DNA of 64,000 bases, taken from an uncultured Gemmatimonadales bacterium (GTDB lineage Bacteria; Gemmatimonadota; Gemmatimonadetes; Gemmatimonadales; GWC2-71-9). Position 1 is the stretch's first letter; each line of letters starts with the position of its first letter. A program made the position numbers and the translations under genes. The stretch covers positions 1 through 64,000 of the forward strand of contig CAWJMT010000014.1 in assembly GCA_963844035.1 (NCBI GenBank), given 5' to 3'. Under the pieces are notes generated by a model, which saw nothing but the letters and a program-made list of their open reading frames with translations, was not told where the DNA came from and did not search any database. Below, piece after piece: positions 1 to 64,000 of the stretch.

Positions 1-735
1 GTGATCGGCCAAATGGATGAAGTAAAGCATGGTATCGGTGTCCGCCGCCAACTGCGTCTTGTGGATGCCGAGCTATCTGGGCGCTTCCCGAATAGCGCCT
101 GCGAGGCCTCTGCGAAGGCTTCGGCCGGATCATTCAGCACGTCATCGCGGGAGAAACGTTTCATGGCCACTGAACGCACCACATAATCGTCGGCAGCGTG
201 AATACGTTCCATCTCAGTAGTCAACGAGCTCGGCGGGGTGGAGCAGTCGCTCACCGCCCCTTGGGGTCGGCCGCACGCCAAGCAGGAATTGTACGAACGT
301 GCTACCTGCAGTCCGCCGTCGAGCGATTTACAGCCGCGGTGACATTCGGGCAGCAGGAGCCAGTGGGAGGCCCGGCTCTTCCTCCACGAACCGCACCTCC
401 CTTACCTGTGCCAGGAAGCCGATGATGGGCAGCCCGGCTTGTGCCAACAGCGCGGTCAGATAGCGGGGATGGCGATGCATCTCGGCGCGCAACTCGGGGT
501 CGCGATCCAGCCGTTGGCCGAAGTGGACCGTGGTGCCCCAGCGATCCAGCTTCTGACCCGGCGCCAGATCGAGCAGCGTGCCGCGCTCGCGCCGCGCGAA
601 AAAGTGCATCGCATCATCCAGATCGTCGAAACAATCGAGCATGAGGGCCATGGCTCCCTTGAAGTCGCCCATGTGCGACATCATCATGACCTTCAGTTCC
701 TTTTCTCAAAGATCGCGCACTACTTTCTTGTCCAC
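1..735 (-). CDS. Hypothetical protein, partial at window edge, broken by several probable sequencing indels
   Basis: GGAGG (743-747) 7 nt before GTG at 735. Frame reads VDKKVVRDL*EKELKV into ORF 328..687. Protein-like reading continues in shifted frames (HWLLLPECHRG; LLHPAELVDY/EMERIHAADDYVVRSVAMKRFSRDDVLNDPAEAF; LGIHKTQLAADTDTMLYFIHLADH) to position 1. No family recognised. Confidence 0.5.
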
Positions 736-793
736 GCAAAAACCTCCATGAAGGACAGAACTGGGGGCATGCGCAGCGAAACCTGATCAGGAA

Positions 794-1939
794 ATGCTGT
801 CAATCGGGATTATGCCAAGGTTCTCAAACGCCAGAAGATCATCGACCCAGTCGCCTGTTTATGAGAACCGGCTCTACAGACGGGCGGCAAGGGTAAGATT
901 TTGCTCGACAACGTTACACGAATCTCGTAGACATTACGCATCATCTGAAATTGTAGCTAAGCCCTCCCCGCCCGTGCGATTTGCCGCGCGCGAGCTCGCG
1001 TACCTGAACGGGCGCTCGCAGGACGAACTCGAGCAATCCCCCACGCTGACCCTGCTCTGCGGCATCGCGCACAGCCGGCTGGGGCGGCTGGACGTGGGCC
1101 AGCAGTGGGCCATGGTCGCGCAGCTGCGCGCGCGCGTACTGGGCGATCGGACGCTGGAACTGCGGGCGCTCAACGTCTGCGGCGCGATCGCGCTGGAGCG
1201 CGGCGGCATCGATCAGGCCGCGTACTTCTTCACGCGGGCGCAGGAAGAGGCGACGCAGGACAATGACATGGCCACCGTCGGCCGGTGCGCCAACAACCTC
1301 GGCATCATCGCCAACATGCAAGGCGACTACCGCCGGGCGGTCATCGCCTACGGCCGGGCGATCGCCGCGTACAAGGAGGCCCACTACGACCGCGGCATGG
1401 CTGAATCGCGACACAATCTCGCCATCAGCTACCGCGAGCAGGGGCAGTTGGACCAGGCGATGGAGGCCGCCGACGCGGCGGTGGGCGAGGCCGTGCGGCT
1501 GGGTGATCGCCAGCTCGAGGCCCAGGCGCTGGCGGGGCGGGCGGAGATCCGCATTGTGCGACGTGAGCCCGAGCTCGCCATCCAGGAAGCGGAGCGCGCA
1601 GTCGCGATGCACCGTGAGCTGAAGGACGCTGTCCGCGAGACCGAAGACCTTCGGATCCTCGCCGGGGCGCTGCGCTGCGCGGGGCAGACGGCAGACGCCG
1701 AGGCCATGCTCCGCACAGTCATCGAGCGCGCGACGCAACACGAACGGCCGCTGCTCGTCGCCATCGCCCAGCGGGATCTCGCGCATCTCCTGGCCGGCGA
1801 GGGCGACGTCGCTGCCGCGAAGCAGATGGCCGAGATGGCTCGCGCGACGTTCCAGACGCTGGGGGCGGGGGTGGAGATAGACAAGCTGGACGTGCTGCTC
1901 GAGGGTCCGGACTTCCGCACGGAGAAAGCGACCGCGTGA
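794..1939 (+). CDS. Tetratricopeptide repeat protein (true start probably downstream, ~900-975)
   Basis: Serial TPR-like helices (ALNVCGAIALERG, ANNLGIIANMQGDY, RHNLAISYREQGQL); no HTH or catalytic motif recognised. Confidence 0.8.
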   Translation: MLSIGIMPRFSNARRSSTQSPVYENRLYRRAARVRFCSTTLHESRRHYASSEIVAKPSPPVRFAARELAYLNGRSQDELEQSPTLTLLCGIAHSRLGRLDVGQQWAMVAQLRARVLGDRTLELRALNVCGAIALERGGIDQAAYFFTRAQEEATQDNDMATVGRCANNLGIIANMQGDYRRAVIAYGRAIAAYKEAHYDRGMAESRHNLAISYREQGQLDQAMEAADAAVGEAVRLGDRQLEAQALAGRAEIRIVRREPELAIQEAERAVAMHRELKDAVRETEDLRILAGALRCAGQTADAEAMLRTVIERATQHERPLLVAIAQRDLAHLLAGEGDVAAAKQMAEMARATFQTLGAGVEIDKLDVLLEGPDFRTEKATA

Positions 1940-2019
1940 AAGCCGTTCAGTCTGTGCTGCTCGCGCTGCGTGAGTTGTTCTCGAACGTTACATTCGAGAA
2001 CTACGCATTGGCCTGGTGA
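1936..2019 (+). CDS. Putative 27-aa peptide MKAVQSVLLALRELFSNVTFENYALAW
   Basis: GTG overlaps the TPR gene stop (GTGA), GGAG at 1921-1924, TGA at 2017-2019; too short for the ORF track. Confidence 0.55.
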   Translation: MKAVQSVLLALRELFSNVTFENYALAW

Positions 2020-2092
2020 GGCGGGTGAGGCTGCTGGCGGTATCGAGCATGGCGAGGCGGTACTCCACCAAGCCTGACGACCTCCAAACTCC
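2014..2092. repeat. Degenerate GGAGG/CCTCC tandem-repeat palindrome between convergent genes
   Basis: Minus strand GGAGGTCGTCAGGCTTGGTGGAG...CAGCCTCACCCGCCTCACCA resembles the element at 62719-62789. Confidence 0.4.
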
Positions 2093-3485
2093 TTCTTTAG
2101 TTCCTCAATCTGATCCTCCACCGACTTCCGCGACGACCCGCCGCGCGTCGCCCGCGCCTCGACCGAGTCCTCCCAGGTGCCAAGCTTCGTCAGGGCAGTA
2201 GCAAGCGCCGGGTGAATCTTCGCCGCCGCGGCCGCCGGCACCTTGTCGAGCGCCACCCCGGTCCGCTCGGCTTCCCGTACCAGCTGGCCCACGAGCGAAT
2301 GGCTCTCGCGGAACGGCACGCCGCCCTCGACCAATAGATCCGCCAGATCGGTGGCGCGGAGCGAGGCGTCGAGCGCGTCCTTCATGCGGTCCGGATTGAT
2401 GGTCAGCGTCGCGATCGGCGCCGCTCACCGCCGGCAACACCAGGGCGAGCGTGTCGAACGCATCGAACAAGAGCGCCTTGTCTTCCTGCAGGTCCTTGCT
2501 GTACCCGGCCGGAAGTCCCTTCAGCGTGGCAAGCATCGCGACCAGGTCTCCCAGCAGCCGGGCGGACTTGGCGCGCACCAGCTCGAACACATCCGGGTTG
2601 CGCTTCTGCGGCAACAGGCTCGAGCCGGTGCTGAACTCGTCGGCGAGGCGCACGAAGCCGAACTCGGCGCTGGTGTAGAGCACCAGCTCCGCGCCGAGCC
2701 GCGAGAGATGGGTGCCGACCAGCGTGAGCGCGAACAGGGTCTCGGCGACGAAATCACGATCGCCGGTGACGTCGAGCGCGTTGGCGCTGATCGAGCGGAA
2801 CCCCAGGGCTTCCTTCAAGAGGACGCGGTCCACCGGGAACCCCGATCCGGCGACCGCTCCCGACCCAAGCGGGCAGCTCGGCCACGCGGCGGCGCGCATC
2901 GGCGAGCCGCTGCCGGTCGCGCACCAGCGGCCAGGCATGCGCCAGCAGCACGTAGGCCCACCGCACCGGCTGCGCCCGCTGCCCGTGCGTGTAGCCGGGC
3001 AGCAGCGCGTCCATGCCCTCCGCGGCGCGCGCCACCAGGGTGCGGCCGAGCGCTGCCATCTCGGCGTCGAGGTGATCGATCGCGTCGAGGGTCCACAGCC
3101 TGAGATCGGTGGCGACCTGATCGTTGCGCGAGCGTCCCGTGTGCAGCTTGCCCGCCACGGCGCCGACTTCCTGGTACAGCAGCCGCTCCACCAGCGTGTG
3201 CACGTCCTCGTCCGGTGCGCCGACCGCGGCCCCGTCGGCCAGCCGCTCACCCACGCGATCGAGTCCTTCGAGCAGCTGGGATTCCTCCGCCGGTGTGATG
3301 ACGCCGACGCGGCCGAGCGCGTGGACCCACGCCTTGCTCGCCGCGACGTCCTGCGGCCACAAGCGGTGGTCCACGGGGAGGCTGCGATTCAAGGCGTCGA
3401 GCGCTTCGCTCGGCCCGATGGCAAACCGCCCGCCCCACATCTGGTGCGGTGCTGATTCAGTCGGATTTGGCGGCGGTTGTTTCAA
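2085..3485 (-). CDS. argH: Argininosuccinate lyase (frameshifted near ~2870 and ~2425; 3' end approximate)
   Basis: MWGGRF, HTGRSRNDQVATD, GYTHGQRAQP, STGSSLLPQKRNPD, YSKDLQEDK, GVPFRESH spread over ORFs 2754..3485, 2105..3250 and 1429..2385. Confidence 0.93.
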
Positions 3486-3486
3486 T

Positions 3487-4716
3487 CTAGTCCCCGACCG
3501 CCTCGACCTGCCGTTGGCGTTCTGCGTCGAGCCCGGCGCCGATCTTGATGGCCAGGCCGTACAGGTGGATGAAGCCCTCAGCGTCCTTCTGGTTGTAGAC
3601 GTTGTCCTTCCCGAAGGTCGCGTACGAGGGTTGATACAAGGCGTACGGGCTGTCGCGCCCGGCGACGGTGATCCCGCCCTTGTACACCTTGAGGCGCACG
3701 GTCCCCGTCACGTGTTTTTGCGTGGAGGTCACGAACGCATCGAGTGCTTCCCGCTCGGGGGTCCACCAGCGGCCGTCGTAGACGAGGTCGGCGTATTGCA
3801 GCGCGATTTCGTCCTTCAGGCGCAGCGTGCGGCGGTCGAGCACCATCTGCTCGAGCTCACGATGGGCGGCATACAGCAGCGTACCACCCGGTGTTTCGTA
3901 CACGCCACGCGACTTCATGCCGACCAGGCGGTCTTCCACGACGTCGGCCCGGCCCACGCCGTGCTCACCCGCCAGGGCGTTGAGGGTTTCGAGCAGCGCA
4001 ACGGGCCCGAGCGGCACGTGATCGACCGAAACCGGTGTGCCCTCCTCGAATCCGATGGCAACGGTGACGGGCGTGTCGGGAGCCGAGAGCGGGTTCGAGG
4101 TCATCACGAAGATTTCCTCGGGCGCTTCCTTCGAGGGATCTTCCAGAATGCCGCCCTCGTGCGAGCAGTGCCACAGGTTGCGGTCGGTGGAATACAACTT
4201 CTCCGCCGTCGCCTGAACCGGGACGCCTTTCGCCTTCACATAGTTGATGAGATCCTCGCGGCTTCTGAACTCCCACTCGCGCCACGGCGCGATGACTTGC
4301 AAATCGGGAGCGAGCGCCGCGTAGGTCAGCTCGAAGCGGATCTGGTCGTTGCCTTTGCCGGTGCAGCCGTGGGCCAGCGCCTGCGCGCCGACGCGCTGCG
4401 CGACCGCGACCTGTCGGGCCGCGGTGAGCGGGCGCGCCATGGAGGTGCCGAGCAGATAGGTGCGGGCATAAACGGCGCCGGCGCGCAGCGTCGGGAATAC
4501 GAAGTCACGCACGAACTCCTCGCGCAGGTCTTCGATGACACAGTCGGTCGCTCCGGACCGCTTGGCCTTCTCGACCAGCCCGTGCAGCTCGCCGCCACCC
4601 TGCCCCACGTCCGCAGCGAAACACAGTACCCGGGCGTTGTAGCGCTCCTTGAGCCAGGGCACGATCGCCGACGTGTCGAGTCCACCAGAATATGCAAGGA
4701 CAACTAAGGGCCCCAT
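3487..4716 (-). CDS. argG: Argininosuccinate synthase
   Basis: [45 protein letters not shown]. Confidence 0.98.
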
Positions 4717-4724
4717 GGCACACT

Positions 4725-4762
4725 CCTGTAGGTTTATGCAAACGTGTGCATAAACATACAGA
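4725..4762 (-). promoter_or_regulatory. Tandem ARG boxes (ArgR operator) upstream of argG
   Basis: TCTGTATGTTTATGCACA-CG-TTTGCATAAACCTACAGG: two 18-bp boxes resembling TGCAT-N4-ATGCA in an AT-rich island, overlapping the argG RBS; argR adjacent. Confidence 0.8.
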
Positions 4763-4788
4763 GCGTGGGATGGGTGTCAACGGTGGAT

Positions 4789-4902
4789 GGCGGTCAGGCG
4801 GTCAGTAATTCGCGGTCAGGCGGTCGGCGGAGTGCGCCGCTTCAGGGCGCAGATACGCCGACCGCGGCTCTAGCCCGGTCACGGACCGCCACCGACCGCC
4901 TA
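4789..4902. repeat. GGCGGTCA octamer tandem repeats with inverted GACCGCC arm enclosing a REP-like hairpin
   Basis: ggcggtca at 4789 and 4797, cgcggtca 4811, ggcggtcg 4819; gaccgcc-a-ccgaccgcc at 4884-4900. Confidence 0.65.
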
Positions 4903-5358
4903 CGGTGTGAGCCCAGCCAACTCCCGAATGCGTGCGTACACCGTCCGCCTCGCCCGCTCGCTGCGCGTGATCACAAGCACTGCGTCGTCACCGGCGATCG
5001 TGCCGATGACCTCCGCCCATCCCGCGCCGTCCAGCGCGAGGCCGAGCGCCTGGGCAGCGCCCGCGGGGGTTTTCACGACGAGGAGCGGGCCGACGCCGTC
5101 AACCGAGACGAGCATGGTGGGGAGCAGCTGCTCGAGATTGGGGCGCACCGTCTGCCCGCTCTCGGGGGGAGCGGCGTAGTGCGATCCGCCGTCCGGCGCC
5201 GCGACCTTCGCCAGCCCGAGCTCGCGGATATCGCGCGAGAGCGTGGCCTGCGTGACGTCGAACCCTTCCGCCCGGAGCAGCTCGCGGAGCTGCTCCTGGC
5301 TCGCCACTCGGGTATGGCGGATGATCTTCAGGAGCGCGGTGTGCCGCTGGGTTTTCAT
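4900..5358 (-). CDS. argR: Arginine repressor
   Basis: SQEQL, VTQATLSRDIRELG, VIGTIAGDD. Confidence 0.97.
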   Translation of the reverse strand: MKTQRHTALLKIIRHTRVASQEQLRELLRAEGFDVTQATLSRDIRELGLAKVAAPDGGSHYAAPPESGQTVRPNLEQLLPTMLVSVDGVGPLLVVKTPAGAAQALGLALDGAGWAEVIGTIAGDDAVLVITRSERARRTVYARIRELAGLTP

Positions 5359-5369
5359 GGGAGACCAAT

Positions 5370-6561
5370 CTAGCTGCGGACTACATGGCCGGCGACCGTG
5401 ACAAAAAGGGCGGGCAGGCGGGCGGGCGGGAGGGCGGGTGTGCCCGTCGCGAACACAGCCAGGTCTGCCTGTTTCCCGATTTCCAACGAACCGATCTGCG
5501 ATTCGAGCCCCAGCGCCCGCGCCCCTTCGAGGGTCAGCATCCGCAGCGCGTCTTCACCGTTCAGTCCTGCTGCAATCGCATCCTCCCACAGGTTCACATC
5601 CCCGGTGCTCACCACCGAATCGGTGCCGAGTCCGACGCGCACACCGGCGGAACGGAAGTCGGCGAGGGGCGCGACTCCATGGGCGTGGGCGCGGTTGGAA
5701 CGCGGGCAATGAGCCACGGAGGCGCCCTCGCTAGCCAGAAGAGCAATATCCTCTCGGTTCACTTGGACACAATGGATGCATAGACAGTCATAAGACGCTA
5801 AGACGCTAAGTCGTACGAGGTATTCGACAGGAGAGCAGTCCGTGCGGCTCGACGGCGATCCCGCGCGCGCGCAGCGCGTCGGCGAACGGACCCATACCCT
5901 CCCCGACGAACTCCGTCTCCTCGCGCGACTCGGCGATGTGCACGGCGATTGGCAACTTCTCGCGGCGCGCGAAATCGGCGACGGCTCGATACAGCGGCTC
6001 GCTCACGGTATATGGCGCGTGTGGCGAAACGCCGAGGCGGACCTGCTTGGATGACAGCGCGCCGAGCCGGTCAACCGCCGCCGTGAGCCCGGCCATGCTC
6101 GTGTCGCATTGCAGTGGGTCGGGACCGAAGACCTCCTGATAGACGATGCCGCGCCCGCCGAGCGCGTGCAGTGCTTCCATCGCGGCCCCGGTGCTCCCGG
6201 TATCCGCGACGCAGGTCACGCCCGCCGCCCAGCAGTCGCGCACACCCTGCTCGGCACCGCGACGAAAATCCTCGGGCGCCGTCCGGTCCTTGAGCGCCCG
6301 CAGCTGGCGGATCCATTCCGGGAAGTCGGCGCTCTCCACCTGGCCGGCGAAGTGGGTGAGCTCGAGATGCGTGTGGCAGTTGACGAGCCCGGGCACGAGC
6401 GCACCATCCAGGAACTCGAGGGACTCCGCATTCGATGGCCTGGGCACGGCGTGGTCGGGGCCGACCGCGGCAATGATGCCATGGTCGTCAACGAGAACGG
6501 CGCCGTCGGGAATCGGCGGCGCCGTCACAGGATGGACCGAGCCGGCCCGGAGCCGCAGCAC
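5370..6561 (-). CDS. Amidohydrolase family protein (MTA/SAH deaminase-like), frameshift near ~5838
   Basis: PGLVNCHTHLEL, SPHAPYTVS, HIAES, then in shifted frame SPVEYL..IHCVQV..HCPRSN, GLGTDS, GSLEIGKQADL. Confidence 0.88.
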
Positions 6562-6581
6562 GCCTTAGGGGTGCCGAAGTG

Positions 6582-6684
6582 CGCGAGTAAACTCGCGGCT
6601 CGGCCGCTGCCCGTAAACGGGCGTAGCGCCGCCGCTTGAGCGGCAGACGCCGAGCCGCGGCTTCAGCCGCGGACCACTCGCGGC
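6582..6684. repeat. REP-like cluster of four GC-rich hairpins / possible structured RNA
   Basis: CGCGAGT-AA-ACTCGCG, GCCCGT-AA-ACGGGC, GTAG then GCCGCT-TG-AGCGGC, CCGCGGCT-TC-AGCCGCGG; long-range stem 6594-6604 with 6649-6659. Confidence 0.6.
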
Positions 6685-6720
6685 GTCCCGGAACGTGAAC
6701 AATGTCCTTGTCATCGACAT

Positions 6721-8880
6721 CTACGGGCTGACGCCCAGCCCGAAGGGCGCGTGCACCGGACACAGCTTGGTGGGCTCAGTCCCGGGATAGAACCAATCCC
6801 AGTGGCGCACATCGCCCGGGCAATACGGCGTGGCGAGGAAGCCGTTCGACCAGTCCACTTCGCGGGTCACCAGCGAATCGGGCCGCACCCAATCGGCCGG
6901 TGCCGGGCGCCGGTCGTACACATCGCGCATGAACGACGTCCAGGCCGGCGCGGCGATGCGCCCACCCCCGGCGTTATGGTCGAGGATGCGTTGCTGGAGA
7001 TCGTAGCCGATCCATACCCCCGCGACGATCTCGGGGGTGTATCCGATGAACCAGGCGTCGGTATAGTCGTCGGTCGTCCCCGTCTTGCCGGCCGCGGGGA
7101 TGGTGAACCCGGCCTTCCACACGGAGCTGTACGCCGTGCCGCGCCGGATCACATCCTTCATCACGTCAACCATGATCCAGGCGTGCGCCGGGTCCATCAC
7201 ATCCTCGCGGCGCACCGTCGGCTGCCACAGAATGTTGCCGCGGTTGTCCTCGACGCGGAGGATGCCCAGCGGGACCGCGCGCGTTCCCAACCCGGCGAAC
7301 CCCGTGTAGGCCGCGATGATCTCGAGCGGAATGACGCCGTTCGCGCCGATGTGCAAGGACGGATAGGGCCGCAGCGGTGTGGTGATCCCGAAGCGCCGCG
7401 CCTCGCCGATCACCGTTTGCTCCCCGAGCTGCATCCCCAGTTTGATCGTCGCGAGGTTGCGGGACAGGTAGAGCGCCTCGCGCATCGGAATCATACCGAG
7501 CGTGGTGTCGTCGTCGTCCTTCGGCTGCCACAGGGTGCTGTCGAGCTGGATCACCGGCGGATTGAGGGGTGAATCGTCCACGATCTCAGTGACCGGATGC
7601 CCGGCGCGCACCGCGGCCGCGTAGACGAACGGCTTGAACGTGGACCCTGGTTGGCGAACCGCCTGCGTCGCCCGGTTGAACTTGGAATCGTCGTAGTCGC
7701 GCCCCCCGACCATGACGCGGATGTACCCGGTCCCGGCATCCATCGCGACGATGGCGCCCTGGAGGTAGGGCGTGTAGGAGCCGTGATCCTCCCCCGACGC
7801 CCTGGCCGCCTCGAGATACTCGTGGTAGCTGACGCGACCGGGCACCTTGCCGCTCGAGTACACACCCGCCTCGATCGCGTCGAGCTGCGTCTGCAACGCG
7901 CGCTCCGCGGCCTCCTGCATGTCGAGGTCGAGCGTCGTGTAGACCCGCAATCCTCCCTCGTACAAATCGCGCCCGAAGCGCGCGTCGAGCTGTTGGCGCA
8001 GCCACTCGACGAAGTACGGGGCCACGTCACCGTAATTGGTGCGGTTGGCGGTCAGGACCAGCGGGTAGGCTTTCCAGAGCTCCGCCTGCTCCGGGGTCAC
8101 GAACCCCTGGTCCCGCATCACGCTCAGGACCGCGTTGCGGCGCCGCACGGCGCGGTCGGGGTGGGTGCGGGGGTTGTAGAACGCCGGCGCCTTGGGGAGC
8201 GCGGCGAGGGTCGCCGCCTCCGCCATGTTGAGCTGGCGCGCTGACTTCCCGAAATAGATCTGCGCCGCCGCCTCGACGCCGTGCGCCCCCGAGCCGAGGT
8301 CGATCTGGTTCAGGTACAGCTGAAGAATCGTGTCCTTGGAGAAGTTGTGCTCGATCTCCATCGCGACGCGTGCTTCCTTCAGTTTGCGCGTGAGCTTTTT
8401 CTCGCGGGAGATCTCTTCCGGAAAGATGTTTCGAGCGAGCTGCATGGTGATGGTCGAGAAGCCCTGCGCCCAGCTGAGTGACAACAGATCGGCCTTGATT
8501 GCGCCGAAGATCCGCAGGTAGTCGATCCCGTGATGCGAGTAGAACCGCTTGTCCTCGGTCGCGATAAACGATTGCCGGAGGAACGGCGGGATCTCGGCGA
8601 GGCGCAGCACGGTGCGGCGCTCGAGGCCGACCTCCGTCATGAGCCGGCCGTCGGCCGCGAAGACTTTGGAGGTCTGCTGGGGTCCCGGGCCGCTGAGCAG
8701 CCGCGAGATGCTGGGGCAGCGCTCAGCGGCGCAGACCCGCGTCCAGGAGCCGTAGCCCAGCCCGACGCCGTACGCGAGCGCCAGCAGGGCGGCGCCGAAC
8801 AGGCGTGCTTGGACCTTGGGTTGCTTCCACCAGGCCGGGGAAAACAAGCGCGGCGCCAGTGGCGCCGGAATGGAGGTCAT
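6721..8880 (-). CDS. Penicillin-binding protein 1A family (transglycosylase/transpeptidase)
   Basis: N-terminal TM, EDKRFYSHHG, GFSTITMQLARN, RKLKE, RQPGSTFKP, SRN, GKTGTT. Confidence 0.95.
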   Translation of the reverse strand: MTSIPAPLAPRLFSPAWWKQPKVQARLFGAALLALAYGVGLGYGSWTRVCAAERCPSISRLLSGPGPQQTSKVFAADGRLMTEVGLERRTVLRLAEIPPFLRQSFIATEDKRFYSHHGIDYLRIFGAIKADLLSLSWAQGFSTITMQLARNIFPEEISREKKLTRKLKEARVAMEIEHNFSKDTILQLYLNQIDLGSGAHGVEAAAQIYFGKSARQLNMAEAATLAALPKAPAFYNPRTHPDRAVRRRNAVLSVMRDQGFVTPEQAELWKAYPLVLTANRTNYGDVAPYFVEWLRQQLDARFGRDLYEGGLRVYTTLDLDMQEAAERALQTQLDAIEAGVYSSGKVPGRVSYHEYLEAARASGEDHGSYTPYLQGAIVAMDAGTGYIRVMVGGRDYDDSKFNRATQAVRQPGSTFKPFVYAAAVRAGHPVTEIVDDSPLNPPVIQLDSTLWQPKDDDDTTLGMIPMREALYLSRNLATIKLGMQLGEQTVIGEARRFGITTPLRPYPSLHIGANGVIPLEIIAAYTGFAGLGTRAVPLGILRVEDNRGNILWQPTVRREDVMDPAHAWIMVDVMKDVIRRGTAYSSVWKAGFTIPAAGKTGTTDDYTDAWFIGYTPEIVAGVWIGYDLQQRILDHNAGGGRIAAPAWTSFMRDVYDRRPAPADWVRPDSLVTREVDWSNGFLATPYCPGDVRHWDWFYPGTEPTKLCPVHAPFGLGVSP

Positions 8881-8948
8881 CGGACTACAACCTAGTCCGG
8901 GAGCCGAGCGCTTGCCAGCGGTTCCACCGGCTCTTACGATTCCGCGCC

Positions 8949-10218
8949 ATGCCGGACGTGTTTGCCGAACTCGAGTGGCGCGGCTTTGTGCACCAAGCCA
9001 CGCCCGATGTCCAGGCCCACCTCGCGGGCGGCCCCCGTACCATCTACTGCGGCTTCGACCCCACCGCGCCCAGCCTGCAGCTCGGAAACCTGATGCCGAT
9101 CATGCTGCTGCGGCACCTGCAGCTGGGCGGCCACCGGCCGGTCGTGCTGATGGGGGGCGGCACGGGAATGATCGGCGACCCGAGTGGCAAGAAGAATGAG
9201 CGCCCCCTCCTCTCCAGGGAGCAGATCCGCGAGAATCTGCGACACCAGCGCGATCAGATGAGCCGGCTGCTCGATTTCGATTCCAAAGCGACGCGGCCCC
9301 TCGTCCTGGACAACGCCGACTGGCTGGAGCAGCAATCGCTCGTCGCCTTCCTGCGAGACATCGGGAAGCACTTCACCGTCAACCTGATGCTGCAGAAGGA
9401 GTCGGTGCAGGCGCGCCTCGACGCCGGAATTTCCTACACCGAATTCAGCTACATGCTTCTGCAGGCCTACGACTTCCTGCACCTGTTCCGCAAAGAGCGG
9501 TGCACCGTCCAGGTGGGCGGCAGCGATCAATGGGGGAATATCACCGCGGGGGTCGACCTGATTCGCCGCGTCGAGAGCGGCGAGGCCCACGGTCTCGTGG
9601 CACCGCTCGTGACCACGGCGTCGGGTGCCAAGTTCGGGAAGACCGAGGCGGGGGCGATCTGGCTCGATCCCGCGCTGACGTCGCCGTACAAGCTGTACCA
9701 GTTCTGGGTGAACACCGACGACCGGGACGCCGAGCGGTACCTGAAGCTGTTCACGCTCCTGCCGAAGGGCGAGATCAGCGCGCTCATCGAGTCGCACGCC
9801 AAGAGCCCGGGCGCGCGCGCGCCGCAGAAGAAGCTCGCCGGGTTCGTGACGGACCTGGTGCACGGCCGGGCGGCGTGCGAGGCCGCCGTGGCGGCAAGCG
9901 CCATCCTGTTCGATGAGTTCAGCCCGAAGGACGTCGCGCCCAGCACCTTCGACGTCCTGGCCCAAGAAATCCCCACGGTGGCGGTGGACGGCACGTCAGA
10001 CCTGACACTCGTGGACGCCGTCGTGCGCGCGGGGCTCGCGACATCAAAGGGCGAGGCCAAGCGTTCGATCGAAGGGGGCGGGATCTACGTGAATCAGGAA
10101 CGGGAGAAGGATGTCGCACGGAAGGTCGGCGCGGCGGATTGGATCGCGGGGACGGAATCTGCTGCTACGGAAGGGGAAGAAGGATTACGCTCTGCTTCGC
10201 GTCGCCGCCCGGGGCTGA
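8949..10218 (+). CDS. tyrS: Tyrosine--tRNA ligase (frameshift near ~10150)
   Basis: YCGFDPTAPSLQLGN, QVGGSDQWGN, KFGKT; shifted frame gives S4 tail LLLRKGKKDY..RG* (TGA 10216-10218). Confidence 0.95.
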
Positions 10219-10228
10219 CGCCCCGGGC
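10207..10228. repeat. Perfect 9-bp GC hairpin (REP-like or terminator) at the tyrS stop
   Basis: GCCCGGGGC-TGAC-GCCCCGGGC; no U-tract. Confidence 0.45.
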
Positions 10229-10239
10229 TAAGGGGTCCC

Positions 10240-10893
10240 ATGTTTATCGGTCATTACGCCCTCGGCCTCGCGGCCAAGCGGATTGCTCCCCGCACCTCGC
10301 TCGGCACGCTGATCGCCGCACCCACCCTCGCCGATCTGTTGTGGCCCGTGTTCCTCCTGCTCGGATGGGAGCACGTGACGGTGGTGCCCGGCCCCAATCC
10401 CTTCCTTGTCCTCAATTTCGATTCCTATCCACTCTCCCACAGCCTGGCGACGCTCATTGGATGGGGGCTGCTGTTCGGCGCTCTCTATAGAATGCGCACC
10501 GGCTACGGACGGGGTGCGGCGATCGTGGTGCTCCTGGTCGTGAGCCACTGGGTCCTCGACTTCGTGACCCATCGCCCGGACCTGCCGCTCTATCCCGGCG
10601 GGGCGAAAGTGGGCATGGGACTGTGGAATTGGGTGTTAGGAACGATCGTGGTCGAAGGACTGATTTCGCTCGCGGGGCTGGTGATCTACCTCCGCGCGAC
10701 GCGCGCGCGTGACCGCATCGGCAGGTTCGGTCTTTGGGGATTTCTGTTGTTCTTGCTCCTCTCCTATGTCGCCGCCCTGTTCAACCCGCCGCCGCCCGAC
10801 ATCCGGCCCCTTGCGATAGGCGGGATTGTGTTTGGATGGCTTTTCGTAGCATGCGGCTGCATGGGTAGATCGGCACCGGGAGACGGACGCTAA
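10240..10893 (+). CDS. Membrane-bound metal-dependent hydrolase-like protein (C-terminus possibly frameshifted)
   Basis: MFIGH..., DLLWP, SHSL, SHWVLD; multiple hydrophobic helices. Confidence 0.7.
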   Translation: MFIGHYALGLAAKRIAPRTSLGTLIAAPTLADLLWPVFLLLGWEHVTVVPGPNPFLVLNFDSYPLSHSLATLIGWGLLFGALYRMRTGYGRGAAIVVLLVVSHWVLDFVTHRPDLPLYPGGAKVGMGLWNWVLGTIVVEGLISLAGLVIYLRATRARDRIGRFGLWGFLLFLLLSYVAALFNPPPPDIRPLAIGGIVFGWLFVACGCMGRSAPGDGR

Positions 10894-10975
10894 GACGCTA
10901 AGGCGCCAAGACGCTACGACGCTACGTTGTACGAGCGCGCTCTCTTATGACGTAGCGTCTCACCGTCTTAGCGTC
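10886..10975. repeat. GACGCTAA octamer tandem repeats forming a long palindrome
   Basis: Five units 10886-10925 (gacgctaa x2, ggcgccaa, gacgctac x2); three inverted units 10952-10975 (gtagcgtc, tcaccgtc, ttagcgtc). Confidence 0.8.
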
Positions 10976-12159
10976 TCCTCCAAAACGTCAATCACCTTCT
11001 CCATCTCCTCCACCGTATTGAAGAAGTGCGGCGATAGCCGGATCGCGCCTTCCCGCAGCGAGCACACGATGTGGGCGCGTTTGATGGCGTGATACGCTTC
11101 GGCGGCGTGCTCGGGAGCGAGACAGATGATCGCCGAGCGGTGCGCGTCGTCGCGGGGTGAAGTGACGCGCACGCCGTTCGCATCGGCCCATTCGAGCAGC
11201 GGCTCGTGCAGTGCCCGCGTGTGCTCCGCGATATCGCGCACGCCCAGATCACAGATCATCCCGACCGACGCCGTCAGGCCGCAGAAGTCCTGGTAGGGCA
11301 GCGTGGCCATCTCGAACCGGCGGGCGTCGGAGCGGAACGTCGGATTGTACTCGAGGAGGTGGGAGGAATCGTCGGTGCCCTCGAATGCCATCCAGCCCGC
11401 GACGACGGGTTCGAGCACGCGTACCAGCTCCTTGCGCACGTACACGAACCCCGAGCCCCAGGGCGAGAGCAGCCACTTGGGGCCGCCGCAAGCGAGGATG
11501 TCCACCGGGGTCTCGCGCACATCGAGCACCGAGTTGCCGATGCCCTGGATCGCGTCCACCACGAGAAAGCTGCCGTTGGCCCGGCACGCGGCGCCGAGCC
11601 GCGCGAGATCGCAGCGGTACCCGTTGGAGAATTGCACGAGCGAGATGGCGAGCACGCGCACGCGTGGGTCCGCCAGCCGTTCGATCAGATAGTCCTCGTC
11701 CGGCCAGCCTTCCTGTCCGCACGGCGCCAGCTCGACCTCGATCCCCTGTTTCTTGAGGAGCAACCAGGGGTACACGTTCTGGGGAAACTCGCGATCGGAG
11801 ATCAGCACCACGTCGCCGCGCTTCAGCGGCAGCGCGCGCGCCGCCATGTTCAGCCCGTATCCCGTGCAGGTCGTCAGCGCGATCTCGCCGGTCTCGGCGT
11901 TCAGCAGCCGCGCGACCACCTCGCGCGCGGCGTGCAAACCGGCCTGCAGGTCGCGGTCGGGAAGGAGATGGGGCGCCGTGCGCTTCGAATTGAACTCATC
12001 GAGGACCTGGCGGGTGCGCTCGGGGAGCGGCCCGAGGGACGCGTTGTTGAGGTAGACGGTGTCCGCCGTCCAGGGGAATTCAGCGGCCCGCAAGGCGCGA
12101 AAGCTGTCCCGCAGGGCGCGGAGCCGGGTGGGGTGGTAGGCGATCTCCGTCACAGTCAA
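10960..12159 (-). CDS. Aminotransferase class V / cysteine desulfurase-like PLP enzyme
   Basis: YLNNASLGP, VDAIQGIG, GGPKWLLSPWGSG, IRLSPHFFNT. Confidence 0.9.
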   Translation of the reverse strand: MTVTEIAYHPTRLRALRDSFRALRAAEFPWTADTVYLNNASLGPLPERTRQVLDEFNSKRTAPHLLPDRDLQAGLHAAREVVARLLNAETGEIALTTCTGYGLNMAARALPLKRGDVVLISDREFPQNVYPWLLLKKQGIEVELAPCGQEGWPDEDYLIERLADPRVRVLAISLVQFSNGYRCDLARLGAACRANGSFLVVDAIQGIGNSVLDVRETPVDILACGGPKWLLSPWGSGFVYVRKELVRVLEPVVAGWMAFEGTDDSSHLLEYNPTFRSDARRFEMATLPYQDFCGLTASVGMICDLGVRDIAEHTRALHEPLLEWADANGVRVTSPRDDAHRSAIICLAPEHAAEAYHAIKRAHIVCSLREGAIRLSPHFFNTVEEMEKVIDVLEETLRR

Positions 12160-12238
12160 TGCCGCATGAGTGGCGCAAGCATATGGGCAACGACTACGTT
12201 ACCCGAGGTCTCACCTTCCGGGCAAGCGGCCTAACGAC

Positions 12239-13321
12239 GTGAACTCGCAGACGCGCTTCAGCCTCGTCCTCGGCGGGGGCGGCATGAAGGGCCTCGCGCA
12301 CATCGGCGTCCTCGAGGCGCTGTCGGAGCGCGGGCTCAAGCCCACGCGGGTGGTCGGGTCGAGCGTCGGCGCCCTCGTCGGCGCCGCGTGGGCCGCCGGG
12401 CGCAGCCCGGAGGTGTTGCGCGAGCTCGCCACCAATCTGCGGCGCAAAGACATCTTCGTCGTGGCACACAGCGACATGGCGTTCAAGCGCATGCGCTCTC
12501 CCGCCCTGTTCCGCCGCGAGCCGCTGGACGAGCTGCTCCACGAGCTGGTCGGCGACGTCACTTTCCGGCAGCTCAAGCGCCCGCTGACCGTCAACACGGT
12601 CGACATCAACTCCGGTATGCAGGTCTTCTGGGGCCAGCCGGGGCTGGACGACGTCCGCGTCGCCGACGCGGTGTTCGCGTCCTGTGCGATGCCGGGATAC
12701 CTGCCGCCGCGGGAAATCCGCGGGCGCTTTTACTTCGACGGTGCCACGGTGGACAACTTGCCGGTGCGCACGGCCCGCACGGTCGACGTGGACCTGGTGA
12801 TCGCGGTGGACGTGTCGGCCTCGAGCGCGCTGCGCGAGGACAAGCAGGACGAAGGGTTTGCCGCGGTGTTTGGGCGCGCCACCGAGATCGCGATGCATTC
12901 GGCGCTGGAGCTACGGCTGCAGACCTGGACCACACCCCCGATCTACTTCCTGCACCCCAGAGTCGAGCACATCTCCCCGTTTTCTTTCGACGACCTGCGC
13001 GAGCTGGTGGAAGAAGGTTACCGGGATGCGATGGCCGCCCTGTCGCACCCGGCCGATTGGCCCGGGCCGGGCGACGAGGGCGTGTATCCCAAGCGGCGGC
13101 TGATCGTGCGCGTGGATCGCGACCGCTGCATCGGTTGCGGCGCCTGCCTGGTCCACGCGCCGCCCGGCCTGTTCGTGCTCGATGCGCATGGGAAAGCAGC
13201 TGTGACGCGGCCGGAGCAGGTATGGTCGCCCATCGACGGCGGAGTGATCCGCCACTGCCCCACCTACGCAATCAGCGCGCGGCCCATTGCCGTCCCCGAG
13301 GCTGCCGGCGCGACCGGGTAG
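12239..13321 (+). CDS. Patatin-like phospholipase fused to a C-terminal ferredoxin domain
   Basis: GGGGMKG, GSSVG (nucleophile), FDGATVDN; C-terminal VDRDRCIGCGAC...HCPTYAI. Confidence 0.88.
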   Translation: MNSQTRFSLVLGGGGMKGLAHIGVLEALSERGLKPTRVVGSSVGALVGAAWAAGRSPEVLRELATNLRRKDIFVVAHSDMAFKRMRSPALFRREPLDELLHELVGDVTFRQLKRPLTVNTVDINSGMQVFWGQPGLDDVRVADAVFASCAMPGYLPPREIRGRFYFDGATVDNLPVRTARTVDVDLVIAVDVSASSALREDKQDEGFAAVFGRATEIAMHSALELRLQTWTTPPIYFLHPRVEHISPFSFDDLRELVEEGYRDAMAALSHPADWPGPGDEGVYPKRRLIVRVDRDRCIGCGACLVHAPPGLFVLDAHGKAAVTRPEQVWSPIDGGVIRHCPTYAISARPIAVPEAAGATG

Positions 13322-13364
13322 CGCGTGGGTTCTGCGACGGCCATGTTGTATGGCTCGCGCCCCA

Positions 13365-14654
13365 ATGGCCACCACAAATCGCCTCGCAAAACAGATTCTG
13401 AGTCGCGTCCTCGCCGACCGCGACCACGACACGGTCGCGGGCCAGCTGGCGCCGCGGTTGCCGGCGACCGATCCGCTGCCGCCGTCGATCCCGGCAAAGG
13501 ACGACTACAGCCGCGAGGCGATGATGCTGCGGCGCGAGTTCCTCCGCTCGCGCGGGTTCGTCGTCCATCACCTCGCCGGTGAGGGCGACGGGATCGATCC
13601 GGCAAGCCTCACCGGGAATACCGAGTCGCTCGTCGGCTTCGCGCAAGTTCCCGTCGGCGTCATGGGTCCGCTCCGCATCAACGGTTCCGCCGCCCACGGG
13701 GACTTCTACGTCCCGCTGGCCACGACCGAGGGGGCACTCGTCGCGTCCTTCCAGCGCGGCGCGCGCCTCATCAGCGAATCCGGGGGCGCCACCGCGCTGT
13801 GTCTCACGGAGGCGGTCACGCGCGGACCGGCATTCGTCTTCAACACGACCATCGAGTCCGGCCGCTTTCTCGCGCATGTGCTCGACAGCGCCGACGACAT
13901 TGGCCGCGCGGTCGAGAGCAGCTCGCGGTATGCCAAGCTGCTCGACCTCACCCCGTCGCTCGTCGGCAAGGAAGTCTTCATTCTCTTCCAGTTCTCGACG
14001 GGAGACGCAGCGGGTCAGAACATGGTGACGCTGGCGACGGAAGCGATCTGCCGGCAGCTGATCGAAGGATCGCCGGTCAAACCGGTCAGCTGGTTCGTCG
14101 AAGGAAACCTCTCGGGCGACAAGAAGGCGACGCACCTCGCGTTTCAGATGACGCGTGGCAAGCGCGTCGTCTCCGAAGCGATCGTGCCCGCCGCGCTGGT
14201 GCAGAAGGTCCTGCATACGACACCGCAGCAGATCAAGCGCTACTGGGAAGTCGCGTTGCTCGGCGGCCTGCAGAGCGGCTCGATCGGCATACAGGGTCAC
14301 GTTGCCAACGGCATCACCGCGCTCTTCCTCGCGTGTGGTCAGGACGTGGCGTGCGTCTCCGAGGCCGCGGTCGGGCTCCTGCGCTTCGACGTCACCGATG
14401 CGGGAGACCTGTATATCTCGCTCACGCTGCCGACCGTCATGGTCGGCACCGTCGGCGGAGGGACCCACCTGCCGACGGCGCGCGAGTGCCTGGAGATGCT
14501 CGGCTGCTACGGCGCCGGGCACGCGAGGAAGTTCGCCGAGATTTGCGGCGCCACCGCGCTCGCGGGCGAGCTGTCGATCGCGGGTGCGCTCGCCGCGGGG
14601 GAGTTCAGCGCGGCCCACGCGACGTTCGGCAGGGCGGGACCAAAGCCGGCTTGA
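13365..14654 (+). CDS. Class I hydroxymethylglutaryl-CoA reductase-like protein
   Basis: ESLVGFAQVPVG, PLATTEGALVAS, TGDAAGQNMV, GNLSGDKK, ACGQD, VGTVGGGT, LAGELS, C-terminal His (AAHATFGR); alternative start at 13350. Confidence 0.9.
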   Translation: MATTNRLAKQILSRVLADRDHDTVAGQLAPRLPATDPLPPSIPAKDDYSREAMMLRREFLRSRGFVVHHLAGEGDGIDPASLTGNTESLVGFAQVPVGVMGPLRINGSAAHGDFYVPLATTEGALVASFQRGARLISESGGATALCLTEAVTRGPAFVFNTTIESGRFLAHVLDSADDIGRAVESSSRYAKLLDLTPSLVGKEVFILFQFSTGDAAGQNMVTLATEAICRQLIEGSPVKPVSWFVEGNLSGDKKATHLAFQMTRGKRVVSEAIVPAALVQKVLHTTPQQIKRYWEVALLGGLQSGSIGIQGHVANGITALFLACGQDVACVSEAAVGLLRFDVTDAGDLYISLTLPTVMVGTVGGGTHLPTARECLEMLGCYGAGHARKFAEICGATALAGELSIAGALAAGEFSAAHATFGRAGPKPA

Positions 14655-15742
14655 CGCCCGACGGCATCGAACAGCGCGCGCGGTTCGATTATGTCCGCTA
14701 CGCGAACTGCTGGGAAGATGCGGACGTCCTCTGTCAGGCGCTCGAGCCCGGGCCCGGAAAGCGTATTCTCTCGATCGCCTCCGGCGGCGATAACAGCTTC
14801 GCGCTCGCCGCTGACGGCGCCAGCGTCGTCGCGGTCGACGTGAGCGACGCGCAGCTCGCGATGGTCGAATTGAAGCGCGCCGCCATTCGCCAGCTCGAGT
14901 ACGACGCCCTGCTCGCGTTCCTCGGGCTTCGTCCGAGCGCCGAGCGCACGCACGCGTATGCGAAGCTCGCACCGTCCCTGCCGCCAGGCGCGCGGGGGTT
15001 TTGGGACGCGCATCCCCGCGACATCCAAGACGGGATCGCACACGCGGGGAAGTTCGAACGGTACTTCGCGACGTTCCGGCGGAGGATCGTGCCGCTCTTC
15101 CACACCCGTGGGACCGTCGCGCAATTGCTGGCGGAGAAACCACTCGCCGAGCGGCGCACCTTCTACGATCGTACGTGGAACAACTTCCGCTGGCGCCTGA
15201 TGTTCAAGGTCTTCTTCAGCCGACGCGTCATGGGTCTCTTGGGCCGCGACCCGGAGTTCTTTCGCTATGTTGAAGGCAGCGTCGCCGACCGGATTCTGCA
15301 GCGCGCCGAGTACGCCTTCACGGTGCTGCCCACGCACACGAATCCGTACCTCAACTTCATTTTCACCGGCAGCTTCGGCCGGACGCTGCCGCGCTACCTG
15401 GATCGCGAACGCTTCGGCGCGTTGCGCGCAGGGATGGACCGCATCGAGCTGGTGCGCGGATCCGCGGAAGCGGTCGCCGCGACCCACGGACCCTTTGACG
15501 GGTTCAACCTGTCGGACATCTTCGAGTATCTCGATCCGCCCACCTGTGCCGCGATCTACGGCTCCCTGCTCGCGTCGTCACGCCCGCACGCGCGTCTCGC
15601 GTACTGGAACATGCTCGTCCCGCGACGCCGGCCGGAGGAGTTCGTGGCACGCGTGCAATCGCTCGATGCACGCGCCGACGCGCTGCTCGCGGTCGACCGC
15701 GCATTCTTCTATCGCGCGTTCGTCCTGGAGGAAGTGATGTGA
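14651..15742 (+). CDS. DUF3419 / BtaA-like SAM-dependent (3-amino-3-carboxypropyl transferase-like) protein
   Basis: TTG overlapping the HMGR stop; RYANCWED, LSIASGGDN, GKFERYF, NPYL, NLSDIFEY, AYWN. Confidence 0.8.
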   Translation: MTPDGIEQRARFDYVRYANCWEDADVLCQALEPGPGKRILSIASGGDNSFALAADGASVVAVDVSDAQLAMVELKRAAIRQLEYDALLAFLGLRPSAERTHAYAKLAPSLPPGARGFWDAHPRDIQDGIAHAGKFERYFATFRRRIVPLFHTRGTVAQLLAEKPLAERRTFYDRTWNNFRWRLMFKVFFSRRVMGLLGRDPEFFRYVEGSVADRILQRAEYAFTVLPTHTNPYLNFIFTGSFGRTLPRYLDRERFGALRAGMDRIELVRGSAEAVAATHGPFDGFNLSDIFEYLDPPTCAAIYGSLLASSRPHARLAYWNMLVPRRRPEEFVARVQSLDARADALLAVDRAFFYRAFVLEEVM

Positions 15743-17074
15743 CCTGGCGGGACGACCTCGCGGGCGCGGCCCTCATTGCCGCGGTGCTCGCCATCGTGCT
15801 CATCCTGGCGGAGCTATGGGCTCGGGCGTGGCATGGCAAGCCGGAGCACACGCGCAAGCTGGTCCACCTGGGCGGCAGCGCGATCGGCGTGTTCCTGCCG
15901 CTGCTGGTGCACTCCGTCGCGGTGGCGTTTGTGCTGACGGGCTCGCTCTCGCTGCTGTTCTTCGCGGCGTCGCGCGGCAAGTGGCTCCGCAGCGTCGGCG
16001 CAATCGAGCGGTCGAGCCGCGGGAGCGAGTACTACCCGCTCGCGGTGTTTCTCGTGTTCGTGCTCGCCGAGGACGACTACTGGCGCTATCTGAGCTCGCT
16101 CCTGGTCCTGGGCGTCGCCGACGCGGGCGCCGCGCTCGTCGGCGGGGAATACGGGCGCACTCGCTATGAGGTGGACGACGAGAGCAAGAGCGTCGAGGGC
16201 TCGCTGGTCTTTCTGGTCGTCGCGTTTCTGGCGATCCAGCTGCCGATGCTCCTGCTGACCGATCTGCCCCGCCCCGACCGTCGTGCTCGCGTCGCTCCTG
16301 GTGGCGGTGGTCGTCACAGGTTTCGAGGCGGTATCGCTGCGCGGGGCGGACAACCTCTTCGTGCCAATCGCCGCGTGCGTGATTCTGGGCAAGATCACGG
16401 CGAAGCCGGTGGAGGAGATCGTGTTTCAGAACGTCAGCCTCATCGCACTCTGCACCGTGATCGGGGTCGGCGCGCGACACTTTCCGGGACTCAACGTCGG
16501 CGCCACAATTGCCGTCACGCTCTTCACGTACGGTCTGTGGTCGCTGGGGTCGCCGGTGTGGGCGCTGCCGGTGCTGATCGCCCTCGTGGCCATCGTGACC
16601 GCGCGCACCGAGCCATTCTCAGGTCGAGCAATCGGCGTGCGACCCGTCGTGCGCGCGATTGTGCCGTTGTTTGCGATCCTCATCATCGCGAACACGTATG
16701 ACGCAGTGGACTTCTGGTACGCTCCCTATCTCGGCGCAGTGGCGGCGATGACGGCGATCGGGGTCGTCCACACAGGCGGTCAATGCACGCGGTCGCGCCT
16801 GCTCTCGTTGGGAGCGTGCGCAGCGATCGTCCTCATTCCCGCAGGTCTAGTGGTTTCGGCGCCGGCGTCGTCGCTTGTGGCGTTGGTCGCCGTGGCCGTG
16901 CTGGGGGGCGCCAGTGCCCTCGCGCTGAGAGCGCGCTACCCGTCCGCTGCGCGGCTGGGTAACGCGATCCCGGCGCTCGTCGCCATCGGGGCCGCTGGGA
17001 TAGTCGCCCTCCTGGAATACCAGCGCACGATCCCGCCATGGATCATCGGGTTCGGTTTCCTCACGCGCCACTGA
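15739..17074 (+). CDS. Phytol/dolichol kinase-like membrane protein (CTP-transferase family) with C-terminal TM extension; frameshift near ~16275
   Basis: EHTRKLVH, GVADAGAALVG, KSVEGS, GADNLFVP across ORFs 15739..16701 and 16283..17074. Confidence 0.8.
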
Positions 17075-19686
17075 TCTCGATCGTGCCGGTCGAGCCGTCC
17101 ATCGAGACGGTTTGGCCCGTCTTGAGGGTGGTGGTGAGGCCGGGGATGCCGACGATCGTGGGAATGCCCATCTCGCGCGCGACGATGGCGGAGTGTGACA
17201 GAATGCTTCCCCGCTCGATCAGGAGTCCCGATACGGACGGATAGAGCGGGACCCACCCCGGGTCCGTCCGGCCGGCGACGAGGATCTCGCCCGCGAGCTG
17301 CGCGTCGTCGGACGGCGTCAGGATCACCTTCACGCGATTGGTGACCTTGCCGGGCGAGCACGGAATTCCCCGCAGCACGCCATCCACCGGTACGACCGCC
17401 GCCGCACTCCGGCCTTTGAACCGGTTGCGGCTGTGCACCATGCCGAAGGTCTCGAACCGGTCGTCGGGCTCGGGCGCTGCCGCGCTGCGGTACCCGTCAA
17501 ACTCGGCGCGCCGGAGCGACACCAGATCGCTCACCCGCGCGGTCACCGCGGTGCCCTTGATGAAGTCGAAGATCTCGTCGAGCGTGAGATAGAACACGTC
17601 GTCGCGCTGCTCGAGCGCGCCGGCCTGCACCAGGTGGGTGCCGAGCGATCGCACCAGCTCTCGCACGAGGCCGAAGATGCGCGTCCGGGCGAAGCGCATG
17701 TTCTCGCGGTTCTTCACGCCGAGTCGCGCGTTCTTCAACACGCGCTGAAACACGCGCCGCTTCCACCAGGACGGCAGCGCCGCTCTGGCTCGCGCTTCCG
17801 CGGCGGAGCGGATACCGGCTTCCCGGGACGTGATCGCGGCAGGATCCGCGCCCCCCTGCGATGTCACGTAATTCCGAATCACCTGGTAGGCGAAATCGGG
17901 CCGGTCGCGCAGCGTCGGCTCTTCGAGCTTCAGCTCGTTCATGCAGCGAAAGCCGTACTCGTCGAGATAGTGCGCGAACGCCGCGCGAAACGTGCTGAAT
18001 CGCGGGTCGGTGGTGGTGAGCCGGCCGATCTGCTCGAGCGGCGCGCTCGCGAACAGCGCTGCCAGCTCGGGGTCGGCGCGCACGTCGCGGGCAAGATCCA
18101 TCAGGCGGAACGTCGGCTCGGTGCTGCGAATGCCGCCCTCGCCACAAATGAGATCGTTCTGCAACGACCCGCGTCGGGTCCCCGCACCACGAGGCGCACA
18201 GCTTCTTGAGCACGCCGTAGTGCATCATCACGAACAGATCGTTGATGATCGGCGCGCGCCACTGTTCGAGGATCTCCCGTTCGATGTCCGCATACAGCGC
18301 CATGAGCTCGTGGGGACGCAGCTCGGCGAAGTCCATCGCTGCCCAGCGGCGATAGTGCAACTCGAAATGCTTTTCGAAGCGTGACACGCGAGCGCGGATG
18401 CGGACGAAGTTCCAGGTCGAGCGGCCCAGGAGCCGCAGCAGCGCGGGCAGCTCGACGAAATACCGCCGCAGCGCCGAGGCGGGGACGGACGCTCCGGCTG
18501 ATACGACTCCTTCACCCCCATCATCGATTCCATGAACTGCCGGTTGTACTCGAAACCCGGGAACAGCCGCAGCAACAGGTACCAGCTCCGCAGGTTGTAG
18601 TAGACGCGCCCGCGGATGAGCCCCAGCATGTTCTGATAGAGCGGTTCGCTCTGCCGGATCGTGCCGGGGGCGATGCCCATCACTTCGGAGAAGCAGCGAT
18701 ACACCGTGGCGTAGGAACGCCGGATGACGCTGAACGTCAGCGGCGACGTCACGCCCGAGAAACTCTCGATGATGTTTGAGTTGTCCCACAGCAGGCCGTA
18801 CCCCGCCGCTGGTCCGTACTCCTCGATGGTGGTGATCGGGCGCGTTTGGAGAATCGCCAGCTCCCCGCCGCGATCGATCGCGAACTCGATGTCCTGGGGC
18901 GCTCCGTACGCCTCCTCGATCCGCCGCGCCGTCTCGCTCAGCAGCCGGATCTGGGAGTCGGTGAGGCTCGCCTTCTCTCGGGAGTCCGCCGGCACCGGTT
19001 CCCGCGTCACACCCCCCTGCTTCGCGCGATCGAACACGAAACGCTCGCTCTTGTCCGCCACGACCGGCTCGATCTTCCCCGTCTGTTTGTCGACGGTGAA
19101 CAGATCCGCGTCGAGACCGCCGCTCACCAGCCCTTCGCCCAGCCCGTACAGCGAGCTGATGACAATGCGGCGGGTGTCGCCCGTGGTTGGTTCGGCCGTG
19201 AACACCACGCCACTCACCTCGGCGTCGATCATCTCCTGCACAACCACCGCCATCTCCACGCCATCCAGCGGGAGGTGACGCGACTTCCGGTACGCCACGG
19301 CACGCTCGGCGAACGCGGACGCCCACACCCGCCGGATCGCGTCATAGAGCGCGTCGCGTCCTCGCACGTAGAGGTAGACTCTCGTGAATGCCGGCGAACG
19401 ACTCACCGGTGGCGTCTTCACCGACCGCGGACGACCGGACCGCGACGAACGGGTCGCCCGGCAGGAAGTCGCTGTGGGCCTGCTCGATCGCGTCGCGCAG
19501 GGCCGGCGCCAGCGCCTCGCCCGCGGCGTGGGATCGCGACTGGTGAAACGCCGCCGCGGTAATCACATAGAAGGGGGGCACCCGACACCCAAGCCGCCGC
19601 AGCCGATCGAGATTCGCGGCCTTGCCTCCCACGATCGCCGGATCCGCCTTGCTGGAGTCACCGCACCGCCAGACCAGGGCGCTCAT
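17061..19686 (-). CDS. PEP synthase-like / rifampin phosphotransferase-architecture kinase (ATP-grasp + central domain + phospho-His swivel); about 3 frameshifts
   Basis: VGGKAANL, AVRSSAVGED..SFAG, VVQEMIDAEVSGVVFT, GLGEGLVSG, PQDIEF, LQTRPIT, WDNSNIIES, TDPGW, GSILSHSAIVAREMGIP. Confidence 0.85.
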
Positions 19687-20639
19687 CGCTCGAACCCGTG
19701 CAGCCGTATCAATTCGATGGCCAAAGTGAGGTCGAAGGCAATCAGGTATATGCCGGCGTTCCGCTCCAACGCCTTGGCCGTGCGCGTCGAGGTTTGCAGA
19801 CGGAAGCGAATGAAGGTGCCGAGCGTGACGAGGAAGAGCGCCACCACGGCGGCGTAGAACCAGCCGCTCACGCCAATGAGGTAGCCGACGATCGAGACAA
19901 GCGTCGTGTCGATGAGCCGCAGCCCCAGGACAATCCAGGCGGCGCCGTAGGTGCCGAAGATCTTCGAGTACGAATCAAGTCCTTCGATCTCGTCCTCGGG
20001 CGCGCGAATCTTGCGCGATACCTCCACGTTGAAGGTGACGAAGAAGCCGACCATCGCGTAGAGCGCAAACACCAGCGGCGCCTGCCATGGCATCTGCCGC
20101 GTCGTGAAGCTGAACACCATAAGCGAGAGCAGCGGCATCAACAGCATGTGCGACGTCGCGTAGACCAGGAAATGCCTGCGCAGCCACTCGGCGGCGAAAA
20201 ACTCCTTGAGCATCAGCAGCGAGAACACGAACGCGATCGCCAGCCCCGTGGTCGCCTGCGGTCCGGCGGCGAGCGCGAGCGCGAATTCCGCCGCGATCGC
20301 GACCCCGGCGAGGACCCGCAGGTCGGCCAGCGTGATGACGCCGCGCTGCAGCACGCGGTGGGGATGAAAGCGTGAGTCCTCGGCGAAATCCTTGTGCTCG
20401 TCGAACACGCGCAGGTGGAAGAAAAAGCACAGCAGCGTGAGCGCGCCGAGCAGGGAGCGTGCGGTGTAGCGCATCGGTTCGTCGGGATGCGTGAGCACCT
20501 TGGCGAGAAACTGGTTCGACGAGAAGTAGCTGATGATCAGCAGGACGTGCCCGAACAGTGGAAAGCGCTCGCGCAGGTACGCGCGCAAGCGCGTCAGGTA
20601 CGGATCGGTACGGGCGACGGGTTGCGCCACGGCCGTCAT
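19683..20639 (-). CDS. UbiA-superfamily prenyltransferase-like membrane protein
   Basis: ERFP, LRVFDEHKDFAED..HPHRVLQRG, EVSRKIRAPEDE..DSYS; many TM helices; ATG overlaps the upstream stop. Confidence 0.75.
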   Translation of the reverse strand: MTAVAQPVARTDPYLTRLRAYLRERFPLFGHVLLIISYFSSNQFLAKVLTHPDEPMRYTARSLLGALTLLCFFFHLRVFDEHKDFAEDSRFHPHRVLQRGVITLADLRVLAGVAIAAEFALALAAGPQATTGLAIAFVFSLLMLKEFFAAEWLRRHFLVYATSHMLLMPLLSLMVFSFTTRQMPWQAPLVFALYAMVGFFVTFNVEVSRKIRAPEDEIEGLDSYSKIFGTYGAAWIVLGLRLIDTTLVSIVGYLIGVSGWFYAAVVALFLVTLGTFIRFRLQTSTRTAKALERNAGIYLIAFDLTLAIELIRLHGFER

Positions 20640-22211
20640 CGGAGCGCTCCGTTCTGCAGCATCTGTCGCAGGCGCGGGTAGTCGATCTTGCTGTTGTGGC
20701 GCGGGTCGACGGGCAGCGCGGAGCGCGTCACGATGAGATCGTCCACGCGGAGCGGGCCGTTCGCGGCGAGGCGCGCCTCCACGTCCTTGGGAAGATCCGT
20801 GGCGTGTCGATTCGATCACGACCACGACCCGCTCTCCGAGGTTGGGATCCGGCATTCCCAGCGCCGCGATCCGCCGGATGCGCGCGTCGTCGCCCCGCGC
20901 CGCCTGCTCGATGAGCTGCGCATGCAGGTCCACGCCGGCCCGGCGGATGGTGGAATGCACGCGACCGACCAGCCAGAAGCGTCCGCTGTCGTCGAAGTAT
21001 CCCGTATCACCCATCCGATGCCACACCGTCCCCTCACCGTCCCTGACCTTGTTCTCAGCGAACGCGGTCTCGTCTCCGGCGTAGTCGCGGCATACATGCG
21101 GCCCCGCGACCAGCAGCTCGCCGATCGCGCCGGGCGCCGCGTCCGCCGGACGTTCCAGCGGGCCCCGCGTGATGCGCACGACGCGTGTGCGCACGGCGCG
21201 CACGGGCGTGCCGACGCAGTAGCCCGGTTTGCCTCTACCCGCGCCAAGACGCTCCTCGGCGGTCATGCGCGCCACCGGTTCTGCTTCGCTCGACCCATAG
21301 GCGACAACGATCTCCGTCCGCGGGAACGCCTCCCGCCACTGGCGCAACTGTTCATCGCGCACGGGAGCGCCTCCCGTGACGAGGCGACGAAGCGGGGGAG
21401 GCGGTTCACCGGTGGCGCGCAGGTGAGCCGCGACGAGGTCGAACAGAGGCGGCGACGCCGCCGCGGTCGTCACCCCGAACCGGCGAACGTGCGCGAGCAC
21501 CAGGCGAGGGTCGGCGTGCGCCACGCGACGCAGGTTGACCGGCGGAATCACCGTCGTGATGCCGCTCGCGAGGTTGCTCAGCGCGAAGATGGGGAACGTG
21601 GTGAGGTCCACGTCGCCGGGCTGAGCCGGGAACTCCTCGCGAATCACGTGGTGTTGGGCGGCGAGAATCGCGTGCGTCCGATTCACCCCCTTCGGCGTGC
21701 CGCTCGAACCCGTCGTGTAGGTGATGAGCGCGGGGGCGTCGGGCAGGACATCCGCTGCCGTGCCACGTCCCCGAAGATCCCGAAAACGAAGCCGGCCCGC
21801 CAACCCCGCGCCGAAACCATCGGTCGTCACCGCCAGACGTACGCGGCGGAGCTCGGGCGCAAACAACCGCAACAAATGGGCTCGCGGCGTCCCGACGAAC
21901 AGCGCCGGCGCCGCGGCGCCGGCCTGTCGGGCGATCTGACGCAATGAGACCCACGGATCCACGAAGACGGCGACGCCGCCCGCCGCGAGCGTGCCAAGCA
22001 CCGCGACGTAGAGCTGCGGCGACATCGGGAGCATGAACACCGCGCGCTCTCCGGCCTGCAATCCATGCGCGACGAGCCCGCCGGCGAACGACTCGACCGC
22101 CCGCCGGAGATCGCCGAAGCAAACGTCATCTCCTTTCGCCGACACGAAGGCGAGCGCCGTCTCGTGCCGCTCCGCGGCCTCGAAGAAGAGTTGCACTACG
22201 TTCGCCGTCAC
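20636..22211 (-). CDS. AMP-dependent adenylating enzyme, OleC-like (frameshift near ~20810)
   Basis: YTTGSSGTPKG, YGSSEAEP, WHRMGDTG; shifted frame gives LPVDPRHNSKIDY..GALR*, matching the OleC-type PVDxRHNxKI C-terminal motif. Confidence 0.85.
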
Positions 22212-23242
22212 GCTTCACTCCACTCATACAGCACGTAGCGCCGGAAGACGGTTCCGTGTCCACCGTCCAACGCCTGCGAGCGATTGTCGTCCCGCATCAG
22301 CGCGTGGTTCCCCGCACGCAGGCCTTTCCCTATGGCATTGGAGTACACGCGGTGTGAGAGCGCGGCGACGACGCCCGCCCGGCGCCATGCGGCGCGGACG
22401 CCGATCGTCTTGTAGTGCACCGCCGGCAGGTGGGGATCGGCGTAGGCGAACACAAAGCCGACCTCGCTGCCGTCCGGCGCCGTCGCGAACACGACGAGCT
22501 CCGGGTCGAGCAACCGCTCTAGCCCCGAGTACAACGCGAGAAACTCCTCGCGCGGAATCGGTGAGTACAGAACGGCCTCGCGAAAGATCTCGGAAGAAAT
22601 GTCGTGCACCACTTCGAGCTCGTGACGAAGCCGACTCCGGTCCAACCCGCGAACCCGCACGCCTCGCGAGGCGCTGCGCTGGACGCCCGATGCCAGATTC
22701 GGCAGCAGCACCGCCACATCGTCGATCCACTTCGAGCTGTACGACTCGAGACGTCGAAAGCCGGATCGCTCCCACAGCTCCTGGTAGTACGGCGGATTCC
22801 AGGGCTCCAACGGAAATGGCGGACGCACGAATGGCCCCGCGTTCACGCGGTACCGATGCCAGGTGTCTCCATCCATGGGTCCCACGATTCGCTCGGCGCC
22901 CTGCTCGTGTAGCCACGCGATGGCCTGGCGGAAGAGCGCTGCGGCAGCATCCTGGTGCTGGATTGCTTCGAAGAATCCGAGAATGCCGTACGGCGTGCCG
23001 TTGTCGGCGCGTAGCTGCGGTGAGAGACGGGCCACCACGCGCCCGATTGGCTCGCCGCGCTCGAGCGCGACAAAGAGGCGCTGACCCGGCTGGTACGCGG
23101 CGCGGCTCAGGTTCCGCTCGACCGACGCGCGCACCGGAGCGGTCCCCACCATCTGATCGGCATAGATTCCGTCGGCCACGGCGTGAAAGGCCTCGCGGCC
23201 CGCCGGGTCGGCGGTAACGTCAGCGACGCTGACTGCTGCCAT
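22208..23242 (-). CDS. GNAT-family (YghO-like) acyltransferase
   Basis: GRVVA, GFFEAI, GPMDGDTWHRYR, EPWNPPYY, KTIGV..WRRAG, HALM; GAGG RBS before ATG 23242. Confidence 0.7.
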   Translation of the reverse strand: MAAVSVADVTADPAGREAFHAVADGIYADQMVGTAPVRASVERNLSRAAYQPGQRLFVALERGEPIGRVVARLSPQLRADNGTPYGILGFFEAIQHQDAAAALFRQAIAWLHEQGAERIVGPMDGDTWHRYRVNAGPFVRPPFPLEPWNPPYYQELWERSGFRRLESYSSKWIDDVAVLLPNLASGVQRSASRGVRVRGLDRSRLRHELEVVHDISSEIFREAVLYSPIPREEFLALYSGLERLLDPELVVFATAPDGSEVGFVFAYADPHLPAVHYKTIGVRAAWRRAGVVAALSHRVYSNAIGKGLRAGNHALMRDDNRSQALDGGHGTVFRRYVLYEWSEA

Positions 23243-23293
23243 GCAACCTCTGCTTCGTCCCGTTCCCTGCGGTGAGGAGGGCACACGCCCGAG

Positions 23294-24466
23294 TCAGGAC
23301 AACTCGTCTTCGATCGCGCGCAGATCCCGCACCACGCGTTCCCAGTTGTAGTACGTCTCGACCGCGCGCCGTCCCGCAGCCCCGACTCGGGCCGCGAGCG
23401 CCGCATCCGAAAGCAGCCGGCCGACCACCTCGGCGATGGCCGCGGGATCCTCAGGTGGAATGAGAAACCCGGTCTCGCCATCTCGCACCGCATCTGGAAT
23501 CCCGCCCGATCTCCCCGCCACCACCGGCAGCCCGCACGCTGAGGCCTCGACCAGGGAAATCCCGAACCCCTCGACGCCCAGACGCTCGGCACGGCGTGAG
23601 GCACCGACATAGACCGACGCGAGATTATAGAGGGCAGGCAGGTCGCGTTCGCTTACCTCGCCCAGAAAGCGCACGCGGTCCGCCACGCCGAGCTTGTGGG
23701 CCAGCTTCTTGAGCTTGTCGCGTTCGGGTCCCTTCCCCGCCACCGCGTAGTGCACGTCGGGAGCAAGAGCCACAATCGCCGGCAGCGCGCGCAGCACCAT
23801 GTCCACGCCCTTGTGCGGCTCGAGCCGCGCCACCGTCAGCAGCCAGCGCACGCCGCCGTCCTCGAGCTCGAACCGATTGCGCAGCTCCGTCGGGTCCAGA
23901 CCGGGGCGGAACCGCTCGGGGTCGGTGCCAAGGTGGACCACACGCAGCCGCCCGCTGTGGGCGTCGAGACCGAGCTCCCCCAGCACTGCGAGCGCGAGCT
24001 CACGCGTCCACTCGCTGATCGCGATCAACACAGCGGCGCCGCCGAAGATCGCCCGCGCCGTCCGCCGTTTGAATGCGGAACGGATTTTGTGCTGCTCGCT
24101 GAGCAGGTCGGCGCCGTACAGGAAGAGGCTGTAGGGGACGCGGAGGCGTTCGTAGGTCCAGCGGGCCGCGTATCCGGCCGGTTTGACATTGGCGCAGTGC
24201 ACGAAGCGGACGTTGTGTTGCCGGGCGAGGCTCGTCGCGCGGCGCGACCAGAGCAACAGTCCCGGGACCGTCTTGGCCGTGCGGCGGCCGATCGCCAGAC
24301 GATCGACCACGGCGTTGAACGTACCGTCCACTTCCTGGGCATCGGAATCCGCCGGCGTGGAAACGATCAACTCACCGCGGGGATAGCGGCGGGCCAGCTC
24401 ACCGTGCAGGCGGGCAATGCCCCCGCCCATGGGCGGAAAGTCCTGCGCGAGAAGCAGCGTCGTCAT
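23294..24466 (-). CDS. Glycosyltransferase family 4 (PimB-like)
   Basis: DFPPMGGGIAR, VARLEPHKG, EGFGISLVEASACG, GGIPDAV. Confidence 0.92.
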   Translation of the reverse strand: MTTLLLAQDFPPMGGGIARLHGELARRYPRGELIVSTPADSDAQEVDGTFNAVVDRLAIGRRTAKTVPGLLLWSRRATSLARQHNVRFVHCANVKPAGYAARWTYERLRVPYSLFLYGADLLSEQHKIRSAFKRRTARAIFGGAAVLIAISEWTRELALAVLGELGLDAHSGRLRVVHLGTDPERFRPGLDPTELRNRFELEDGGVRWLLTVARLEPHKGVDMVLRALPAIVALAPDVHYAVAGKGPERDKLKKLAHKLGVADRVRFLGEVSERDLPALYNLASVYVGASRRAERLGVEGFGISLVEASACGLPVVAGRSGGIPDAVRDGETGFLIPPEDPAAIAEVVGRLLSDAALAARVGAAGRRAVETYYNWERVVRDLRAIEDELS

Positions 24467-24525
24467 TGTGCCGAATCCTACCGGCACGGTTGCCGCGGAG
24501 CAACGCTTGCAGTTCCTTTGATCCG

Positions 24526-25359
24526 GTGAAGGCCAAAGAATTCATTTACCTGCTCGGCCTCAAACCCAAACCGAAGACGTATGGGTTCGTGATCGAGGCG
24601 CACGACCTTCCCCGCGAAGGCCGGCTCGACGTCGCCCGGTGGGCTCACCCGGGAGCCTATCGGGTGGCGCCCGCTCAGCTGCAGGCGGTCGTCGATCAAT
24701 TGCGCCGCTTTCTGCGCCCCGGCGACGTCGCGATCGACATCGGGGCCCACGCCGGCGACACCTCGATTCCCATCGCGCTCGCGGTCGGACCGGCGGGAGT
24801 CGTGTTGGCCCTCGAGCCCAACCCGTACGTGTTTCCCGTACTGGAGCAGAACGCCGGTCTCAACCCGGCCAAGACCACCATCATCCCCCTGATGTTCGCC
24901 GCCATGCGCGCCGACGGGCGGTACGAGTTCCAGTATGGGGAAGAAGGCTATTGCAACGGCGGGTTCCACGAAGGCATGAGCAAGTGGCTGCACGGCAGCG
25001 CGTTCAAGGTGCAGGTCGAAGGCCGCAACGTGCAGGAGTTCCTCGCCCGCCATCATCCCGACCTCATTCCGCGGCTGCGCTTCATCAAGATCGACACGGA
25101 AGGGTTCGACCTGGCGGTGCTCGAAACCCTCGAGCCCTTGGTCCGAGCGCAGCGACCCTTTCTCCAGGTAGAAATGTTCAGTCTCCGGAAGTCCGACCCG
25201 GCGTATCGGCGCAAGCTGTTCGAATTTCTCACCCGCCTCGAGTACGACGTGCACCGCATGGAGAGCAACGAGAACTACATGGGTGAGCGGATCACCGCGG
25301 AGAATTTGATGCGGTGGAACGTGTTCGACGTGTTCTGTCTCCCGCGCGCCGCCGCCTGA
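24526..25359 (+). CDS. FkbM family methyltransferase
   Basis: IDIGAHAGD, LEPNP, IKIDTEGFD. Confidence 0.9.
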   Translation: MKAKEFIYLLGLKPKPKTYGFVIEAHDLPREGRLDVARWAHPGAYRVAPAQLQAVVDQLRRFLRPGDVAIDIGAHAGDTSIPIALAVGPAGVVLALEPNPYVFPVLEQNAGLNPAKTTIIPLMFAAMRADGRYEFQYGEEGYCNGGFHEGMSKWLHGSAFKVQVEGRNVQEFLARHHPDLIPRLRFIKIDTEGFDLAVLETLEPLVRAQRPFLQVEMFSLRKSDPAYRRKLFEFLTRLEYDVHRMESNENYMGERITAENLMRWNVFDVFCLPRAAA

Positions 25360-25362
25360 CCG

Positions 25363-26316
25363 ATGCACATCGCCGTGTTTTCACACTACCGCCTCCCCGT
25401 CAAAGGCTATGGCGGCACCGAACGCGTCGTGGTGGCGATGGTGCGCGCGCTCGCCGCACTGGGCCATCGCGTGACGCTCGTCGCGGCTCCGGGGACGCGG
25501 GTCCGCGAGGCCAAGGTCGTGGAGGTACCGATCCCGACCCTCACCGGCTCGGAGATCGATCTCGCGACCCTCCTGCCGCCGGGCGTGGACATGCTGCACG
25601 CCTTCTATCCATTGAAGCGCTCGCCCTCGCATCCGTTCGTGCAGACCCTGGAGGGGAATCTGCGCGCCGGCGCTCCGGTCCCGCCCAACAACATCTTTGT
25701 GTCGCGGGACCACGCGCGCCGCTCGGGGCGCGAGGTCTTCGTCTACAACGGCCTCGATCCGGCCGACTTTGTGTTCCAGTCCAAGAAACTGGACTACGAC
25801 CTGTTCCTGGGACGGTTGCACCGCGCCAAGGGATACGGCTGGGCGATCGAAGCGGCGAAACGCACGGGACGGCGCTTGTTACTGGCCGGCGGCTGGCGTC
25901 CGAGTCTGCGGCGAAACATCCGATTCGTGGGCGAGGTGGACGGACGCCGTAAGGCGGAGCTGCTGGCGGGGGCGCGCTGCCTGTGGATGCCGGCGCTCTG
26001 GCCGGAGCCGTTCGGGCTCACCACGATCGAGGCGCTGTTCTCGGGGACTCCGGTGCTCGGCACCCATTGGGGAGCGCTGCCCGAAGTCGTGAGCCCGTCG
26101 GTGGGCGCGCTGTGTGATACGGTGGACGAGCTGATTGCCGCGGTGCACACGATTCACACGCGCGATCCCGCCGCCTGTCGCGCGTACGCGGAGCAATACT
26201 TCAGTCACCTGGTGATGGCGGAGGAATACCTGCGGATGTATCGCAGCCTGCTCGACACCGGGTCGCTCCCACCGGGGCGGGTCACGCCCCACGCGCCTAC
26301 CGCAACGTCACCGTGA
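25363..26316 (+). CDS. Glycosyltransferase family 4
   Basis: GYGGTERVV, FLGRLHRAKG, EPFGLTTIEALFSGTPV. Confidence 0.9.
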   Translation: MHIAVFSHYRLPVKGYGGTERVVVAMVRALAALGHRVTLVAAPGTRVREAKVVEVPIPTLTGSEIDLATLLPPGVDMLHAFYPLKRSPSHPFVQTLEGNLRAGAPVPPNNIFVSRDHARRSGREVFVYNGLDPADFVFQSKKLDYDLFLGRLHRAKGYGWAIEAAKRTGRRLLLAGGWRPSLRRNIRFVGEVDGRRKAELLAGARCLWMPALWPEPFGLTTIEALFSGTPVLGTHWGALPEVVSPSVGALCDTVDELIAAVHTIHTRDPAACRAYAEQYFSHLVMAEEYLRMYRSLLDTGSLPPGRVTPHAPTATSP

Positions 26317-27256
26317 GCAGCTCCGCCAAGCGGTGCGCCCAGGTGTGCTCCCGCAGCGCGCGCTCGCGCGCGGCGGCGGCGAGCGAGCGCCGCAGCGAGG
26401 CGTCGGCGAGCAGGGCGCGCGCCTGGTCCCGCAGCTCCGCCGGGCTCGTGTAGAGCGCGATCTCACGTCCCGGCGCAAAGTGACGCGCGATGTCCGATTT
26501 GGCGTCCGAGAGCTGGGGGGTACCGACGGCCGCAAGCTCGAACACCCGCATGTTCGCGCCCGTGCCGTAGCGCGCGGGGTCGGCTCCGTCGCCGAACTGC
26601 TGATGAACATTGATGCCCACCGTCGCGCCCGCGAGCGCGTACACCAGGTCGTCACCGTACACCGGCCCGTTCGGCCACCCCGGGCCCCACAGCGCCAGGC
26701 CCTGATCGGCGACCGCGTGGAGCACGCGCTCGCGCTGCGGGTCCCGGGTGCCCACGAACGCCAGCGCGGCGCGCCAGCGCGCGCCCGGGTTCACGGGTCG
26801 CAGGAACTCCGGGTCGCAGCCAAACGCGAGATAGTGGGCGCGCACCCCCACTCGGGCGTAGCGGTCGAGGCTCGCGGAGTCATGGGTGAAGAAGCAGTCG
26901 TACGCCGGCGCGAGCTTGGTCGAGAGGACCAGCGCGTGGGGATCATCGGGAAACCAGTTGACCCAGCGCGCCCGGGTGTCGCGCCGCAACGTCGCAATGT
27001 CCGCGGGATCGAGCCCGGCGCCCTTGAAGACCAGCACGACGTCTACCGGGCCCCGCGCCAACAGGGCCGCCAGACGCGCCCGCAGCGGCCGGCGCACGAT
27101 CGCGTTCCACCCGGTGAGGCGCTCTTCGCAGCGTTGCACTTCACATCCGAGCGCGCCAAGGGCGGCGGCGAGGGCGAGGCCGCTGCGGTGATAGCGGCGG
27201 TTGAACGCCGCCACCAGAACCACCCGCAGCCCGGCGAACGGGCGGGGGGGGGTCAT
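26297..27256 (-). CDS. CgeB/YkvP-like glycosyltransferase
   Basis: WFPDDP, NMRVFE, EHTWAHR. Confidence 0.8.
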   Translation of the reverse strand: MTPPRPFAGLRVVLVAAFNRRYHRSGLALAAALGALGCEVQRCEERLTGWNAIVRRPLRARLAALLARGPVDVVLVFKGAGLDPADIATLRRDTRARWVNWFPDDPHALVLSTKLAPAYDCFFTHDSASLDRYARVGVRAHYLAFGCDPEFLRPVNPGARWRAALAFVGTRDPQRERVLHAVADQGLALWGPGWPNGPVYGDDLVYALAGATVGINVHQQFGDGADPARYGTGANMRVFELAAVGTPQLSDAKSDIARHFAPGREIALYTSPAELRDQARALLADASLRRSLAAAARERALREHTWAHRLAELLTVTLR

Positions 27257-28116
27257 ATCTCGACGTAGTTGCGGTATTCGAACAGGCGGGCGCCGGTCAG
27301 TCGCTCGATCCAATCGGAGAGGTAGAGGCGCACGTGGTTGAGCCGGAAGCGGCGCGGCCCGACAGAGGTCCCGGATGTCCCGGCTTGGCGCGCCGCGATC
27401 CACTCTTCCGCAGCGCGCGGGTGGGCCCCGGTGAAGCGGCGCAGCAACGGCCCCCACTCGAGCGCCGGCTGGGCGGCGCGCGCTTCCAGCCGGTCAGCGG
27501 CCTCCGTGAAAATCTCCTGCGCCGCCACGAGCTTCTCGATCCTCGAACGGGGTGGCCGCGCCCAGCCATAGTGGAACATGCGGGCGCCGGTGACCCGCGC
27601 CCTCGGACGGCGGTCGCCGCCGGCCCGGAACCCCTGCGCGTCCCAATACGACCGGATGTCCCGGCCCAGCGGGACGACGCGGACCTCGCGGCGGTACCAG
27701 TGCCGGTCGGTGGCGACGGTGTCGAAGTCGCCGTAGAAGTGGACATAGTCCACGAGCAACCCCTCCACTCGCGGATCGCCATCCGCCGCGCGCACGGCGT
27801 CTCGCAGGACGGGCACACCAGTCTCGTGCAGCACCTCGTCCGCCTGGATGTACACGCCCCAATCCCCACGACATGCCGCCATCGCGCGATTGGTCTCGAC
27901 CGAGAGGGCTTCGCTGCCGCGGGAAAAATCCCACACCGTGTCGAGGATGCGCACCCGCGGGTCGCCGATCCCGGTGATCAGGTCGCGGGTGCCGTCGTCC
28001 GATTTCCCGACGTTGACCACCACCTCGTCGCACAGCTCGAGAATCGAGCGCACGGCGGGCACGATCGGGTACTCGAGACGGACGGCGTTCCGGACGATCG
28101 TGAAGCCCGACAACAT
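27253..28116 (-). CDS. Glycosyltransferase family 2
   Basis: SGFTIVRN, SDDGT, YIQADE, FHYGWAR. Confidence 0.85.
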   Translation of the reverse strand: MLSGFTIVRNAVRLEYPIVPAVRSILELCDEVVVNVGKSDDGTRDLITGIGDPRVRILDTVWDFSRGSEALSVETNRAMAACRGDWGVYIQADEVLHETGVPVLRDAVRAADGDPRVEGLLVDYVHFYGDFDTVATDRHWYRREVRVVPLGRDIRSYWDAQGFRAGGDRRPRARVTGARMFHYGWARPPRSRIEKLVAAQEIFTEAADRLEARAAQPALEWGPLLRRFTGAHPRAAEEWIAARQAGTSGTSVGPRRFRLNHVRLYLSDWIERLTGARLFEYRNYVEI

Positions 28117-28118
28117 GG

Positions 28119-29921
28119 TCAGACCTGGAACTGCATGTCGTAGAACCGGCGGTAGAGACCCCCCGCCGCGAACAGGGCCTCGTGGTTGCCGCGCTCGACG
28201 ATCCGGCCGTCGGCCAGCACGACGATCAAATCGGCATGGCGCACGGTCGCCAGGCGGTGGGCGATCACCAGCACCGTGCGGTGCGCCATCAGTCGGTCGA
28301 TCGCCTCCTGCACCAGACGTTCCGACTCCGTGTCGAGCGCGCTCGTGGCCTCGTCGAGAATAAGGATCGGGGGGTCGCGCAGCAGCGCCCGCGCAATCGC
28401 GATGCGCTGCCGCTCGCCACCCGAAAGCCGCGTGCCACGCTCGCCCAGGATCGTCTCGTAACCGTTGGGGAGCTGCCGGATGAAGTCGTGCGCGTTCGCC
28501 GCCTGGGCGGCGGCTTCGACCTGCGCCGGCGTGAAGTCGCTCCGGCCGTACGCGATGTTGGCGAACACCGACGCGTTGAGGAGGATCGTCTCCTGCGAGA
28601 CGATGCCCATGAGGCCGCGCAGGCTCTTCCGGGTGAACTGGGTGATGGGGACGCCGTCCACCAGAATGGCGCCACCTCCAGGCTCGTAGAAGCGGGGCAG
28701 CAGATCCACCAGCGTGGTCTTGCCGGCCCCGGATGGCCCGACGACGGCCACCACTTGCCCACGGCGCATGTCCAGGTCGATGTCCTGGAGCGCCGGGGCA
28801 TCGCCGTTGTAGGAGAACGACACCCCCCGGTACTCGATCCGGTGCTCGAAGCGCGCCGGCCCTTCACCCGGACGGTCGCGCTCGTCATCCGCCAGCTCGA
28901 GGACCTCGAACACGCGGTCCGCCGCCGCCAGCGCTCCCGCCATGACGGTGGGATAGTTGGCGGCCGATTTCACCGGTGACATGAGCCGCAGCGCCACCGC
29001 CACGAACGCGATCAGCACCTCGGGCCGGAGCACCGCGGCAGGGCCGAGCGCGAGCTTCGTCCCGATCGAGAACACCACCACGACGACGAGGCCGGCGAAT
29101 ATCTCGCTCACCGGGCTCGTGAGCTGCGCGTAACGCTGTGCGCGCATCACGCCCCTGCGATAGCGGTTGGCGAGCCGCCGGAAGCGGTCCGCCTCGAAGG
29201 CTTCGGCGACGTAGGCGCGCACCAGCTTGATCGACCCCACCAGCTCGCTGACCATGCTCGTCAGCTCGCCACGGTCATCCGCCTGCTCGCGTGAGCGCCG
29301 GCGGACCTTCCCAACGATCGGCCGGATGATGAGCGCCAGGAGGGGCGCGCACACCAGCGCGACCAGCGTGAGGCGCCACGACAGGCTCACGAGAATCGTC
29401 ACGTACACGATGATCAGGCTCAGGTTCTGCAGCAGCGAGGCGAGGGCGGCGGTCACCGCGCCCTTGACCTGGTCGGTGTCGTTGATGAGCCGTGCGAGCA
29501 GCTGCCCGCCCCGCGTGCGCTGGAAGAAGCTCAGGGGCAGCGTCTCGAGGTGCTCGAACAACGCGACCCGCAGATCGCGCACCACGCCCTCCTGGATCGC
29601 GACGCTGAACAGCGCCGCGGTATAGGCGAATACGTTCTTGAGTACCAGCGCGGCCACGAGGATGAACACAACGTTGCGGAGGGCGACGCCGGGCGCCGCG
29701 CCCGAGATCCACGGACCTGCCACGGAGGCGAGCATCCGCTCGGCGAACGACGCGCCATCGACGGGCAACGCTTCTCTGCCGAACAGCGTGCGCAGGAAGG
29801 GGATCACGAGCACGAACGTCACGCCGTCCAGCAGCGCGGCTGCGAGCGTGGCCCCGATGTTGGCAGCGAACAGGAGAGAATAGGGACGGAGCTGCCGGAG
29901 GAGACGGGCGCCGCGGCCCAT
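28119..29921 (-). CDS. msbA: ABC exporter, MsbA-like (TMD+NBD)
   Basis: TM domain, GPSGAGKTT, LSGGERQR, ILDEATSALD; located in the LPS gene block. Confidence 0.8.
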   Translation of the reverse strand: MGRGARLLRQLRPYSLLFAANIGATLAAALLDGVTFVLVIPFLRTLFGREALPVDGASFAERMLASVAGPWISGAAPGVALRNVVFILVAALVLKNVFAYTAALFSVAIQEGVVRDLRVALFEHLETLPLSFFQRTRGGQLLARLINDTDQVKGAVTAALASLLQNLSLIIVYVTILVSLSWRLTLVALVCAPLLALIIRPIVGKVRRRSREQADDRGELTSMVSELVGSIKLVRAYVAEAFEADRFRRLANRYRRGVMRAQRYAQLTSPVSEIFAGLVVVVVFSIGTKLALGPAAVLRPEVLIAFVAVALRLMSPVKSAANYPTVMAGALAAADRVFEVLELADDERDRPGEGPARFEHRIEYRGVSFSYNGDAPALQDIDLDMRRGQVVAVVGPSGAGKTTLVDLLPRFYEPGGGAILVDGVPITQFTRKSLRGLMGIVSQETILLNASVFANIAYGRSDFTPAQVEAAAQAANAHDFIRQLPNGYETILGERGTRLSGGERQRIAIARALLRDPPILILDEATSALDTESERLVQEAIDRLMAHRTVLVIAHRLATVRHADLIVVLADGRIVERGNHEALFAAGGLYRRFYDMQFQV

Positions 29922-31514
29922 TCAGGACGTACCCCTCGATCCCTTGCCGCGGCCGCGCGGCGTGAGCAGCGCCACCGGGAGGATGACTTCCTCGGGGCTC
30001 ACGCCGCCGTGCAGGAACGAGCCGCGGTACCGCGCCTGGTACTCGCGCAGCTTGGTCGGGTAGACGAAGAAGCGGTCGCCGGTAGCGAGCAGCAACCGGA
30101 CGCCCAGGCCCATCGGCGGCAGGCCGAACGATTTCAGGTCCTGCACCGAGATCGCCGCGTCGGATTCCTCGGGCCGCAGATCCTCGCCGAACTTGTAGCG
30201 CAGGTTGGACGTGGCGTCCCGTTTGGCGTAGACCGTTGCCGGGGTCTCGCAATGGATCGATCCGTGATCGGTGGTGAGCAGCACCGACACGCCGCGCCGC
30301 TCGGCTTCGCGCAACGCGGCCAGGATCGGCGAGCGTTCAAACCAGGTGCGCGTCACTCCCCGCAGCGCCGCGTCGTCGCGCGCCACCTCGAAGAGGATCG
30401 CGCTCTCCGAGCGACCGTGCGTCAGCTGGTCGATGAAGTTGAAGACCAACGCGGTGACGCCGTCCTGCGCGAGATGCGCCGGCAGACGGTGCAGCAGGTC
30501 CGCGCCGTCCGCGGCATTGAACAGCTTCTCGTACCGCACCGGCACCGGCCGCCCCATCAGCTCCTGCAGCTGCTCCGTCAGCAGCTCACTCTCGTGCGCG
30601 TTCAAGCTCTCGTCGTCCGACGCGTGCCCCCACCATGCCGGATAGCGGGAGGCGATCTCCATGGGAAACAAGCCGCTGAAGATCGCGTTGCGGGAGAACG
30701 GCGTGGCCGTGGGAAGGATGCTGAAGTAGTGGGACTCCTCGATCTCAAACAGGGGGTCGAGGAGGTCGCGCAAGGAATACCATTGGTCGAGCCGCAGGCA
30801 GTCGACCACGATCAGCAGGGCGCGCCCGTTCGCCTTCAACACCGGCACGAGAAATTCCGCTCCGACGTCGACCGAGAGCGGCGGCCGGTCACCCTCCGGA
30901 CTCGCCAGCCAGCGGGGATACTGGCGCTCGATGTAACTCGAGAAATCCTTCCGCAGGCTCTGTTGCAGCGTGCGCAGCGCGTCCGACAACCCCGGGACGC
31001 CCGCGTCCGAGAGACGCACGTCCCACCGGGCCAGCTCGGCCACAAGCTCGATCCACTCCCGCCAGCCGAGCGTGGCGCCGCGGCGCGCTTCGAGCTCGCG
31101 AAACCGCGTCACGAAGTCCCGCGCCATCCGCTGCTGGCGGATCACGTCGCCGTCGAGCAACCGCGTCACCACGGACAGCAGCTGGCGGGGATGGACCGGC
31201 TTGACGAGGTAGTCCGCGACGGCGAACCCGATCGCTTCACGCATCGTAGCGTCGTCTTCGCTCTGCGTGACCATCACCACCGGCATGGCGGGGTCGATCG
31301 CGCGGATTTCGCCGAGCAGCTCGAGCCCGCGGCGGCCGGGCATTTGCTCGTCGAGCAGCACCACGCTGTAAGGCTGGCGCCGGAGGAGGGCGAGGGCATC
31401 GTCACCGTGCGCCGCCTGCTCGACGGTAAAGCCCTGCCCCTCGAGGAAGCGGCGGTGTGCCGCGAGACCCTCGATCTCATCGTCCACCCAGAGGATACTC
31501 TTGGGACGCGGCAT
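29922..31514 (-). CDS. PorX-like response regulator with PglZ/alkaline-phosphatase domain
   Basis: Receiver (LWVDDE, LLDEQMPG, YLVKPV) followed by VDCLRLDQW, ILPTATPFSRNAIFSG, TTDHG, FLHGGVSPEE. Confidence 0.88.
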   Translation of the reverse strand: MPRPKSILWVDDEIEGLAAHRRFLEGQGFTVEQAAHGDDALALLRRQPYSVVLLDEQMPGRRGLELLGEIRAIDPAMPVVMVTQSEDDATMREAIGFAVADYLVKPVHPRQLLSVVTRLLDGDVIRQQRMARDFVTRFRELEARRGATLGWREWIELVAELARWDVRLSDAGVPGLSDALRTLQQSLRKDFSSYIERQYPRWLASPEGDRPPLSVDVGAEFLVPVLKANGRALLIVVDCLRLDQWYSLRDLLDPLFEIEESHYFSILPTATPFSRNAIFSGLFPMEIASRYPAWWGHASDDESLNAHESELLTEQLQELMGRPVPVRYEKLFNAADGADLLHRLPAHLAQDGVTALVFNFIDQLTHGRSESAILFEVARDDAALRGVTRTWFERSPILAALREAERRGVSVLLTTDHGSIHCETPATVYAKRDATSNLRYKFGEDLRPEESDAAISVQDLKSFGLPPMGLGVRLLLATGDRFFVYPTKLREYQARYRGSFLHGGVSPEEVILPVALLTPRGRGKGSRGTS

Positions 31515-31575
31515 CGTTGCCTAAGCTTAACACCCGACTGGCGAAGGCGGGCAACGCGACGCTAACATTGCCCGC

Positions 31576-32571
31576 GTGCTGTGCGTTCTCCTGGTCCGGT
31601 TCAGCTCGATCGGCGATATCCTGCTGGCCACGCCGCTCATTCGGGCGCTCGCCCGGCGCCATCCCGACGCGAAGCTGATCTTCGTCACCAAGCGATCCAT
31701 GGCACCCCTCGTGAACGAGCATCCCGGCGTCGCGGAGGTGGTGAGCCTCGAACCCGACGAGTCGATACGCCATCTGGCGCAGCGCCTCCGCGCACTGGCG
31801 CCGACCCACGGCCTCGACCTCCATTCGAGCCTGCGGAGTGCCGCGCTGCGGCTGCTCGTCCGCTGTCGCTGGTCGGGACATCCCAAGCACAAGCTGGAGC
31901 GCTCGGTCCTGATCTCCACCAAGGTGGACTGGTTCAGGAGGCCGGTTCCGGTGGCCGAGCGGTACTTTGCGGCCGCACGGGCGCTCGATGTTCACCCGGA
32001 TGGCCTGCCGCCGGAGTTCTTTCTGAGCCCCGCGGCGCGGGACCGGGTGGACCGATGGCTCGCCGAGCGGGAGCTGGGCACCGCGCCCCTCGCCGCGCTC
32101 GCACCGGGAGCGGCGCACGCCACCAAGCGCTGGCCGCTGGCCCACTGGATCGCGCTGGCGCAGCGGCTGCGGAGCGCCGGGTACGTGCCGGTTGCCGTGG
32201 GCGGACCCGACGACCGCGGCCTGGCGCGGCAGCTCGCGGAGGGCGGCATGGCCGAAAGCGCGGCGGGAGAGTTCACGCTGCAGGAAACCGGCGCGCTGCT
32301 CGCGCGCGCCCGGGTGCTGGTCTCGGGCGACACCGGCGTGATGCACATGGCGACGGGCGTGGGGACACCGGTCGTGGCGCTGTTCGGTCCCACCGTCGAG
32401 CAGTTCGGATTCTTCCCCTACCGTGCGCGGTCGATCGTGTTGCAACGCGAGCTGGCATGCCGCCCCTGCTCAGCGAGCGGCACGTCGGTCTGCCCGCTCG
32501 GCCACCATCGCTGCCTCGCCGACCTCGCCCCCGCCGAGGTCGCCGGTGCCGTGGAGCGCGCGGTGGCATGA
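31576..32571 (+). CDS. Glycosyltransferase family 9 (LPS heptosyltransferase)
   Basis: RFSSIGDI, PGAAHATKRWP, DTGVMHMA, ALFGPT, CRPCS. Confidence 0.9.
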   Translation: MLCVLLVRFSSIGDILLATPLIRALARRHPDAKLIFVTKRSMAPLVNEHPGVAEVVSLEPDESIRHLAQRLRALAPTHGLDLHSSLRSAALRLLVRCRWSGHPKHKLERSVLISTKVDWFRRPVPVAERYFAAARALDVHPDGLPPEFFLSPAARDRVDRWLAERELGTAPLAALAPGAAHATKRWPLAHWIALAQRLRSAGYVPVAVGGPDDRGLARQLAEGGMAESAAGEFTLQETGALLARARVLVSGDTGVMHMATGVGTPVVALFGPTVEQFGFFPYRARSIVLQRELACRPCSASGTSVCPLGHHRCLADLAPAEVAGAVERAVA

Positions 32572-32945
32572 TCCGGTCTACCACGCCGTGCGAGGAGCGG
32601 CTGATCTCCCTGGTTGCCGAAGCCGCCCGCGGTCCCAAGCGCGACGGGCTGTTCGCGCTCTGGCTCGTGGTGCGGGCGGCCGAAGGGACCCTGCCGCCGG
32701 CGCCCGTGTCGGGCCGCAACCACCGGCGCCGGCTACAGGCCCTGGCTGGCCGGCTCGCGACGCTGGCCCTGCCGGCGCCGCTGCAACGCGCGCTCACGGC
32801 AGCGCAGCATCACCTGGAGCCCGCGACGCCCGCTGCGGCGGCGCAGGTGCTGCTGCAGCTCGTGACGCCAGCCCGTGAGGTGCTCGGTCCGGAAGCCGGT
32901 GAGGCGGTTGCCGGTGCCGCCCGGGCTGCACGCCTACATTTATAG
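32568..32945 (+). CDS. Hypothetical protein
   Basis: ATG overlaps the GT9 stop; MIRSTTPCEERL..GLFALWL; helical, Ala-rich. Confidence 0.6.
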   Translation: MIRSTTPCEERLISLVAEAARGPKRDGLFALWLVVRAAEGTLPPAPVSGRNHRRRLQALAGRLATLALPAPLQRALTAAQHHLEPATPAAAAQVLLQLVTPAREVLGPEAGEAVAGAARAARLHL

Positions 32946-32949
32946 ACGC

Positions 32950-33822
32950 ATGTCGACCCGCCGCCTTCCGAAACCCCCGTCGCTCGAGTCCATCGTGGAG
33001 CGCGTGGATCAACAGCGCCCCGGAGAAATCACGGGTGACACCGTGCCGACGGGATTCCCCTCACTCGACATCCTGCTCGGCGGAGGCCTGCGGCGCCGCG
33101 ATCTGGTGCTGCTGGGCGGGGACATCGGCTCGGGCAAATCGGCGCTGGCGCTCGGCCTCGCCCTGCGCGTGGCGCAACAGGGCCTGGGCGTCGCGTTCCT
33201 TTCGGGTGAGATGGACGAAGGACGCCTGATGGAGCGCGCGCTCGCCATCGAGGGGCGCGCCGCCGTGGACGAGCTGCGCACCGCCACCCTCAACGAGCAA
33301 GCGCGCGCGGGCGTCGGGGCCGCGGTGGTGCGGCTGCGGGGGCTGCCGCTCGCGATGCTCCCCCTCGCTGCACCCGATTTCGAGACCACGGCCGAGCGAC
33401 TGGACTCGCTCCGCCAGCTCGCCCTGGTCATCGTGGACTACCTGCAGCTCGTGCCCCCGCCTGCGGGTCAAGCGCGGCAGACCCAGGACGAAGACGCGGC
33501 GGTGATTCTGCGCCGGCTCAAGGCGCTCGCGCTCGAGCGCCAGGTGGCGGTGGTGGTGGTCTCACAACTCCCCCGGCTGGACGCGACACGCGAGAACCCG
33601 CGGCCTACGCTGGACGATTTCGGTCACCTGGGTGCGACCAAACAGCACGCCGACGTCGTGCTGTCGATCTTCCGCGAGGACATGTACCATCCGGGCGGCG
33701 GGGTGGACGGCGCGACCGAGCTGATCGTGGCGAAGAACCGCAACGGCCCGACGGGGTTCGTGGACTTCTACTTCTACCGGCGTTGGATGCGGTTCGAGGA
33801 CGTGCTCGACCCCGATCGCTGA
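32950..33822 (+). CDS. DnaB-like helicase C-terminal (RecA-fold) domain protein lacking the N-terminal domain
   Basis: VPTGFPSLD, GDIGSGKS, SGEM, VDYLQL, SQLPR, KQHADVV, AKNRNGPTG. Confidence 0.85.
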   Translation: MSTRRLPKPPSLESIVERVDQQRPGEITGDTVPTGFPSLDILLGGGLRRRDLVLLGGDIGSGKSALALGLALRVAQQGLGVAFLSGEMDEGRLMERALAIEGRAAVDELRTATLNEQARAGVGAAVVRLRGLPLAMLPLAAPDFETTAERLDSLRQLALVIVDYLQLVPPPAGQARQTQDEDAAVILRRLKALALERQVAVVVVSQLPRLDATRENPRPTLDDFGHLGATKQHADVVLSIFREDMYHPGGGVDGATELIVAKNRNGPTGFVDFYFYRRWMRFEDVLDPDR

Positions 33823-34241
33823 GCCGCGACGGAGTCGTGAACGGAGTCGGTGGGCAGCTCCGTGCCAATGAGGGTGTACGTGGTGCTCGACCCTCCGTCG
33901 CTGGACTTGAGCGTGATCCACAACGGGCGCTGGCCCTGCAGCGCCAAGATGGCCACGCTGCCGTCCTTCATTACGGCGTCATTCTGCAGGTCCCACCCGT
34001 TCAGGCGCAGCATCTGGCGGTACCAGGTCGCCACCACCGACACGGGTGCCGGGGCGGAGAACGTTACCTGGGCCGCATCCGACCCCCGATTCACGTTGAC
34101 GACGGACGACTGCGGATACATGAGCACGCCGTGCAGCACGTTGGCGGCGAACTCGCGGTCCTGCTGTGACTCGGGCGCGCGGTCGCGTTGGCACGCCACG
34201 CACAGGATGGCCAAGATCAGCGATGCCGAGAGGCGTAACAT
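33774..34241 (-). CDS. Putative lipoprotein
   Basis: Signal peptide with lipobox-like LCVAC; WYRQMLRLNGW; 3' end overlaps the convergent gene and is uncertain. Confidence 0.6.
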   Translation of the reverse strand: MLRLSASLILAILCVACQRDRAPESQQDREFAANVLHGVLMYPQSSVVNVNRGSDAAQVTFSAPAPVSVVATWYRQMLRLNGWDLQNDAVMKDGSVAILALQGQRPLWITLKSSDGGSSTTYTLIGTELPTDSVHDSVAAQRSGSSTSSNRIQRR

Positions 34242-34295
34242 TGTCGCGTATCCTAGCGGCTGGCGCTAAGACGCCGGGCAAGTTGTAGTCTGAGG

Positions 34296-34344
34296 ATGAC
34301 AGCTACGACGGTATGACGGCGAAGTTAGACGGCACGACGGCACG
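34296..34344. repeat. A(C/T)GACGGC octamer tandem repeats
   Basis: atgacagct-acgacggt-atgacggc-gaagtt-agacggc-acgacggc; a lone ctaagacgc unit just upstream (~34266). Confidence 0.5.
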
Positions 34345-34409
34345 TTGGCTCGTGAACGTCAGGCAACATGCCTCGTGCAGACGTGGAACGTGTTTTCGAG
34401 AGTCCGCGC

Positions 34410-35159
34410 ATGGCCGGTCATAGCAAATGGAAGCAAATCAAGCGCAAAAAGGCGGTCACCGACGCCAAGCGCGGTGCCGCGTTCACCAAGGTGATCCGAG
34501 AGATCACGATCGCCGCCCGCCAGGGCGGCGGGGATCCCGCCGGGAACGCCCGGTTGCGCACCGCCATTGATGCCGCCAAGGCCGAGAACATGCCGCTCGA
34601 AAACATCGAGCGAGCGATCAAGAAGGGCACCGGTGAGCTCGAAGGGGTCCAGTACGAGGAAGTATTGTACGAGGGCTACGGCCCGGGCGGCGCGGCGATC
34701 CTGATCGAAGCGACCACCGATAACCCGACGCGCACGGTCGCCGAGATCCGGCACGTGTTCACGCGGCTGAACGGCAACCTGGGCGCCACCAACTCGGTGG
34801 CTTGGATGTTCGACCGCCGGGCGCAGATCATGGTCGATGCGGGCCGCGCCGACGAGGATGCGACCATGGAGGCGGCGCTCGACGCCGGGGCGGACGACAT
34901 GACGCGCGACGGGGACTCCTTCCTGATCACGGCACCCATCACGCGGATCCACGCGGTCCAGGACGCGCTCAAGGCCAAGAAGATCCAGGTCCAGAGCGCA
35001 GAAATCGCCCTGATTCCGAAGAACACCGTAAAGGTCGAGGGCAAGGACGCGGCGAGCCTCCTCAAGCTGATCGAGGCCCTGGAAGAGATGGACGACGTCG
35101 CGAAGGTCCACTCCAACTTCGACATTGACGCCGAGGCGATGGCGGCGGTGACGGGGTGA
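34410..35159 (+). CDS. yebC: YebC/PmpR family protein
   Basis: MAGHSKW, GNARLR, YEGYGPGG, TDNPTRT, DDVAKVHSN. Confidence 0.95.
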   Translation: MAGHSKWKQIKRKKAVTDAKRGAAFTKVIREITIAARQGGGDPAGNARLRTAIDAAKAENMPLENIERAIKKGTGELEGVQYEEVLYEGYGPGGAAILIEATTDNPTRTVAEIRHVFTRLNGNLGATNSVAWMFDRRAQIMVDAGRADEDATMEAALDAGADDMTRDGDSFLITAPITRIHAVQDALKAKKIQVQSAEIALIPKNTVKVEGKDAASLLKLIEALEEMDDVAKVHSNFDIDAEAMAAVTG

Positions 35160-35160
35160 C

Positions 35161-35637
35161 GTGAAGGTGTTGGGGGTCGACCCTGGCACGTCCGTCACCG
35201 GCTACGGCGTGATCGAAACCGGGAACGGCGCACCCGCGATGGGCCGGCTGATCGAGTGCGGCGTCTTCACCTTCAGCCCCAAGAGCGCCCTCCCCCGCCG
35301 GCTCCACGAACTGCACGGTCACATCGCCCAGCTCATCACCCGCCACCAACCGACGGCGCTGGCGCTCGAAAAGGCGTTCTACCAGAAGAACGTGCGGACC
35401 ACACTCGTCCTCGGGCACGCTCGCGGGGTGATCCTGCTCGCGGCTGAAGCCGCGGGGCTCGAGATCGCCGAGTACTCGCCGGCCCGCGTGAAGAAAACCG
35501 TCACCGGCGCCGGCGCCGCTCCGAAGGCGCAGGTCGCCGCCATGGTCGCCCGGCTGCTCAAGCTGGCACATGCTCCCAGGCCCGCGGACGCAGCGGACGG
35601 TGTGGCGATCGCGCTCACGCACATCCTGCGATCATGA
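35161..35637 (+). CDS. ruvC: Crossover junction endodeoxyribonuclease
   Basis: LGVDPG, LGHARG, KAQV, DAADGVAIA. Confidence 0.96.
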   Translation: MKVLGVDPGTSVTGYGVIETGNGAPAMGRLIECGVFTFSPKSALPRRLHELHGHIAQLITRHQPTALALEKAFYQKNVRTTLVLGHARGVILLAAEAAGLEIAEYSPARVKKTVTGAGAAPKAQVAAMVARLLKLAHAPRPADAADGVAIALTHILRS

Positions 35638-36230
35638 TCGCGCTCGTGAGCGGCCGTCTGGCGGCGAAGCATGCCGATCGCGTGGTGATTCACACGCCGG
35701 GCGGGGTGGGCTACGAAGTCGTCGTGCCGCTGGGCGTGATGGCGGGGCTCCCGGGTCCGGGTGAAGCGGTGACCCTCGCGACCGAGCTGGTCGTGCGCGA
35801 GGACGGATGGGCCCTGTACGGTTTCGCCGACGAGGCGGAGCGGCGGTTCTTCCAGCGCCTCATCGGCGTTGCCGGGGTGGGACCGAAGATCGCGATCGCG
35901 TTGCTGTCCGCGCTGGGACTCGAGCGCGGGGTCCGCGCCGTGAAGGAGCGCAACATTGCCCTCCTGTCCTCCGTCAGCGGCATCGGGAAGAAAACCGCGG
36001 AGCGGCTGGCGCTTGAACTCGCCGACAAGCTCGGCGAGCTTGAGGTGACGGCCGGGCCCGCTCCGTACGCGGGCGGCGGCGCGGCGGAGTCGGCGCTCAA
36101 GGCGCTCGAGCGGCTGGGGTACGCCACGCCCGAGGCCGAACGGGCGCTGCGCGAGGTGCTCGCCACCGACGGCGACGGCGAGGCCGAAACCCTGGTGCGC
36201 CGGACGCTGCAACTTCTCACCAACGGATGA
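35634..36230 (+). CDS. ruvA: Holliday junction branch migration protein A
   Basis: GGVGYEV, VREDGWALYGF, GVGPKIA, GIGKKTAERL. Confidence 0.96.
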   Translation: MIALVSGRLAAKHADRVVIHTPGGVGYEVVVPLGVMAGLPGPGEAVTLATELVVREDGWALYGFADEAERRFFQRLIGVAGVGPKIAIALLSALGLERGVRAVKERNIALLSSVSGIGKKTAERLALELADKLGELEVTAGPAPYAGGGAAESALKALERLGYATPEAERALREVLATDGDGEAETLVRRTLQLLTNG

Positions 36231-36412
36231 CGATGGCGACGACCGCTGAGTGGCTCTGCACGCGTTGCGGCTCGACCAACCGGAAGCTGGTGCCCGATCG
36301 CGCCACCCGGGCGTCGGACGAGTGCGTCACCTGTCACGCGCGCCACGAGCTCGAGGCCGATCCGCGCCCGGTGCGGTGGCGCGCGCGGCCCACCGGGACC
36401 AAAGCAGCGTGA
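36227..36412 (+). CDS. Small zinc-ribbon-like protein
   Basis: [10 protein letters not shown]...CVTCH; start overlaps the ruvA stop and stop overlaps the ruvB start. Confidence 0.7.
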
Positions 36413-37446
36413 CGACCGCCCGGGCGCAAATCACCACGCCCGAACCGCTGGCCGACGAGCGCAGCGCGGACGCCGCATTGCGCCCCTCCCGGCTCGACGA
36501 ATTCGTCGGGCAGGCGAAAGTGAAGGAATCCCTCCAGATCGCGATCGACGCGGCGAAGCAGCGCCACGAGCCGCTCGACCACACGCTGTTCTTCGGCCCG
36601 CCGGGCCTCGGCAAGACGACGCTGGCGCTGCTCATGGCCCGGGAGATGGGCGTGAACATTCGCACGACCTCGGGACCGGTGCTCGAGCGGCCCGGCGACC
36701 TGGTCGGCCTGCTCACGTCGCTCAAGGCGGGCGACATCCTGTTCATCGACGAGGTGCACCGGCTGCGTCCCGCGCTGGAGGAATTCCTCTACCCCGCCAT
36801 GGAGGAGTATCGCGTGGACGTGCGCATCGCAGACGGCCAGCACGCCCAGACGATTCCGATGGCGCTCGAGCGGTTCACGCTCATCGGGGCGACGACGCGC
36901 TTCGGCCTGCTCACGCCGCCGATGCGGGCGCGGTTTGGCCTCGTGGAGCGGCTGTCGTACTATCCCGCCGACGACCTCGCCCAGATCATCGCGCGCTCGG
37001 CCGGGATCCTGGACGTGCCGGCCGACGTCGCGGGGATCGCGGAGGTGGCGCGGCGGAGCCGCGGCACCCCGCGCGTCGCCAACCGGCTCCTGAAGCGCGT
37101 GCGTGACTACGCCCAGGTGCGCGCCGGAGGCAGGATCACCGCGGCGGTCGCCGCGGAGGCGCTGAAGCGGCTCGACGTGGACGAATTCGGGCTCGACGAC
37201 ATGGACGGCCGGATCCTGAAGTGCATCATCGAACAGTTCGACGGTGGACCCGTCGGACTCACCACGATCGCCGCCGCCGTTGGAGAAGACCCGGGCACGC
37301 TGGAAGAGGTGTACGAGCCGTTCCTCATGCAGCAGGGCTTTCTCTCGCGGACCCCGCGCGGCCGCTGCGCCACGAGCGCCGCGTACAGACACTTCGGCTT
37401 TACCCCGCCCAAGAGCGCGGAGCAGGCATCGATCTTCGAGACGTAG
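36409..37446 (+). CDS. ruvB: Holliday junction branch migration helicase B
   Basis: [49 protein letters not shown]. Confidence 0.98.
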
Positions 37447-38495
37447 TGCACCGCACCTCAGACTTCGACTACAAACTCCCCCCGGAGCGCATTGCGCAGG
37501 ATCCCCTGCCCGACCGCGCGGCCAGCCGCCTCCTCGTGCTCGATCGCGCCGGCGGCGCCATCCGTCACACGCGCTTCCCTTCCATTCTCGATCTCCTGGC
37601 GCCCGCGGACGTGCTCGTGGTGAATGAGTCCCGCGTCATACCCGCAAGGCTCAGGGGGACGAGGGACGGGGGAAGGGGGACGGGTAATACCGGCGCTCAG
37701 GCGGAGATCCTGCTCGTGCGCGAACTGTCCGACGGCACGTGGCTAGCGATGGGACATCCCGGCGGGAAGCTGAAGCCGGGGCGCCGCGTAACGATCGGTG
37801 AGGACTGCGTGATCGAGATCGTCGCGGTACAGGGAGGCGGGTTGCGACAGGTGCGGTTCGTCGGGCCGCTCGATGCCCGGGCGGCCCTCGCGCGCTACGG
37901 CGAAGTCCCACTCCCTCCATATATCCGGCGCACACCCCGGCCCGACGACCGCGACCGCTATCAGACGGTCTATGCACAACACGACGGCAGCGTGGCGGCA
38001 CCGACGGCGGGGCTGCATTTCACTCCTGCGCTGCTCGAGCGCGTGAAGGCGGCGGGCACCGCGGTCGCGACGCTCGACCTCCATGTCGGCCCCGGCACCT
38101 TCAAGCCGGTGGAGAACGAGGACCTGGCGGCGCATGCAATGCATGCCGAGCAGTACGCTGTGGGTGCCAGCGCCGCTGAGCTGATCAATGCGAGGCGGCA
38201 AGCCGGAGGCCGGGTGTGGGCGGTGGGTACCACGGTCGTGCGGACGCTCGAGACGGTGGCCGACGCGGATGGACGGATCCGGCCGGGGACCGGCGAAACG
38301 AACATCTTCATCTACCCACCGTACGCATTTCGCGCGGTGGACAGAATCCTGACCAACTTCCACCTTCCCCGCTCGACACTGCTCATGCTGGTGTGCGCCT
38401 TCGGCGGATACGATCTGGTGATGCAGGCATATCGGGACGCAGTAAAGGAAGAATATCGGTTCTATTCGTACGGGGATGCGATGGTGATCGTGTAA
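37446..38495 (+). CDS. queA: SAM:tRNA ribosyltransferase-isomerase
   Basis: DFDYKLP..IAQ, PLPPYI, YQTVYA, AAPTAGLHF, VGTTVVR, TNFHLPRSTL, YRFYSYGDAM. Confidence 0.97.
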   Translation: MHRTSDFDYKLPPERIAQDPLPDRAASRLLVLDRAGGAIRHTRFPSILDLLAPADVLVVNESRVIPARLRGTRDGGRGTGNTGAQAEILLVRELSDGTWLAMGHPGGKLKPGRRVTIGEDCVIEIVAVQGGGLRQVRFVGPLDARAALARYGEVPLPPYIRRTPRPDDRDRYQTVYAQHDGSVAAPTAGLHFTPALLERVKAAGTAVATLDLHVGPGTFKPVENEDLAAHAMHAEQYAVGASAAELINARRQAGGRVWAVGTTVVRTLETVADADGRIRPGTGETNIFIYPPYAFRAVDRILTNFHLPRSTLLMLVCAFGGYDLVMQAYRDAVKEEYRFYSYGDAMVIV

Positions 38496-38498
38496 CGA

Positions 38499-39630
38499 AT
38501 GTTCGAGTTCGCGATAGAAGCCGGACCTCCGGTGCTCCGCCCGCGCCGGCACGCTCACCCTGCCTCACGGCACAGTGGAGACTCCGGCGTTCATGCCGGT
38601 GGGCACGCAGGGAACGGTGCGCGCGCTCTCGCCCGCCGACCTGAAGGCGGTCGGGGCCTCCATGGTGCTCGCCAACACCTATCACCTGCACGTGCGGCCG
38701 GGCGAGACGGTCGTCGCCAATCTCGGCGGCCTGCACCGCTTCATGGCCTGGGACCGGCCCCTGCTCACCGACTCCGGCGGCTTCCAGGTGTTCTCGCTCG
38801 AAGGGTCGCGGCGCATCTCGGAAGATGGCGTGCAGTTCCAGAGCCACGTGGACGGCAGTCACCGCACCCTGACTCCGGAGCGCGCCGTAGAAATCCAGTG
38901 GACCCTGGGTGCCGACGTAGCCATGGCGTTCGACCACGTGCCGGCCGGCGGTGCCGATGCCGCGACCGCACGCGACGCGATGGAGCGGACGGCGCGATGG
39001 CTGGATCGGTGTGCGAAGAGACACGAAGAACTGAGGCGGGAAGACCGCCAGACGCTGTGGCCCATCCTTCAAGGCGGCTCCCATCTCGATCTCCGTACCG
39101 AATCCCTCCAGCGCACCATCGACCTCGGTCCCTGGACCGGCCTCGCGGTCGGCGGCCTCTCGGTGGGTGAGCCCAAGGCGGTGATGCTGGGCGTCCTCGA
39201 GACACTGGAACCTCGGCTGCCCCCCGTTCTCCCGCGTTATCTTATGGGCGTGGGGTTCCCCGGGGACCTGGTGGCGGCGGTGGAGCGCGGGATCGACTTG
39301 TTCGATTGCGTCGCGCCTACGCGGAACGGCCGCAACGGCTCCGCGTTCACGGCCGACGGACCGGTCAACCTCCGCAATGCCGAGCACCGTGAGGACCCGC
39401 GGCCGCTCGATGCAACGTGCGACTGCGAGACGTGTACGACGTTCTCGCGCGGCTACCTGCGGCATCTGTTTGCGGCCGAGGAGCTGCTGGGCCTGCGGCT
39501 CCTGTCGCTGCACAACGTTCGTTTCCTGATTCGGCTCGCCGGAGCGATGCGGACGGCGATCCGCGCGGGGGACTTCCCGCGGTGGGCCGCCGAATGGCGC
39601 CGCCGCTATCCTCAACCGGGAACCGCCTGA
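38499..39630 (+). CDS. tgt: tRNA-guanine transglycosylase (frameshift near ~38530)
   Basis: TPAFMPVGT, NTYHL, TDSGGFQVFSL, GGLSVGE, YLMGVG, DCVAPTR, CDCETC..H. Confidence 0.96.
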
Positions 39631-39631
39631 C

Positions 39632-39967
39632 ATGCACGGATTGCTCGCGCTGCTCTTCGCCCCCTCCGGTCAATCCGGCGGCGGTGGCGTCTATGTGTTT
39701 GCGATTCAGATCGCGGCGTTCATCGCCATCTTCTATTTCCTCCTCATCCGGCCCCAGCGGAAACAGCAGGCGGACCATCGCAAGCTGCTGGCCTCCCTGC
39801 AGAAGGGCGACCAGATCGTGACCTCCGGCGGCATCATCGGTGAGGTGATCCACCTCAAGGACACCGAAGTGACGATCAAGTCGGGCGAATCCCGCCTCGT
39901 GGTGATGCGGACCAATGTCGCCAACGTCGTCAACCGGTCCACCGCGGTCGAGGTGAAGCAGGCGTGA
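39632..39967 (+). CDS. yajC: Preprotein translocase subunit
   Basis: FYFLLIRPQRK, GDQIVTSGGIIG. Confidence 0.95.
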   Translation: MHGLLALLFAPSGQSGGGGVYVFAIQIAAFIAIFYFLLIRPQRKQQADHRKLLASLQKGDQIVTSGGIIGEVIHLKDTEVTIKSGESRLVVMRTNVANVVNRSTAVEVKQA

Positions 39968-40512
39968 CCGTTCGCAACCTCCACCTGCTCGGGTCCCCGG
40001 TGCTGCGGCAGCGCGCCCAGCCGGTGGCGCCGACGGACGCTGCCGTCCGCGAGCTGGTGGATGACCTGTTCGAAACGATGCGGGCCGCCAAGGGAGTCGG
40101 CCTGGCGGCGAACCAGGTCGGGGTCGCGCAGCGCGTCGCGGTGGTGGACGTCGGCGACGAGTTTGGTCCGCCCCTCGTGCTCATCAACCCGCGCATCGTG
40201 GAAGCCGGCACAGAAATGGAAAGCGCCGAGGAGGGCTGCCTGTCGATCCCGGACGTGTACGCCGACGTGGACCGCCCCCACACGATCGTGCTGGAGGCGC
40301 TGGACCGTGACGCGCAGCCGTATCGCATCACGGTCACGGGATTCAGAGCCCGCGCCGTGCAGCACGAGATCGATCACCTCGACGGGATCCTCTTTCTCGA
40401 CCGCCTGAGCGCCGTGAAGCGGGCCCTGCTGCTGTCAAAGTGGAAGAAGCTCCGCAAGGGAATGACCGGACACATCAAGGAGGTGACGCCCGAACCGGCG
40501 GGCGACCGGTAG
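39964..40512 (+). CDS. def: Peptide deformylase
   Basis: GVGLAANQ, EGCLS, QHEIDHLDG. Confidence 0.97.
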   Translation: MTVRNLHLLGSPVLRQRAQPVAPTDAAVRELVDDLFETMRAAKGVGLAANQVGVAQRVAVVDVGDEFGPPLVLINPRIVEAGTEMESAEEGCLSIPDVYADVDRPHTIVLEALDRDAQPYRITVTGFRARAVQHEIDHLDGILFLDRLSAVKRALLLSKWKKLRKGMTGHIKEVTPEPAGDR

Positions 40513-41436
40513 GTGCGCGTCGTCTTCTTCGGTACTCCGGAATTCGCCGTCCCGTCGCTCGAAGCCCTCCTCGGTGAGGGCTTCGACGTCCTGGCGGTCG
40601 TGACGCAACCCGACCGTCCGCAAGGCCGGTCCCGTTCGCACGCGGTCGCGTCGCCGGTGAAGGAAGCCGCGCTGACGGAAGAAGTCCCCGTCCTGCAACC
40701 CGAGCGCCCCACCGACCCGGCCTTCATGCAAGCCCTGCGTGACCTCGCCCCGGACGTCGGCGTCGTGGTCGCCTACGGCCACATCCTGAAACCTGAAATA
40801 CTGGCGGTGCCCGCCCGGGGGATGGTGAACCTGCATCCATCCCTGCTCCCCGAGCTGCGCGGCGCCGCGCCGATCGAATGGGCGATCATCAACGGGCTCG
40901 AGCGAACCGGCGTCACCATCATGCAGATGGAGGCTGGGATGGACTCCGGCCCGATCCTGCATCACATCCCCGAGGAGCTGCCGCCGGACATCACCGGCGG
41001 CGAGCTGTCGGCGCACCTGTCTGAAATCGGTGCCGAAGCGCTGGTCGAGGCGCTCATCATGCTCGAGCAGGGTGCGGTTCAACCGCGCCCGCAGGAGCAC
41101 GCGCGCGCCACGTATGCCCCCAAGCTGACCCGCGAGACTGCGCGCATCGATTGGACAGGAGCCGCGGAGCGCATCGCGCGCCTCATCCGGGGGCTCGACC
41201 CCAGGCCCGGGGCCTGGACCCAGCTCGACGGCCATGCGATCAAACTGTTCGGGGCCGCCGTGGGCCCGGGGCGCGGAGCGCCGGGTCAGGTGCTCCGCGC
41301 CGACAGCCACGTGGCGATCGCGGCGCGTGACGGCAGTGTGACCGTCGAAGAGGTACAGCCGGAAGGAAAATCGCGTATGGCCGCCGCCGAATGGGTCCGC
41401 GGCCGCGGCGTACAGGTGGGAGCGCGGTTCCAGTGA
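40513..41436 (+). CDS. fmt: Methionyl-tRNA formyltransferase
   Basis: FFGTPEFA, VTQPDRP, NLHPSLLP..RGAAPI. Confidence 0.97.
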   Translation: MRVVFFGTPEFAVPSLEALLGEGFDVLAVVTQPDRPQGRSRSHAVASPVKEAALTEEVPVLQPERPTDPAFMQALRDLAPDVGVVVAYGHILKPEILAVPARGMVNLHPSLLPELRGAAPIEWAIINGLERTGVTIMQMEAGMDSGPILHHIPEELPPDITGGELSAHLSEIGAEALVEALIMLEQGAVQPRPQEHARATYAPKLTRETARIDWTGAAERIARLIRGLDPRPGAWTQLDGHAIKLFGAAVGPGRGAPGQVLRADSHVAIAARDGSVTVEEVQPEGKSRMAAAEWVRGRGVQVGARFQ

Positions 41437-42047
41437 AACCCCCGCTGCCGCGCCTCCATGCCATCACCGACGAGCGCGTCGCGCGCCGGAGCGACCTGGC
41501 CACCCTCGCGGAAGGCTTAGCCAACGCGGCGGGTGCCGACCTCGCATTGCACGCGCGCGGACGCGAGTTGAGCGGTGCCGAACATTTTGATCTCGCGACC
41601 CGCCTGTCCGCCTACCCGCCCACCCGCCTGTTCGTCAACGACCGCCTGGACATCGCCCTCGCTTGCGGCGCGAGCGGGGTCCAGCTGGGCGCCGCGAGTC
41701 TCGACCCCGAGGATGCCCGCCGTTTGAACACCCGCTGGTGGATCGGGAAGTCGGTCCACACCCTGGCGGAAGCGGAGGCCGCGCGCCAGGCCGGGGCCGA
41801 CTATCTTTTGGTGGGACCGGTATTTCCGACGGCGACGCATCCGACGCGTGACCCGGTCGACGCCGCTACTCTTAGCGCCATCGTCGCGCTCGGGTTGCCG
41901 GTGATCGCTATCGGGGGTGTCACACCGGGCCGGGCCGCGCCCCTCAAAGCGGCAGGAGTGCACGGCGTGGCGGCGATCAGGGCATTCTGGGACAGCGTGG
42001 ATGGGCCGGACGTGGCGCGGCGGCTGCAGGGGGAGCTGGGTCAATGA
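41433..42047 (+). CDS. thiE: Thiamine phosphate synthase (ThiE/TenI family)
   Basis: FVNDRLD, GKSVH, GPVFPTATH, VIAIGG; adjacent to thiS and thiG. Confidence 0.8.
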   Translation: MKPPLPRLHAITDERVARRSDLATLAEGLANAAGADLALHARGRELSGAEHFDLATRLSAYPPTRLFVNDRLDIALACGASGVQLGAASLDPEDARRLNTRWWIGKSVHTLAEAEAARQAGADYLLVGPVFPTATHPTRDPVDAATLSAIVALGLPVIAIGGVTPGRAAPLKAAGVHGVAAIRAFWDSVDGPDVARRLQGELGQ

Positions 42048-42256
42048 GCGAGACGATTGACGTCATCGTGAACGGCGAGCCACGGACGGTGGTGCGGGAC
42101 GGGACACTTCTCGACCTGCTCGAGACGCTGCACCTGGACCCGCGAACCGTCGTGGTCGAGCACAACCGGACGATCGTGCGCCGGCCCGCCCTTGCGGGGG
42201 TGCGGGTGGCACCCGGTGACGCCATCGAGCTGGTGCATTTCGTGGGAGGCGGCTGA
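42044..42256 (+). CDS. thiS: Sulfur carrier protein
   Basis: VNGE..., C-terminal VHFVGGG. Confidence 0.95.
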   Translation: MSETIDVIVNGEPRTVVRDGTLLDLLETLHLDPRTVVVEHNRTIVRRPALAGVRVAPGDAIELVHFVGGG

Positions 42257-42260
42257 CGCC

Positions 42261-43061
42261 ATGACTACCGCGCTGGAAGTCCTCAAGGATACGCCGTTCA
42301 CCATCGGCGGACGCACGTTCCGGTCCCGCCTGATGGTCGGGACGGGGAAGTACCGCGACAACGAGACGATGGCGCAGGCAATCGCGGCATCGGGCGCCGA
42401 CGTCGTCACGGTCGCCGTACGGCGGGTCAACCTCGACCGCGCGAGCGAAGAGGGCGTTCTGTATCACCTCGACCCGGCGCGCGTGTTTCTGCTCGCGAAT
42501 ACCGCCGGGTGCTACACCGCCGCGGACGCCGTGCGCTACGCCCGCCTGGCGCGGGAAGCGGGATTCAACGAGTTCGTCAAACTCGAAGTGATCGGCGACG
42601 AAGAAACGCTGCTGCCCGACGTGCAGGGGCTGCTGCAGGCGGCGCAGACGCTGGTGCACGAGGGGTTCAAGGTGCTCGCCTACACCAACGAGGACCTGGT
42701 GACCGCCCTGCGCCTGGAAGACGCCGGCGTCGCGGCCGTCATGCCGCTCGCTTCACCCATCGGCAGCGGGCTGGGGCTCATCAACCCGTACAGCGTGCGC
42801 CTCATCAAGCGGCGGTTGCAGGTCCCCGTCGTGGTGGACGCGGGCGTCGGCACCGCCTCCGATGCGTGCCTCACCATGGAGCAGGGCGTGGACGGCATCC
42901 TCATGAACACGGCGATCGCGGCCGCGCGCGACCCGAGCGCCATGGCGCACGCGATGCGCCTCGCGGTCGAAGCGGGACGGGCCGCGTTTCTGGCCGGCCG
43001 CATGCCGCGCCGCGAAGTGGCCGTTCCCTCCTCCCCGCTCGATGGGATGCTGGGGGAATGA
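42261..43061 (+). CDS. thiG: Thiazole synthase
   Basis: SRLMVGTGKY, NTAGC, VKLEVIGD, MPLASPIGSGLG, DAGVG. Confidence 0.97.
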   Translation: MTTALEVLKDTPFTIGGRTFRSRLMVGTGKYRDNETMAQAIAASGADVVTVAVRRVNLDRASEEGVLYHLDPARVFLLANTAGCYTAADAVRYARLAREAGFNEFVKLEVIGDEETLLPDVQGLLQAAQTLVHEGFKVLAYTNEDLVTALRLEDAGVAAVMPLASPIGSGLGLINPYSVRLIKRRLQVPVVVDAGVGTASDACLTMEQGVDGILMNTAIAAARDPSAMAHAMRLAVEAGRAAFLAGRMPRREVAVPSSPLDGMLGE

Positions 43062-43840
43062 CGATGCGCTGGCGCCGCCACGAGCCGCCTTCATCCGACT
43101 GGCGCTGGACGATGCCCAACCTGTTCGCAGGCGGGTCGGCCAAACGGTGGGCACTGTACGGGGCGAGCGCCGTGCTCGCGGGCTACCTGACGGCGTACCT
43201 TTTGATCTTTCCGGCGCCATTGCTCCATGGTCACGAGGCCGTGCCGCGCGTCGTAGGGTTGAGCCTGACCGACGCGACGAGCGCGATCACCAAGGCGGGC
43301 CTGCAGGTCCAGGACGGCGGCTCGGAGCCAGACCCGTCGACGCCGCAGGGCTACGTCATCTGGCAGGATCCGCCCCCCGGGGTCACCGCTCCTGCCGGGC
43401 TGCGCGTGACCCTGGTGTCGAGCGACGGACCACCCAAGATTCCCGTGCCCGACGTGACGGGACTGGGAGGCGCGCTGGCGCAGCGTCTGATCGCGGCGGC
43501 CGGACTCAGCGCGGCGCAGGTGGAGTCGGTCCAGGCACCGTCCGTTCCCGGCGTCACCATGATGACGCGCCCGCCGGCAGGCACCGTGCTCGCCTCGGGA
43601 GCGCCCGTCACGGTCGTGGTCAGCCGCGGCGCGCCCACGATCCCCGTGCCCGACCTGCTGGGGATGTCGCAAGGGGATGCGCGGACCCGGGTCGAGATGG
43701 AAGGATTGCAGCTCGGCAGTGTGACGCGGCGCCGGACCGCCGGCGCCAATCCCGGTACAGTGGTAGCACAGACGCCGGCGGCAGGCACCCTCGCCGCCCC
43801 CGGCACCGTCGTGGACATCGTCGTCGCCCGGAGCCTCTAA
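43058..43840 (+). CDS. Membrane-anchored PASTA domain protein (3 repeats)
   Basis: TM helix then VPRVVG, VPDVTG, VPDLLG repeats with Q.PP.G motifs. Confidence 0.85.
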   Translation: MTMRWRRHEPPSSDWRWTMPNLFAGGSAKRWALYGASAVLAGYLTAYLLIFPAPLLHGHEAVPRVVGLSLTDATSAITKAGLQVQDGGSEPDPSTPQGYVIWQDPPPGVTAPAGLRVTLVSSDGPPKIPVPDVTGLGGALAQRLIAAAGLSAAQVESVQAPSVPGVTMMTRPPAGTVLASGAPVTVVVSRGAPTIPVPDLLGMSQGDARTRVEMEGLQLGSVTRRRTAGANPGTVVAQTPAAGTLAAPGTVVDIVVARSL

Positions 43841-43843
43841 CTA

Positions 43844-44515
43844 ATGACGAATGGCATTCGCATCGCCCCCAGTGTCCTGAGCGCAGACTTGACCCGCCTG
43901 GCCGACCAGGTGCAGCTGCTCGTCGCCGGCGGCGCCGATTGGCTGCACGTGGACGTGATGGACGGGCGGTTCGTCCCGAATCTCACGTTCGGGGCCAACA
44001 TGATCGAGGCGCTGAAGAAGCTGTCCGACAAGCCGCTCGACGTGCACCTGATGGTGGTCGAGCCCGAGCGATACATCGACCGGTTCGCCGATGCGGGCGC
44101 GTCCGTATTCACGTTTCATCCGGAGGTGTCGCCGCACGCGCAGCGGCACCTGGCGCACGTGAAGAGCCGCGGGATGATGGCGGGCCTGGCGCTCAACCCC
44201 AGCTCGCCGCTCTCCATGGTGGAGGAAGTGGTCGCAGACCTCGACCTGCTGCTGATCATGACGGTGAACCCCGGGTTCGGGGGGCAGTCGTACATCCCTG
44301 GCTCGAACGACAAGATCCGCCGGGCGCGTGAGCTGCTGAACGCCCGGGGCTCGCGCGCGTTCCTCGAGGTGGATGGGGGGATCAGCCGTCAGACGATCGC
44401 CGCCGCCCACGCGGCCGGCGCCGACACCTTCGTCGCGGGCAACGCCGTGTTCGGAAGCCAGGACCCGAGCCGGGAGGTGGAGGAGTTGCGCCGGAGGTGT
44501 CTTGTCACGGTATGA
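43844..44515 (+). CDS. rpe: Ribulose-phosphate 3-epimerase
   Basis: IAPSVLSAD, HVDVMDGRFVPN, DVHLM, MTVNPGFGGQ, EVDGG. Confidence 0.97.
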   Translation: MTNGIRIAPSVLSADLTRLADQVQLLVAGGADWLHVDVMDGRFVPNLTFGANMIEALKKLSDKPLDVHLMVVEPERYIDRFADAGASVFTFHPEVSPHAQRHLAHVKSRGMMAGLALNPSSPLSMVEEVVADLDLLLIMTVNPGFGGQSYIPGSNDKIRRARELLNARGSRAFLEVDGGISRQTIAAAHAAGADTFVAGNAVFGSQDPSREVEELRRRCLVTV

Positions 44516-45048
44516 CCAGCCAGCGCCGCTGGAGCCTTCTGGCCGGCACGGTGATGACGTTCGTTTTCATCGCCGCGCTCGTCCTGAAGGTCCGTCCGCA
44601 GATGGACCTGATCGGAGCCGGGTCGAAAGCTCCCGATTTCCAGGCCGTGAACCTGCGCACGCACCGTCCCGCGTCGCTGGCCGACTATGCCGGTAAGGTC
44701 ATCGTGCTCAACATCTGGGCGACCTGGTGCGACCCGTGCCGCCTGGAAATGCCTTCGATGCAGAGACTCAGCGAGCGCCTCGCCGGTCCCGATTTCCGTG
44801 TCGTGGCGGTGAGCGTGGACAAGGACGACCCGGAGGGCGTGATGAAATTCGTAAACGACCTCGGGCTCCGCTTCGACATTCTGCACGACCCGTCGGGCAA
44901 GATCCAGCAAACGCTCCAGACGACCGGTGTGCCCGAAAGCTTCGTGATCGATCGCAGCGGCACGATCATCAAGAAGGTCATCGGTGCGGAACGGTGGGAC
45001 TCGCCGGTGAATGAGACTCTGATCAAGCATCTGCTCGATGCCCGCTAA
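44512..45048 (+). CDS. TlpA/ResA-like thiol-disulfide oxidoreductase
   Basis: N-terminal TM, LNIWATWCDPCRLEMP, GVPESFVID. Confidence 0.92.
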   Translation: MTSQRRWSLLAGTVMTFVFIAALVLKVRPQMDLIGAGSKAPDFQAVNLRTHRPASLADYAGKVIVLNIWATWCDPCRLEMPSMQRLSERLAGPDFRVVAVSVDKDDPEGVMKFVNDLGLRFDILHDPSGKIQQTLQTTGVPESFVIDRSGTIIKKVIGAERWDSPVNETLIKHLLDAR

Positions 45049-46037
45049 TTTGGGCCAGCTGTTCACCCGCAACTGGCCGGTCAAGCTCGCCGCCCTGTTC
45101 TTCGCGGTGATGCTGTACGCCGCCGTCGCCGCCCAGCAGCCGATCACGCAGTTGTTCGCGCTCGACCTCGAAGTAGCGGCGCCCCCGGGACGCGCGATCA
45201 GGCAGGCACCCACGACCATCTCGGTGCTGTTGAGCGGCAGAGGGGCCGAGCTGCTGAAGCTGCGCTCGCTCCCGCGGGTGATCACCAAGACCGTCCCCGA
45301 CACGTTTTCGGGATCGCTCTGGCACATCCGGCTTCAGGCGTCCGACGTGCCCATTCCGAATGGCGTGGACGTCCAGGTCGCGGACCTGTCGCCGCGAGAC
45401 GTGGACGTGGCGCTCGACTCCGCCTCGCGACGGGAGGTGCGCATCGTCCCACGGATCACGTTGCATGGCGATTCCAACGTCGTGCTGCAGGGCGTCGTGG
45501 TCCGTCCGGGTACCGCCCGTCTCGTGGGGCCGCCCAAGAGCCTCACGGGAATCGACTCGGTGGTGACCGATCCGATTTCGATTCCCGGCGACACCGGACC
45601 GTTCTCCCGCACCGTCGCGATCGAAACAAGCAGCCTCGGCGTCGCCCGGGTCGTGCCCACCGAGGTGCTGGTGTCGGGCGAAGTGGCGGCCGTCATGCAG
45701 CGCAGCTTCCCCGGCGTGCTCGTCACCACCGCCGCGTCGGGTTTCGCCGGGTTCACCCTGGATCGCGAGCGGGTGGTCGTGCAGGTGCAAGGTCCGGCGC
45801 ACCGCGTGGCGGCGCTGACGCGCGACAGCCTGCGCGTGGTCGCCCACCTGGTCGGCCACGCCGGCCCGGACGCGTACGCGCGCCTCAGCGTCGGCGCGCT
45901 CCCCGGGATCACCGCGCGCGCCGTCCCGGACTCCGTGGGCCTTAAAGCCGCCGGCCGTCAAGCCGACGCCGGCCGCCAAGCCGGCGCCGACCACCAAGCC
46001 GACGCCCACCGTCAAGAAGAAAGGGAGCCGTGGCTGA
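45038..46037 (+). CDS. YbbR/CdaR-like domain protein with Lys/Pro/Thr-rich tail (frameshift near ~45942)
   Basis: RNWPVKLAALFFAVMLY N-terminus, beta-rich repeats; shifted frame gives KPPAVKPTPAAKPAPTTKPTPTVKKKGSRG* ending at 46037 over the tsaD start. Confidence 0.7.
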
Positions 46038-47076
46038 CGTCGTCCTCGGCATCGAGACGTCGTGCGACGAGACGTCCGCCGCCGTGCTGGTGACCGACGG
46101 CCCCCATCCCGAGTTGGCGAGCCTGGTAATCCTGTCGCAGGACATTCATCAGGTATTCGGCGGCGTCGTGCCGGAGCTCGCGAGCCGCGCGCATCTCGCC
46201 ACGCTGCCGGCAGTCGTCGAGCGGGCGCTCGTCGAGGCAGGCCTCGGGTGGCACGCGGTGGACGCGATTGCCGTGACCGCGGGGCCGGGGCTCGTCGGCG
46301 CGCTACTCGTCGGCGTCACATACGCCAAGGCGCTCGCCTATGCGGGGGATCGCGCGCTGATCGGCGTGAATCACCTCGAGGGCCATCTGTTCGCACCCGC
46401 GGTGGAGGACCCCGCGCTCGAGCCCCCGTTCGTCGCCCTGCTCGCGTCGGGGGGCCATACGCTGCTGCTCGACGTGCCCGCCTGGGGACACTACCGCCTG
46501 CTCGGGGCCACCCGCGATGACGCGGCCGGCGAAGCGTTCGACAAGGTCGCGACCCTGCTCGGCCTCGGCTATCCGGGAGGGCCCGAGATCGAGCGCGTCG
46601 CCGCGCAGGGCAACCCCGCGCGCTTCACGTTCCCGCGGCCGATGAAGAACGAAGGCTACGAGTTCTCCTTCTCCGGGCTCAAGACCGCCGTGCTGCACGC
46701 CGTGCGCGCCAGCGCTGACCTGCCGCGCGACCGGGCCGACCTCGCCCGCGGATTCCAGGACGCGCTGCTCGACGTGCTCGTGACGAAGCTCGAGCGCGCC
46801 ATCCGCGCGACCGGCTACCCGACCGCCGTGCTGGGCGGGGGCGTCGCCTGCAGCCGTGCGCTCACGCAGCTCGCCGCTCAGCGCCTCACAGGGATCGCGC
46901 GCGTCGCCGTCGCCCGCCCCCGTCTCAATGCCGACAATGCGGCGATGATCGCCCGGGCCGGGGCGTTCCGGCTCGGCCTCGGAGAGCGCAGCGACTGGAC
47001 GCTCGATGCACGCGCCGACCTGCCGCTCCCCGGTCTTGAGACGCCACCCGCCCACCTTCACGCGCCACACTCATGA
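46030..47076 (+). CDS. tsaD: tRNA N6-adenosine threonylcarbamoyltransferase
   Basis: LGIETSCDET, GGVVPELASRAH, NHLEGH, SGGHT, DDAAGEAFDK, FSFSGLKT, DNAAMIA. Confidence 0.97.
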   Translation: MADVVLGIETSCDETSAAVLVTDGPHPELASLVILSQDIHQVFGGVVPELASRAHLATLPAVVERALVEAGLGWHAVDAIAVTAGPGLVGALLVGVTYAKALAYAGDRALIGVNHLEGHLFAPAVEDPALEPPFVALLASGGHTLLLDVPAWGHYRLLGATRDDAAGEAFDKVATLLGLGYPGGPEIERVAAQGNPARFTFPRPMKNEGYEFSFSGLKTAVLHAVRASADLPRDRADLARGFQDALLDVLVTKLERAIRATGYPTAVLGGGVACSRALTQLAAQRLTGIARVAVARPRLNADNAAMIARAGAFRLGLGERSDWTLDARADLPLPGLETPPAHLHAPHS

Positions 47077-47925
47077 CGATCTATCCGTTCGTGCTGCAGA
47101 TCGGCCCCCTCGCGCTCACCGGCTACGGCCTCATGATGATGGCGGCCTTTCTCATGGCGGGCTGGGCGATGCAGCTCGAGCTGCGCCAGCGCGGCCTCAA
47201 CGAAGACTACGCGGCCGATATCGTTGTCGCGGCGGTGGTGGGCGGATTGGTCGGCGCCAAGCTGTGGTACGTGGTGTGGAGCCGCGATTGGACGGCTCTG
47301 TTTCATCGCGGCGGGTTCGTGTGGTACGGCGGCCTGCTCGGCGGCATCGGCGCCGTGCTCTTCAACGGCTGGCGCCTACGGGTACCGCCGCGGTACACGA
47401 TGGAGATCACGGGCGCGGCACTGGCCCTGGGGTATGCGATCGGCCGAGTGGGATGTTTTCTGGTGAACGACGACTACGGCCTGCCCTCGACGCTCCCCTG
47501 GGCGATGAAGTTTCCCAACGGCCTGCCGCCGACCACGGTCGCCAACCTCTCGAGGCTCCACGGCACCTTCCCGCCCGACGCCAGTCCCTTCGACGTGGTG
47601 GCAGTGCATCCCACACAGATCTACGAGACGATCCTGATGCTGCTGGCGTTCGTGTTGCTCTGGCGGCTGCGCACGCACCGGCACGGTTTGGGATGGCGCT
47701 TCGGGATCGTATCTCGTGCTGGCGGGAGCGGAGCGATTCATCATCGAGTTCGTGCGCGCCAAAGACGACCGGATCTTCGGGCCACTGTCCGTAGCCCAGG
47801 TGACGAGTACGCTGGTGGCGCTCGCTGGGGTCGCGATCCTGGTGCGGCTGCGCGCGCCCGGTGGGGCGGAGCCGGAGATTCCCAAACGCCTCGTGGCTCC
47901 TCCAGCGCAGCCGGCTGCCGCCTAG
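47073..47925 (+). CDS. lgt: Prolipoprotein diacylglyceryl transferase (frameshift near ~47705)
   Basis: YGLM, GAKLWY, GGFVWYGG, IGRVGCF, HPTQIYE, then ERFIIEFVR in ORF 47716..47925. Confidence 0.92.
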
Positions 47926-49973
47926 CGCACCGGCGCGCCGCCCGCCTGCACTCCGAAGAAGCGGCCGCGCTGCAGCCACACGATGGCAAAGATCAGCAGC
48001 ACCACCAGGACGCCTTGTAACGCCAGCGACTCAACGGTGGGATAGATCCCGAACACCGGGATGCGGGGCGCCCACTCGAGCACCGTGGTGCCGATCATGC
48101 CCCCCTCCTGAAACGCTGCGACTCCCTTCCCCGCGAACACGAACGCCATGTAGTACAGCATTGCGCTGGTGACGGCGAAGAACGGCCGCATGGGGATCTT
48201 CACCCCGAAACGCTTGATCGCCAGATACAACGCGACGAGGCCCACCGACCCGAGTGCGATGCCCGCCGCCACCGCCGCCGCGCCCCCTGCCGCGCCACCC
48301 GCGGAGGTCAGCAGCGCCTTGTAGAACAGGATGGTCTCGAAGCCCTCGCGGTAGACGGCGAGAAAGGAGACCGACGCAAGCGTGAGGCTCGATCCCGTCG
48401 ATAGCGCACCCTGGAGCCGCCCCTTCACGAACGCGTTCCACTTGGCCACCTCGATCTTGGACAGCAGCCAGTAGCTCACGTAGAACAGCACCGCCGCGGC
48501 CGCCAACATCGTGCCACCTTCGAGCGCTTCGCGCTGCCCGGGCGTGATGTGAAACAGCATCTCGATCGCAACCGCAGTTACGATGCTCGCGGCCACCGCG
48601 GCCCACGCACCCTTCGCCACGTCGCGCCGCCGCTCGGTGGCGCCCGCTTTGGCGAGGAATGTCATCAGGGCGGCCACGATCAGAATCGCTTCGAAGCCTT
48701 CGCGCAACATCAGTACGAACGACTCCATGAACAGACTGGCGCTCGACATCTTGTCCACGACCACGCGCTCCGCGCGCTCGAGCGCCGAGAGGAGGCGCGC
48801 GTGAGTCGCGTTCAGCTCGGCGGGAGAGGCGCCGGCAGCCGCCTGGGTGCGCAGTGCGCTGAACCCGTCTTCGAGCTCACCGGCCAGCGTGGGATTGTGC
48901 GCGCGGACCTGGGTCTCGACCTGCTCGAAGGTGAGATACGCGCCGAACGCCGCCTTGGAGGAGCGCAGGGCGACGGCCGAGTCGAGCTGGCGCCGCACGT
49001 CCATGAACACCGTGGATCCCGCCGTCGTCGGCTGACTCTGCTGTCGCTCCTGCACCGGGAGCACGCGCAGGAACGCGGCGACCTTCTCCGCCGCGGCGCG
49101 ATCCATCACACGCGCGAACGCCGGCATCGGCGAGCCGGCCCGACCGTTGAGCATCATCTCGATCAGGTCCTCGTCGGAGAGTCGTCCCTGCACTGCGAGA
49201 TCGGCGAGCGCCGGTGGACTCACGGACAGCGTGCGGGCGTGCACTCCATCCCCGCGACCGGTGACGCCGTGACAGGAGGCGCATTGCACCGCGTACAGCC
49301 CCTCGCCTTCGTGCACGGCGCCCTGATCGGCGCGCAGCGTGCTCAGGTAGGTCGTCACCGCCCAGCGATCGTCGGACGAGAGGCTCTGGGCGTACTCGGG
49401 CATGCCCGTGCCTTCGATCCCGATCGCGATCTTGCGATACATGTCCACCGGGGAGACGCTGGCCAGCTCCGCACGGTCGGTGAGATCGGCGGGGGGCGGG
49501 CCGACCAGGCCCTTGGCCTTGGGGCCGTCACCGCGCCCAGCCGCGCCGTGACACTGGATGCACTGCTCGCGATAGACGGCAGCGCCGCGGGCCAGCGTGG
49601 GTGGACGAGCCGGGAACGGGTCCAGAGCGCCACCCGCGGCGACGCCGATCCGTTGGATCAGGGCCGCAGCGCGTGCCGCCACCGAGTCGGGAGGGGCCAC
49701 CCGGTCGAGCATCGCCCGTAGGGCGAGCAGCTCGGCGTCGGCCACCTGACGAACCGCCGTCGGGAGCGACGGCCCATCGAGCCGGGCGGCATCGAGGAAC
49801 AGCTTGGCCTCCTCGACTTCCTGGGCGGCCACGACCCGGCCGCCCCCGGCGCTCACGCCGTTCGCGTACTCCTTGGCCGCCAGCGACGTGGCGGCAACCA
49901 CGCGCCGGGCGACGGTAAGCGAATCGTCGCGCTGCGCAGCGAGCAGGCCCGCGCTCGTCGCGCTCAAGGCCAA
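47922..49973 (-). CDS. Di-haem cytochrome c / FTR1 iron permease fusion (PbrT-like); true start may lie further upstream
   Basis: CIQCH and CASCH haem motifs; two REGFE motifs in a multi-TM FTR1 domain; signal-peptide-like N-terminus. Confidence 0.9.
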   Translation of the reverse strand: MALSATSAGLLAAQRDDSLTVARRVVAATSLAAKEYANGVSAGGGRVVAAQEVEEAKLFLDAARLDGPSLPTAVRQVADAELLALRAMLDRVAPPDSVAARAAALIQRIGVAAGGALDPFPARPPTLARGAAVYREQCIQCHGAAGRGDGPKAKGLVGPPPADLTDRAELASVSPVDMYRKIAIGIEGTGMPEYAQSLSSDDRWAVTTYLSTLRADQGAVHEGEGLYAVQCASCHGVTGRGDGVHARTLSVSPPALADLAVQGRLSDEDLIEMMLNGRAGSPMPAFARVMDRAAAEKVAAFLRVLPVQERQQSQPTTAGSTVFMDVRRQLDSAVALRSSKAAFGAYLTFEQVETQVRAHNPTLAGELEDGFSALRTQAAAGASPAELNATHARLLSALERAERVVVDKMSSASLFMESFVLMLREGFEAILIVAALMTFLAKAGATERRRDVAKGAWAAVAASIVTAVAIEMLFHITPGQREALEGGTMLAAAAVLFYVSYWLLSKIEVAKWNAFVKGRLQGALSTGSSLTLASVSFLAVYREGFETILFYKALLTSAGGAAGGAAAVAAGIALGSVGLVALYLAIKRFGVKIPMRPFFAVTSAMLYYMAFVFAGKGVAAFQEGGMIGTTVLEWAPRIPVFGIYPTVESLALQGVLVVLLIFAIVWLQRGRFFGVQAGGAPVR

Positions 49974-49996
49974 GCTGATTAATAGCTTACGGTAGA

Positions 49997-50011
49997 TGAG
50001 AACGGTTCTCA
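49997..50011. promoter_or_regulatory. Fur-box-like 7-1-7 inverted repeat
   Basis: TGAGAAC-G-GTTCTCA perfect palindrome just upstream of the FTR1 gene, next to a TGnTATCTT extended -10-like motif on the minus strand. Confidence 0.65.
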
Positions 50012-50066
50012 GAAAGAAGATATCAAAAAGTAGAGCAGGATTGTCGGGAATTCAAGCTACCCGAGG

Positions 50067-50453
50067 TCAGTCCCCTACCAGGACGGCCATGGCGATGGCG
50101 GCCAGGTGGGTATGGGAGAGGGAGAGGAGGACGCGTCGTACCCCCAGGGTTTCCGCTCGTGCGGCGGCCGACCCCGACAAGAGGACGTCGGGCCGTCCAT
50201 CGGGGGCCCGCGTCACCTCGATTTCCCGCCAGCCGATCCCCCGAGCCGCATCGCTCCCCTGGAGCGCCTTGTAGACCGCCTCCTTGGCCGCCAGCCGCAC
50301 GGCGACGTGGGTCGCCGGATCGGGGCGGCTCTCGCAATAGGCGCGCTCCGCCGGGGTGAGCAGCCGCTCGAATACACGGCCCCCCTTGTCCGCGATGATC
50401 TTGCTGACCCGCGCCACCTCCACGAGATCGACGCCCACGCCGAGGGTGTTCAC
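50067..50453 (-). CDS. acpS: Holo-[acyl-carrier-protein] synthase
   Basis: GVGVDLVE, RLAAKEAVYKAL, GRP, LSLSH. Confidence 0.95.
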   Translation of the reverse strand: MNTLGVGVDLVEVARVSKIIADKGGRVFERLLTPAERAYCESRPDPATHVAVRLAAKEAVYKALQGSDAARGIGWREIEVTRAPDGRPDVLLSGSAAARAETLGVRRVLLSLSHTHLAAIAMAVLVGD

Positions 50454-50466
50454 GTTGTGGTTGGGA

Positions 50467-51201
50467 TCAAAAGCCGAGCAGGGTGGCGAGCCACGGCGGT
50501 GCGGCCAGGTACCCGCCGAACAGCAGTCCGAGACCGATGAGCCCCAAGGCGATCGGCGTCCAGATGACGAGGATCGGTCTCAGGGATGGCCGCCACTGGG
50601 CGACCGCCTCGATTTCCAGCGCCCAGCGCCGGGCTTCGGCCGCCAGCTCGGCTTCCAGGGCAATCCACGCCGCCTCGAGCCGGCGCGCGGCCGTGCGCAG
50701 CGCATCCTGCCATTCGACATGTGCCTCCTTGTCGAGCACACTCGCCTGACGCGCCCGCTCGGCCGCAGCGTCCAGCGCATCGAGCGCGGCGACAAACCGC
50801 TCCGCGCCGCTCCCCAGCCGCGCGCCGATCGCGCGCCGCTCTCCGCCCGACAGCAGGCGGCGGCGCCAGCGGGAGCGCGGCATTCTGGCGCGCTGCGCCG
50901 CCGCCGTGATCGCGCCATCGACCGCTTCCGCGACCCGCTCCGCCGCGCGCCGCACCGCACCTTCCCACGCCGCGAGCCACGCGTGCCGGCCCAAGCACTC
51001 GAGCACGCGGTCGCGCTGTTCCCGTGCCGCCGCCCCGCGCGCCTCGCCCCCGAGCTCGATGACGCGGGTCGCGAGCTCCTCGCGAATGTCGTCGAGCGGC
51101 ACCCACGGCTCCGCCAGGCGGTCCGGTACGAGCAAGCGCCCGAGCGATGGCGCCAGCTCCGGAACGCGGAGCGGCATCGGGATCTTGAGCGGCGCGTTCA
51201 T
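50467..51201 (-). CDS. Hypothetical helical protein with C-terminal TM anchor
   Basis: C-terminal third of the 830-aa ORF (MNAPLKIPMPLRVPELAPSLGRL...). Confidence 0.6.
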   Translation of the reverse strand: MNAPLKIPMPLRVPELAPSLGRLLVPDRLAEPWVPLDDIREELATRVIELGGEARGAAAREQRDRVLECLGRHAWLAAWEGAVRRAAERVAEAVDGAITAAAQRARMPRSRWRRRLLSGGERRAIGARLGSGAERFVAALDALDAAAERARQASVLDKEAHVEWQDALRTAARRLEAAWIALEAELAAEARRWALEIEAVAQWRPSLRPILVIWTPIALGLIGLGLLFGGYLAAPPWLATLLGF

Positions 51202-51223
51202 GACGACGAAGGGCGGCGGTCGA

Positions 51224-51933
51224 TCATGACAGGAGCGCGTCCAGGACACGGCGGAGGTGTCGGCGAGCGTTTCGAACACGTGGGCCGCGCCGGTGGCCTG
51301 GAGTGCGGCGGTGTCGTAGTACCCGGTCGCGACCGCCACCGAGCGCGCGCCGATCGGGCGCCCGCATGCGACGTCGTCGGGTGTATCGCCGATGATGACG
51401 AGATCCGCACCCGCGAACGGCGTGCCGGTCAACTCGGTGGCGCGGCGCGCCGCGATCGGCGGCAGCTCCGCGCGGCGCCCCGAATCGGAGCCGTACGCAC
51501 CGACCGCGAACCGCCCCGGTTCGAGGCCCGCCGCGCGCAGCTTGAGCTCGGCGCCGTCGCGGATGTTGCCCGTCAGCAGGCCGACCACCGCCCGGCCCGC
51601 GGCCTCGTGAGCCTCGAGTGCCAGCAGCAGCGCCGCGACCCCGGGCATCAAACGCGTGCCGGTCCCGTCCGGCGCCCGGGTCAACTCCTCCCGCAACGCT
51701 GCGACGTAGTGCCGGCACACCGCGGCGATCAACTCGGGCGCCGCCGCGTCGGGATGGCCGGCGTGCATGAGCAATTCGCTCACGATCTGCGGGTCGGTCT
51801 TGCCGTCGAATCGATAGGTGTCGATCGGGCCGGCCGTGCCCGCTTCCGCGAGCAGGGCACGGTGCACCGCGCGCCGCCCCGCGCCGTCGGTCCAGAGCAG
51901 CGTGCCGTCGATATCGAAGAGGACAAGACGCAT
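51224..51933 (-). CDS. HAD-family phosphatase (frameshift near the 3' end)
   Basis: MRLVLFDIDGTLL, GKTD, LLTGN, IGDTPDD; ends VLDALLS* in shifted frame. Confidence 0.88.
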
Positions 51934-51964
51934 GACGTGAAGATAATGGCGGTCGGGCGGTCTA

Positions 51965-52959
51965 CTACATCCGCCGCACGGCCACGAGGCCCGATCGCAG
52001 CCGGCGGGCGTGCGGGGCATCTGCCAGAGGTCGTCCGATCCCACACCGCCGCGCGCCAGCGCCGCGTGCACGATGCGTCCGGCACCGGCCCACAAAGCGA
52101 CGTGCGCGACTCGTCCCCCTTCCGCGAAGAACAGCACGTCTCCCGAGTGGTAGCCGGTGCCGTCGCCCGACAGCGGCACCTCGCGTCCGGCGGTCACCTG
52201 CAGATCGCTGTCGCGGAGCAGGCGGATGCCCCGGGCGGCGAAGGTCGCCTGCACGAGACCCGAGCAATCGATCCCCCACTCGGTGCGCCCACCCCACCGG
52301 TACGGCGCACCGCCGAACCAACGCAGCGTCCATTCCGGCACGGCCACGAACCGGGCCTCGGCGTACCACTCCCCCTCGGGGCGGACGGCCCCGGAGGTCA
52401 CGGTCCACACCCGTCCGTCCGCAGTCTCAACCCGACCGTCCCGCTGTAGCACGACTCTCGCGCCGATCGGCAGCCGCAACGTGCCCCCGTCCCCCCGCAG
52501 CTCCGCGCTCACCGCCCACGCGCGGGCGCGACCGGCCCAATCCTCCGCCCACTCAGTCGCCCCGCCGGCGATGTACCCGCTGTGTACCCACGCATGGTAG
52601 CCGTCGGACGTCCGGACCCGCAGCCAGTCGTCGCGCCGCTCGAGCACGGCGAGCACTTCCCCGTGCACCGCCTCACTGATCGGCCCGGCGGTCGTCGCCG
52701 GAAGCGAGAGGAGGGGCGCGAGGGCCGCGATGACAATCGCCGCGGGAGTATCCCGCACCGCCGTCGCCGGAAGCAACGTGACGTCGATCGCGGAGCCCAA
52801 CTCGACGGCGAGATCCCGCAGTGCCGCGAGCGCGTCACGGCTCGTGGTGACGCCCGTCAGGGTGCGTCCAGCCATGCCTGCCTCGAAGACGCCGAGCCGG
52901 CCGTCGGGCACCCAACGGCGTCGCAAGTCAGAGAGCGCTCGCTCCAACGGGTCGGTCAT
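51965..52959 (-). CDS. SH3 + NlpC/P60 (C40) peptidase (frameshift near the 3' end)
   Basis: WLRVRTSDGYHAWV, PYRWGG, DCSGLVQ, RDSDLQ, GDVLFF, HVAL, IVHA; ends LVAVRRM* in shifted frame. Confidence 0.88.
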
Positions 52960-53016
52960 GCGCCGATGGCCGGCCTCGGCTTGCTCGGCCTGTGACAGGC
53001 AGGTACGTTAGCGGCC

Positions 53017-53631
53017 ATGAGTACACTCGCTCCGCCGACCACACCGACGACTGTGCTTGTCGTCGACGACGAAGATGGCATCCGCCAGGCGCTGAACCGG
53101 TTCCTGTCGCGCCTCGGTTACCGCGTGCTGCAGGCGGCGAGCGCCGCCGAAGCCCTGGACCAGCAGGCGGCCGATCTGCCCCACGCCATGCTCTCCGACA
53201 TCCGGATGCCCAACATGACGGGGGTGGAGCTGGTGCCGAAAGCGCTGGCGCACGACTCCGACCTCGCCATCATCATGCTGACGGCGATCGACGAGCCGCG
53301 CACGGCGATCGAGTGCCTGAAGCTCGGCGCGTACGACTATCTGATCAAACCCGTCGACCTGGACGAGCTCCAACTCTCGCTCCAGGGTGCGTTGCGGCAG
53401 CGGCAGCTGGAAATCGAGCGGCGCGAGCTGGAGCAGTGGCTGGCCCGGGAAGTCGCGGTGCGGACGCGGGATATGGAAGATCAGACGGCGGCGATCGCAC
53501 GCATCGCGCTGGATGCGCTGGCCGCGACCAAAGGCTGGACGGGGGAGCAGGGCTCCGTGGAAAAGCTGGCGAAAGCCCTGGGAAGTCCGGTTGACGAGGT
53601 GGTCGCCGAAGTCCGCAAACGCCGCGGCTAG
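53017..53631 (+). CDS. Response regulator (receiver + short helical tail, no recognised output domain)
   Basis: LVVDDE, SDIRMP, MLTA, YDYLIKP. Confidence 0.85.
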   Translation: MSTLAPPTTPTTVLVVDDEDGIRQALNRFLSRLGYRVLQAASAAEALDQQAADLPHAMLSDIRMPNMTGVELVPKALAHDSDLAIIMLTAIDEPRTAIECLKLGAYDYLIKPVDLDELQLSLQGALRQRQLEIERRELEQWLAREVAVRTRDMEDQTAAIARIALDALAATKGWTGEQGSVEKLAKALGSPVDEVVAEVRKRRG

Positions 53632-53810
53632 GCTTTCGGCGCCTGCGCCTTCGCTTCACACGCCTTGCAGCGCGTGACTCCGCGGAAGGAGCAGATGAGG
53701 CAGATGAACGTGCCGCAATCCGTGCAGGGGTAACCCTCCGAGGCCCGCTCCTCGTTGCCGCAGTAGCGGCACACCATCGCGTCGTGCTCTTTCAGGTCCG
53801 ACCGTTCCAT
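53628..53810 (-). CDS. 60-aa Cys-rich zinc-finger-like protein
   Basis: Four CxxC pairs: CRYC, CTDC, CLIC, CKAC; G-rich RBS and TATGAT upstream. Confidence 0.7.
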   Translation of the reverse strand: MERSDLKEHDAMVCRYCGNEERASEGYPCTDCGTFICLICSFRGVTRCKACEAKAQAPKA

Positions 53811-53890
53811 ACGACCCCCCAGGACGTGCGCGTATGACCCTAATCATATCACATCGGCGCCAGCCGGGCAGCAAGGTCAGGCGAGGGAGG

Positions 53891-55232
53891 TCAGAGATCC
53901 AGCGCGTACGCCTTGATCTTGTTGATCAGCGTCGCCCGCGAGATCCCGAGCTCCTGCGCCGCCCGCGTGCGGTTGCCGGCGTGGGCGCGGAGCGTGCGTT
54001 CGATGTGGTGCCGCTCCACTTCGGACAGCGCCTGCGGCACGTGCCGCCGGTCCTGCCCCGCCCCGCGTCGCAGGTCGGCGGGCAGGTGCTCCACGCCAAT
54101 CACGCTCGATCCGTGCGCCAGGATCATCGCGCGCTCGAGCACGTTCCGCATCTCGCGCACGTTCCCCGGCCACGGCGCCATCAGCAGCCGGTCGAGCGCT
54201 TCGGTGCTGCAGCTGCCCGGCCGCCCCGGCAACTCCGCATGGAGGTCCGCGAGGATGCGGGTGAGCAGCGCCAGGCGATCCTCCCGAGACCGCTCGCGCA
54301 ACGAGCGGCAGGTGCACCGGCGACACGCTCAACCGGTAGAACAGATCCTCCCGGAACCGGCCCGCCTTGACGTCGGCGGCGAGATCGCGGTTGGTCGCCG
54401 CCATGAGTCGCACGTCCACTTTCAGCTCGTGGGTCCCCCCCAGGCGCCGGAACGTCTTCGTCTCGATCACCTTCAGCAGTTTGGGCTGCAGCTCGATGCC
54501 GAGCTCGCCGATTCCATCGAGGAAAATGGTGCCCCCATCCGCCAGCTCGAACAGGCCCTGGCGGCGCTCCTTGGCATCGGTGAACGCGCCCTTCTCATGA
54601 CCGAACAGCTCCGAGTCGAGCAACGTGGCCGAGCGTCCACCACAGTTCACCTCGACAAACGGGCCGGCGGCCCGCGAGCTGAGCTGGTGGATGATGCGCG
54701 CCACCCACCCCTTGCCGGTGCCGGTTTCGCCGGTGAGCAGCACCGTGCTCTCGCTGCTCGCCAGCAGGCCCACCTGGCGCGCCAGCTCCCGCATCGCGGG
54801 CGACACGCCGATCGTCTCGAGGCCCTCGGTCAGGTGATCGCGCGCCCGCAGCAGCGCGTTCTGGCGCGAGAGCCGCACCTTTTCCGCGACCCGCATGGTG
54901 GCCGCGGCCAGGTGGTTCATGTCGACCGGCTTGGTGAGGAAATTCTCGGCCCCGAGCTGCATGGCGCGAACCGCGGTCTCGATGTCCCCCTGCCCCGTCA
55001 TGAGGATCACCGCGGCGCCGATCGCGCGCAGCCGCTCCAGCACCTCCAGACCGCCCATGTCCGGGAGATGCAAATCCAGGATGACGACGTCGGGACGAAG
55101 CCGCTCGAAGGCGTCGATGCCGTCGCCGCCGGTGGTCGCACGGGACACCTCGTAGCCGATGCGCTCGAAGTAGTCGCCCACCGACCGCAGCACATCGGCG
55201 TCGTCATCGATCAGCAGCAGGCTTTCAGTCAT
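53891..55232 (-). CDS. Sigma-54-dependent NtrC-family response regulator (frameshift near ~54300)
   Basis: Receiver, [38 protein letters not shown], Fis-type [17 protein letters not shown]. Confidence 0.92.
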
Positions 55233-55236
55233 ACCG

Positions 55237-56163
55237 CTACCTCCGCCGCAGGCGTGCGGGATCGACCAGGACAGACAGCGCGCCCGGCAAGAGCCGCGCT
55301 TCGAAGGGTGTCTCCCCAGCCACATCGCCGTCGAGCTGCACCGGCTGCTGCTCTCCGGAAACCATTTCGACCTGTACCGAGCGCCCGCGGGTGAACCAGA
55401 CGCGCTCGCTCAGGCCGCGCGTTTGACTCCACCGGCCGCGCAACAGCTCCCAGAACGCGGCCAGGCTCGCGAGCGTCCCGTCCGCGTCCAGGGTCAACAC
55501 GTCGAACCAACCATCGTCGGGCTCGATGTCTTCGCGCAGCCGCAGGAACGGGGGAAACAGGTCGCCGCAGTTGGCGACCAGCACCAGGGCCGCACGTCGC
55601 TCGTGCACCACGCCGTCCACGGTCACGCGGTGGAGCGCGCTGCGGACTCCGGGAAGGGCCGCCAACCCTCGAGCGATGTAGGCGGTGGCCTTCCACCGCC
55701 GCTTGATCGCGGCGTGGGTGTCGGCCATGAGACGGGCATCGAAGCCGGCGCCGCAGCATACGGCGAAGTAGTGCGGAACTGCGTTCCGGTCCACGACGCC
55801 AAGGTCGATCGCCTTGCGGCGGCCGCGTAATATCACGCGTGCTGCAGCCGTGGGGTCGTGCGGCAGGGACACGTTCGCGGCCAGAAGATTCCCCGTGCCG
55901 CCCCGCACGAGCCCGAGCGCCATGTCGCTGCCGACTACGCCCGCAGCCACCTCCATCGCCGTGCCGTCGCCGCCATAGCACACCAGCACGTCGACCCCGG
56001 CGTCGCGCGCTTCGAACGCAAACCGGCGGGCATCGCCGGAGTTGGTCGTCGCCTGGACCTCGACCTTCCATCCGCCCGCGCGCAGCGTCTCGCGGATCGC
56101 TCCAACCGCGCGCGCGTCCGTGCGGGCGGCCGCCGGATTGGTGATCACCAAGGCTCGGGTCAC
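55237..56163 (-). CDS. Diacylglycerol/lipid kinase family (YegS/DgkB-like)
   Basis: NPAA, GGDGT, GTGNLLA, GAGFDA, QLDGD. Confidence 0.92.
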   Translation of the reverse strand: MTRALVITNPAAARTDARAVGAIRETLRAGGWKVEVQATTNSGDARRFAFEARDAGVDVLVCYGGDGTAMEVAAGVVGSDMALGLVRGGTGNLLAANVSLPHDPTAAARVILRGRRKAIDLGVVDRNAVPHYFAVCCGAGFDARLMADTHAAIKRRWKATAYIARGLAALPGVRSALHRVTVDGVVHERRAALVLVANCGDLFPPFLRLREDIEPDDGWFDVLTLDADGTLASLAAFWELLRGRWSQTRGLSERVWFTRGRSVQVEMVSGEQQPVQLDGDVAGETPFEARLLPGALSVLVDPARLRRR

Positions 56164-59100
56164 TCAGTACCGCCGTTCCCAAATGAGGTCCAACCCCACC
56201 TGCCGCAGCAGCGTCTTGCGTGTCCAGGGGATCCGAAGAGCACTGGCGCACCGGCTCAAAGCTCGCCTCCGTGCGGAACTCGGGGCTCAGGCGGAAGGAG
56301 AGGCTGAGTCCGATCGTGTTGGTCACGGCCACCGGCCGGCCCTGGCAGAATCCGGCATTCACCACCACGAATGTCTTGCTTCCGAGCTGGCGCCCCACCG
56401 CGAGCTGCACCCCCGACAACGGGTCGGACGAGGCACCCGGACGGATCTCCACATAGTCGAGCGGAATGCCGAGGTCCGACACCAGCGTCCGCTCGAGCTC
56501 GCCCGAGAGCACGGAGACCGCGGTGCTGAGCGCGGCCTGCTGGTCGGCGACCCCTCCCGGATCGCCCTTTCCGAAGAACAGGAACGAGATCACCTCGGTT
56601 TGTGACAGATCCTGACCCTCGGCCTCGACCGTCACCTTGGGCACCAGCAGCGTCCCCGTGATGTGCGCGACGACCACGATGTCGGCACCGGTTTGCCCCG
56701 GCCCCGGCAATGGATGCACGGTGTGTTTCGCCGATATGTTCAGCTCGGCATCGAGATCGGGTGTGCCGAAATACATGACGGTCCCGTCCGATACGACGAA
56801 CTCGCGTGTAATGGGGCCGACCTTCAGCCGGTAGGTCCCACGCGGCGCCTGGAGCGTGCCGGACAGAAGATAGTTGTCGCGCTCCTTGCTCAGGGTCACC
56901 GTGCCGTTGAGCTGGATATTCGCTTCGTTGGACCGCAGCCACACGTCGGTCCCCATGATGAGCGTCAGACCCCGGATGCGCAGGCTGTCGAGAAACACGC
57001 TCTGGAACTCAGGCCCGAGCTGCTGTTCGAGGATCAGGGACTCGAGCGCCGAGTCGGAGAACTCTTCCAGGTTGACGATCCGCTTCTCGACCAGGTCGGC
57101 AAAATAGAGGAGGCCGGAGGTCACGGTGGCGTGGCCCTCCAGCGTCGCCCCGATGACCGGCCCGGTCAGGGTCACCCGGCCGCTCGCCTCAACCGTGACG
57201 TTGCCCTTCAGGTCGAGGGCCCTGAAGCGGTCGCCGCTGATGGTCAGCGCGAGGACCGGATGCGTCAGCTCGGTGAGGCGGACGGTGCCCGACACGTCCA
57301 TGCGGCCGTTGCCGCTCGTGGCCGAAAACGACTCGCACCACGATCGTGTCCCCTGCCAGGGCGAAGTCCCCGCCCATGTTCTCGTACCGTACGTTCAGCT
57401 CGGGTATGGTTGCCGCCGCCCGCGCGACCCGCACCATGCCCCCGAGCCGCGGGTCGCGCCACGTCCCCTGCACCCTGGCATCGGCGCTGAACACCCCCCC
57501 AACCTCCTTTATCAGAGGGGTGAGCGCCTCCAGCACATTGAGGTCCACACTGTCCGCGCGCGCGCTCAGATACAACGTGTCGGGAAGCTGCCGGTTCCGC
57601 GACCGGGACGAGCGCCAGATCGAGCGGCAAATGGGCGTTGACGGTGAGCGCCGGCTCGTTGGAGCGCCACAGATGCAGCGTGGCGTCGAGCCGCTGCTCG
57701 CGGTATCCCAGGGTGCCGTCCAGAAACGGGGTCTTGAACCCACGGAGCGATCCGTTGTTCACGGCGACCGACGCGACGTACACCGGGTCGGCCCGCGTGC
57801 CCGCGATGCCCACCGTAAGGTCGATGGTGCCCCCGACACCCGCCGTGTCGCCTTCGAGCAGCGCGGCGACGCCCAGGAGCGGGAACCCATCGACCTGTAC
57901 GTTCACCCTCACCTCGCCCCGGACCGGAAGGCGGCCCTCCGCCACGAGGTGCCCCGAGTCCGACGCGCTCCGCACCGTCAGCGGGGCAATCACTACCCCT
58001 GCGTCGGTGACGCTCACCTGGGTCGGCTGCTCGAGCTTCCAAACCCCGCCCGGCAGCTGCAATGACAGCGAGTCGATGCCCAGTGTGACGGCAGCCGGGC
58101 GGCCCGCACCCTGCGAGCGCCGGGCCAAGCGACCGCCCGTGGCGAACGCTCCGACGGCGCCGAACTGCGAGCCGGCGAACCAGGTCAGGGAGTCGAGCGT
58201 CCCCGCGCCAGCGGCGGACGCCTTGGCAAATGCGAGTCGGCCGTGTCGCAGCGAATCGAGCGCCCCGTCGAATCGGATGCCGGGGACGGGGCCGGGCTGG
58301 TACACCAGCGTGGCACGCCCGCCCGGCATCTCCCAATCGCGCCACCGCACGCGCTCTGCGGCGCCGTGCGCCTCGATCGTCAGGGAATCGAGCGCCCCAC
58401 CCAAGGTCAGCTCCACACGCGCGGCGCCGCGGAGCGCCCGGCCGCGGGGTTTCTCGGTCGTATCGGGTCCCACGAGCCACGTGACCAGGGAATCGAGCGA
58501 GGTCAGGGTGTCGGCGGTGAAATCGAGCGCGACGCGTACCGCCCGGCCGGACGCTTCCACCCCAGTGCGCCGGCCCCGGTCACCTGAAAGGCCGGCCGGC
58601 CAACGCGCAGCGAGTCCAGCTTGGATCTGACCGTCCGCGAACCGGACGACTGCCCGGCCGGTGTCGAGCTCCACGCCCGCTACCCGCGAGCGGGCGAGCG
58701 TCGCGGCGAGTGCGCCCACCGGGGCCTCGCCGCTGTCCTGCGCCAGGGTCCCGGCGACCGTGAAGCTCAGGCGGGAGCCGGGCCCGCCGCCACTCCAGTG
58801 CGCCAGGTCGATGTCCCGGGCCCGCAGGGTAAGATCGCGAACGCCGGTGCGCGACTCGAGCAGCGTGACGATGCCGGTTACACCCACCACTCCCGCCGGC
58901 TGACGCAAGGTTCGCGTGTGCTTCCAGGGCCGGGAGCGTTCCGTCGAGCTGAATCGGCCCGCTGACCGCTCCATGGAACGGTAGTCCCGGGAAGCTGCCG
59001 CGCAGCCCGTCGAACGACAGCGAGTCGGCGCGCACGTCGGCGAAGAGCGCGATCGTGTCGGTCCGGGTGTCGAGCCCCACGGTGCCGTTGACCAGGCTCG

Positions 59101-60533
59101 GAGGTCGATTGCCGTCGCGATGCAGCAGCCTGCCGGTGAAGCGGGCGTTGTGCAGCGCGCCGGTCAGCGTTCCCACGGCGCCAAGCTCCCCGTTCAGCGT
59201 GACCGCGGGGGCCAGCTTGCGGATGGTACGGAAATCCACCGTCGCCGCCGTCACGAAGAACGGCTGGAAGCGCATCCCGTCCTGGTCACGCAGGTTGATT
59301 TCACCCGTTCCCGCTCACGTGCGAGCTGGGCCGGCCCGCCACGAGCGAGTCGCGAAACGTCCAGTCCACCTCGATTGACAGCGCACGCATGGGGCCGTCG
59401 GCAATGGTGCGCCCGGACAGCCAGCCGTAGAACGGCAGCGAGTCCACCAGCCTGCGCGGCAGGTCGAGGTCGAGGTTGCGGGCGACCAGGTCGGCGTCGC
59501 GCACTCCCACCAGGCCGGAATCGGCCAGGCTCAGGGTCGTGAGCCGGCCGCTGAGTGACCCACCGGCGTACTGCAGGTCGAGCGGGTCGAGCCGCACCTC
59601 GAGCAGCCGGCCGCCGTGCGAGCGCACCTGCACGCCACCCCGCAGCACCGCGCTGGGTGGCAGGCGCGGCAGCATGAAGCGCACGTCCCCCAACGTGCCG
59701 GAATCGGCGCGCACCGTGAGGTCATAGAGCAGCGTATCGCGCGGCCAACGGACGCTGCCGCGGCCCGCAAGCTTGGACGCCGGGAGCTCCAGGTTGGCCA
59801 GATCCAGGGCAATTGAATCTCCGACCACGTCGACCCGGCCTTTGACGTCGGTGAGGACGAACTCGGGATCGCTGCTCGTGACGGCGAGGTGCGCGAGCTG
59901 GAAATGGATCCCGGGCACCCGGGGCGAAGAAACGACCAGCCGCCCGACCATCGCATCGAGATGCTCGAACCGCCGGATGCGGCGCCGGCCATCGCGGTCC
60001 AGATGGTCGATCTCGCGACCCGCCACGCTCGTCGTGCTCCGGTCCTGCAGGCGCAGGGTGAGGGTGCCGTCGCGGATCCGGACGTTGCGGAACAGAATCA
60101 GCGGGGGGGCCTTCCGGGGCCCGGTGGACGGGCGGCCGAGGCGCAGCACGTTTTCGAAGTTGAGGCGGCCGTCGCGGTGCTGAACGATGTTGATCACGGG
60201 CTGGTGCAGGTCCAGCGACAGCAGCACGAATCGCCCGCCGGCCAGAGAGAACGGATTGAACGTCGCGTCCACCTGCGGCAGCACGGCGACCAGCGTCGTA
60301 TCGCGGTCGAACACCCGGACGTTGTTGAGCGTGACGCCGGTCAGGAGCGGGCCGCGCACGTCGCCGATTTCCACGCTGCCGTCCACGGCGTGCCGCACGG
60401 CGTCGGTCGCGACCCGCGTGAGCAGCTGGCGCCCGGCCCCGGTGCCGACCAGGGAGCTCAACGTGCCGAGGAACGACGCCATGAGGCCCGCCACCAGCCA
60501 CAGCGCCCCGGCCAGCGAGTGGCGGACCGTCAA
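56164..60533 (-). CDS. tamB: Translocation/assembly module TamB-like protein (several frameshifts)
   Basis: N-terminal TM, long beta-rich body over ORFs 59301..60575, 58580..59275, 57265..58974, 57189..57743 and 55229..57301; C-terminal ITGTLLVP, LSQTEVISFLFFG; ends GLDLIWERRY*. Confidence 0.8.

Positions 60534-64000: not shown

Follow-up and report, generated by a model that had tools for sequence, protein, structure and literature searches.

Cytoplasmic TPR receptors for short peptides have been described mainly in Firmicutes and their phages. In the enterococcal PrgX system, a peptide from a lipoprotein gene (cCF10) and one from a small ORF (iCF10) act on one TPR-type receptor; cCF10 comes from the lipoprotein signal peptide, not the C-terminus, both peptides are exported, and PrgX binds DNA. 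The RRNPP signature, as set out in the available portion of its source (PMC10075063), combines a propeptide of 10–100 aa, export by Sec (or by PptAB for SHP and PrgQ), a receptor of 250–500 aa, TPRs, and genes that are direct neighbours. In the SIP–RopB system, as far as the accessible part of the paper describes it (PMC10518010), an ultra-small ORF without a signal sequence, overlooked by annotation, lies beside a TPR-type receptor; these LCP ORFs encode the mature 8-mer that binds RopB, a transcription activator of Firmicutes. MAIN domains are cut between F and S of an HFS motif, as determined by Edman sequencing, and free a large N-terminal ectodomain from a C-terminal anchor (Brogan and Rudner, bioRxiv 10.64898/2026.05.12.724683); the available main text of that preprint contains 0 occurrences of Gemmatimon, TPR or lipoprotein. 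Our literature search, with subscription journals mostly outside its reach, had no paper on the system described here among those listed, and the only paper with both Gemmatimonad and ZU5 concerns, in its accessible part, polymorphic toxins (PMC3482391). The gene pair described below is likely part of a peptide-signalling system, not described before, in a Gram-negative phylum.

The window (the whole stretch analysed, 64,000 nucleotides at the start of contig C14 in a 3.47-Mb genome, 84% complete, of a soil Gemmatimonadota bacterium) carries a TPR gene whose stop, TGA at 1937–1939, overlaps the GTG start of a small ORF in a shared GTGA at 1936–1939 (a −4 overlap), as the first-pass annotation had read it. 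The small ORF (1936..2019, plus strand, like every gene and motif of the cassette given below) ends in TGA and encodes 27 aa, MKAVQSVLLALRELFSNVTFENYALAW, for which no Pfam family was found. Its C-terminal ten residues, VTFENYALAW (1987..2016), form the predicted binding segment, and their N-Y-A-L-A-W matches the conserved tail of lipoproteins coupled to the TPR gene in relatives. The N-terminal part (1936..1968) appears to come from the start of a lipoprotein signal peptide (MKAVQ..LLAL) without the lipobox Cys: over its first 11 codons the ORF is similar to the beginning of the coupled lipoproteins (MKAVQ.. in locus L202), with 75% DNA identity over 48 nt at a weak E of 0.06, and the L202 match is placed alike with respect to the TPR stop. 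By inspection, the hydrophobic run is broken after 11 residues and no lipobox follows, which agrees with the earlier remark that a textbook Sec signal is lacking. The GGAG noted upstream is present at 1921..1924, but as a Shine-Dalgarno sequence it is weak, lying 11 nt 5' of the GTG, compared with 5 nt in 37/40 micro-ORF relatives; translation of the small ORF more likely relies on the −4 overlap than on this motif.

Searched in all six frames with an NYAxAW-type pattern, the entire genome of 3.47 Mb gave 2 matches, each directly 3' of a gene of this TPR family, which is far beyond chance. The other match is a 21-codon frame directly after a paralogous TPR gene on contig C37; the gene 5' of this paralogue is a frameshifted lipoprotein ending HFSEYAVSW, which pointed to a shared tail. 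Contigs from soil runs X2 and X5, belonging to two independent studies, span the small ORF together with the TPR end at about 88–91% identity. GTGA is unchanged in both. Each has lost 3 nt in frame at 1974, and the changes listed in the small ORF include no stop; since the comparison omits differences within about 30 nt of the alignment ends, the tail may hold as many as 4 differences in X2 and 3 in X5. Similarity to the X5 contig stops at 2022, 3 nt past the small-ORF stop. The changes listed in the first half are mostly non-synonymous, and this variable N-terminal half of the peptide looks, from such comparisons, like a spacer. A DNA search of 300 genomes of the family found no orthologue of the 27-aa ORF, only 2 short weak matches. 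Scans for promoters and terminators gave nothing above chance. A reading of ENYALA as a tmRNA-tag-like string was dropped as the tail family emerged, and an Rfam search of window 1–2400 had no match at E 0.5. The contigs of one RNA run lack cover over 1801–2200, which is uninformative on expression either way.

The TPR partner in the window, module B (995..1939), corresponds to the 3' half of a doubled-TPR gene; it is all-helical, lacks its first helix, and has no output domain. TPR_12 (E 1e-15) and TPR_10 exceeded their Pfam cut-offs, and only TPR families were matched, both in the window protein and in one full doubled homologue. The window TPR is 79–80% identical to module B of a relative (G001), and its AlphaFold model has a pLDDT of 93. 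Doubling was seen in 148/159 homologues, the other 11 running off a contig end, at a receptor length of about 650–720 aa. By sequence comparison, then, the natural receptor is a doubled TPR protein of about 670 aa, of which the window holds the second module only. Both the doubling and the lipoprotein ancestry of the peptide had escaped the earlier reading. Single-module forms exist among more distant relatives. We also considered whether the window TPR is a pseudogene. Its dN/dS is 0.21–0.52 against 9 relatives, and the nearest relative is similar against the same set; its GC3 (0.89) is like that of the nearest relative, and its private changes comprise 28–32 synonymous versus 18–25 non-synonymous. 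All of this argues against a pseudogene, though decay may have begun recently, and the module looks intact by these measures.

The surroundings of this copy are a different matter. The first-pass annotation placed the TPR start at 794, which is not plausible: DNA homology to relatives begins only at 994–999, and the apparent N-terminal extension (794..994) has no counterpart in relatives and lies outside the system. Contigs that match window 1–994 at about 99% occur in 3 soil DNA runs; the contig pieces that reach 994 run past that point, and the one continuation shown (X2) is unrelated DNA. A search of 300 family genomes gave no copy of the gene encoded in window 1–994, and this segment has no plasmid match. 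It is foreign DNA, attached probably by a chimeric join. With foreign 5' DNA, homology from 994–999 and doubled homologues, we rejected a stand-alone receptor of 381 aa. Downstream, no contig bridges positions 2023..2083, which lead from the cassette to the 3' end of argH and may contain a second join; the argH frame has no stop here. A conserved link to the arg operon was likewise rejected, since in 5/5 same-genus genomes the gene after argH is another one, presumably HNH-like, and not a TPR gene. Carriage by a phage was rejected as well, since viral contigs gave no confirmed relative either of the TPR alignment or of the upstream gene. The window copy lacks module A and an adjoining output gene and lies between two doubtful joins; the cassette is real, and its setting probably an assembly chimera or a recent rearrangement.

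We therefore turned to relatives, assembling 159 loci (1.34 Mb): 79 from species-representative genomes (from the best 80 of 155 confirmed stretches) and 80 metagenomic (the best 80 of 381). Nearly all of the named relatives belong to the Gemmatimonadota; of the 79, 2 are titled otherwise and 1 is unclassified. Frames ending in [YF][AGSE][LIVMFA][AGSC][WY]-stop numbered 350 on the TPR strand versus 0 on the opposite strand, SNYAVAW making up 124 of the 350, and the gene right after the TPR gene ends in this tail in 109/159 loci. These 109 coupled genes comprise 56 full-length lipoproteins of about 160–200 aa, 11 intermediates (44–91 aa) that retain the signal peptide and lipobox, and 42 micro-ORFs (13–18 aa) without a hydrophobic leader, namely the 40 first classed plus L113 and L124. 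The −4 start overlap of the window recurs in 40/40 micro-ORFs. Among the other 50 loci, 15 are too near a contig end and 35 have something else after the TPR gene; 23 of these 35, by reading of the listing, continue into a 530–575-aa gene of the kind with a TPR-HD representative, and one (L180) has a coupled 16-aa ORF ending AVAW. The tail is also found in arrays of several lipoprotein genes. A first set of 32 loci had given no conserved ORF after the stop, a result overturned by the wider sets.

In the reverse direction, we ran a DNA pattern for N-[YF]-A-[ILVM]-[AG]-W-stop over 301 genomes of the phylum, with the reversed pattern as control. This gave 41 matches in 21/301 genomes, compared with 3 for the control, although the IUPAC pattern misses TTG-encoded Leu and hence the window's own ORF. 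All matches fall within the window's family (20/125 other genomes), and 35/41 lie at most 4 kb from a same-strand gene of this TPR family. The remaining 6 had no TPR gene within the fetched stretch: three sit close to the end of a contig, one reads TGG in place of a stop, another belongs to a lipoprotein standing alone, and the last is a stand-alone 18-aa ORF (L224) that has the same tail and a strong Shine-Dalgarno sequence and lies away from any gene of the TPR family.

The full-length coupled lipoproteins end in HF/S-N-Y-A-[VI]-A-W (the slash marking the putative cut), with S the first of the last seven residues. The lipoprotein domain was modelled at a pLDDT of 96, and its best match is the ZU5 domain of ankyrin (Foldseek E 2e-5; VIA-align Z 11.7, rmsd 2.5, 111 aligned), followed by UNC5b, the GAIN domain of CD97 (Z 8.7) and the ZU5 domain of ZO-1. 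Pfam gave no ZU5 match for the lipoprotein, and a PDB sequence search with the lipoprotein profile was not significant. In the model, HFS (residues 121–123) lies in the turn between strands 114–121 and 124–128, the latter being the last strand, so that the conserved tail is the final beta-strand of the folded domain. The lipoprotein profile reached 1,973 representatives at E 0.001; among the best 150 of these, H[FY] stands near the end in 123, is followed by S, T or C in 120, and lies in 112 of the 123 exactly 7 residues before the end, while the His of the motif is missing in 27/150. Among 334 local sequences there are 73 Ser-to-Cys swaps. These patterns suggest that the parent lipoproteins likely cut themselves at HF/S, though probably not universally. 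Both hallmarks of the ZU5/GAIN/MAIN group, a beta-sandwich fold (in the model) and H-X-(S/T/C) in the turn before the last strand, are found in the parent lipoprotein, and the strand after the putative cut parallels the tethered agonist of adhesion GPCRs. The differences from MAIN are that the lipoprotein has an N-terminal lipid anchor and would free a 7-mer, as set against the large ectodomain and C-terminal anchor given in the main-text portion available (bioRxiv 10.64898/2026.05.12.724683), and that the window's 27-aa ORF lacks the HFS motif and the domain altogether.

The short forms allow selection on the tail to be read directly. The 33 distinct DNA sequences of micro-ORFs never vary in the residues N, A, I, G and W, and Y and F alternate; the codons vary synonymously, all three stop codons occur, and length changes only by whole codons (13–18 codons). 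Over the last six codons pN is 0.028 versus a pS of 0.44, and the micro-ORF tail is, on this substitution pattern, under purifying selection. Conservation imposed by the overlapping GGDEF start was rejected as a cause: TAC, TTC and TTT variants destroy the ATG of that gene, and the variation fits the peptide frame. On the TPR tree the micro-ORF loci form one clade (SH-aLRT 100), so we count the 13–18-aa forms as a single origin, as kin rather than as independent cases. The window TPR is sister to that of L061, which precedes a full lipoprotein (SH-aLRT 96), and the shortening in the window is, by this placement, separate from that of the micro clade. At least 4 changes between short and full forms are required on a 37-row tree whose backbone is weakly supported; a 143-row FastTree was also built. 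The lipoprotein-like start and the matching tail lead us to infer that the window ORF arose by an in-frame internal deletion of a lipoprotein gene. All short forms have lost HF/S and kept the C-terminal hexapeptide. The micro-ORFs are in effect a natural deletion series in which the ZU5 domain and its cleavage site can be lost as well as the signal peptide and the lipid anchor, and the retention of N-[YF]-A-[ILV]-[AG]-W-stop under selection is genetic evidence for the tail as the active unit, which the pairing of lipoprotein and TPR genes alone could not supply.

We modelled module B in complex with the peptide as a 30-residue chain that includes three in-frame residues before the small-ORF start, using self-made alignments. 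The complex scored 0.77, compared with 0.22 for the best of 3 controls; the score mark is reached by 116/157 solved complexes and 2/215 mismatched pairs, counts that are only rough with self-made alignments. Between runs, at least 54% of contacts agree, and the partner has a pLDDT of at least 51. The predicted interface is formed by residues 21–30 of the chain, and only these last ten residues are in confident contact. R100, N103 and N104 (GRCANN, 1283..1297; residues counted from window 986) are predicted to hold the last peptide residues and have the lowest-error contacts with L, A and W of the peptide, and H143-N144 (HNLA, 1412..1417) would provide a second Asn rung of the groove, with N144 contacting Y and A. 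All four of R100, N103, N104 and N144 are invariant in 67 aligned sequences, and the contact columns are conserved above average (0.89 versus 0.73). The score may reflect likeness to solved TPR–peptide structures. The Asn-bearing helices (NNLG, HNLA) singled out by the first-pass annotation are thus present in a TPR protein without an output domain and line the groove in which the tail is predicted to lie, and the small ORF that it placed after the TPR stop ends in a tail that is conserved across homologous loci.

The pocket is retained in both modules of the doubled receptor. The upstream lipoprotein of the micro clade has W or L in place of the Y of its tail; 2/8 fixed changes of module A fall in the module's pocket, one of them at residue 147, a contact of that Y in the model, while module B has 0/11 fixed changes in the pocket. 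This fits one peptide per module, as a single event in a single clade.

Structural comparison of the TPR model places it among several families. The best match is APPBP2, a C-degron reader (Z 29.6, rmsd 3.6, 315 aligned), followed by MalT (Z 26.7), LGN (Z 26.5) and Rap (Z 25.4), within a whole range of 29.6–22.9; the phage phi105 Rap with bound peptide aligns over 284 residues (Z 25.4, rmsd 2.7). In sequence searches LGN/Pins (E 1e-24) beats RapF (E 6e-9). Z values among helical repeats separate folds poorly and APPBP2, MalT and LGN rank at or above Rap, so that descent from the RRNPP line is not settled by these comparisons. No NCBIfam family exceeded its cut-off for the TPR protein, the weak match to the RiPP TPR protein HaaT reaching 35 bits versus a cut-off of 1125.

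Among the 79 genome loci, a GGDEF gene is a recurrent neighbour (42/79) and stands directly 3' in 32/35 micro loci; other recurrent neighbours are a second membrane GGDEF gene (30), TPR-HD (22) and a sigma-54 activator (11). None of the GGDEF, TPR-HD and sigma-54 genes lies beside the window copy. The outputs of the system are likely, judging from this neighbourhood, the adjacent c-di-GMP enzymes. No RiPP modifying enzyme, protease, transporter or exporter was recognised among the recurrent neighbours of the 79 loci, where 13 clusters were scanned and several had no Pfam family.

We propose that the 27-aa product stays in the cytoplasm and docks its free C-terminal N-Y-A-L-A-W in the groove of the TPR module. 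Relatives have, in its gene's place, the gene of an exported ZU5-fold lipoprotein, and an in-frame deletion within such a gene would have given rise to the small ORF. The last beta-strand of the lipoprotein would be released by a cut at His-Phe/Ser. Module B would read the N-type tail, and module A that of the upstream lipoprotein. Since the receptor has no output domain, it would act in Rap-like fashion, by protein contact, on co-transcribed GGDEF, TPR-HD-GYP or sigma-54 proteins. The leaderless form would occupy site B constitutively and act as a set-point or a competitor, and the regulated input would then be the exported tail. Taken whole, with a coupled cytoplasmic micro-peptide, site B of a two-site receptor and c-di-GMP enzymes as targets, this reading seems to us poised evenly between right and wrong. 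A broader version, that Gemmatimonadota run a peptide-signalling system of their own apart from RRNPP, in which the last beta-strand of a self-cleaving ZU5 lipoprotein is the signal, a two-site TPR receptor gates c-di-GMP enzymes, and repeated deletion of the carrier domain leaves leaderless genes of 13–27 aa that tune or short-circuit one site from inside the cell, is put forward tentatively, and we would sooner expect part of it to fail.

Set beside the described systems, the locus works like an RRNPP pair yet departs from 2/5 features of the signature, by which it does not count as RRNPP. The annotation's RRNPP-like label holds for the propeptide length (27 aa here and 13–91 aa in relatives, though 56/109 coupled genes encode lipoproteins of about 160–200 aa), for the TPRs (Pfam TPR_12 and TPR_10, with Rap among the fold matches), and for the direct neighbourhood (−4 overlap; 109/159 loci); it fails for Sec export, by inspection, and for receptor length, homologues having about 650–720 aa and the window's 381 aa including foreign DNA. 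As in Rap–Phr, a cytoplasmic TPR protein without a DNA-binding domain has a small peptide gene directly 3', and a short C-terminal peptide would sit in an Asn-lined groove. Unlike Rap–Phr, the phylum is diderm, the receptor doubled (about 670 aa) and the tail near-invariant across species; the peptide would come from a ZU5-fold lipoprotein rather than from a Sec propeptide trimmed by exoproteases, and the outputs would be GGDEF, HD-GYP and sigma-54 proteins. With SIP–RopB it shares the leaderless ultra-small ORF, overlooked in annotation, beside a TPR-type receptor; in contrast to the 8-mer ORFs and activator described there, the ORFs have 13–27 aa and are coupled to the receptor stop, and the receptor matches TPR families only, without the DNA-binding domain of a RopB-clan activator. 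The likeness to PrgX is that lipoprotein-derived and small-ORF peptides would act on one TPR-type receptor, except that the peptide is here the lipoprotein C-terminus.

Other explanations share part of this evidence. The micro-peptide might be exported without a leader and re-imported as a cell-to-cell signal, like streptococcal LCP/SIP, for which the accessible part of PMC10518010 supplies a precedent of leaderless secreted peptides; also in its favour are the short, hydrophobic tail, the stand-alone L224 ORF that carries this tail away from any TPR-family gene, and the signal peptide and lipobox kept by the intermediates. Such a peptide would, however, have two membranes to cross with no exporter recurrent among the neighbours, and a tail near-invariant across species makes a poor private code, which leaves this reading unlikely. 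The TPR protein might instead be a C-end reader that monitors export, binding unexported or unfolded lipoprotein precursor in the cytoplasm, with self-cleavage incidental and the micro-ORF a threshold buffer. This would spare the import step and would suit the short forms that keep the hexapeptide without HF/S, the 27/150 representatives without the catalytic His, and APPBP2 as the top structural match; but helical-repeat Z values discriminate poorly, and H[FY][STC] exactly 7 from the end in most of the family, including the Ser-to-Cys swaps, is hard to explain without cleavage, so we think it improbable. What these two readings have in common with the cytoplasmic micro-peptide that we prefer, namely that the tail is a ligand of the TPR protein at all, we hold with considerable confidence.

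Three further readings dispense with the ligand in the window. The ORF there could be a non-functional leftover of a deleted lipoprotein gene, given its rearranged or mis-assembled stretch, poor Shine-Dalgarno spacing, mostly non-synonymous changes in its N-terminal half, and absence from a DNA search of 300 family genomes. Yet the frame and start overlap are kept, with an in-frame indel, in relatives from two studies, repeated independent deletions each keep the tail in frame, and a parallel micro clade is under purifying selection; a leftover is accordingly a decidedly poor candidate. If the ORF controlled the next gene through the ribosome, as a cis-acting stalling peptide or translational coupler and not as a ligand, this would account for the GGDEF gene starting within or just past the ORF in micro loci; such a role is very hard to reconcile with the same tail being the final beta-strand of a folded domain, recurring in lipoprotein arrays, and fitting the TPR groove in the model. 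Scarcely credible is a RiPP precursor, as the first-pass annotation had suggested: small size, an aromatic tail and the weak HaaT match (35 versus 1125 bits) speak for it, against the lack of any recognised modifying enzyme, protease or transporter near the 79 loci.

If the preferred reading of a cytoplasmic micro-peptide is correct, the TPR–peptide principle would extend to an abundant diderm soil phylum, with a new peptide source and a c-di-GMP output. On the broader, more tentative version, the last beta-strand of the parent lipoprotein would be to bacteria, in soluble form, what the tethered agonist is to adhesion GPCRs, and the repeated deletions would catch a micro-peptide signal as it is being born from a folded domain. 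With the ligand and pocket residues named, as predictions, binding can be tested without culture, using a synthetic 7-mer and one recombinant protein. The loci also flag a class of genes of 13–27 codons, below usual annotation cut-offs. As for the exported tail, the genome encodes 3 family-5 solute-binding proteins, a possible import route unlinked to the cassette.

The genome from which the window derives holds a second, fuller cassette (contig C37, positions 6434–9169; loci L031 and L264): its ZU5 lipoprotein gene is frameshifted and ends in HFSEYAVSW, its TPR protein is the doubled form, and a 21-codon frame starting within the last codons of the TPR gene ends in RRSNYAIAW. A 41-aa orthologue of this frame is found at the homologous locus L234. 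The tail occurs in tandem repeats at L036, L044, L089 and L234 (for example, SYSGYAVSYSGYAVSY), with a second YAIGW-stop following the ORF in L234; by its sequence, FSN-VT-FEN in the 27-aa ORF of the window (1978–2001) may represent such a tail duplication.

Tails also terminate short lipoprotein-like or signal-bearing ORFs of 46–96 aa that lack the ZU5 domain and sit upstream or downstream of the TPR gene (L037, L038, L039, L043, L046 and L236), predicted to be exported forms incapable of self-cleavage. Among ZU5 lipoprotein ends (loci L033–L052 and L061–L219), the HFS of the putative cleavage site is replaced by HFC in 73 of 334, a variant with a putative Cys nucleophile, and many distant ZU5 lipoproteins carry xF[ST], in which the His is missing. 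A stand-alone ORF of 18 aa (MSLITWLVEALSNYAIAW; L224, 5202–5258) is preceded by a strong GGAGG and followed by a hairpin, with no TPR-family gene within 5 kb; it is divergent from a gene of 1161 aa, the start of which appears SARP/BTAD-like.

The neighbours of the cassettes include a candidate regulator and candidate targets. Of the 79 loci from species-representative genomes, 23 (L135, 722–1348, and 22 others) carry a conserved gene of ~200 aa upstream of the cassette and in divergent orientation; it has no match in Pfam or NCBIfam, and is possibly the cassette regulator. In L097 (6946–7767) and relatives, the gene 3′ of the micro-ORF encodes a GGDEF protein with an intact GGDEF motif, accompanied by RxxD in L113 and L124. 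The N-terminus of this protein carries several copies of ERRSG/ERR motifs and is a candidate segment for binding the TPR protein or c-di-GMP. Another candidate target of the TPR protein is the sigma-54 activator of these cassettes (L091, 1613–3073), in which Pfam shows no receiver or sensor domain ahead of the AAA domain.

Window positions 1–994 are foreign DNA: they are near-identical to DNA in soil runs, and the frameshifted gene that they hold was not found in the 300 family genomes searched. Its protein (270–286 aa; 26 homologues) contains no Pfam family and presumably resembles a doubled nitrile-hydratase-leader-type peptide; Frankia_peptide gave one weak match (E 0.02), in a homologue. 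On the other side of the cassette, argH (2084–3485) is broken by several frameshifts, with no in-frame stop. Because positions 1–994 show several indels relative to three independent runs, the comparison suggests sequencing errors at this contig end.
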